From the NCBI GenBank assembly GCA_976226885.1, contig OZ320314.1:101556001-101620000 (forward strand): a stretch of DNA of 64,000 nt. The letters run 5' to 3'. Shown here piece by piece: positions 1-64,000 of this stretch. The notes beneath the pieces are model-generated. The model was not told the origin of the DNA and did not search any database. It saw nothing but the letters and a program-made list of their open reading frames with translations. The stretch comes from Iphione sp. A-MEVVRFRX5 (taxonomy: Eukaryota). Numbering within the stretch: the stretch's first letter is position 1; each line of letters opens with the position of its first letter. Made by a program: the position numbers and the translations under genes.

Positions 1-2724
1 CTAGACCTCTTTGGGTGTGTGTGTGAGTGTGTGAGTATTTTGTAACCATAAATCATTACACTGCACCTGTCAGGTTCTTTGTCAGCCTTTATTCAACATT
101 CTGTGACAGCAGTTAGATGAGTCCAAAGAGGATGTTAGAGAGCCTCACTTATATATGCTTCAACTAGCATGATTAACACATACAAACACTGGTAAGAATC
201 TTAGTCAATTAGTGGTACATTGCACTGGGCATTATTTATCGATTTAGAGAATTACATTGCAATAACTCAGCAGAGCCTTACATCAAGTTGACAGGCATTC
301 CCAGAAAGAGTAATGCTATGTCTACCAAGATAAAAGGAATTGCTTGGCTTTAATAGATTCTCTATTTTGTCGCATAGCCAGTCTTTGAATTACAAGCACT
401 AACACAAATTTTCATTTGCTCTCCGATGTCTCATAGGCTATACTTAAAGCATGTATATCTATACACTTTACACAATTGCATTCATGCAGGTATGACAAAT
501 GTTACAATTGACATTTTTCTCAGAAACACCATGTCATCCTTCTATATGGCATGACATTATTTCACAAACAGCAATTTACAAAACACAACTCGGTTACAAA
601 GCATCTCTTTACACTGTGTTTTTTGTACCCATTGCTAAGAACTATGCCCAACTCCGCTAAGAGTGTGTGTTTATTCTGCCGATCACAAAGAATTACACCT
701 AATTCTGTGAGTTTTTGCGTCAATTACAAAGAATTATTACCAGTTTTCTATGCAAATTAGACAAATAATTTAACCATACTAAAATATTAATCTTTTAAAC
801 TATAATTTCCCTATCCTACTTGTCTCTGTCACCCTCCATAGACCAGGGTCCATGCAAATCACACACAATGCTCGTTTTTGGTCTCCGGATGCCTCTGGAC
901 AAGGAGCCCAGAGCACAGAACCCACACGCATGGAAAGATCCCTGCATACTGTAATAAGCATGGTTCAATAATGATGTGAACAAGTCAAAGCCATTCTCAA
1001 AACTGTTTATTTCCTTGTAGTAGTAGTATGTGTTTGTTCCCTGCAGGGGCACAGGTGCTTCACCCAGAGGGCAGCACAATTACTGTTGCTTGCAACTCCT
1101 GAGCAATGTGAGTGGCAGGTGCACCTAGTCATGATGGCTGAGCACTGAGTGACCTCCGAGCATGCTTTGTGCACACAACAAGGGCAGACTATCTGGCTGT
1201 GGTGCCCTCGGCAAGCCCAGCACCTCGACTTTACAGGTTACAGGCTACTGTCCACTATGGGTTAAAGGCTTGTCATAACCTATGGCTGAGCCTACTCCAC
1301 AACTTGAAGGGGGGGGATACGAGTATACCGAAAAACAACCGGCCGAGGGGGACTTACCTCGCTGGAAGATTGCATGGTAACACAAGTGAGCTGGTCTGGC
1401 CTTGGCACAAGCAGTGAAGGGGACCTATCCCACTACATGGCTTCAGCTCATCCAGCAAGTCCCATCTGGGAGGGGAGTCCAGTCAGGGGTAAAGTGTTAG
1501 GCACACTCATGTTCTCGTTTTTCCACCCTTGAGGGTCCTCTGTGTGATTTTTATTTCCTTCAGGTTCAGGTTCTGTGTTGATGTATTGGCGACGTCGGGG
1601 CTTCGCCGATTAGGCAGCCTAATGCAGGAAAGCAAAAGCGTGTGTAGTGTACCGAAGTGCACATGCACTCGCCCCCTCTCGCCAGGGTTACAGTGGGCTG
1701 GGGTTCCCACCGGTGTGCTGCGTATAGTCTTTGCCGGCCAAGGCCAGACTTGAAGTAGGTGGTGGTCATCACTTGGATGTCGAGGATTGCTGGCTTGATC
1801 AACTTTCGGATGCCACACACAACAAACAGTTGCATCCCCCCCCCCAAGTATATTTAACGTCGGGCCAAGGGAAAACGACGGCGGGCGGACTCCGACTTGG
1901 CCGAGAGAGACATAACGATGATTGACAGGTGTCAGCGCAGTGTGAGTGGATGTGCAACCAGGCGTGACGAGCTCATGAGCACCCATCACTCGCCCACCAG
2001 TCCAGTGCAACACCCCCCAGTACAAGGGTTACAGCAGGTGGGTAGCCTGCCGGTGTTCTGGACTATACGTGCAACAAACATAAATGTTCATGAGTTAGGG
2101 ACACCACCCGTTCCTCAGAACTGGCACCACTCAGTTTGGGTTACAGGCTGGTCAGAACCATCGGCCCTGCCTATACGTTGTGCACAAGTGGTGATAGGGT
2201 TTCACTCACACTAACACTAGACACCTACCTCTCAAAGCACATCTGCTCCCTTCCAAGCCGAGGACCGTCCTGAAATATTTTCTTCTAAAACCATGCCTTA
2301 TATAGTCACTCTAAGCATAATTCCACCAATCAGAGGCCTAGCCTCTCCAGTTGACCAGTCAGAAGGTAGTTCCATGGTTTGTAACATTGTATCACTTCAA
2401 AACAATCCTTTTAGATGATGAAAATGAGCATTCTAATAAAGATACAAAATAACAGTCTTTAGAACATTTTTCAGCCAATGGGATCCCCTCCTCCGAATAA
2501 AGAAAGGCTGGGTGATCTATACTCGGTTAATCAGCAAGCCATAACCAAAAAAGGCATATGGGGTGATTTGTGTCCAGTAGTAACTTTACCTTGGGGTTAG
2601 TGGGTACATGTACAGGAAACTGTGCACACAGTGACCTCTTACTTATTGCACTCATTGACTCTTGTTCATGGACTAGGCTTCACACAAGGCCAGCGTGGCC
2701 TTTACAATACTGTCCTCTTGGGTA

Positions 2725-2895
2725 CAGGCCCGTAGCCAAGAAGGTTTCTGGGGGGTATCGGACGATACGCCCAATACCCCACAGGTGAAACTAATTGTTT
2801 TATAACCTTTATGAAAGCCTGTTGGCATAAATGTTTTGGAGGGTATCGGACGATACCCCCCATACACCCCCCCCCCCCCCTTTGCTACAGGCCTG
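2725..2895. mobile_element. Non-autonomous MITE (family A, copy 1), CAGG termini, 5-bp TSD (hAT5-like)
   Basis: Left end CAGGCCCGTAGC (2725), right end GCTACAGGCCTG (ends 2895). Flanked by GGGTA on both sides (2720-2724, 2896-2900). Internal GGGGTATCGGACGATAC motifs are shared with the copies at 3815 and 32554. Confidence 0.8.
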
Positions 2896-3149
2896 GGGTA
2901 AGATAATAAACACGCAACTTAGACCCTGGCGTGGTAGCCAAATACTGCCATTAACACACTTACGTTTGAATAAAATTTCGATTGATCGATCACATTGAAA
3001 AGGAATACCGAAACCGACCTGTTTCGAACAAGTGCGCAAAATATTTTAAAATCTGTCAAGGGAAACGATACAGCAGGCATGATCCCGGGACGGCTACTGT
3101 CATAGTGCTTCCTACCACATTTCCGATGTGATGTTATCCATATGATGTA

Positions 3150-3470
3150 TACACTCACCGTACCGCAAAGAACAAGATCTTTCGGATGGGATTCGGCATT
3201 GATCCAACCGCGTTGATAAAACGCCGGCAACTATCAGAGTCAATCCCTCGTTAAGTGAACCACAACCACCTCGTGTTCCAATTCGTGCCTAGGTGACCCA
3301 CGAGCCGGAACTTCCCGGCTTTTGATTGTCTCGCTTCCCATGACACCAAGGGTTCGCAGGCCGCACCCCACCTCAGCGGTACGTCGACGAAAAATATGAC
3401 CAGGAAGTTGGGCGCAAGGAATTTCCTCCGCCCGTGACCGAGGGTGTGAGTTTGCGATCCGGTAAGAGAA
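3150..3470. promoter_or_regulatory. CpG-enriched putative promoter / first-exon region
   Basis: Local CpG enrichment in an AT-rich background and ETS-like GGAA motifs (CCGGAACTTCCCGG, CAGGAAGT). Outward-facing donor-like sites: minus-strand ACG|GTGAGT near 3158 and plus-strand CCG|GTAAGA near 3460. No downstream gene could be assembled. Confidence 0.3.
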
Positions 3471-3814
3471 ATGAGTTATTCAATGTCCAGGATTCTTATC
3501 ATTTACTGAATGGTAAAAGGTCTTGTCATAATGACAGTGAATGGATCGGCCCGTCTAACCACATCAGAATCGTTTATCCTGGCAACGGAGCCTTTCTTGT
3601 AGGCAAGAACATAGGATGAAGATAGCCGGGAACAAGAGTGGGGAAGGGAGACAGAGAGAGAAAGAAATAGAGAGCAATTAAGAGATGGAGTAGGTGAAGA
3701 AGAGAGAAGGGAGCAGCACTAAGAGAGATATCATGGTAGAAGAGAGGATCTACTGACATGGCATGATTTCTTTCTCTCTGTCTGTCCATCTTTTTTTCTC
3801 TCTCTCTCTCTATA

Positions 3815-3922
3815 CAGGCCCGTAGCCAAGGGGGTATCGGGGGTATCGTCCGATACCCCCCACAGAAGTCAGGAGTTCCACCTCTCTAGGCCTATAGCCA
3901 AGGGTGTATCATGAGAAAGAGG

Positions 3923-3982
<60 letters not shown>

Positions 3983-4081
3983 AAGGAAGGCCTCTGTAAG
4001 CAGGAATTTCACCTCTCTTACCAGGAGTTCCACCTCTCTCATTTAAGATACCCCCCACAAGACTGGCCGGCTACGGGCCTG
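3815..4081. mobile_element. MITE family A, copy 2
   Basis: Perfect 13-bp TIR CAGGCCCGTAGCC / GGCTACGGGCCTG. TSD CTATA (3810-3814, 4082-4086). Contains a (GA)n tract. Confidence 0.85.
3927..3971. repeat. (GA)n microsatellite
   Basis: About 22 uninterrupted GA units, inside MITE copy 2. Confidence 0.95.
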
Positions 4082-4202
4082 CTATATATATATATGCCTC
4101 TCAAGTTACACATATACAGAAGGTCACAGACAGTATACAAGTCACAAAAACAGCAGGTGAAATATAGAGGGAACAACAATCTCAATACAGGTGTTAATTC
4201 CA

Positions 4203-4265
4203 GGGTCCAGTGGGCTAGAGTGCTAGAGAGCACGACAATAGCGAGGCCATGGTTCAATCCCCAGA
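4203..4265 (+). mobile_element. tRNA-derived SINE head (degenerate)
   Basis: A-box-like TGGGCTAGAGTGCTAG and B-box-like GGTTCAATCCC at Pol III type-2 spacing. No complete cloverleaf. Confidence 0.45.
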
Positions 4266-4456
4266 GCCAACAGGCACATCCACGTGATCGATTATTGTTT
4301 GCAGCTTCGGGCGTGACTGGAAATGGTATAAAGTCATAAAGTCTGTAGATACAGAAAACTTCGTTCTGAAGAAGTTTGAGTCTCGGATATACATAAGAGA
4401 ATAATCATAAATACTAAGCATGCCTGACTACAAACTGGTAATCATTTCAACCATAA

Positions 4457-4721
4457 GGCCTAGACTAAAAATGTATCTGTTTTCGGTAAACGGACCGAGC
4501 CTAAATTTGGTCCCAGTGATACTTTTTATCTTTTAATTGTTGTATATGCTATCAGCTTCATTCAGAACCAACCAGTGGAAGTGTAGTGTCAGGCTTGGCG
4601 GATATTGCTTCGACTTCTTAAGTTCCATTGACAATGAAACAAAACAAAAATAAACCCCTACATACCAACCCTCTATTTTTAGTACATGTATGTTACCGGA
4701 AACGCAGATATTTTTTAGGCC
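4457..4721. mobile_element. PIF/Harbinger (Tourist-like) MITE, family B copy 1
   Basis: Ends GGCCTA..AAAA..TATCTG..TTTCGGTAA and GTTACCGGAAACGCAGATATTTTTTAGGCC. TSD TAA/TAA (4454-4456, 4722-4724). A 3-bp TWA TSD is typical of Harbinger. Confidence 0.75.
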
Positions 4722-7700
4722 TAACCAAAGTGTTAGGGCTATATTTTACCCTTGCGGGAGGACTCCCACTTGGCTTGAAAAGTATTATAAGCATACGTAT
4801 CATTGCATTTACTTGGGCATATCTATTTACCTGTAGCATTATACCACGGTTTAAGTTCCTTCCAATTTACTATATTTACATACTTTTTGCTCATAGGCTC
4901 AAACAGGGTCAAAGCTGGCGGCAAAGCTTAAAAGTCGGTTTACAAGTGTGCAGTACACACGAAAAGAGAACGCCGCATGCAGGGAGAGACAAACGTATAA
5001 AGTAAAACCAACGAGAAGCCACAATTTAACAGTATACTGTTCCTTTGTTTAATAATAGAGACGTATATACGACTTAATCTTGGATACGACCTCATGTCGC
5101 ATGATCCTGGGTGCATAGATCTGACATTTAAACAAAACTCTCGAAAACAACAAAAAATATCAGGCGTCGGTCTGAGCAAGTGCATTTGATTCTTCTTCAA
5201 TCTACTTTCTCGAAACATAATCGCCATCGTTTTTTCAAGCCAGAGCTTATCAACAAAAACATTGTCTTTTCCATGATGTCCTAGTCTGTTTGTTCCATAT
5301 GCCTGCTTGTGGCACAGGCGAAGTATGATTCAACTCCGGTGACTGATTGGTTTGTTGCATGTATCAGTTACTGCGACTAAGGTGGGGTTCACATGCATCC
5401 TTATTTTTCTATGTATCCTGACCCATAGATATCTGTTGTATAGTAATCAAAGCATTCACATGTAGCCATAGCCATATTTTCCTACGTCTACGGACCGGTA
5501 GACATAGTTCACCAACCCGTCAGCAATGGATTTTGTATGGCTACAGATCCGTTTTCCATAGAAAGCAATAGTACAGAGAAATCTAGTATACAAATGTGGG
5601 CAATTCATTTACAGATTCAGCACGAGGTAGCTATATATGTGTCCAGACCCGTAGACGGATATTTCATATGGATACATGTGAATCGCCCCCCCCCCCTCCA
5701 AGCAGCTTTAGTATCTTCTGTACATATGGATGTCTAGATAGCAAGTTGCGATTGGGGAGGTACATGTACTTATATTTGACAATTAGGTGGTTTGAGTTTC
5801 TGATGGGTAAGTTTTGATGTTTATTGTTTAGAATAGAACTGAACACTGAGGAGTTCCCTTACGTCTCTTCTTAGTGCTATTGTCTGTCTCATCTATTTCC
5901 CACCTGTATGTGCTTATGTTTAACATTTCCCCCGGTAGGAATAGCGTATGGTAGGACAGGTCTGAAGATAATTGGAGTTGGGGTAGTGGGAAAATCAGAG
6001 AGATCTTTTGTTGACGATAACCGAGGGAAAGGGGCGCCAGGGTCTTCAAGCCATGCTTTAGAAAGCAGTAAATAATTTCAGAGATTCAAATTCAGTTACA
6101 GTGGGACGAAGAAAGTGTTTTCAGATGGTTCATTGTAAATAGCAAATTTGTTTAGACGTTCGCCACGCTTCTTACATTATGATTAAATCAGTGCGTTCCC
6201 TTCACTCAAAGAACTTTTTACTATTAAAATGTGGCAGATCTTGATCAAAAAGGGCATTATTCAAACTTACCAGCTTGTGCTGAATCTTAAAGGCAGATAT
6301 GCTACCCTTTTAACATCCATGTCGCAAAAAATCAACGTTAAATCAATGATCAGCAAAACGTTTGCCGTATTTTTCATGTCTGCATCATACATTGCTTTGC
6401 AAAATGCGACAGGTTGCCCAGCCCTGCCCAACATTAAAGTACATGTACATGCATTCCCTTTACCTACTGTTTTATCGTGCATGAATTTGTTCCCAAGGAT
6501 CTCATTTGAGGGGCGAAACCACACGTGTAAAAACAAATTCACCGTTCGCATGGTAAATATTAATTAAGATAAAGATTTTATAATGTGATAGTTGTCGAAT
6601 ACATGTTACGAAAGTATTGCACTTGGTTAGAGACGGAACTCGACCAAGTCAATGAAAGGGAAGGAGATAATCTTACTCAACCCCACACCTTGGTCTACAC
6701 AATTTTCTGATTTCTTACGAAATATAGAGTGTCGTTAACCAGTAATTCCCATGTCTGTGTGTGCTATCCATCTGTCATCTATCTTGTCTGCCCACTGGGT
6801 ACAGTATCTACGGAAACCCCACATCTGTGTTTATCATCCACCAGTAATAGATCCATCCGTCTATTAATAGGCTACTAACCAAACTTATGTCCGTATTCGT
6901 CATAGTCTATATAGTGTGTTATACATCCGTCCATGATATGGTCGCGGGTCCATCAGTTTCCTCTCAAATTAGGATGTTTCGACTAATAACCTCGTCTGCA
7001 TCCGGCATGCGTCAATTGTCCGTATGTTTTCCGGGGCACATTTATTACATGAACTTAATTGAACTCCGTCATGCACTTCTATGTTATCCGAGAGTCAACA
7101 ATATTCGTCATCAATCTGTCGCTGTGTAAAGGAGTAAGAAGATCACACCCAAAGTTTTTTTATGCACAGACAGACACACAGACAAATGGATGATGGATAT
7201 GCAATGCAGGAAGACAGGTTTCAAGCCTTACATTAGACTTCTACAAACCCCTTGTTTGCATATGTCATCTGGCAACCCGCGCGGTGGTGTGTAGCTTTTC
7301 TGGCATGAATCAATCTTCAACTGAGCAACAGCTGTGTAGACCTGTGCATCATTGGCCCATCAAACGTCCGTTTTCATGTTGAGTTTTTTTCATGGCTCAT
7401 GTAATCGAGTATAATATTTTGCATCTCGTTAAAATTCGTAGTATACCTGTGGTATGTCCTTAGGGCTATCAACATCTCAAAGGTTTTACGTGCACACAAA
7501 TTGGGCCTGCCACTAGACACAGGTTTTAACCTACATTGGGCATTGGCCATAAGGGTTTTAAACTGCTGTGGATGAAAAGACTTTACCGATGTACAGGGGG
7601 GCGGGTAAAGTACCATTCTCCTTCTTTCAATTTCAGGGTGCCCTGAAATATCTTTAGATAGAGAAGTTTGTTTTTTTAAGATACATGTAAATTAGTTTTG

Positions 7701-8421
7701 GCAAGGCAAACACAGAAAACATAAATACATGTTTTCAAAAATGCTTATAGGATGTTCTATTTTGCTAGGGTAAAAAACATTCAAGTATCTTTTAACTGCG
7801 ATGTTTATTTAACATCAACACAAAATTAATGTTAATCATAACATTTAGGCATTGTTAGAATGTAACATTGCCAGATTGTTGTAGTTCAGCCAGTAACATC
7901 TCTAGAGTGTTGTACCTCTGGTTACACTACACAATGACCATAAGATCTTTTAATATGATTTATTCAGAAGTCAAAATAGATGAGCGGGTCAGGTATTGGA
8001 ATTTGAATTAAAGAAATGGTTTAAATCCTATGGAGGGAAGTGAAATCTCAGTAAGATAAAAGAGTACTAAAGAACCTTACAAATGACACTAATATCCATC
8101 AAAAATCTTTATTTCCAATTTATAAATGTTTAAAAAATGTAGATAATTAAACAATATTTTTTAATGTTCCAAATAAGTTGTGAGAAGGTTTGTTAAATTT
8201 TGGCTACAAATGATAAATATTTATGAGAGTTCACTGAGTAGTTAATTAACCACATTGTTCAAACCAAACTCCGAACGGCAAAATCTACATATAATCTACA
8301 ATCTTACATGTAATGGCTTTTTACAATTTGAATTGGTCCCTATGACAGAAAACTTATCAATATTTCTCTGTCACACCTTTCTCCTACAACACGTCACCTG
8401 TCACACTGTCACTATATAATC

Positions 8422-8776
8422 CAGTAGCGTAGGAAGCGGGGGGGCCAGGGGGGCCATGGCCCCCCCACTTAAGAAAGTGGAGGGGCCATCATGTGGTTTG
8501 GCCCCCCACTTTTTGTGTGTGTATAATATTTTTATAATATAATATTATAAAAAATATACAGATTATAGCAAACAAAAAAAATATAAAAAAAAGAAAAAAG
8601 ATCAAATATTTATAATTTAAAGCCCTTCAGATTGCAGTTTTAATAATAAAAAATCCTAAATTTTCTGGCGGCCTTGAGTGGCCCCCAGACCCCCTGATGC
8701 ATAAGCTGCACCTCGGCCCTTCGGGCCTCGACTCAAACTTGGCCACCCCACTTTAATTTTACTTCCTTTACCTCTG
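8422..8776. mobile_element. MITE with CAG termini and 5-bp TSD (family C)
   Basis: Left end CAGTAGCGTAGGAAG, right end CTTCCTTTACCTCTG (imperfect TIR). TSD TAATC (8417-8421, 8777-8781). GC-rich subterminal GGCCCCCC motifs. Confidence 0.7.
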
Positions 8777-9718
8777 TAATCTATGCACATAGCTTAGGCC
8801 CACGCAAAAGCTTTCTTCTGTGTCACTGCCTGCAGGAAAACTGATTGTGCATGATATATTCGATCGTTATCTCAGATATAAACATGCGCTATAGCATTAG
8901 CTTTTAGCAAACATAATTAAATGCTATTTCGTAGACACAGCCCAATGGCAAAATGATATATCAGTCATTTCTAAACCGTTTTATAATCAGTACTTGAAAG
9001 CATGAGTGATCATGAAGGGGATCTACAAGGGCTGCAATTACCGTATTACTACATAGGACAAACCCTTCATACCTCCTTAACAGAAAATCGGAAAACACCC
9101 TGAAGGGCGCTCCTATCCTTGACTATACCACCCCGTCTTGAATTGTAAACATCATAATGATTTCTGAGAATCCTGTACATTAATCTCATTTTCTACGCCA
9201 CGTCTGCAATTTTGTAAAGAACCTTTTCTTGTGGGTTGGCGGGCTTGATGCTAGGTGAGATTTTCAGATAAGGAAAGTACAAACCCGGAAGAAAATTTAA
9301 GGAGTGTAACATAAGGATTGGTTTTAGACTGATACTCATAGTTTTTGCAGCAAGACAAATCCGGGAAAGACTGTGTTCTTTGACATAAAATAGATTGTTG
9401 AAAATACTAACCGCCCAAGGATATACACCCCTGCCATATCATCCCCCTAGTAACCTCTCGTCTCCCTCTGCACATCCCGACCCCCAACTAACGCAATCCC
9501 CCAAATAATGCAGAGAGGGTAGGAATTCATCAAGTACATCTCAGTGGCACCAGTATACGACAGTTAATTGAGTGCACCTCTCTGACACCATTGTATAATA
9601 GAACTTTGTGAGTGTGAGTGCTCTGAGGACAGCTATGCAGGTTATCCAGTACTTTCCTGTGGCACCACCATTTGGGGTAACTCTGTATCTGATCAAGAAG
9701 TGGCTGAGTGTAGGTTAA

Positions 9719-10094
9719 CCCATTCAAGGCTGGAACATGTATCAGGTACACTCACCAGGGGACTAGGATGTCTAGATAGTCACCCCCCCAAAAGACTAGG
9801 GGTTTTTGATAAGGACTGGTACTTTCCATAGAAACATCCTTCAAATACATATCTTATGTGGCTAGTAGTAACATTCTCTCCTGTGAAAATGATTGCCATC
9901 ACTTTCTGTATATTTTGCCCAAAAATTATCAAATTCTATCAAATATTTCCATAGACAGAGTTAATCTAAGTAATGTAAGGGAGAGCTTCTAAAAGATGCC
10001 TCCAGGCATCTTCAGGCCCTTTATGGGGAGTGCCTCCAGGCATCTTCAGGCCCCCCATGGGGAGTGCCTCCAGGCATCTTCAGACCTGAATGGG
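9719..10094. mobile_element. piggyBac-type MITE
   Basis: TTAA|CCCATTCAAGGCTG ... CAGACCTGAATGGG|TTAA, with TTAA at 9715-9718 and 10095-10098. Three internal ~31-bp tandem units containing GCCTCCAGGCATCTTCAG (about 9997-10086). Confidence 0.8.
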
Positions 10095-12439
10095 TTAATG
10101 ATACCACTGAGGCAACCTGTACCAACAAGATCATCATATTACGGGGTGTATTACAAAATTAGGATATCTTTGAGTTTTCAGTGGCACCACCTAAACCACC
10201 TGATGAGTAAGAGATACTATGTGTTGTACTTTGCTGATCCTGTTTGATTAACCCTATCCCGACCACGTCATACACACCCAATACGTGTTATATGCGAGTG
10301 TCTACAGTGAATACAAATGACATTTGGATTTGTCATGCTTAGTATAGGGATATTATGTATGTATAGGCTCAGGAGGAAATTAGCGAATTTAATGATGTAA
10401 TTTTTGAAGTGATTTAATATGTCTTTTGAAAACATGATGATGTAACACAGTTATGAACATGATAATGAAGATGTTGGCAAAACCACTACTTCTTAAGGAG
10501 GATAATTGGGTGTTATGTTGTTATATTGTGTGTGATTGCACAATAAAAGTAACCCTGAAGGGCTAACGGTAATATGATGACATATTGTGTACAGTGTATG
10601 GATAAAAGGATTGTAAGCAATGCCTGCTGCAAAATGACATGCACCCGAAGAAAAATTTTTTGTGTCCTTTCGTAATTTGCATTTCTTCCTATCAGTGAAA
10701 CCAGAGCAAAACAGAGTAGTTCCTGCTTTGTTTGCACAATGATTTGGTATGAAACACGATGTCTTATCAGTGATACGTGTTAACATGATCCTGGATGTGG
10801 GGCACTAGTGACATGAAGGTACTAAAAGACTTTACAACTCATTGTGTTTGTGACAAGCAAAGAATGACCGTATCCACTCCGATTTGGAATATAAGCCTAG
10901 CAGTCCGACGCCGTAGTCAGACTTGCCCTCGGTTGCTGTTGAAGATGCTGACTTGTTGTAACATCTGACACTGAGAAGAAATAAAGGCAGACTCAAACCT
11001 GACTTGCAGTGTTGGCTTTTGTGCTACAATATGATACAATGTAGAAAGTCACATGAGAAAATCTTGCCAAAAGTTAGATCATGAAGCATTACTTGTATTT
11101 TTCGTACAGAAATGTGATTCATAGAGGTATAATGTTTGCAAATAAAATTCTCTCCTAGTGTTTCTGAGCATTTTGGAGTAAATTTATGGTTCTGCATGCA
11201 GTATGTCAGGAATTATTGTTAATTAAAGGTGACAATGTGTATGACTCATCATGACATTGTGAAGTTACGTCATAAGTAAACAACAGTGCGGTGCACATAT
11301 TTACATTAAACATATGGGAAATGTAGTCTACTGCTGAGTTAATGGGCTTTAGGTCTGAATTGATATTATTTATGGTCCATGGAATCATCTAGGACATTTG
11401 TTATTCATCAATACAATAATATTACATAAAAAATACCATGATTCTTGGCATGACATCACAGCTTGCATCGCACAAGGTATCTCCATACAGACAACGTGTT
11501 GCACAAAGATCGTGTTTTTGCTGATTCCAACATGGACCATTTAATTAATGCATATACATCAAGAGGGTAACTTAGAGTTGCACATATAGATCAACCAAGC
11601 AATGTTTTTATGTAGAAATTGCATTAATATTTCTCAAAATACATGGATAATTCCGACCACGTGCTGCCCATGTTGCACGATGTACTTACGTCACGGTTGT
11701 GAGTCTCTCCTGTAAACATATGGGTAGTAGCTGTTCTTCACCATGCAATTATAGGCATGTATTAGAGACAATGATAGTAATATCTACATGTAAATATCAT
11801 GTCTTACATGATAATAAACATCACATACCATTTTATGGATACAAAATGTTGTGGCAATGCTATTTTTTGGTGAATAAATCAATGAATGTATTACATTGCC
11901 AGCCTTGACGTCCCTCCGGGGCTGATTGAGATCATACAGAAGGGATCCTCCTAGCAGGAAATATTTAAGAAGCGGTTCATTGCAGCAAAGGTTAGTGATT
12001 TCTATTCTACCTGATTTGTAAACATATTATACGAACTACATATTAGCATTACCTCATACAACATGTAATACGTGTTACTTGCTTACAGTACTGTGGGGAA
12101 CTTGGCCAGGCTACAAAATGTACACATTCCCTGTGGAGATTCATCAGGCCATAAGAGACAAGTTCGGGAATGAACCAGAAAGTCACTATGATGGGCAATA
12201 CGAAGCCCCATATAAGCTTACTGAAATGATGAATTATCAGTTTCAACATATCTAATGCACATGTTAAAACGGACACAGATCTCTGATGGATGGTATCTTC
12301 TTTTCTCATTTCACAGTTTACCATGTGACATTGGAGGAAATGTCTGTCATCAGTTACCCCAAGATGAAGTAGACAGCAGGAACACATCATGTCATAGCCT
12401 GAGCAGTCTGATGAAGTGTCAGTAATGGCAGATGGTGTA

Positions 12440-14101
12440 TGGTTTGCTGCGATCCTCATCAAATTCAGGGCTGTGCCAGATGTGGAAGCAATTTTTCTTT
12501 GCAGTGATGCAGAGGTGCACACCACAGTCAGGATGGACACACTTCAAGACAGACTTGACTTCCTTCTTCATTGGATGTAACAGACCCTACAATTCCTTCT
12601 CACACCAGCATGTTCTGGGTAGTGTGGTACATGGTAGGAACTAGCAGGAGTGACCTTTGAGGGATTGTTGCCAACAGGGATGTCTTCATTGTCAGTGATG
12701 CAGGCCAACTGCCGCATTAGTTCTTCTCTGAAATGCAGCTGTGAATAAGTTAAAAAGCATGAGACATTTCTGTAATTAGTGGAATCATATATTGTTTCAG
12801 CCAGAATTATATTATCTTCATGTGTACAATTCAAAATTGAAATTTCCAGTAATTTTTTTCAGGAAAAATTTAGCAATATCACATAAGATTTACTCACATT
12901 TTCCTCTCTCGAGTGCATCCAGCTCACGATATAACTTTTGCCACTGATGGAAGAGCATGAATCTGTTGACTGTAGCCACATCTAACATGTGGTAGAAGAT
13001 GGTCTTCCACCACCAGTGTGATTTTAGTAAGATGTTATAGGCCTGTATCAATTGATCAGAGAGGTCTACCCCTTCCATCTTCCTGTAGTACTCATCAATA
13101 GCAACAGGTTTCATCAGGCTTAGCTGTTGGAAGGCTCCATCCTTGTCTTTTTCCCTCCTCTTCACCATTACATGAGCTTTGCCTGTATGGAAAGAGCTCA
13201 ATATGCATACTGGTTTCCTGTCTTTCCACTGTAAACACAGTATGCCATTCTTCCTCATGAACCTCATGGAACCTCTCTCTGCTTTTTTGGCCCATGATTT
13301 AATCTTGAGCTCTAAGGGGAAACCACAACAATGAGGAAGAGTAGTTCCACACATCATCACGCCAACTTTCCTCAGCGCTCCAACAAATGACATGGAAGTG
13401 AAGAAAATATCACAAAAGATGTGATAACTTTGATTCTAATATCCTGTGAGCAGTTCTGTGCAAACATCATAGGCCAAACTGCTGGTGCTGGGTCTGTAAC
13501 GTTTTCCAGTATAGACACTGCAAATAACGCACACCATTGTATTGTTGCACTAGACACACTGAGATCAATAAAATCATTCTGAAACGATATATACAGGTGT
13601 TGATAAGGCAATATTTGTATTGATATAATGTACCCACTTGAAATCTACTGTATATCCATTACTGGACTCACATAGGCACCACAGCTTCATCCCGAAGCAT
13701 GCAGGCTTGTTGGGCATATACACGGTGATTGGGGTCCGGCCTTTAGAATGAATCATCCTCTCATCAATTGATAGATCAATAACAGGTTGATAATATTGTT
13801 GACAACACTTTTTGATGTGTTTCACAATCTTATCTTCTTTATTCTCTGTGAATAGATCACACACATGGAGCATTCCCATGATAGCTTTCACTCTAAAAAA
13901 AAATATGTAACAGCATGATAAACCAAAGTATGTGGAGAAATACATATTGGAACAGGCTGGTGAGTAATATATCTTAATATTCCTGTGATTTTTACTGTGA
14001 ATTGAATTTCTATTTCTTGGAATTAGCTCACCTTTTCCTTGCAAGAAACCTCCTGCCCAGCCTCTGGCATATAATGTTGCATGTGAGTAATACCTGGGCA
14101 T
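12440..14101 (-). pseudogene. Decayed piggyBac (PGBD-like) transposase
   Basis: Fragments with piggyBac motifs: LSIDERMIHSKGR, YMPNKPACFGMKLWCLCESSNGY, HIFCDIFFTS, WKDRKPVCILSS, KPVAIDEYYRKMEGVDLSDQ, WWKTIFYHMLD. C-terminal Cys-rich domain CRVC...CGVHLCITAKKNCFHIWH. In-frame stops and frame breaks. A possible 3' end TTAA|CCCT lies at 10248-10255; the other end was not found. Confidence 0.85.
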
Positions 14102-14311
14102 GTCAGGTAGTTTGATAATTCCAATGAAAAGAACAATGAATTATCACGAATCATTTCAATCACTGAATCACTGAAGTAGAGCTTGCAGTAATCAAGTGCA
14201 GTGGTGAATTTGCTGGCCTCAGCTCTAGTACTAGTTTCTGGAATGTGAGGACCTATATGGTTTTAGACCTGTGCACTTTTATCAAAAATATTTCATGTCT
14301 CATTTTGATTA

Positions 14312-14659
14312 GGCCTAAACAAAATATATCTGTGTTTCCGGTAACCTTACCGACTCTGATTTTAGTACAAATGGAAATTTTTATATTTTTCTTGTTTTGT
14401 GAATATCTTTGGAATGAAAGCTGATAGAGATATATACTATACATCACTTTGTTGCTCACATTATTAGCTTAATTTGATAAATATTTCATTAAAATCTAAG
14501 CAGTAAAATTTATCTTACCATATAAAATTGTTACTTTGGGAGGTAATTAACATTGGGAAAAAAAAAAATAAAAAATAAAAAAATAAAAAAATTACCACCT
14601 TCCGACCAATCCTTTATATTTTTAGCTTGTAACCAGAAACACAGAACTTTTTTTAGGCC
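14312..14659. mobile_element. PIF/Harbinger MITE, family B copy 2
   Basis: TIRs GGCCTAAACAAAATATATCTGTGTTTCCGGTAAC / GTAACCAGAAACACAGAACTTTTTTTAGGCC. TSD TTA/TTA (14309-14311, 14660-14662). Same TIR family as 4457-4721. Confidence 0.8.
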
Positions 14660-15699
14660 TTAGTTACATTTGAGGTACTGGTTCTCCTATAAATAAAAGC
14701 CCTGTGTGGGCAATCAACAGACTTGAAACTGGGACTGATTGTGGAACTTATTTATTCATACCACCCACGTATTTCAATAGGCTGAACTAGACACTCCTCT
14801 GTCCGTGTCCACACCCTCTGCCTACAATATTAATAGGGCCTATAACTATACCTCCCTTTATGGTTCTCAACAGGAACCACCAAGTTTGTGAGACTTTGCA
14901 TACTCTTTTGACGATCCGACGGGATTCTTGCGAAAATGACCCACCTTTTAAGAGGCCAATGTTCCATCTATATGGATGGAAAGTGGCCTTAAAACTTGAA
15001 AATATAAAAGATAATCCTTTCATGTTAGGTGCATGATCTGTTCTGAGTTGCTATGCAATGACCGCTATGTGGTCACACACTTTGGAGGTGGTACACTATA
15101 AGGTATAGAAGGGGTATAGAATAACACATTTCAACTGAACAGTGTTTATCAGGAATCTTCAATCTATGCTTAAATTATATTTGTAGGTTAAGGGAAGCAC
15201 CCAATAGGCTGTCTGAACAACATTCTAGGGAAAATATGTTCCAAAGTCCTCCCTTTAGGCTGCACTCTGTAAGAATTCTACCTCGATGCAATCAACAGTC
15301 TGAAAGGTACGAAAGGCTCGGAAAGCAACAGGAATCAAACTATCACGAATAAAATGAAACTGAAAAAAAGTGAGTGTTCTCTTGACAGTAGGGTATCTAC
15401 CCGACACGACCCTGTAAGGCCCGGTTTCCTTACCTGCGGCGAGCTGCGGAGAGGTCTGCGTGCGTTCCCAGTGCGTTTGTGTGCGTTGTACTCTTACCGC
15501 ACTGCAACGCACAGGGGTGTCCTTAAAACCAGTGCGGGACAGTGCGGGAAATGATGGGAAATATGACAGGAAAATGCGAAAAACAGCATATAAACACTGA
15601 AACGACACGGTTGCACCGCGACGCATACGATAGCCACGTCCTAATCTGTTTGAGAGTATTATATTACATGGATAGTAGGAGGAGATTTCAATGTACTTG

Positions 15700-16760
15700 C
15701 GAATAACTTGTTAGATGAAAAGGTTACCAACACGAAAATAAATGTCTCTAGGCTATCTCAGCAAGGTCCTTTTTAGATTTAATGGAAGCAGGGGATTTGG
15801 TTGATCTGTGGAGGTGCCAACACCATCTCTGTAAAAGGTATACATGGCATAATAGAACAGCAGCCTCAAGGATTGATTATCCGTTGGTATCAGCCGATTT
15901 GTATCCCTCAGTTATCTCAAGTTCAATATCCCCCGGATTCTCATCCGATCATAGTCTGGTACATATTAAATTGTCAACTAAGGGACAGTGTCGAGGTCCA
16001 TGTCACTGGAAGAATAACAACATTCTACTCCAGTATTCAGAATATATTCAGCTCATAACAAAATGACTTTTACACATCCTTAGTCCTTTGGCAATATCTA
16101 AAGTTATAAATTAAGGAAGCAACCATTAAATATCCTAAACAAACATATGGAATTCAGTGGAAAATTACATTCTGAATCAACTTTCGCACCTTCAGACAGA
16201 AATAGAGCAAAAAGGAGATATGAATAATGCACAGAATAAGCAGCTAGAGGATATCAAAACACAGCTAAGAGATCTAAAATATAAAAAGGCAAAAGGAGCT
16301 ATTTTCAGATCTAAGACACGATGGCTGGCTTATGGAGAAAAACCCCAAAAGTCATTTTCTGAACCCGGAGGGACTCTATACAGAAGACCCAATGTAAGAC
16401 GAATACCCCACCCTACCTAGAATTTTTATTTTGACATGCCAAGAAAGAACAAAATTCCGAGAACTATTTTTCCAATGGCGGCACAGCATTTCTAACATTG
16501 ATCTTTGAAACTTAGATGCTAAAGAACTTTTATTGGGGGTTCTGAGTCATATAACAAAATAAGGCAATGTTGAATTACATGTTATTGACTGCAAAAGTCT
16601 TTATATATAAAAGGAAGTTGTTCTATGAGAATGATATCAACTTTAAGGCCTTCCTCAGTGAGATTCACACTAGGGTGAAATCAGAGTTTATGCTTATTGT
16701 ATACAAGGCTCTTATAAAAATCTTTAAAGATGGCACAACCTCTTTGACTTTATGAGGGCA
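15700..16760 (+). pseudogene. L1/Tx1-clade LINE remnant (APE C-terminal part and ORF2 C-terminus, RT core deleted)
   Basis: Frames give LVDLWR..H...YTW...SRIDY...SDHSLV...RGPCHWK.NN, then KAKGAIFRSKTRWLAYGEK, then LNYMLLTAKVFIYK. These are typical L1/Tx1 ORF2 segments, broken by stops and frameshifts. Confidence 0.75.
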
Positions 16761-17049
16761 GTTGCGTCTAGTTTTCCCATCCTATATATACTTTTCATAG
16801 TAAAAGCTTTAAAAAGCATCCCTACAAATACAACACGATTGTAAAACATCAGAAGTAAAGGGTGCGAGGCCTTTTTTTAAAGGATCACTCCTGATTTGTT
16901 CTCCTGAAAGACACTGACGGTCGCCTTCCTACAGGACACATCAGGACGGGTATCAGACAAATGATATGAATGGAAGAGCGCAGAGGGCAGTCAAGCAGAA
17001 CCCTGAATACAACACTACATATCACATACAACCCTCTACTCAGTATGTA

Positions 17050-17160
17050 TCTATAACATAGATATGTGTGTAGTTGTGTGTAATAGATGTGTGTATGGAC
17101 ATATGTAGGTGTATGTGCCTATAGATATGTGTGTAGTTGTGTGTATAGATGTGTGTAGGT
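17050..17160. repeat. GT-rich minisatellite (continues at 23595-23625 after the LINE)
   Basis: Units like ATAGATATGTGTGTAGTTGTGTGTATAGATGTGTGTA. The same unit forms the larger block at about 31985-32350. Confidence 0.75.
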
Positions 17161-17231
17161 TTGAAAGGTTTGAAAGGTTTTATTGAGTCGCCAGATTCAC
17201 TTCATACAAAATGATATTTCATAAGGCACCC

Positions 17232-18075
17232 AAATAACTTCCACACACGAAGAAATTATGAAAGGAGAACAAAAAATAATAAGCACAACTATATAATACA
17301 CATTTCCATTGTTCAGCTCTGTACTATTTACTGCTGTATACACCAAGGTGGAGTATACATACACATATACAGATACAGTATGCCATTATGTCTTACTATT
17401 GTCCTTACAACTGACAATTTGCATATTCCAAGCAAAAAATAATAATTACCCGAAGCCAGGCACCTTACTCAGAATGTTGAGCAATCGATGCTGGCCCATT
17501 TAGGGCTCATACACTAATGACAAATCTGTTACCTGTAAACATATGTTTGTAATCCATAACTCAGATTGTTGAGCAAGGATTCTTACATACATCTTGCTTC
17601 AGTACACAGACATTTCACATAACCTTCTGATACTGTTCTTATAACTTTCATACATGAAGAAATTTACGACAGAAGAACAAAAAATAATAGACACGACTAT
17701 ACAATACACATTTCCTTTGTCCAGTTCTATAGCTCTGTACTATTTACTACTGTATACATCCAAGTTGGAATATACATACACACACACAGGCACAGTTCGC
17801 CATTTTGCCTATTATTACCCTTACAACAGACAATTTGTATATTCCAGGAAAAAAAAAAAAAAAAAAAAAAATTTTTGCCTTGTAACCAGCACCTTACTCA
17901 GAATGTTGAGCAATGGATACTGGCCCATGAAGAGCTCATACGTTAATGACATATCTGTTACCTGCAAGCATATGTTTGTAATCCATAACTCAGATTGTTG
18001 AGTAAGGATTCTTCCATACATCTTGCTTCAGTACACAGACATTTTACATAGCCTTCTGACACTGTTCTTAAATTC
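17232..18075. repeat. Diverged ~415-bp tandem duplication of the LINE ORF end plus 3' UTR
   Basis: About 17232-17645 aligns by eye with about 17646-18075 (for example CACCTTACTCAGAATGTTGAGCAAT and CATATGTTTGTAATCCATAACTCAGATTGTTGAG occur in both). Both copies contain the last codons K-N-S-x-R-R-L-C-x-M-S-V-Y-stop. Confidence 0.85.
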
Positions 18076-20829
18076 TGGTTTCTTTTGAGATCGAACATAC
18101 TGAGGGAGACCATTCCACACCTTGATTCCCTTGCACACAAATCCTTTCTGATACACATTACTCATACATTTGTCTGGCTTTAGATCATTGTTTGCAGCTG
18201 AACGTGTTCTCCCACCTCCTGCTACTGGAAATTTACATATTCTCGACAGATCATAAAAAAGTAATGCCAGATGGTATCTCATTCTTTCATCCACCCCAAG
18301 CATACCATTCTCACTCATCCATACACGGGCTCTTTCTCTCGAGGGGTAACCTGATAAAAAACATTGTTTAATGGCATCACAGACAGCATTATCAAGTTTC
18401 TCTATTGCTGATGCCGAGGCTCCCACCAGAAATTCGATACCATAATTTAATACTGATAGCACAAAGGCACTAAAGGCTAATGTTAATGTTCTTTTGTCAA
18501 GTCCCCATTTTGCCCGTGCTAAAAAGTAGCTCTTCACCCTCATCTGCTTTACCTTATAGTCAATCATAGTCTGAAAGTTTAACCTTTCATCAATATCGTA
18601 ACCAAGATATTTAAAAGTTTTTACCCGCCCCAGTGTAGATCCATCAATTGCCAGGTCTAGGTCATAAGCAGACGCCTTCCCAAAACACATGTATTTTGAC
18701 TTTTCAGTATTCAACTTCATTCCCACTTCATCACACCAGACAGATATTTGTCTTAGTGTGTGCTGTAATTTAGTATTAAGAGCCCACGCGCTACAACCCC
18801 ACCCATATATTGTAATGTCGTCTGCATAGACAACCAAGTGGCAAGGGAACGATTTCTCCTGCACATCGTTTATCAACATAGAGAACAACCAGGGGCCCAT
18901 AATGGACCCCTGGGGCACCCCCATTGACAGAGACTTAAATGTAGAGTAGATCCCATTACAAAGCACCCTCTGTTCCCTTCGATCCAGATATTCCTCAAAC
19001 CATCTGAGCACAGCTCCCTGATAACCATAACTCGAAAACTTTGCTAATATTATTTTATGTGATACAAGATCAAAGGCCTTGCTTAGATCAAGATAAATGA
19101 CTGCTGGGTACCTATCTTTATTGCAGTCCTCAGCCACATATTTCAGTAGACTAGCACAGGCTGTTGCACATCCTCTTCCTTGCCTAAATCCATGTTGACA
19201 GTCCATCATAATATTGTTATCGACAGCAAAGGCTGATACCTGATCTAGTACTACCCTTTCCACGATCTTTCCGGGTACCGGTAAGAGAGATACTGGCCGG
19301 TAATTTTTTATATCATGCCTACTTTTTTTCTTGTGCAAAGGCACGACTGTCGCATGTTTCCATGATTCAAGGAAACTGCTCGTACTCAAACATACATTTA
19401 CTATATGTGTGAATAAATGCAGCTTTATTTGTAGCAAATCTTTCAGTATCCTCATACTCATGCCCTCAACCCCACTTGGCTTCGAAACTTTAAGGTTCTT
19501 AATATGCTTTATAACTACATTAGGTCTAACTTCATCAAACCGCGTCATCTTTTCATGTGGCATGGCTTTGTCTATGTCTCCTACGCTAATGTTTTTATTG
19601 GCTAAGTTTTCAACCGAAGTGATGAAGTGATTGTTTAATAACTCTGCACTTTCCTCATCTGCCCTTAAACTCCCATCAACTTTCAAACTTATACTACACT
19701 TCTTACGTGTGTCCCCAAATATTTGGCCAGTAATCACCTGCCACAATTTACGTGGATCACTCGCAGCCCTAGATATCTTTTCCCTCATTACCCTGCGTTT
19801 TGCCCTAATTATTTCTCGATTTGTTAAGTTCTTGTAATATTTATGCATCCTATAGTAATCCACATTCCCCGTTACCCTATGTCTACGAAAGAAATAATCC
19901 CGTTCTCTTCCCAACTCCAGCACTAGCCCACTCAACCACTCAGGTCGTGTTCTGCGTTGCCTTATCTCAATATAGGGTGCCAAACTATCTAGTGCCTCCA
20001 TTCCTGTTCCTATCAAATCATCCCATAATCTATTTATGTCCGTACCATTGTTGCCCTCCATGTTATGCTTGTCTAGCTCATCCTTGAAAGCTGCATAAGT
20101 ATACCTCCTATAGTCTCTTCTAACTGTTACCACAGGGTTAGTCAACTTACCCACCTTTTTCTTCTTTATGATCACATAGACAGGTACATGGTCACTTGAT
20201 GAGTCGGCCCATGTCCCCATCTGCCATACGTGTGGACTATTCAAATAGACATGATCTAGACAGGAGCCTAATTGATAAGTAGGAGTCGTAATCACTTGTT
20301 TAAGCAAAAAGTTCTTCTCCAGATTCACGCATTTGTTCTTTTTCACATCTGCTTTTAACCAATCCACATTCATATCACCAAGCACACATATCATTCTTCC
20401 ATCAATACGTCTCAGCTCAGACAGAATTCCACTTAACCTTTTCAGATAATTGTCCAAGTTTCCACAAGGACGCCTATAAACACCTATGATAAATTGAGTT
20501 TTTCTATTACCTGGTTTTATCTTTAGACTTAATATATGTCCATCCCGATCCACTGATGACAAGTCTTCTAATACCTCTATCTTATAATCGAACTTACTGT
20601 AAACTACTATTCCACCCCCTACTCTCAAACCAGTTGCTAAGGGACAACGATCTTGTCTAATTACGTTATACCCACTCATTTCTATCACTGATGTCGGAAT
20701 GGTCTCCCCCAACCATGTCTCCACCAATATAAGTATGTCAATATGTTTTTGAAAAAGCAATATCTCAACATTGCTTAATTTACCTAGAATGCTATGTATA
20801 TTCCAGGCTGCTAACGTGAAGACAGTCAT
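18028..20829 (-). CDS. LINE endonuclease-reverse transcriptase (APE + RT), 933 aa, intact
   Basis: APE motifs WNIHSI, ETWL, GDMNVD, LDHVY, SDH. RT motifs NYRPVSLLPV, QHGFR, LDLSKAFDLVSH, GVPQGSIMGPWLF, YADD, FKYLG. No internal stops. Confidence 0.95.
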   Translation of the reverse strand: MTVFTLAAWNIHSILGKLSNVEILLFQKHIDILILVETWLGETIPTSVIEMSGYNVIRQDRCPLATGLRVGGGIVVYSKFDYKIEVLEDLSSVDRDGHILSLKIKPGNRKTQFIIGVYRRPCGNLDNYLKRLSGILSELRRIDGRMICVLGDMNVDWLKADVKKNKCVNLEKNFLLKQVITTPTYQLGSCLDHVYLNSPHVWQMGTWADSSSDHVPVYVIIKKKKVGKLTNPVVTVRRDYRRYTYAAFKDELDKHNMEGNNGTDINRLWDDLIGTGMEALDSLAPYIEIRQRRTRPEWLSGLVLELGRERDYFFRRHRVTGNVDYYRMHKYYKNLTNREIIRAKRRVMREKISRAASDPRKLWQVITGQIFGDTRKKCSISLKVDGSLRADEESAELLNNHFITSVENLANKNISVGDIDKAMPHEKMTRFDEVRPNVVIKHIKNLKVSKPSGVEGMSMRILKDLLQIKLHLFTHIVNVCLSTSSFLESWKHATVVPLHKKKSRHDIKNYRPVSLLPVPGKIVERVVLDQVSAFAVDNNIMMDCQHGFRQGRGCATACASLLKYVAEDCNKDRYPAVIYLDLSKAFDLVSHKIILAKFSSYGYQGAVLRWFEEYLDRREQRVLCNGIYSTFKSLSMGVPQGSIMGPWLFSMLINDVQEKSFPCHLVVYADDITIYGWGCSAWALNTKLQHTLRQISVWCDEVGMKLNTEKSKYMCFGKASAYDLDLAIDGSTLGRVKTFKYLGYDIDERLNFQTMIDYKVKQMRVKSYFLARAKWGLDKRTLTLAFSAFVLSVLNYGIEFLVGASASAIEKLDNAVCDAIKQCFLSGYPSRERARVWMSENGMLGVDERMRYHLALLFYDLSRICKFPVAGGGRTRSAANNDLKPDKCMSNVYQKGFVCKGIKVWNGLPQYVRSQKKPEFKNSVRRLCKMSVY

Positions 20830-20926
20830 AGCTCAGTGCCAGAAATGGTTCCTGGCTCCAGCAATATACATACATTAATGTAACTCATACTGTAACCAGT
20901 TACAAAATTAGCTATTAGTTCCATGA

Positions 20927-21559
20927 CTAATTCCTTAACATCACCAAAACTGCTGACCGAATATTCCGGATCCAACTCATGGTAGTTTTCCGTTCAGGAT
21001 GACAGCCATCAGACAAGAGAGAATACCTCGTACGATATTTTCCTTTTAACATACGATGAACAGGGAACTCCGTTCCCGGAGTATAAATGTGATGTGAAGC
21101 ATTATACTCCCTAAACTTAATGTTCATTATCCTCACCATCTCATTTAACAACAACTGCGATTCCGTCGTATACGTTGTAGGGCTATATACATCTAATGCA
21201 ATGCCATTGATTGGTACTAAACATACAGGTACTTGTATGGAATGCCGAAAAAGACGCTTATTCAACATTGAAATGAAGCAATCTAACCATAGTTGAAATT
21301 CTTGCAATGACTCATGTCTCAAATAGACATGTCTCACTCCTTTTTCTTTATAAGTTATATCAGTCACGCCAGCGAATAAAAGTATCAGGTCATAATTTGA
21401 TATATCATTGCCTAATAAACTGTCCAGCAAGTCACATAGCCTTGCACCTGGTGTATAGTCTACACTTATCTTGACATTGTGCTCAGCCTCCCAGGTTGGG
21501 TCCATGCTTTCTGCTAGTGCTCGACCTCGTGAATCGCTTAGCAACAGCACTTGCTTCAT
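20927..21559 (-). CDS. Stand-alone SGNH/GDSL-type esterase ORF of the LINE (~210 aa from ATG 21559)
   Basis: Block I LLSDSRG, block II PGA, block III AGVTD (GxND-like), block V DGCHP. The Ser/Asp/His triad is present. SGNH esterases are known from CR1/L2/RTE ORF1 regions. Confidence 0.8.
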   Translation of the reverse strand: MKQVLLLSDSRGRALAESMDPTWEAEHNVKISVDYTPGARLCDLLDSLLGNDISNYDLILLFAGVTDITYKEKGVRHVYLRHESLQEFQLWLDCFISMLNKRLFRHSIQVPVCLVPINGIALDVYSPTTYTTESQLLLNEMVRIMNIKFREYNASHHIYTPGTEFPVHRMLKGKYRTRYSLLSDGCHPERKTTMSWIRNIRSAVLVMLRN

Positions 21560-21885
21560 GTTGACTAGACTCCTTGTGACAGCAATATCCTCCAAGTTCT
21601 GTTATAAATCACAATAGATTATACATATTATGCATCACTTTTTATCAAATTAAATTAAATTGTTTCATTATTTAGCAACACATTGGAATGGTAAACATAA
21701 AATCTTTGTGATCACACTTGCATGCAGGTCCAACCCAGGGTGATATACCTCAACTTAAGACAATAGCAGCCAACTGTTTAATCACTCCTCAGTAAAAAAA
21801 AAAAAAAAAAAAAAAGGCCCTTAGCGTCATCCTGTAAAGAAATTACCAAACTCGGATCAATTCACAGGCTCAATAGTCCACCATA

Positions 21886-23505
21886 TCAGGTAATTAATGA
21901 TGCTCTCACTTCCATTAGTGCAATACCTGTGAGATTTTTTCCAGTCCAACTACCGCTAGTCACCTTCTTGTCCCACAGATGACAGCCCGAACCAAGGACC
22001 GAGTCGATACTCGCCTCTACTAGAGTCACAGCACCTGTGTTGATCAGTTCCTTCTTGAAGCACTCATTTACAGCAGCCTTGGCATGTAGTCCTTCTTTCA
22101 AAATCTCACTTTGCATATGAGACCAGTCTTTCGAGCGACGAATTTGATATGACAATGTCCTAGCCTTACTCGGTACCAGCTCTGACTGAATGCGCTTCCT
22201 CAGATCGTTATTGTTATGTAATCGCGCACATTCAGCTGCAAGCCAGTGATCAACAGATCTATACTTGTCACCCCCCAACTCAATTTGGACTAGGGCTTCG
22301 TTAGACAGCATACTATGTGGGCCACCAAAAAACATGGTCTCCCCTACCTGTCTATGGGCTGTTTCTGCCAAAGTAATCCCTTCAGGCATATTATGTAAGT
22401 CGTTACTACCGTACTCCTTGCCCTCAACTTTTAGCGTCACACCCTGGACAGTCGACCTCATACCTTTGCGCTTGGCTAGGTTACTAATTGCTCTCATATC
22501 CCTATTTATTGACCTCATCTCGGGTGGTAAGTCATCCCGAAAGGATAGACCCGATCCACCCCTCAACCGATTCAGATTTGACTTGTTTGAGTAGACTGAA
22601 TTACGAACATCCTCCCCAATCATTTTTACTAGGATTGGCCGAGGTTTTTTAGACATATTCCCTATACGGGTCGCAGATAAGAGAGCATCTGAATAGTAAA
22701 CCTTGTCAAGCTTCCCTAACAAAACATTTACAATGCCCCACGTGTCCTCATTTTTGCGCTCAGCCAGACCTTCAATTACAAAATTACATTTTCGGCTATT
22801 TACTTCAAGAGCCTGGATTTTATTTTCCAAATGTGATATCTTGTCATCAAGACTACATAATTGATCATGTAATGGCTCTAGTTTGCCTGAACAAATACTG
22901 CGCACACTCTCCTCAATAACAGTTTTAATGGAATCTAGGGTCGCCATTCTCTGGGTCATATTGTCCACCTTATTTGAAAGCACTTCCATAGTCTGTAGAA
23001 TATGTTGAACTGATAGTTCGACAGCATTCACCTTTGCCAAGACAGGCTTATTGTCTGACAGCTCTTGTCTAATGTCATTTAATGTAGAGAGCATTGCTGC
23101 GCTACTCACCGGACTTGACCCACCTCCGATCGGTATCAGGGTAACCGGAGTGTTTGGGTTATTGTTCAATTCAATAAGACTTACATTCTGGCAGCCTTTA
23201 TCAGGAACACATGCGTCAGGCTCACTTGGAACAGGTACTGCTTGTGGGGGAAGTGGATACATCCCCCCTTGTCCTGGATCCTCGTCCACGTTGTAGACAG
23301 ACCCGGCCAGTCCTCCACTGCTACCCCGTTGAGCGACAATAGAGGTATCGGCCGATCCGCCATGCCGGTAGTCGAGTTCCACACTGGTCACGGTCATTTG
23401 AGTACTGTTATCCAGCGATTTCTTTCCTCCAGACACACTCCCTGCACTGCCTTTACCTTTGCCGCTCGAGAATGATCGTGTTTCCATCCTGGTTCCTCTT
23501 ATCAT
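21886..23505 (-). CDS. LINE ORF1: low-complexity N-terminus, coiled coil, L1-ORF1-like RRM/CTD, C-terminal NADAR (YbiA/DUF1768)-like domain
   Basis: Heptad region LDDKISHLENKIQALE, then NFVIEGLAE...RIG...PRPILVK...FRDDLP...LKVEGKEY (L1 ORF1-like). The last ~150 aa match the NADAR pattern: LSN...G..Y.SVDH...W...AK...L..TG..TLVEASID..LG.G...W.GKNLTG.ALMEVR. The frame is open from 23562 (GTG); the first ATG is at 23505. Confidence 0.85.
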   Translation of the reverse strand: MIRGTRMETRSFSSGKGKGSAGSVSGGKKSLDNSTQMTVTSVELDYRHGGSADTSIVAQRGSSGGLAGSVYNVDEDPGQGGMYPLPPQAVPVPSEPDACVPDKGCQNVSLIELNNNPNTPVTLIPIGGGSSPVSSAAMLSTLNDIRQELSDNKPVLAKVNAVELSVQHILQTMEVLSNKVDNMTQRMATLDSIKTVIEESVRSICSGKLEPLHDQLCSLDDKISHLENKIQALEVNSRKCNFVIEGLAERKNEDTWGIVNVLLGKLDKVYYSDALLSATRIGNMSKKPRPILVKMIGEDVRNSVYSNKSNLNRLRGGSGLSFRDDLPPEMRSINRDMRAISNLAKRKGMRSTVQGVTLKVEGKEYGSNDLHNMPEGITLAETAHRQVGETMFFGGPHSMLSNEALVQIELGGDKYRSVDHWLAAECARLHNNNDLRKRIQSELVPSKARTLSYQIRRSKDWSHMQSEILKEGLHAKAAVNECFKKELINTGAVTLVEASIDSVLGSGCHLWDKKVTSGSWTGKNLTGIALMEVRASLIT

Positions 23506-24016
23506 TGGTCTATTCGGTCTTATTCTGCCACTATCACTACGAAAATGCTGGAGCCAGGTCACAACACGTCTGGTCTACTCGGCGGCCATTTTCCTAGGTG
23601 TATATATCTATAGATATTGTGGCATGTGGTCCATTCTCAGTTAAGTGTAGCATCAGGTGTCTTCAGTATTGAAGCAGGGCTGAGGCAATGCATGCTGCCA
23701 AAGTGTTAGATATAACACCATTTTATGATTCTAGATGTAATTTCTGTTAATTTGATATATAGTTTTACTAGTCTAAAATAGATATTTATGGTCAAAATTC
23801 CATGTCAAAGATGCTTTGTGCCTTAAAAACCCCCTGTCCATTGTCTGAGTGGTTAAATAGACATTGACAGTTAATAAATAAATATACATTTAAATGAAGC
23901 TGTTGTTTGTTATTCATTCCTTGCTTGCCTTTGGGTAGCAGAATATGACAGACTTGATTCTTCCTGTTGTATGTCTCATGCCTGAGGTGATGGAATTGGC
24001 TTGTCCATGTATTTTG

Positions 24017-24392
24017 TGTAATCTACGCTATTACACATGTAATGTGTACCAGCTATTATTATATTATGACCCTTGTGATTTAAAAAGTACCAAACAGTAG
24101 GCGAGGTTGGAGCATGTCTGAGGCATGAGCAATTCTGAACATATTCAGTGATAAATGTCCTCAGCTGGAGAAGAATGAAATGAGTTAATAGTAGTTTTTT
24201 TAAGGATGTCATCTACGCTATGTGCATTACTCTAAAACCTACAGTATGACAAGTTTTTTTTATGGTTGTCAAGGAAAAGGGCCTATGTGACAATAAAGTA
24301 ATAATGATAGTGCAACATATCTACAAAATGGTCCAGACATATGATCATTAATGGCCAAAATTGTAATATACGCTATGTGTCATCTACGCTAT
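24017..24392 (+). repeat. Dispersed 15-bp motif TGTMATCTACGCTAT, left array
   Basis: Copies at 24017, 24207, 24362 (variant TGTAATATACGCTAT) and 24378, with unrelated spacers. Confidence 0.85.
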
Positions 24393-24924
24393 GTAGAATG
24401 GAAGTTTTAGAAAATGTGGCGAAAATCATGGAATTTGACAAAGAAAACGATAGATGGCAGTACTGTACTTCAGAACGGTACCCTGGTGGCAAAACTATGT
24501 ACTATTGGCGCCCTTGCTGCACCAAGTGGACAAGGACAAGAACCTACTTTCGCGCTCGTCGAGTTTGTGTGAGTATAAATATAAATTGATGGTACTTATC
24601 TCCGAATGTAAAGTAGATTACCATATTTGGCATATAGAGTATAAATTAGCAAGATTTTCTCGAAACTTGGAAGAAAAAACTATGTTTGAGATGTTATTAA
24701 CCGATAATGTTAAGGAAGGTCATAAAATATAGCGTAAATGACTGAAAAAGTGTCGTATATGACACTATATCATATTAGTATAAAAAGAAGCTGTATTAAT
24801 CGGTTATCATCGGGGAATTAATTGCAAGTGACTCTGAAGTGCTTTGTGAATATAAAGCAAGTTGTAAGCTGGAAATGTTGTTTGAAATATATTATCAAAA
24901 ATGTATAACTTGTTGCATAGGAAA

Positions 24925-27900
24925 ATGGCAAGAAAATCAGTCTCACAAATCTGCAAAGACTATCGGCAGAGGAAGAAGAGTGCCCCAGATGGAGTAGAAT
25001 GGAAGGCTAAAGAAGCTGAACGGACCAGCAGGTATGTAAAACATTTTCTGATGTTTCTCTAATTAATACTGTTGGTAGTCTCTAACATTTGTAGTTGTCT
25101 CCGACCATTCTCTAACAATTCTCTTACAAACTTTGTTAGAGATTCAAACGACTCATCACTAAGTTCACAATTTCTCTCACAAAATAACAGAGGTAGATGT
25201 GTGTACGTCTGAAAGAAAATTTTAATGATCTCTAATGTTTCTCGCACAGAATTATTACAGTTTCACAAAATTAAAAAAGATACATGTTCAGGCTTCACTT
25301 TTCACAAAATTAAAAAAGATGTATGTTCAGGCTTCACTGTTCAATGCAAACTAGTCCAAGTTAAGCCCGGCACGTCCCTGGGCACACGCCACTTTTAGTA
25401 GGCCCACGAGGTACTGCTCCTTAGATTTCGATCCTGCCACTTTAAGGTACCGATCCTGGAGCACTTGGATGTCCGCTGAAGTCAGTGGTGATCTGATCGG
25501 TGGCTCCATTGGTCTACGAGTGAGGACCATGCTGGGGACTGTGGGTGGGACTGTGACTGGGACGGTGGCTGATGCTGAAGCACTCACATCGGGCCTTGAC
25601 ACAGGTTGTTGAGTAATTTCCATTTCCTGAAGATGTGTCTCCAGCTCATTAACCTTCACTTCCAACTCTAAACGAGTACTGTCCTTTAGAGCAGTGTATT
25701 GGTCTTGTCTGGCCTGGCGCTCCCCTGCCACTGCCTCACGTCGGTCCTGCACCTCAGTGGCGAGAGCAGCAGACAGTGATTGCAGCTCCCCAATCTGTTG
25801 CCGTAACACCCCCAACTCATCTCGAAGTGCCTTGATTTCTTCCTGCTGCTTGTCAGATTCTTCCTTCCGTACGCGCACCTCCACTTTGAGGAGGTCCCTG
25901 GTGCTCTTAACATCCTTCAGGGAAGCGTTGATCCGCCGCATCTCATGCTGCATGTGGTACAGAGCCCGCTCTTTGTGGTTGAGGGACTCTTGCTGCGTGC
26001 GAACCATCTCCTCCAGCTTTTGTACGGTAACTGCGCCCTTGCCTGTCTTCTGTGATGTTTGAGCGGATGCAGACACGGGTGGGGATGGCGCAGGTGAGAC
26101 TGATGCCCTAGTGCGGCGCTTAGTGGACACGGGTGGGGGTGGCGCAGGTGACGCTCCCTTAGCACTGCACTTAGAAGTTGACTTGGGCCTTGGAATCTTA
26201 CTTCTTGACCGGGTCTGTGGCCCTTCAGAGTCAGAGGAGTCTGAGAATGAAAAAAAAACATGCACATATCCAATTAATACCTATGTATATATTCTCATTT
26301 CTAGTGTGCATTGTGCAAACTTTGGTTTAAACATCTGATCTTCAACAATTAATTTAACGCCTCATACACTTAGATCTGCATTATAATCTCTCACATCTTT
26401 AACGATTACAAGTACATTCCATTGAACATTGTCTTATAATACATTGAGAGGAAGGAATGTATTAAGCCTAGTGAAAAAAATGTCGGTGTTTCCGGCAATT
26501 GGACGACCCTACATTGTAGCTAGTTGTACCTTTTTTCTTGTTTTGTGAATACAATTACAATGTTGTCTTATAATATTACTGACCCCTATCCTGCAGCAGC
26601 TCGTAACGGCTGAGCTCATTGTGGTAACGCTCCATTTTGGCCTGGTACTCCTCCTCGGTGTCCCTGTCTAGCCGGTAGGGGAGCTTGGGACGCAAACCCT
26701 TAGCTGTAATTTAGCCAATGATACCAAATTTAAAACATACCCATTATACAATAACACATTTATTATGAATGACAGATAAGTAAAATCGCTGTCTTACATA
26801 AATTATGAAGCTCTAGGTGGTTACTCAAAACAAGACTTTACGTACCTTGTCGCTCCTTTCGCCTACTCTCCTCCATTTGGAGCCTTGCTTTTTTCTTTAA
26901 TTCTGCTGGGTCCTGCTTGTCTCTCCACGCCTTGCAGCTTTCAGCGTGGCTCAACTTCTTATCTTCAGGAGTCTCAGCCTGTGGGGTTTCCTGCTCTGTG
27001 TCGGTACTCATGGGACTTGGTTGTTTCTCAGCCATAATGTACTCCTTCTGATCAGCGCAAGGTGTAGCCGCAGAGTGAGCAGTGGTGGCAGGGGAAGCAC
27101 CGTGGCCCCCAAAGCGTCCCACGTAGGCGCGCATCAGTTAAGGGCCTATTAAGTGTTGCTAGGCGACGCTCGCCTGATGTGCGCTTTTATGTGGGGTGAC
27201 TATGACCACACTGTTCAGAACTGACACGTTGTTAGACGGCGGATCTCCAGGCCTCCCTGTCTGGTCTGATATTCCATCTTATAAATGCGCTTTGTACTTG
27301 CAATCTCTCACAAATTGAGTATATAGAACCCATCAACAACACACTGAATTTTCATTATTTCTAGCAATCTTTAACAGAATTCTAATAATCTCGCACAGAC
27401 TCTAACAGAATTCTAATAATCTCGCACAGACTCTAACAGAATTCTAATAATCTCGCACAGACTCTAACAGAATTCTAATAATCTCGCACAGACTCTAACA
27501 GAATTCTCATCTCGCACAGACTCTAACAGAATTTTCATCTCGCACAGACTCTAACAGAATTCAACAGAATTCTCATCTCGCACAGACTCTAACAGAATTC
27601 TCATCTCGCACAGACTCTAACAGAATTCTCATCTCGCACAGACTCTAACGGAATTCTAATAATCTCGCACAGACTCTCATGATCTTGCACACTAACCTCT
27701 CACCTTGAAGTGAGTGTTGTCATATTGAAGCAGTGTATATAAACATAGGATGAACACTTTGACACAACATGTCTCTCACATTTCTCTAACAGAATAATTG
27801 GATTCACTATTTAACCACATTTCAGGTACTATGTTCCAATTAGTGAGGTGAAAAACAAGAAGGAACTGTTCCTGCGCCGAGAACGGAACCGACAAGCACA

Positions 27901-30169
27901 GGAGAGGAGGCGTGCACGACTGAAGGCCGAGCGGGAACAGCAGCATGAGCAGCTGACCTCTCAGCAGTCCCCTCTGCAATCTTCCCAGCAATCCTCCCAA
28001 AACTCATCTCAGGCCAGCACATCATCAATTGGGCCGTCATCTTCTGACTCCACTGGCAATGCAATGCCAGTGGCATTCCCCTTCATGACACCTGCAGGGC
28101 GCCATAGGAGCAGAAAACGCATCAGCAGGGCCGTAGCCAAGAGCAAAAGGAAAGTAGAGAAGTTGGAGCGGGAAAAGAAGACCTCAGCGAGGCTTGTGTG
28201 GAAACTCCAGAAACGCTTACAGAGGGCACAGGCCAAGATCAAGAAGCTGGCGGCAAAGAAGAAGAAGCGGCCAACCCCTAAGGACAAGGCTATGGAGGAC
28301 CTCATGAAGGCAGGTTTAGATCCATTTGAGCATGAAGGACTCCTGCGTAAATTAACTGCACATCACTCCGTCCTGGAACAGATCAGGAGTGGCGCTGTAA
28401 AGAGGATATCACGGCAGAAACATTCTCTAGAGCGAATAATAGCTGGGCGACTGACCCGTAAGTACAAGGTGTTGCGATACCTGGGCCATGAGACCTCACT
28501 CAACCGAAACCATCTAGGCACAAGATCTTTCACAAAGAAGAGGCGCCTTCCTACTCTTCGAGAGGACCTCCGTAAATGTGTCGTCACATTCATGGAACGA
28601 GATGACATTTCACGTGTGATGCCCGGTAAGCGTGACAACACCCGCATTGGTCCCAAACGAGTGCAGACCCGAGTGCTTACAGATTATGTAGCTAATATCT
28701 GGAACAAGTTCCAGTTGGAGTATCCGAACAAGAAGATTTCCCTCTCCGTTTTCTGTCGTCTGCGACCTGCGCACATAAAGGTTTCAGCCTTTTCCAGCCG
28801 CACATCATGTCTGTGTGTATACCACCAGAACATGGTACTGAAGCTTAAAGCTGGGGGAATATCCACCTCCCCTGACGTACTAGTCAGAGAGCATGAGTCA
28901 AATGACAACATCTTGGATGCTTGCACAGTGAATGACCCCGTCACCTACTACACCTGGGAGAAAGTGAAAACTGAAGATAGAAGCCAGGTGAAATGTGTCA
29001 AGAAAACGGAGGAAAGAGATACATTCTTAGCTGAACTACGTGAAGACCTGATCAAGTTCAGGGGGCATGTTGCACGTATTTCACTTCAGTTTACAGCACT
29101 GAGGCAGTTGAAAGACACACTTAATTGCAACGAGGCTATTGTTCATATGGACTTTGCCGAGAATTATACTTGTAAAAATGTGGCAGAAGTTCAGTCTGCA
29201 TACTGGGCTCAGACCCAAGTCACAGTACATCCTGCCCTTTGTTACTACAGGCAGCGGCCTGGGGAGCAGCTTAAGCACAAGAGCTTTGTTTATGTGAGTG
29301 CCATCAACTCACACAACCCGACAACCGTCACTGCCATTCTCCGAGAGATCAATGATGATCTAGATAAGATGTTGCCTGAAATAAAAACTGTCCACTATGT
29401 CACAGATGGGCCAACATCCCAATATCGCAACAAGGTCATCTTCCATATTGTTGGGAATCACCAGTTCTACTTTCAGAGAGCTGCAACGTGGACCTACCAC
29501 GAGGTAGGCCACGGCAAAGGTCCCTGCGACGGCATCGGCGGTACTGTAAAGCGTTTGGCTGATGATGCTGTAAAACAGAACAAGGCAGTCATAGCCAATG
29601 CCAATGACTTCTACACCTGGATGCAGGGCGAACGTTCCATCATCACAAGTAAATTGCTCACACAGAACCAGGTGGATGCAGCAGAGGAGATGGTGGATAA
29701 TATGGATGCAAAACCAATCAAGGGTACCCTTGCAATTCACGCTGTTGTTGGGCTAAGACATGGGGCAATTGCGACAAGATCCACCAGTTGCTACTGTGAC
29801 CAATGTAAATCCCTTGATCTCTGCAATGGTTGGAATGTAGTGAACGTCAAGAAGCAAGATCAGAAACTGTCACTTGAAAAGGGATCCTGGGTTGCAACTG
29901 ATTATTCAGGAATGGCTTACTATGGACGGGTCGAGGATTGCCGTGATGAAGAGGAAACCACTGAATACAAGATTAATTTCCTACTTCCACGCCAGAGTGA
30001 TCCATCAAAGATGTCATGGCCGAAGAAAAAGGACATCATGTGGCTGACAACTGCCGACATGATTTGCAATGTTCCCGCCCCTACAGAAGTTGGATCAACC
30101 TGCACCTTCCCTAGCAAGATCCTGCGCAGAGTTGACCTGCTTCTTGCAACAAGGAACGAAAACCAGTAA
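24925..30169 (+). CDS. Sola2-like DDD transposase, two coding exons join(24925..25031,27826..30169), ~816 aa
   Basis: Exon 1 MARKSVSQICKDYRQRKK...ERTS ends in AG|GTATGT (phase 2). Acceptor TTTCAG|G at 27826 continues in frame (RYYVPISEVKNKK) into the 773-aa ORF. Motifs CLCVYHQN, MDFAENY, VHP, TDGPTSQYRN, GHGKGPCDGIGGTVKR, CYCDQC. I assign the superfamily from recalled Sola2-type motifs, so it is less certain than the transposase call itself. Confidence 0.75.
25351..27035 (-). CDS. Nested antisense gene, complement(join(25351..26240,26584..26703,26846..27035)), 399 aa, basic/coiled-coil protein of unknown function
   Basis: Donors G|GTACGT (26845) and G|GTCAGT (26583). Acceptors TACAG| (26703) and TTCTCAG| (26240). 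Both introns are phase 1. The spliced length is 1200 nt with no internal stop. Basic N-terminal helix, Ser/Pro linker and a long coiled coil. Confidence 0.75.
27370..27680. repeat. Minisatellite, 10 copies of ATCTCGCACAGACTCT(AACAGAATTCT...), 28/31-bp units
   Basis: Copies start at 27388, 27419, 27450, 27481, 27509, 27537, 27575, 27603, 27631 and 27662. Confidence 0.95.
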
Positions 30170-30307
30170 TTGTTAGAGACATGTATACACGGTTCAAGTG
30201 CAAATTTCATTAGAGACACATTTCTAACTCATTTTATAGTTCACGATTTGCTAGTCTGTGGCAGGGTTTTAATGTTCTACTCATGCACTAGATCATGTTT
30301 AGAGTTG

Positions 30308-31579
30308 CGTCATCTACGCTACAATGTAAAGAATGCATTCAAATAGTTGTCTAATATCACAAACCTACACACAAAATGTGGAAGATTTGTTAGATATGTT
30401 CATCAGCTTTACTCCCAAACAGCATAAGACGATTCCAAATGGTCACAGAGAATGTTTGAGAATGTTTGAGAGAAACGTGAAAGATGTCATCTACGCTATG
30501 AAGTTATAGAGGCCTGCAGGTTATTCATGTCAGGGATATGATAGGAAATAATGACAAATATGTTAGAAAATTCATCCATATTATTTACAGTCTAAAAAAC
30601 ATACTGATAAAGTATTTTGTGGGAGACTTGTGAGAGATTTGTTAGAGCTGTCATCTACGCTATCCAATTACTGACTTCATTTATTGCATTCCATCTTAAT
30701 CCTTCTTCCCAAGTTATTCCTGTTGAATCATGTCAATTAAACTGCATACTTGGGTTCTCATACACATTTGTTGCAATACCATATCGATTCATTGCATTTA
30801 CACACAAAGAGGGAGTGACCATAGATTATGTCATCTACGCTATCAAGTTTCAGATTCAATGTTTTCGTAACTTGTACATCACTGGTATGCAGCATTTAGA
30901 AAGAATTAATTTAAATGAGTAGCACACATTTCAATTGCACTTTTTGCGTGCACATTCTCTCTATTATTAACATATTTGACATGATCATGGATCTTTCCAA
31001 TACATGAAATTGCTGTTAAAGATACACTATAAAATGTCATCGTTGAGACACATGCAACCATAGGATGAAAATGGTCTCTTTTTTCAATATTACTGCTCTG
31101 TGCATGATATACTGCTGTTCATTCACTCCAGATTTCAGTCAATATCCACAAATAGACATTTTGTGTGTTATTTACATCTGTGTCATCTACGCTATTCTTA
31201 ACATAACAGATCTGGATCAACTTCTCTGCTGTAATGGTATATAACATGGAATAAATAAGGGATTTACTGCTTTGTAAAAGATTGCCTGTCTGACTCATTC
31301 TAAAATAACACATAATTTGAATTACATTGGCTCCATTAATAACTGTGAAAGTCTGTCTTACTTTCAGACACATTGCTTTTACTTGTAATAGAAAATTTAG
31401 TGGTAATTTCTATGCTGGTTACCACAGATTCATAAAGTCATATAAACAATTTGGGATACATACCTCAAATCAACACATACAATATCATATATTAGTTATT
31501 AAAAATTTTACAATATTTACCTTATAATTAAGTATACCATCGTCTAATGACTTTAAGAGTGATAATAGCGTAGATTACA
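30308..31579 (+). repeat. Dispersed 15-bp motif TGTCATCTACGCTAT, right array plus one inverted copy
   Basis: Direct copies at 30308 (CGTCATCTACGCTAC), 30485, 30649, 30829 and 31181. Inverted copy ATAGCGTAGATTACA at 31565-31579. Confidence 0.85.
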
Positions 31580-31984
31580 TATCTACTTTTATTGAATTGC
31601 TTTACTTAAGTTTAAACATCCATTCCACAAAATGTATGATACCTTGAATCACAAAAATTTCCAACATTATGCTTCAATGCCTTCTCCATCAGGGAACAAC
31701 AGTGAGCTGTCTTTTTGCACAAATTTTTTTTTTTCAAATAGTCTCCTACAGATGCTACACTTAACTGGGAATGGACCATGTGTGCATGGAATGGTTGTGT
31801 GGGGGTGTGCATGCGGAGAGTGAGTGTGATGTGTGGGAAATGGCTGTGCAGTGAATGTGTGCATAAGTGCTCCGCACCTAAGACTATATAAGGTGTGATG
31901 TGTGGGCAAAGTTCAGTTGCCTTCTAGTACTTGTGGAATAAACATCTTGAACCTTTCCTCTGAGTTCATGCGTCATGAGTTTGC

Positions 31985-32350
31985 AAAGTGGTATGTGTGT
32001 AGTTGTATGCATAGATGTGTGTCTGGATATGTGTTTTGTGTATGTACCTATAGATATATGTGTAGTTGTGTGTATAGATGTGTGTATGGATGTGTATAGG
32101 TGTATGTGTCTTTGATGTGTGTAGTTGTGTGTGGAAATGTGTAGGTGTACATGTATATGTCTTTGATATGTGTGCAGTTGTAGTTGTGTGCTTTTTTTAT
32201 ATTTGTGTAATTGTGTGTAATAGATGTGTGTATGGATGTGTGTATGGATATGTGTAGGTGTATCTGTTTTTGATATGTGTGTAGTTGTGTGTACATATCT
32301 GTGTAGGTGTATGTGTCTTGGTGCTTGTATGAATTTATATATTTGTCTTT
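31985..32350. repeat. GT-rich degenerate minisatellite
   Basis: Repeated GATATGTGTGTAGTTGTGTGTATAGATGTGTGTATGGA-like units, the same family as 17050-17160. Accounts for the spurious T/H/Y-rich ORFs here. Confidence 0.8.
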
Positions 32351-32553
32351 ATTTGAGTGTGTACTGGTGTACATACATGTAGGCCTCCATGTCGGTGTGA
32401 GCATGTAGAAATATCAGAATGTATTCATATAGAAAATTGTGCTGGTACCTGAATATGAATGTGTCTAGTTGCACAGGCATATTCAGACATAGGTGTGAAG
32501 GTGTATGACTAGATGTAAATGTGCAGATGTATATATATACATATATGAATGCA

Positions 32554-32783
32554 CAGGTCCGTAGCCACGGGGGTATCGGGGGTATTGGCCAATACCCCCA
32601 CAAAGGCCAGGAGGTCCACCCAGAGAAAAAAAATGCTCCATAAGAAGTGAGGAAAAGTGAGAAAATGTGAGGAAATACTCCAGAAATGCACCATGCAAAG
32701 TGAGAAAAGTGAAGAAATGTGAGGAAACATGCTGATTGCTTGACAGGAGATACCCCCCACAAAAATTCCTGGGTACGGGCCTA
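32554..32783. mobile_element. MITE family A, copy 3
   Basis: CAGGTCCGTAGCCA ... TGGGTACGGGCCTA. TSD ATGCA (32549-32553, 32784-32788). Confidence 0.8.
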
Positions 32784-32789
32784 ATGCAT

Positions 32790-32910
32790 GCAACCACTAC
32801 ATGTAGAATTTTGCTGCAGTGGCGCCGCCTCGTTGAAGAAACTTGAATCTCTAGCGCTCGTGAACGGCATCATTGCTGTCAGTAAGCAGACTTGGCAAGA
32901 TGGCGGGTGT
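32790..32910 (+). promoter_or_regulatory. Probable promoter / 5' UTR of the PNPLA6/7 gene
   Basis: CpG-rich patch (GGCGCCGCC) and a YY1-like AAGATGGCGG motif overlapping the start codon at 32900. Confidence 0.45.
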
Positions 32911-35900
32911 TCAGGAATCGCTACAAAATCTCAAGGAACGCCTGCCTGAACCTTTATCTACCTACCAATTTACAGTGGTGAGTTGGTGCAGCAAAATATT
33001 TAGAGATTCATCCGCGGTTATGTGCTTAAAGGGAGGATCAAATGTGTTTAAACTTGACGCAGACCCCAAAGACAAGTTTCATCTGCACCATACCACAACA
33101 CAAACTAGCAAACGTCATGTTTACAAACAAACCCAAATTTACGTAGGACACCCTATTTGTCATTGAAAATCAGACGACGCCATAAAAGAGAAGTCTGCCG
33201 TTTATCTCATTTTCTTCATTCCTAGTACATCAGAGCAGAAATATATCAAACCATTCTTAATGTAACTTGTTGCTATGTCCAAAGTGCCCGAAGTATATGT
33301 TTACGGACGAGGCTGAGGATAAGTATGAAAGCAACTGAAATGGACAGAGAGAGTGAAGGAACTTTTTCTTTTAAAGAAAGCGGTCTTATGTCATCTTTCC
33401 TCAGAAGAGATTAACGGCAACTTCGGACTGACCAGACAGTGATTTCAAAAACACCTTCTGCATGCTTGCACCGGAGAACAGTAAAAAAAAAAATTGTGTG
33501 TCCTCCGTTCAGGTGGAGACGGGTTGTCTGGGGATATCTAATAAAACTTAGCGAAGAATTCAAAACCATTATAACGCTTTAAAAAATAGCTGATAATCCT
33601 TCACCAAGAATTAATTCATTGGTAGGGCTTCACCAGTAAATATTTCAAAGCACATCGCGCTTATTTGCAGAGCCAAATAACATTTCACCATGAATTAAAA
33701 TACCCAATATTATAAAGCTTCACCAGAATAGGTGACACCCCCTGTGTGGAGGGGGACTGCTGTGGCTTTACACTCATGGGCTCTTAGCACCACAGGCTAG
33801 TGCCAGTAAACCTCTAAATAGATAGATCCCATAAATATTATAAGGTCCTTTAGTATACCCACTGCCCATAGGGGCCCTTGGAGGTTTGGTAAGAACTGGA
33901 TAGGTACTCTGCATTTTCACACCCTATACTGGGTAGCTATGCTACTCCCATGGTGCCTGATGAGACTATTATCAGCAAAACCATGCACTCTATACATCCT
34001 GACTCTTGACTGCCTATCTCATATCACTTCCCCCTACCCTTTGGTGGCCCTTTGGCTAAATTAGCCCACCTTCCCTCCAACGGGATCACTCCATTAAGTC
34101 CCTCTCCCCTCTCCTGGAGCATCATCGGAGCTCCATATAATTCTACAAAAGATATTTTTCAAACAACTGTTTTAAAAGGCAATTCCCCCACACCCATGGC
34201 CCAACTACAGCCATCCGAATTTTTACACGGGTCTAGAGGTTTACATTCCACATCTTGGGAAGGTGCACTAGCTGTCACCCTTACCCTTCTGCGTGGTAGC
34301 ACCAGGACAGCTGACATCTGACTAGTGCTTGTCGCATATATCAGAGAACAGAGTCAGTTACCAGCAAAACTAGCCACGTTTCCCAGCAGATATAGTGATT
34401 TCAGTCCAGCAAATATTGGCAGGGTTTCAGCGAATATCAGCCAGTTTGAAGTGAAAATAGGTGCACACAAGGCAACATGTTTATTGTACTGAATTTGCTT
34501 ATTAGATATATTTTCTGTAAATATAATTCCTGAAGCATAACAAATTAGCTGTGTCACAGAATTGAATACGTAGTTTTATGCTTAAGCATGTATACAGGTC
34601 TATAAATACATGTACCTGTACATACATTCGGTATCCCAAAGGCAAAACCAAAAAGATTGTGAGTGTCAGTAGCACCTGTCTTATCTCTTTTAGCTGCGAT
34701 TATCGGCAAGTACCTTAGGTGCACTTTTCAATCAAGACTTGCAAAAGACTTGGAACATAATCGTATATATATGTAACTTACTACTACAAACTGTGGTTTC
34801 TATGTTGATATAGTTTACGAATATCTATTCTTGTTTGGATAGTACAATCCATTATGTCACAAAGACTTTGAAGAATTTTTTTTTTTTTTTTTGAAAAATT
34901 TTATTTATTCCTGGGGTGAAAAAATACACATAGTGTACATAAAATCCAGGTTTCGGTGTATCAAACCATCAGTGATCAATGCAATGAGATGTATTTCATA
35001 CATCCAGTAAGAAATAGCTTAATAACGTCTTCTGAGTTAACATTTGCCTGAACTAGACATCTAAAGACAAAGACTCGTCATTCATATAAGATATCTATCT
35101 CTTTAAAAGAAAGGGGATGTTATGGATATGACCACTGTAGTGCTTAACACTACTACCAGTATAAGTTTGTGTAAACTGCCACCCTACCTAGTGTATGTAA
35201 TAAAGAACACTCTGGTTGCTGGCTCCATCATGTTGTTAGGACTTCCCATGCATTGTAAAGAGACAAAAAGAAACACTTTCCAAAATGTCTGTTTCAGCAG
35301 TATGAAGATATCTTCTGGGGAAAGTAATTACAAAATTCAGAGCAACTTAACAAGTATCATGTTGATCTTAAGTTTTTGTGTGTATTGCGTGCTGCCATAG
35401 TGTAATTATACGTAATTTTTTTTCCATTTCAGAATATCATTATAAGTCTTGTTATAGGTATAGTAACTCTTCTTCTCATCCTCTACTATGTTCTCCGAAT
35501 GAAAATGAAAGTCACTGGTAAGTTGCATATGTAACTCGTTTTAGGGTTTTAAACACCAGACATTTACCTGAATACAGCAAATATTTGTTTGTATTAACCA
35601 GAAGAAGTAACATTTAAAACTTAACGCTAATGCTTCAAACAAGGTGTCCTTCTGAGATACAGGTGTCGCTACAGCCAAGCCAACGAAGCATAGCCCACTT
35701 AGTGGAAGTGTTGCAGGCAATCAAGTCGGACCTGTCAGCGCATTCTTCCTTTGGAATCAATATATATTTTGTGGGGTTTTCGTGAACTTTTAGTTTTATT
35801 TTACTGTGGTCATTGATCAATGATGTCCTGCATGCTTGTTAAGCCACTTTTTATAGCTGTTTCAGTGATTTTCCCTATCTTTGTTAGAATCTGACTCAAA

Positions 35901-38900
35901 TTCCGATTTGGTTGGCTTTATTGGTGGTATTTCAGAACCTTCAGGGGTTTCGAACACTCTTAAACAGTCATTGGCTAGTCAGGGCAGATCATCTTAAGTG
36001 AAACATGCTCAGGAGACTTGTAATATTTACAATCCTAGTGTTCAGTGTTATAGACGTTCAAGGCATACCATGATCAACACTAGACATTGACCCGACTTTG
36101 AAAAAATGGATGCGAAGATTGTCCCTGACCCTTTGCCCACAGTCAACAACCGGGTGCCGAATCTCTCCATCCCACACAACCAGAGATGCTTGAGATGTTT
36201 TCTAACTTGAGGAAGAACTACCCAAGACCTGGCAGCAATGAATAACGCCAGGTAAATAAGCTCAGTGAGCCTTTGTGGAACTCTTTCTAAGAAGTCAAAC
36301 GCTCTGGAAAGGTGTGTGCAGAAGTTGCAGGCAGCTATAGCGGGATGTCTCACTACTTCACTAAAAGCAATTGAGATAGTCTTCCCCAAGACCAAAGCTA
36401 AGGATACACTTAAGCTGCCTTTGTTATCCAACACTGTCACAGATGCAGTCATGAATACTGAATGGCATTGCAGTGCGATCCTTTACAAATCAAAAGGGAG
36501 AAAGTCAAGCCAGAGTTTTCTTAACATTTAAAAAACAGATCCCTGATGAATTTCTACCCTTTCACCTTGGTCGGCTTCAGTTTCGAAACTTCGAAGGATG
36601 GGCATGCCTTCTTCAGAAATTATAAAGAGTAGCCTGTGCAGTCTGAATACTGAGGGGACATGTTTGTTTGGCTTGGTTGAAGCAACTCCAGTATTGTAGA
36701 TGGACATCAGTGTACAGTATCATAAGTAAAGATCAAATTTGACTGGTAAACTCATATAATCTAATTACTTCGTAAGTTTACGATATACATTGTAATACTT
36801 TAAGGGCTAATTTTGTCATCTCTGAGGAGTAGAAGTATATAAATGTGGTATATGCTGCTTCTCAGAGATGCTAACTGAATCTAGCCATTCAGATACATTA
36901 TTCCTTCCTAATGCTAGACCATTTCTAGATATGCTTGTCTTTTGAATGTGGCATGAAAAACTATGAAAAAAACTCTTCCGATTCAAGATATAAAGGTTGA
37001 TTCTCAGAGATCTTTCCACATGACCGGTGCTTCATAAGCTGACCTGATGATCAATTGGCAGTCCCCATATTATAAGCAAGTCTTTTTTGTGCTACATCGC
37101 CAATTGACGGGTTTCGCGGTCTCTGTTCACGTCATTTCTCCCAAAGAATGACCCCTGGCACATGCCTGTCGATCACTGCTGTTGAAGGCTGGTTGGATTG
37201 TACAGAGTTGGAAAATGTGTATCTTATCTCACGCCGCGTCCCCTGATGGTGGCCGTGGTGTGTTGAGTCGTGACAGTCGGTCCCGCAAAGGCACGCACAC
37301 AACCATGCACCCACACCTTGACAGTGACATGCCCTCACACTTGCGTGCATTAAATGTGTGCATCAACATACTGACACAAAAACGTACAGTTGTATACACA
37401 AATCTACCCATGCAGGTAAACAAGACTTTACTGTTTAGCTTACAGTCTTACCACTGTCATCGCTATTTTCTTCTTCCTCCAGTACCAGTCCTAAGTAACA
37501 TAGCAGGACCACCAAAACCTCGATTTCGTAAACGTGACAAAGTCATGTTCTATGGAAGGAAAATGTTACGAAAGGTGAGTGAACATTTCCTATATATATG
37601 ACCCAAGAAAGAACCGACTGATGGAAAATTGTATCAGTAATGGAATGTGTTAACACGAGCATTCTTATGGAAAAATCGTTATATAACGGAACGAGCAGTT
37701 CGATGTCAAATGTTATTTTCAGTAATTATGGCTGAGAGTATTTGTTGTACTTCACACTGTTTGACTCTAAATCCTTTTTACTGTAGGATTGAATATTTTT
37801 GCAGGACTAATTAATTTTGGTATCACCACTGGTGAAATGATATTCCACAACATGTGAACTCTTTCGAAGCTTTATCCCATTTATCTTTAAACGCTCCCTC
37901 TCTCAGGCTTACTAATTTTTTTCACGTGTTTGTTATTTGCTTGAGGATTTAAAAAATAAACGTACGCTAAATGTCCATTTGCACAGCTTTGGAGCATGAC
38001 GTGTTTTACACATGGACATAATAATTAGTTTTTGTCTCCGTCGCATTCACAACGGAGGCTTCGTATTCCTGTACTCATTTGGCAGCTTTTTACTCACGGA
38101 AGGTTACCACTGCATCAATAGCGAATATGTTTTATCATAAGACTAATGGAAAAATAAGAGGAACATGGAAATACTACATATACCTCATCTAGACCTCTAC
38201 ACAAGTAATGGAGTTAATGAAATTTGCATTAAGAGGATATCTCCCAGTATTTTTGTCATGATCATCTTCCCCATTAACACTAGGCTATATGCATGCTTTT
38301 CGTTATAGTTTGTTGTTGGCATGGTCTCTGACACCCGCAAGTTGGTAGGTCCACACTAGCAGGGTTTGCTTACAGAGTGGTTGCAGTGTCTTCGTGTGAC
38401 AATAATCTGTTTGAAAGTCTAAGCACTGACCTCTGAAGTATAGATCTGAAAACAACCTCTTTTTCAACTTCTAAACGCAAAGTGGATTTATTCAGTTTTC
38501 AAATAGGTAATATAAATTCTCAATTTTTCAACCGATGTAATGTCTGAAAATGGCTAGATGATGGGAAAGGGATGGAATAAGGAGTGACAAACAGACGTAC
38601 AGAGGCAAAGAAGGGAAGGGAGGGAGAGGGACAGACAGACTTGGAAGCAAAATTGTTTCGAAGGGGAAGTGAGAAGAAAGTTAGATTGATAACAAACATC
38701 GATATATGACAATACATATCTGCATATATGTTCTAAAATGACTTCAAAGATACCATATATATGAAAACAAACATTTTCGCCTCCCCATTAATTCAAATTG
38801 GGTACCTTTTCTCATATCACTAGTTACTTTTTATCTTATCCATAGCTAGTAGTTCTGAACTCTTACTCCAGCACCCAAACCTTGGAAACTCTAGGTGGTG

Positions 38901-40523
38901 ATATCAGACTTTATCAACTTTTAAGTCATATCATTTGCATGAAAAGCACAGACTTCTTAAACTTTAGGCAAATCCATTGCCGTAAAGTCACTTTTGTCAT
39001 TTCATGTTTCTTATACTTTGTGTCACCTATCTGTGGGGTCGTTTTAAGTGAACGTGGCAGAATAATTGGAGCTAAGCAGTATTGAGCTTGTCAGTATCTT
39101 TCTCGTAGACATATGTCCTTTGAACTGGAGCATTGTCCTTTTGAATGTGTTTATTTTCGGTAATGGATATCTTTCTGGAAAATAATAAATTCTAATATTT
39201 CAACTTTTTCATTTACTTCTTGTCTTGTAAAATTCTCGATCCTGCCTCTTTCCCTTCTTAATATATATATGATTTCAATTTACCTGTTGATATACATTGT
39301 ACGCTCTTAATAATAGTAGTATCACTGTCTGTTGGAAATGAGAGTGTCTAGCTATTGATACACTAAACTAGTGTCATAGGTCAAAGTGGTGCATTTATAA
39401 CCGATTGTCTTTAGCTTGTATTTACTTTTACATTAAGTTGTTCTATTACACCTAGCAGGGTGGAAATGCATATATTCTCACCAATTTTGCCATGAGGAAA
39501 AGAAAAACTTGCAGTGCTGGCGGTAGCAAATTTGATAGAGATCTTGAATGGAGAATCTTACATTGGTCCTTTTTGTTATTTGTGCCTCATTCATCCTGTT
39601 GCTATGAATTTGTATAAGAGTAAGCCTTATGTAAAATGGAATTTTTCAGTACAATTTAGGACGTCATATATATGCTGTATTGTGTGCTTTGTATAAAGTA
39701 CCTTGTATGCTCATGCCATCTTAGATTCGTAAATATATTATATGTATTTCTACTTTCAGGTGAAAAGTTTCACACGTAACACCATAAGAGATGTTAGTGT
39801 TACCACAGGTGGGAGGTCTCGGACTACAAAAAAGAGACTTGTCATGAAGATTGCCAGAAAGTAAGTAGAAAGGTTTTAGTCACTAACTGTAAGGGCAAGT
39901 AACCAAGACATGCAAGAAACGAAATACATGTGAAGGAACCCTAATGGAGCCAACTGTGTGACAAGTCTTTATATCAACGGGTATTTTGGGGGCAGTGTTC
40001 ACCTGTGTGTTTTCTTCAGGTTACTGCGCTTCAAGAAAGACCAGACACCTCAACTGCGAAGGCGTGAGCCACCACCTTCCTTTCTGGAGGTGGATCTGCA
40101 GGAGCTGGAACACATTGAACAGCGATTGCCCCCAGAAGTCATGTACATGCTTCGGAGTGTCAGGTAGGCATGGACCAAGGGGAAGCATGGAAGTGTAGTT
40201 GGTGAGGGCTCAGTCATATACTTGAGTGGAATGGTAGAAAGTAAAATGCCATTTTGGCTCCTGCACTAATATTAGGTTCCCTCCTTTTTAATAAGCCCGT
40301 GTTTTACATGTATTTTGTCCGTGTGGTACTCAACAGGGTACTTGGTCACTTTGAGAAGCCTATTTTCCTGGAGCTCTGCAAGTACATGGAGTCAAGATTC
40401 ATTGCTGCAAACAACCACGTGTTTCGTATCGGTGACCAAGATGATAGCATCTATGTAGTGCAGAGTGGAAAGGTGGATGTGTACATGACAGACTCGGTAA
40501 GTCAGCTAGCTGTTTGTAGGCTT

Positions 40524-40582
<59 letters not shown>

Positions 40583-43500
40583 ACCCTTCCACAAGGAAAT
40601 ATATTGACAGCAAATTACACAGAACACTTTTAATTCCATATAGTCCTAATGTGTAGCGCAGCTCCTAATTGACTGGTGTCGGTCCATAAAGATGCTTCTT
40701 CGTCACCCAAATGAAAAAAAAATGAATCGAGGATTTTAAGGATAAGAGCCATTTTTGTTGTTGCAATGAAAGTTAATTCTCTTTATCAGGACGGTACTCC
40801 TCAAGTGATGAAGCAGGTGCAGCAGGGAGAAACAATCCACAGTCTTCTGTCGGTTCTTGACCTGCTGACTGTAAGTTTCTTTCGAACCTTTTTTTTTAGT
40901 AAATTCTAATCACATGTATTGCCTTCCAATTGATTTCTTTGGCAACAAGTCCTTTGTCTCTACTGATGACACCTTTTAACCAGAATTCTCTCATTTCTAA
41001 CAGAAGAGCTTTCTTTTTATACATTCTGTACATAAAAAAATAGAATCAAATTAGGCATCGCATAGCAACTAACTGTTGTACAACTTTTCTTAATATACTA
41101 CAAAAATACAATATGCATACTTTCAGTATGGGAAAAGTAATGTCTTCAGAAAGTGAAACGGGAAAGAAGTTTGGCCACTTTTGATTTCTAAATGGATCCG
41201 ATAAATAGTTGCTGTCTACTTCATTTAGTTTTGAAAGAAGTATTGGATCATCGAGCTGCGAAATACAAACACAGTACTTATTAGTGACACTTCAGTGTTG
41301 TCTATGAACGCCTGTACTTTATGTTCTAGGAGAAACACCTTGGAAAAGAAAAAAAAGTATTATTTTTTTCTTTGCAATGAATAATTCACTGCCTGTTAAT
41401 TTACTTCTCTGGGTGTATGGCCAAGCCAAGTTGATTTCTGCGTAGCCTTTTTTTTCCAGGAGCAGATTATTAACACCCACTGTAAATTTTGCTTGAAAAC
41501 TTTAGGAGTTCATCGTATGAGTCCTTCTCATGGATGTACATTAGAGAACTTTATTCAGAATGCTCTCATATATGTTTGTCATAGTTCTGATGAAAAAGAT
41601 ATGAATACTTGAGTTATCACTTTCGAAAATATTGATGAATTTCAGATGTAATTCCTATCACATCTTTTCTCCAAAGTTTTCAATAAGACTTTCAGTTTGT
41701 CTTTATGACAGTGTTTCTCTTACCAGTACTTTGGTTTAGTATACTTCAGGTTTAGTGACCTATAAGGTATCATTCTAACATTCTGAATAAGTATCTAATT
41801 TTCATCACTGAGAAAAGGGTAAGGCCCGAAAAAGTTCGTGTGACCCTTTTACAGTTCTTTTCGCAATTTCTGTCACATAGGTCGGCCATTCCTCTGTTTC
41901 TGTTTCTTTCAAAGCATGAGAGCAATAAATGCAGAGAAAGCTGAAATCGCAAACCCTCCCATATTCATCAGACCCCAGGGAACATAACCAAAAGAAAAAA
42001 AAAATTCAGTTTCCTCTAGTGCTCAAGCCCCAAGCTTTCAGCGAAGATTGTAATTTTTCACAATCACAGTTTTAGCTAGGACGTTTAAGACGATTGGTAA
42101 CCTGCTTTGCCAAAATCCAAATCATACTTTGCGCAGACCCAGTTATTAATTTAACGAAAGATTGTAGACTTTAACGGCATACTTCTATTCATTTTTAACT
42201 ATCGGTTGAAAAAAAAATCAGAACTATATATATTTCCTCGGTACAATATTGTATAGCAGGATGAATATGGTTTCACTGCGTAGAGAATTTCCGAATCTGT
42301 CACCATAGGTCTTGCAATGACTCTTCTGGGAAAAGCAGGCTTATATTTTTTATGGGAGCTAGAAGTAGATCACAAGAGAATATTCTCATACCAAATGCGT
42401 CCATATATTAAATTAGACATTCAATTATGGTAGGACCTATTCACCTTGGATACTTCACGTTCCCACACATAGTGTTCCACCATGGAGTTCTAAAGCTTTT
42501 TGGTTTGTTCATTTTTTTCTCACTTTCAACCAGTAGTTATCTGCATGGTATGCACCTCCTTCCATGAAACTAGCATGCATGTTGATAGGATTGCTTAATA
42601 GATATGTTAGAAGGAGTAAAAACACCGGCACTTGCCGGATTGTTTGGGGATTGAAAGGGACAGATAAGGGGATTTATCTCTATGACTTCTGTAAGTAGAT
42701 ATGAAAAAATTTTAAACACCATGCACCTCATAAAATGTGTGACAATTCTTGTATTGTTTATGCATCATTTAATATAATGTTTAGGTTCTTATGCTGCTCT
42801 TTGATAATACACAGGGTCACCCAGCACCATACAAGACAGTCGAGGCCATTGCTGTGGTGGACACCACCATCCTTCGCCTTCCAGCGCAGGCTTTCCAAAT
42901 AGTTCTAGAGCGATTTCCTGAGTCTCTTGTAAGAGTGGTCCAAGTAAGTACATACGTACATCATAAGTAACGTTCATATAGAGCAAAAGAATCAACACCT
43001 CATATCATGTACCTACTGAATGATTGTTAAGAAATTTTGATGGACATTACACACGACATTGGGAGACTTCTCTTTCATGGTCCTTACTTATCGTTCACAC
43101 TGGAATTATGACCATTTGCATTATTTTAAACTTACTTTGTTTGCTTCTTTACTAACCATTTTATTTCATATTACTCTGCCTTTTCTGAGCATTTCATACC
43201 ATACCTTATGCTGTCCCTTTGCCTGTCCATTTCAATCCACCTCGCTATTTCGCCGCATCGTATGCTACATTTTATTTATTATACTCAGGGGAGGTCTGCA
43301 AGATGTTAACAGGTCCAGGTTACAAGGGAGCAAGTGTCAGTGGAGGTCTGCGTGCAGGCAGCTGTCATTGTGTGTGACTTCCATTATATATAGAAGAATT
43401 ATATTTTTTTACTTTTTTGATCTCCTTTCGATTTGCTTCGATTGGGTGGCTGAGTGGGTTGTTCACTTAATTGTTGTCTTTTGACTGGCCTTCAATTAAG

Positions 43501-46500
43501 TGGATGGATGCGTTGTTCACTTGATTGCATTTTGGCATCAGGTGTACGCTTCCTGTACTGCCCAAAGCAGTGTGCCTGCCACAGTAAGTAGCTGGGCAGA
43601 TGTCTTTTGTTAATCAAGAATTGTCGAATCTCTTCTCTGTATGGCCTGTTTCTCTGCTTGGGTTGTCTTTTTGAGACCCAACCAACTTTCTAGATGATTT
43701 TGGAAATTGAACAAAAGGATAGCCACTTCAAGATAGAGACTCATCAGATTGTGTTTCCTTTGGTCTTTCCATCATGTTTCTTGGCATGAATTGATCTTAC
43801 AGACTGCTCATCACACTATGCCATTTTTGTCTCCTCACAAAGGTGTTTTATACTTTTCCGTGGGGAGGATTAAACCTATCCCTACAAGGCTCTACCCTTT
43901 GACCTTTCGTCAGCTCCTAGGATTTTTTCTAAACATTGGACTTCTTTTTGCTTACCTTAGATGGTAGGAATTGTTATTGCTTCCTATATTATTATCATAG
44001 CCAGGACAAATGAGAAGTGCACTAGACATGTGACCAAGACTATTTCTTGATAAGAGAAAGTAGGTTTATTGAATATTTTCGAATGCAACCAGCTCAGCTG
44101 GTTGCTTTCTTGTGGTATGTTGTTGATTCGGTTTCCACGACTGTATATCCTACCTGGTCGAGCCTGCGTAAGGTGTCACATTCTATTTCTGATTTGTTGG
44201 TTGCAAATGTCATATTAACCCTCTGTGTGATCTGTTTTGGAGAAGAATGCTTGTGCTTATGATAATTTCAAACAGGTAGAGTCTTGCAAGAAGTTTGCTT
44301 TGATCAAAGCAAGGTCAGCTAGGTATGATGGGACAGTGGTTCTGTCTTCTTCAGCCAGATATGATTTGTTGTGGTGGCTGGGTAACATCAGCTTAGCTCA
44401 TAAGCACTCATATGCTCATCCATGTACTTTTTTGCTGATGCCTTTTAGGATTGCTGGTGAGCCTGGTTTCAAGACACTAGAATAGGAGTTGTCTGAGTAC
44501 CCTGTGAAACAGATGACCATATCTTTACTTCAAAGAATGAAATTCTTTCGTTGCTTTCGTTGCTGCTGACCATGTCCATGAGTTTCGCTGCACTGCACTC
44601 TGCCAGCAGCGTCATGTGGTACAGTGAAATTCATGCTGATCAATGTACTGGCACTGTGTCTTAGACACTTAAAATGTGTTTGGTAACATTGCTCATGTTG
44701 TACATCCATCTCTTTTGCACTTTTATGCATGTTGGGCTAATTGCAGATTATTTTGGCCCAGCATAACAGACAGGCACAATGCATTAATTCTTTGCTTGTT
44801 TTGGCCTCCTAGGTAATCATGGTTCGCCTGCAGCGTGTCACGTTCATGGCCCTTCACAATTACCTTGGGCTGAGCTTTGAACTCATGAACCCGGTAAGTT
44901 GTCCTGTTCTGTTAAGTTAGTCATACTCAAGATGATTATGTGTATGAGAACTGGCGTATGGTTGTACTTCCTTAAGTGCATCCAAGCTCTCATACAAGAT
45001 GAGACGGGAAAATCGCGTCATGTAACCATTTAGAGCACAAGTAATTTCAGCTATTAGTCCTCACTGCTGTCTGAAAGCGGTTCGGGGAGATATGCCGTTT
45101 TAATATAAACTTCAACATTGCAGACCTTGCCTCTACTCATACGGTAATGGAATTGTAAGAAGAGGTAGATATTTAAGTTGTTGTTATGGGTAACAAAATA
45201 TGTAATCTGAGATAAGTGTGTGGGGAAACCAGTAGAGCCAGGAGGACGGGCCATGAACAATGGTCGAAGTAGTCATGACGGCAGGTGTGTGTGAGTCTCT
45301 GTCTATGCGTCTGTCTGTTTAAGATTTCTATTTAAATGTCAAAACTAATTTCATTATATGAGCAGTAAAAGAAATAGATGAGCCATGTGCATAGCTCGTC
45401 CACAAATCTGTCATTTGTACTTTCACCCGATAATAATTTATATTTATTTGTGTAAAAAACATCCTTTTAACCCTTTCCTAAATCATGCCATACGGAAAGT
45501 TCCTATGTTGAGCCTTGTCTTTGATGTTAATTCTAGGCTAAACTGAAACATCACAAGGTACTTTTGTATAGATTTTCACGAATCTACGAAGTATATCTTA
45601 AGGACTGTGCATCCTAAGAATTTCTTGCTTTAATTGTAAGAGCTAGTGTGAGGAATTCCTGACAGTGACTACATAGTCATACTTGCATAGAATTTAAACT
45701 GTGAGTCAGTGAAGAACGCGGAAGCACCGAGAAATCCTGCCCGTGTAGCAGTAGACATGGGAAAGAATTCAAACTGTTTAATATAGTTAAGCTTAGCTAG
45801 GGTAATTCAAACTAAAGAGTTGAAAAAATCACTACGACCAGTCTTAGGGTGGACTTCATCCAAGTTTTGTTTAATTACACTTTTGCCATAAATCTTTCAA
45901 AAGAAACAGGTATTCTTGTACTTAGTATACTAATTTTAATACAAATAAAATTGTATAAATAATGTGAAAAACTATTTTGGTCTATATAATTTTGCGATGA
46001 AATCCTGGCACAGTTATTAGATTCACATACGTATAGTGCCCAGCACTACGATTCCTCCGCCTCAGCTTTTAATGTGGAGACCCCCTATTTAACTGTCATA
46101 ACAACTCATAGAAATTTAAAGTCTATTTTACTAATTAGTTGTACACTCAGATATGTTCCCATAACTAAGTCCTTTGAACCCTTCACTAAGAATTACAACT
46201 AAAAGGCATTCACAATTGCTTTAAGGTTTTCCTACTCGCCTTATAGCGCTGTAATGTTCAGTCACCATTGTAAATAATTAAATGTTCGTTTCAAATTTTG
46301 TATAGTCTGGAGCAGTTTGCTCTATTTTGACTAACTGTTGTTTTATGACACTATGCAGGAAAATCTGAGTGATCCTACCTACTCGGTACACTCACTGCAT
46401 GTTTCACCCAAAGGCAGCCCACAAAAAGTTATTCGTGACAGTCGCACTTCAGTGATAGCTTCAGAACATGAGCGGATCTATCGAGTTGTCAACTGTGAAG

Positions 46501-60894: not shown

Positions 60895-63715
60895 AACTTT
60901 AGTACCTGGAGTGGACACTAGGTGTTCACCTGAGATACAGTCCGGGTGGTGCCACCACAGTCAGTTATGCTCACAACATTCACTTTTAGTTCAGCTGTTA
61001 GTGTGGTTAGACATACTCACATACTGGTGTATTTTCTTTAGGTATTTTCACTGATATTTCCTATCTATACACAGATACTACAGTTATTGCTTGTCTATTG
61101 CAGAGTTTGCACAAGTCTTTGATTTTCTATTGTGTTTTTTTGGTTTTGTGCCCAGAATGGACCTTGCTAATCTCATTGAAGGTATGGGCGACAAGACAGT
61201 TGTACCACCTCAACCTAAACAAAAACAAAGCTCAAAGTCAACTAGGTCAACATTAGGTAAGTCCAAGAGCGTGAAGATCGATAATTCTATTGATCTATCA
61301 TCAATCGGTGACCGTTCTGTAGAAAGCACACAGAATCCGATCGATAGAGGCCTTGGGGGTGCCACTGGCATTCACACTGTCAGTGCCCACGCGCTCTGAC
61401 CCTGTGACCTCGCTGGGACCACCATGAGCCAGTTTAGTCAAATTGGCTAGGGGTGCAGACCTCCCTGCCAGGGTGATTTGGTCAATTACCCCAGTAGTGA
61501 CCTCAGTGAGGTCAGAGGTCACACAGGGACTGCCTTTGAGGTAAGAGGCTACCTCGCAACAGCATTTGTCAGTGGGGGTCATGAACTCATCTGGGTGCTG
61601 AAAGGGCACCAGAGGTCAGCATGCAACAACAATCATCAGCTGCCAGCATCAACTTTAACTGACCCCAGGCATTGTGAATGTGACAGACGTCACCGGGCAA
61701 CAACAATTGTTGGTTACCCCTACACCACCATACATTGACTTGGTGAAATATATATATCAGCATTGGCACCTATCATGGCTACAAATGTTTCAGTCTTGTT
61801 GCATTCACCGTTGACAATTTCTATTAATTAGGGTGATCCAGTGTTGATGCATTCTTTTGGGCTTGGCATTGCTTCAGTCGGCTTGGCTGATGGGAATGTA
61901 AATGCTCAATCAGTTGTTGGCATATCACCATCAGCCCCAAACTTGAGCCCTATGCAAATGTTGCATTTGCTATTAGACAGGGACTGTGCAGGGGATGCGC
62001 AAAAGTTGTGTGTGTATGTGGGGTCAATGTGTAGGACCTTTACTGCTTCCTTTGTGCCTGTGTCCTCAACATTTTCAGGCATCACATAAAACCCTACACT
62101 TTCACAGAGTGTTCCCACAGCGGCGCCAGTAGCAGTTTCTAAGCTGCTGCCCAATAATTATTACATGGAAGCTTTGGCCCGTTCTCATTCAGCATCATAT
62201 GCACAAATGTTGCAGCTTTTGCAGTCACAGTTGCTAGCGCAGCAATTGTTCATGCTGCAACAGCAACATTTGATGTCCACCTTTATGGTGGGCGTGCAGA
62301 ATTCGGGACAGACCATGAACCAAGACCTTGGAGCAGCAGGATTAGGTGCAGGACCAGGAAGAGGAGGAGGAGCCTGAGGATCCTAATGATTCTCAGGTTT
62401 CCTTGCCAGAGCCGGAGCTTCATGGAGGAGGTCCAGGGTATGGACACTGATAGAGACCTGGACCATCCTCTGCAGGGGAGTGTCATTCCTGTGTAGGCCA
62501 AGGTGTTGCAGCTGTTCAAGGCTGACTTTCTTGGGGACACCCAAAGGAAGCACCTCAGGCCAGTGAATGCAGAGTATTTGCAGGTCTGTACGTTGAATGA
62601 TGTGCTTCTCTCCAGCCTGTCAAAAGATGCACAGATCTGGGAAAGGTCAGCCAGGACCTTATGGGCAGTCTCATTGCTGCCTGTAAGGCCCTGGAATGTG
62701 TTGTCCCGCATACTGGACAACATCCTTGGGCCAAAGAGGTGCAGAATGTGATTGTGGATTCTCTCAATTTGGGAGCATCTACATTCCAGAGCCTGATAAA
62801 GAAAGTAGGGAGGAGATTAAGCCTAGCTTAGCTCCTGCCTTCAGTTATCTTGTGTCAGAAGACTGCCTGCCTTCCCCATATTTTTTCTCTGGGGATGACC
62901 TGTTAAGATCAAACAGGTAAAGGACAATTCTGTGCTATTGAGCCAATTAGAGAGGAAGACTCCATAGGGCTCAAACACTCCAAAAAACTTCACACAACAG
63001 GGAGACCATGGCTGGGGGACCAGAGGCAGGGGTGGATCTTTCTGCAGCCACCAGGGGTCTGCCAGAGCTTTCTACCAGAAACTGCCTGTGGTAGTGCAAC
63101 AGAAGTCCCAGCAACAGCCAGTGAGGATATGGGTTTCCTAGGGTTTTTTGGAGGCAATGGGCTGGGCTGACAATGGACAAGGAAGTTCTTGAAGCAGTTT
63201 CAGGGTACAAACTTGATCTGATGTCTCCACCCTGTCAGGTAGTAAGGCCAAGGCCAATCCTATTCGGGGAGGCTGAGTCCAGGTTTGTTCAGAAAGAGCT
63301 GCCAAATCTCCTCATGGTGTGTTCGATTTCTGTTTTTTGGATCCAGTTCCAATATCTTCATAAGGCTGAAGCCGAATGGCTCTTTCAGGATGATTATTGG
63401 ACCTGTCAAAATTGAACAGTGTCAGTATAAACATTTCAAGATGGAGAATTTGGAAACAGTGTTGCCTTTGGTGTCTGAAGGCTGTTTTATGGAATCAGTG
63501 GACCTGAAGAATGCTTATAATGCTGTGTTGATATGGTCTCTGCTTAGGACGTTTTTGATGTTTGCCTGGCAGGGCAAAGTATATCTGTATGATTTCTCAG
63601 CATTTGATTTGTCTGCTACTTCTAGGATTTTAACAAAGATCACGGGGCCTGGCTTGTCTGACGGAGGAAAGGGTGATATTGGCATTGTACATCAACAACA
63701 TCATTGTTATTGGTA
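60895..63715 (+). mobile_element. 3'-truncated DIRS1-like element, diverged relative of 48042-52696
   Basis: Starts AACTTTAGTACCTGGAGTGGACACTAGGTGTTCACCTGAGATACAG, similar to the left repeat at 48042. Decayed gag, then [15 protein letters not shown] and HFKMENLETVLPLVSEGCFMESVDLKNAY. Breaks off in the RT. Confidence 0.85.
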
Positions 63716-63724
63716 GTGTAATGT

Positions 63725-64000
63725 GATAATGTTACCTGTGGCGCCGCAGCCACGTATGTTTTAGTTGATGAGCTCTAAGGCTTAGTAGTAACGTTGCCTG
63801 TGGCACCACAGCCACTCGTGTTGTACTTAGCGAACTCTAAGACGTAATAGTAATACTGCCTGTGGTTCCACAGCCACTTGTGTTGCACTTGATGAACTCT
63901 AAGACTTAGTAATAATGTTGCCTGTGGCACCACAGTTGTGTAGGTTGTAGTAGTAATGTTGCCTGTGGCACCACAGTTGTGTAGACTGTAGTAGTAACGT
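63725..64000. repeat. 62-bp minisatellite with palindromic core CTGTGG-nn-CCACAG, running off the window end
   Basis: CCTGTGG at 63735, 63797, 63859 and 63921 (62-bp period), then at 63962 (41-bp unit). Confidence 0.9.

What the first reader, a model, noticed from the sequence alone, without database searches (positions are those of the whole stretch)
24925..30169. Two-gene DNA transposon: an intact antisense three-exon gene nested in the first intron of a Sola2-like transposase
Seen in sequence: a short upstream exon splices in frame across 2.8 kb (25032-27825) to the long transposase ORF. That intron contains a complete 399-aa gene on the opposite strand, with canonical splice sites and no stops. 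Established: accessory genes are known in Harbinger, Kolobok, EnSpm and MuDR, whereas Sola elements were described as transposase-only as far as I recall. Inference: this is a co-inherited regulator or helper, and overlapping antisense transcription could also control transposase expression.
Basis: partly seen in the sequence, partly recalled or inferred. Interest (0 to 1): 0.8.

Follow-up and report, generated by a model that had tools for sequence, protein, structure and literature searches.

The report
Sola2 transposon with intron-nested passenger gene
An apparently intact 8.15-kb Sola2-type jumping gene carries, inside a lineage-specific intron of its transposase gene, a complete opposite-strand gene for an orphan coiled-coil protein; the layout is real, but whether the extra gene helps the element is unproven.

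Summary
Both splice models reproduce with GT..AG borders and no stops. The transposase is 816 aa. The antisense protein is 399 or 432 aa.

The locus is one 8,150-bp element (23628-31777) with 27-bp terminal inverted repeats (TIRs) and a 4-bp target-site duplication (TSD), ATGT.

The exon 1-exon 2 splice is supported by homology. Exon 1 encodes the N-terminus that all eight related loci examined carry inside one uninterrupted reading frame.

Sola2 assignment is supported by three catalytic motifs with spacing 85/41, against 87/43 in a published Sola2 transposase, and by the 4-bp TSD.

The nested gene looks like a real gene. Its exons are 51-58% GC against 30-32% for its introns, it has a 309-codon open frame, and only the annotated frame scores as coding. 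It is an orphan: an exhaustive HMMER search found only one compositional match.

Relatives in an oyster, amphioxus and a sea urchin have neither the intron nor a second gene, so this is a lineage-specific acquisition, not a family hallmark.

The claim that Sola elements encode only a transposase is wrong: Sola2-Fanzor1 elements are published.

No RNA runs were listed, so expression is untested.

Unchecked scan notes on other pieces of this genome also mention multi-gene Sola elements.

The parts
23624..23627 (.). Left target-site duplication ATGT
   Evidence: The same 4 bases directly follow the right TIR at 31778-31781.
23628..23654 (+). Left terminal inverted repeat (27 bp, starts GGTCCATTC)
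   Evidence: It matches the right TIR at 26 of 27 positions. These are the only two matches in the 64-kb window, with 0 expected by chance.
24017..24743 (.). 5' arm with five copies of the 15-bp subterminal motif. Written as ATAGCGTAGATGACA, four distal copies are on the - strand and one proximal copy on the + strand.
   Evidence: All 11 copies in the window lie inside the element. The same orientation pattern and a related motif (GTAACGTAnGTyyCA) occur in relatives from an oyster, amphioxus and a sea urchin.
24925..25031 (+). Transposase exon 1 (start codon plus 35 2/3 codons)
   Evidence: It encodes the conserved N-terminal motif and scores 27 bits alone against the relatives' HMM. Exon 2 has no in-frame Met before residue 116.
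25032..27825 (+). Transposase intron (2,794 bp), absent at this site in all relatives examined
   Evidence: Borders are GTATGT...TTTCAG, and a CTAAC branch-point-like site lies about 36 nt upstream of the acceptor. The hexamer CAGGTA straddles both borders. The intron ends carry no TIRs.
25221..25226 (-). ATTAAA polyadenylation-type signal about 125 nt after the antisense stop codon
   Evidence: It lies inside the intron and upstream of transposase exon 1.
25351..26240 (-). Antisense gene exon 3 (296 codons plus stop): Ser/Pro-rich basic linker, a 138-residue helix, and a small two-helix C-terminus
   Evidence: helix at residues 72-209 of the exon-3 product, pLDDT 97-98. GC is 55%.
26584..26703 (-). 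Antisense gene exon 2 (120 nt, keeps the frame)
   Evidence: AG/GT borders. GC is 58% between introns of 30-32%.
26846..27134 (-). Antisense gene exon 1 coding part. Met at 27134 has a weak start context. Met at 27035 has a strong context and gives 399 aa.
27135..27371 (-). Putative antisense 5' UTR and promoter region (TATA-like sites near 27285 and 27325 on the - strand)
   Evidence: Read from the sequence. Inference only.
27372..27677 (.). Tandem array of about 10 copies of a 31-bp unit holding TCTCGCACAG and CTCTAACAG
   Evidence: Shorter copies of the motif lie at 25080-25250, at 27784, and inverted at 30171 and 30640.
27826..30169 (+). Transposase exon 2, holding the catalytic core: D435, D520 and D561 in ORF numbering, D478, D563 and D604 in the spliced protein
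   Evidence: All 16 family-invariant columns are retained. The AF2 model has pLDDT 81.6, and the best Foldseek hits are RNase H-like transposases and integrases.
30170..31750 (.). 3' arm with six copies of the subterminal motif (five on the - strand, the last on the + strand)
31751..31777 (-). Right terminal inverted repeat
31778..31781 (.). Right target-site duplication ATGT

Best explanation
Positions 23628-31777 are one apparently intact Sola2-type cut-and-paste DNA transposon. It has 27-bp TIRs, a 4-bp TSD and arrays of a 15-bp subterminal motif in a family-typical orientation pattern.

Its transposase gene, which is intronless in every sampled relative, is split after codon 36 by a 2.8-kb spliceosomal intron. 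That intron holds a self-contained opposite-strand gene with three exons, its own TATA-like region and its own polyadenylation-type signal. The gene encodes an orphan protein that is mostly disordered apart from one long helix.

The most likely history (inferred) is that foreign or rearranged DNA carrying this gene was inserted into the 5' coding region of the transposase. The insertion was tolerated because it is removed by splicing. The hexamer CAGGTA stands at both intron borders, as expected if a duplicated protosplice site supplied the donor and acceptor.

The gene is therefore a lineage-specific passenger that travels with the element. Its most likely effect on the element is regulatory rather than catalytic. 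One route is head-on transcription through the transposase intron. Another is pairing of the antisense RNA with the transposase pre-mRNA. A third is a nuclear coiled-coil protein that oligomerises.

Shown: element borders, splice-compatible structure, homology of exon 1, orphan status, and absence of the module in relatives. Inferred: expression, mode of acquisition and function.
For: TIR and TSD.

Conserved arm architecture and similar TIR in relatives.

Splice models.

Exon 1 homology and a gapless HMM alignment across the junction (37.4 bits; exon 1 alone 27 bits; exon 2 alone none). Among nine loci searched in six frames, only the window has the N-terminal motif split.

Relatives are single-gene elements with no antisense homologue and no other ORF of 70 aa or more lying wholly inside the TIRs outside the transposase ORF.

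Coding signal of the antisense gene.

Orphan status.

Protein shape.

No TIRs at the intron ends.

Intron ends share a short motif with the element's own right arm (E 0.02-0.18).
Against: - Only one copy could be examined, and no other copy of this genome was reachable.
- There is no RNA evidence for any junction or for expression.
- The CAGGTA repeat at the borders is built from splice-consensus bases and could be coincidence. My rough estimate from remembered splice-site frequencies is under 1%, and this was not computed.
- Similarity of the intron ends to the right arm is marginal.
- The closest sampled relatives share only 33-45% transposase identity, so a fast-evolving accessory gene in closer, unsampled relatives cannot be excluded.
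Confidence: 0.55

Rival explanations
1. The antisense gene is a genuine accessory gene of a two-component Sola2 lineage. Its product would be needed for, or would enhance, transposition, as the Myb-like protein does in PIF/Harbinger. Possible roles are bridging the subterminal repeats or importing the transposase into the nucleus.
For: The gene is complete, open and carries its own signals inside an otherwise intact element. It has a basic Ser/Pro-rich segment and a long coiled coil suited to oligomerisation. Unchecked scan notes report second genes in other Sola elements of this genome.
Against: The gene is absent from all eight related loci, whose transposase genes are intronless. No DNA-binding or other domain was found. 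Its resemblance to the transposase N-terminal motif is not above chance: 850 of 5000 shuffles score as well.
Confidence: 0.2
2. The 2.8-kb segment is an independent nested insertion: another mobile element, or a cassette moving by its own mechanism, that landed in this one copy.
For: Relatives lack the segment. The CAGGTA repeat at both borders could be a target-site duplication.
Against: The ends carry no terminal inverted repeats: local alignment score 15 against a shuffle mean of 15.8. No transposase, integrase or reverse transcriptase domain is present. There is no second copy in the window. The intron ends carry motifs also found in the element's own right arm.
Confidence: 0.1
3. The antisense 'gene' is not functional. 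It would be a captured or rearranged fragment, or a young de novo ORF, that is still open by chance and is not expressed.
For: It has no homologue anywhere. It is largely low-complexity and coiled coil. No expression data exist.
Against: The 309-codon open frame was never reached in 7000 shuffles. Exon and intron GC contrast sharply, and the coding score is frame-specific. All four splice borders are canonical.
Confidence: 0.12
4. The locus is a domesticated host gene pair rather than a transposon.
For: Both ORFs are intact. Only a single copy is seen in the window.
Against: The locus has a perfect 4-bp TSD, near-perfect TIRs and family-typical subterminal repeat arrays. It sits inside a TG-rich minisatellite next to a LINE.
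Confidence: 0.03

Closest known systems
Sola2 group of the Sola superfamily of DNA transposons (Bao, Jurka and co-workers 2009, recalled from memory; Sola2 features as restated in PMC3627910)
   Same: The transposase is a DDD type with no Pfam model. The motifs DFxEN, xDG and HGKxxxD have the same spacing as in the published Sola2_DFa-2 transposase. The TSD is 4 bp and the element has TIRs. Relatives occur in amphioxus, sea urchins and bivalves.
   Different: The transposase gene is interrupted by a 2.8-kb intron that holds a second, opposite-strand gene. At 8.15 kb the element is longer than its single-gene relatives (5.1-6.3 kb).
Sola2-Fanzor1 chimeric elements of Dictyostelium fasciculatum and Polysphondylium pallidum (Bao and Jurka 2013, PMC3627910)
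   Same: They are Sola2 elements that carry a second protein-coding gene inside the TIRs and have 4-bp TSDs.
   Different: There the second gene encodes a TnpB-like Fanzor1 nuclease and lies in the 3' part of the element. Here it encodes an orphan coiled-coil protein nested antisense in a transposase intron.
Two-gene DNA transposons: PIF/Harbinger (transposase plus Myb-like protein), MuDR (mudrA/mudrB), En/Spm
   Same: Each is a cut-and-paste element with a second gene that moves with it.
   Different: In those families the second gene is conserved across the family, and for Harbinger it has a recognisable DNA-binding domain and a shown role. Here it is absent from relatives and has no recognisable domain.
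Passenger-gene capture by DNA transposons (Pack-MULEs, CACTA and Helitron captures)
   Same: Non-transposase coding DNA is carried inside the element, and it is lineage-specific.
   Different: Captures are usually fragments of identifiable host genes. Here the unit looks complete, with start, stop, introns and its own signals, and no parent gene or homologue was found.
Intron gain by DNA insertion flanked by short direct repeats (recalled from memory: Daphnia intron gains, introner elements)
   Same: A new intron sits at a site that is uninterrupted in relatives, with the same short sequence at both borders.
   Different: The intron is 2.8 kb, carries a whole gene and lies in a transposase gene. 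No repeated introner family was shown.

Membership tests
Sola2 (Sola superfamily) | RNase H-like DDD catalytic core with Sola2-type motifs | tested here: met
   D435, D520 and D561 are invariant in a 30-sequence family alignment. The motifs HMDFAEN, TDGPTSQYRN and GHGKGPCDG correspond to MDFKEN, SDGAKHFKS and YHGKSDVD of the published Sola2_DFa-2. Spacing is 85/41 against 87/43, counted by hand. The AF2 core shows a beta-beta-beta-alpha-beta-alpha-beta order, and the top Foldseek hits are IstA, retroviral integrases, PIWI and Mos1.
Sola2 (Sola superfamily) | 4-bp target-site duplication | tested here: met
   ATGT stands at 23624-23627 and 31778-31781. The Lytechinus relative has GGTA, and the amphioxus relative has TATA, which is ambiguous because it is palindromic. 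The Sola2 TSD length is taken from PMC3627910.
Sola2 (Sola superfamily) | Terminal inverted repeats | tested here: met
   The TIRs are 27 bp and match at 26 of 27 positions. The sequence is similar to the amphioxus relative's TIR.
Sola2 (Sola superfamily) | Phylogenetic placement with Sola2 rather than Sola1 or Sola3 | not testable with these tools
   Repbase Sola1/2/3 transposases were not available by reference. A profile word search did not reach the dictyostelid Sola2 proteins.
Two-component DNA transposon with an obligatory accessory gene (Harbinger-like logic) | The accessory gene is conserved in related elements | tested here: not met
   There is no homologue and no second ORF in eight related loci. 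There are no relatives in 1.84 billion representative proteins.
Two-component DNA transposon with an obligatory accessory gene (Harbinger-like logic) | The accessory gene recurs, intact, in other copies in the same genome | not testable with these tools
   Only this 64-kb window is readable.
Two-component DNA transposon with an obligatory accessory gene (Harbinger-like logic) | The accessory protein has a DNA-binding or transposase-binding module | tested here: inconclusive
   No Pfam domain was found. Similarity to the transposase N-terminal motif is not significant. Only a basic Ser/Pro-rich stretch and a coiled coil are present.
Captured host gene (transduplication) | An identifiable parent gene or orthologues outside transposons | tested here: not met
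   The word search found none. The exhaustive HMMER search gave one compositional hit to a TPR protein that looks bacterial. The host genome itself could not be searched.
bZIP DNA-binding proteins | Basic region followed by a leucine zipper; Pfam bZIP match | tested here: not met
There is no Pfam bZIP hit, no relative fits the pattern, and the antisense protein does not fit it either.

The most novel reading that the evidence does not exclude
A metazoan Sola2 lineage gained an intron in its transposase gene through insertion of a gene-carrying DNA segment. The nested antisense gene has since become a working part of the element. It would be a coiled-coil regulator, or an antisense or transcriptional-interference switch, that tunes transposase output. 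That would make it a previously undescribed two-gene Sola architecture and an example of intron gain that delivers a whole gene.
Probability: 0.22. Interest if true: 0.65.

Novelty: new variant of a known kind. Interest (0 to 1): 0.45.

Why it matters
Sola2 elements are poorly studied, and animal Sola2 elements are known to me only as single-gene elements.

This copy shows how a cut-and-paste element can take a complete foreign gene into its own coding region without losing the transposase, because the insert is spliced out. If other copies keep the module, it would give a tractable case of accessory-gene birth in a transposon and of intron gain by insertion.

The comparison also yielded something useful on its own. 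The arm architecture is conserved across phyla: an ACGTA-core subterminal motif with a fixed orientation pattern, and related TIRs. These mark the probable transposase-binding sites of this family.

Tried and rejected
- RNA evidence. Two run searches, one on 24700-30400 and one on the antisense gene alone, listed no run.
- Shared N-terminal motif. I tested whether the antisense protein shares the transposase's N-terminal motif ('AE.QKAYRERKK'), which looked similar by eye. The full HMM gave no hit. The 20-column HMM gave -2.1 bits, reached by 850 of 5000 shuffles. Rejected.
- TIRs at the intron ends. None beyond chance.
- Larger homology between the intron and the element arms. Only 20-36-nt matches with E 0.02-0.18.
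- A fourth antisense exon or a BEN-like C-terminus. No Pfam signal in any piece.
- Rfam on 23000-32500. Nothing.
- Reaching the published dictyostelid Sola2 transposases with a family profile. Not reached. The alignment figure in that paper's supplement is stored as unusable text. The two founding papers (Bao 2009; Yuan and Wessler 2011) are not held.
- Formal alignment to Sola2_DFa-2. I did not type the sequence into a tool because long sequences without a reference were to be left out. The motif and spacing comparison is by eye and hand count.
- Atlas feature searches for both antisense pieces. No usable hit.
- Text searches for the transposase motifs or 'Cc8L18.2' in papers and supplements. 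Nothing.
Full report
**1. What is in the sequence**

Plus strand:
- An ATG at 24925 opens a 107-nt exon that ends CAG|GTATGT at 25031.
- The acceptor TTTCAG|G at 27825/27826 joins it in frame to the long ORF that runs to 30169.
- The product is 816 aa.

Minus strand:
- The three exons are 27134 (or the better-context Met at 27035)-26846, 26703-26584 and 26240-25351.
- All borders are GT..AG.
- The product is 432 or 399 aa with no stop.

The window contains no N.

The antisense reading frame is not a chance product:
- The longest open frame in the intron is 309 codons. None of 2000 shuffles of the intron and none of 5000 shuffles of the GC-rich exon-3 stretch reached 300 codons.
- The three antisense exons are 51-58% GC and its two introns 30-32%.
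- With a codon table trained on the other ORFs of the window, the annotated frame scores +73 bits and the five other frames score negative.

**2. The element is larger than the finding**

A 27-bp inverted repeat (26 of 27 positions) lies at 23628-23654 and 31751-31777. These are its only two occurrences in the window. It is flanked on both sides by ATGT, a 4-bp target-site duplication.

The flanks on both sides are the same TG-rich minisatellite (D15), as expected for a simple insertion. The 5' end of a LINE abuts the left side.

The element is therefore 8,150 bp, and both genes lie inside it.

A 15-bp motif (TGTCATCTACGCTAT and variants) occurs 11 times in the window, all inside the element.

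**3. The transposase and its family**

Pfam finds nothing in the transposase, which fits the statement that Sola transposases lack Pfam models (PMC5751038).

The word search found 49 relatives. The best full-length hits are 33-36% identical (E down to 1.7e-133), and the partial hits P0019 and P0022 are 43-45% identical over about half the query. The relatives come from Pinctada, Branchiostoma belcheri, Lytechinus, Mytilus, Ptychodera, Rotaria, Aplysia and many unnamed assemblies.

A 30-sequence alignment has 16 invariant columns, and this copy keeps all of them. They include D435, F436, E438, N439, D520, G556, K557 and D561.

These three motifs and their spacing (85 and 41 residues) match the published Sola2_DFa-2 and Sola2_PPa-1 transposases printed in the supplement of PMC3627910. 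Those read MDFKEN, SDGAKHFKS and YHGKSDVD, with spacing 87 and 43 by my hand count. The same paper gives 4-bp TSDs as the Sola2 feature.

The AlphaFold model (pLDDT 81.6) places the three aspartates on an RNase H-like core. The best Foldseek hits are IstA transposase, retroviral integrases, PIWI, a terminase nuclease and Mos1. They are weak (E about 4e-4 and up) but all belong to that fold.

Atlas features and one alignment member point weakly to DUF7869.

I file the element as Sola2-like on motif, fold and TSD evidence.

**4. The splice is supported by homology**

In 13 relatives the protein begins with a conserved motif (MGKSRAEIQKAYRERKK...YYVPS...RRN) inside one uninterrupted ORF.

An HMM of that region, built without this copy, was used for three tests:
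- It aligns to residues 4-78 of the spliced protein at 37.4 bits, straight across the junction at residue 36.
- Exon 1 alone scores 27 bits, and exon 2 alone scores nothing.
- In a six-frame search of nine loci, only the window has the motif cut at HMM position 35. All eight other loci have it continuous.

Exon 2 has no in-frame Met before residue 116.

So exon 1 is the ancestral start of the gene, and the 2.8 kb between the exons is an addition in this lineage.

**5. Relatives are single-gene elements with the same arms**

The amphioxus copy is about 5.1 kb and the Lytechinus copy 6.3 kb (TSD GGTA). Within their TIRs and outside the transposase ORF they have no other ORF of 70 aa or more, apart from short ones that straddle the element ends.

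tblastn with the antisense protein finds nothing in any of the eight loci.

The arms are nevertheless strikingly alike. Each relative carries a motif GTAACGTAnGTyyCA with distal minus-strand copies, proximal plus-strand copies, the ORF, minus-strand copies, and often one last plus-strand copy. This element shows the same pattern with ATAGCGTAGATGACA: 24024-, 24214-, 24369-, 24385-, 24730+, the gene, then 30315-, 30492-, 30656-, 30836-, 31188-, 31566+.

The amphioxus TIR (TCACCCATTCTCCGTTAACGTGTGCA) resembles this one (GGTCCATTCTCAGTTAAGTGTAGCA).

The backbone is thus an ordinary family member. Only the intron module is extra: 5.35 kb of backbone plus 2.8 kb.

**6. The nested gene**

No Pfam family reaches its threshold, in the whole protein or in its pieces.

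The word search with the 295-aa exon-3 product found nothing.

The exhaustive HMMER search of 1.84 billion representatives gave one hit. It is a TPR protein that looks bacterial, aligned only through a proline-rich stretch and a coiled coil. I read that as compositional similarity, not homology.

Atlas feature searches gave no usable hit.

AlphaFold predicts, for the exon-3 product, a disordered first 70 residues, one continuous helix of 138 residues (pLDDT 97-98), a disordered Ser/Ala/Pro/Val-rich linker and two short terminal helices.

The segment before the helix is basic and Ser/Pro-rich, with 13 K+R and 34 S+T+P in 71 residues. I read this as compatible with a nuclear, nucleic-acid- or chromatin-associated oligomer. 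That is inference.

Signals around the gene:
- TATA-like sites lie 150-190 nt upstream of the first ATG.
- An ATTAAA lies about 125 nt after the stop.
- Both are inside the intron.

The unit therefore overlaps no transposase exon.

**7. How the module got there**

The intron ends have no inverted repeats: alignment score 15 against a shuffle mean of 15.8. The segment encodes no mobility enzyme.

The hexamer CAGGTA stands at both borders (CAG|GTATGT ... TTTCAG|GTACTA). Removing one copy restores an uninterrupted T-S-R-Y-Y-V-P coding sequence that matches the relatives.

This fits insertion or repair-mediated capture at a protosplice site, but it rests on consensus-like bases and is suggestive only.

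Both intron ends and the 31-bp tandem array (27372-27677) carry a CTCTAACA-type motif. The motif also occurs, inverted, in the right arm beside the 15-bp motif (E 0.02-0.18). Part of the intron may therefore derive from the element itself. The last copy supplies a CTAAC branch-point-like site about 36 nt before the acceptor.

**8. Reading**

The structural claim is sound: a two-gene copy, with a complete antisense gene nested in a transposase intron.

The functional claim (helper or regulator) is open. In its favour, the module is intact inside an intact, probably young element. Against it, the module is absent from all sampled relatives, and the protein has no domain and no kin.

Because the antisense unit lies wholly within the intron, any antisense effect must act through transcriptional collision or pre-mRNA pairing.

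The head-to-head region 27135-27825 could also drive an exon-2-only transcript encoding a transposase without its basic N-terminus. That is speculation.

**9. Earlier scan notes**

Unchecked first-reader notes on other pieces of this genome describe four things: a multi-gene Sola-type transposon, a head-to-head second gene inside a Sola element, a basic motif in both Sola proteins together with an ACGT-core repeat array, and a transposase whose 3.3-kb intron holds a complete antisense gene. These are leads that the layout may recur.

On this copy I could confirm the repeat arrays. I could not confirm a shared basic motif in both proteins.

**10. Limits**

- Only one copy was examined, there are no reads, and there is no access to the rest of the genome.

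Noticed in passing
window 21886-23562 (-), with ORF2 at 18028-20829 (-): The 558-aa ORF directly left of the transposon has a coiled-coil middle and a C-terminal NADAR domain (Pfam PF08719, E 5.3e-21). It sits upstream of a 933-aa ORF on the same strand, so it looks like a LINE ORF1 with a NADAR domain. Its 5' end lies about 60 bp from the transposon's left TSD.
   Followed up: partly
window about 29890-30110 (transposase residues about 680-755 of the 773-aa ORF): The C-terminus of the transposase folds as a small beta-barrel. It hits a BAH domain in Foldseek (7cce, probability 0.99). In two or three relatives it gives weak Tudor or chromo-like Pfam hits. This suggests a possible chromatin-reader module for target choice.
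   Followed up: partly
L001-L008 and window 24017-24743 / 30308-31579: The arm architecture is conserved across phyla (oyster, amphioxus, sea urchin, this genome): a 14-15-bp CGTA-core motif (ACGTA in the relatives, GCGTA here) in a fixed orientation pattern around the ORF, with related TIR sequences. These are probably the transposase-binding sites of this Sola2 lineage.
   Followed up: yes
P0038 (relative from a Logan assembly): One distant relative of the transposase (1007 aa) carries a Ulp1-type Peptidase_C48 domain (PF02902, E 1.5e-12).
   Followed up: no
None of 53 relatives fits it, and there is no Pfam bZIP hit or leucine zipper. It is probably just the family's basic N-terminal region.
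   Followed up: yes
window 27372-27677 and 25261-25343: Two tandem arrays lie inside the intron. One has about 10 copies of a 31-bp unit, each containing a branch-point-like CTAAC followed by CAG. The other has 2.1 copies of a 39-bp unit just after the antisense stop codon. The first array lies between the two gene starts and could be a shared control region or a set of decoy splice acceptors.
   Followed up: partly
window 31989-32320 and 23598-23617: A TG-rich minisatellite flanks the element on both sides. The transposon inserted into it.
   Followed up: partly
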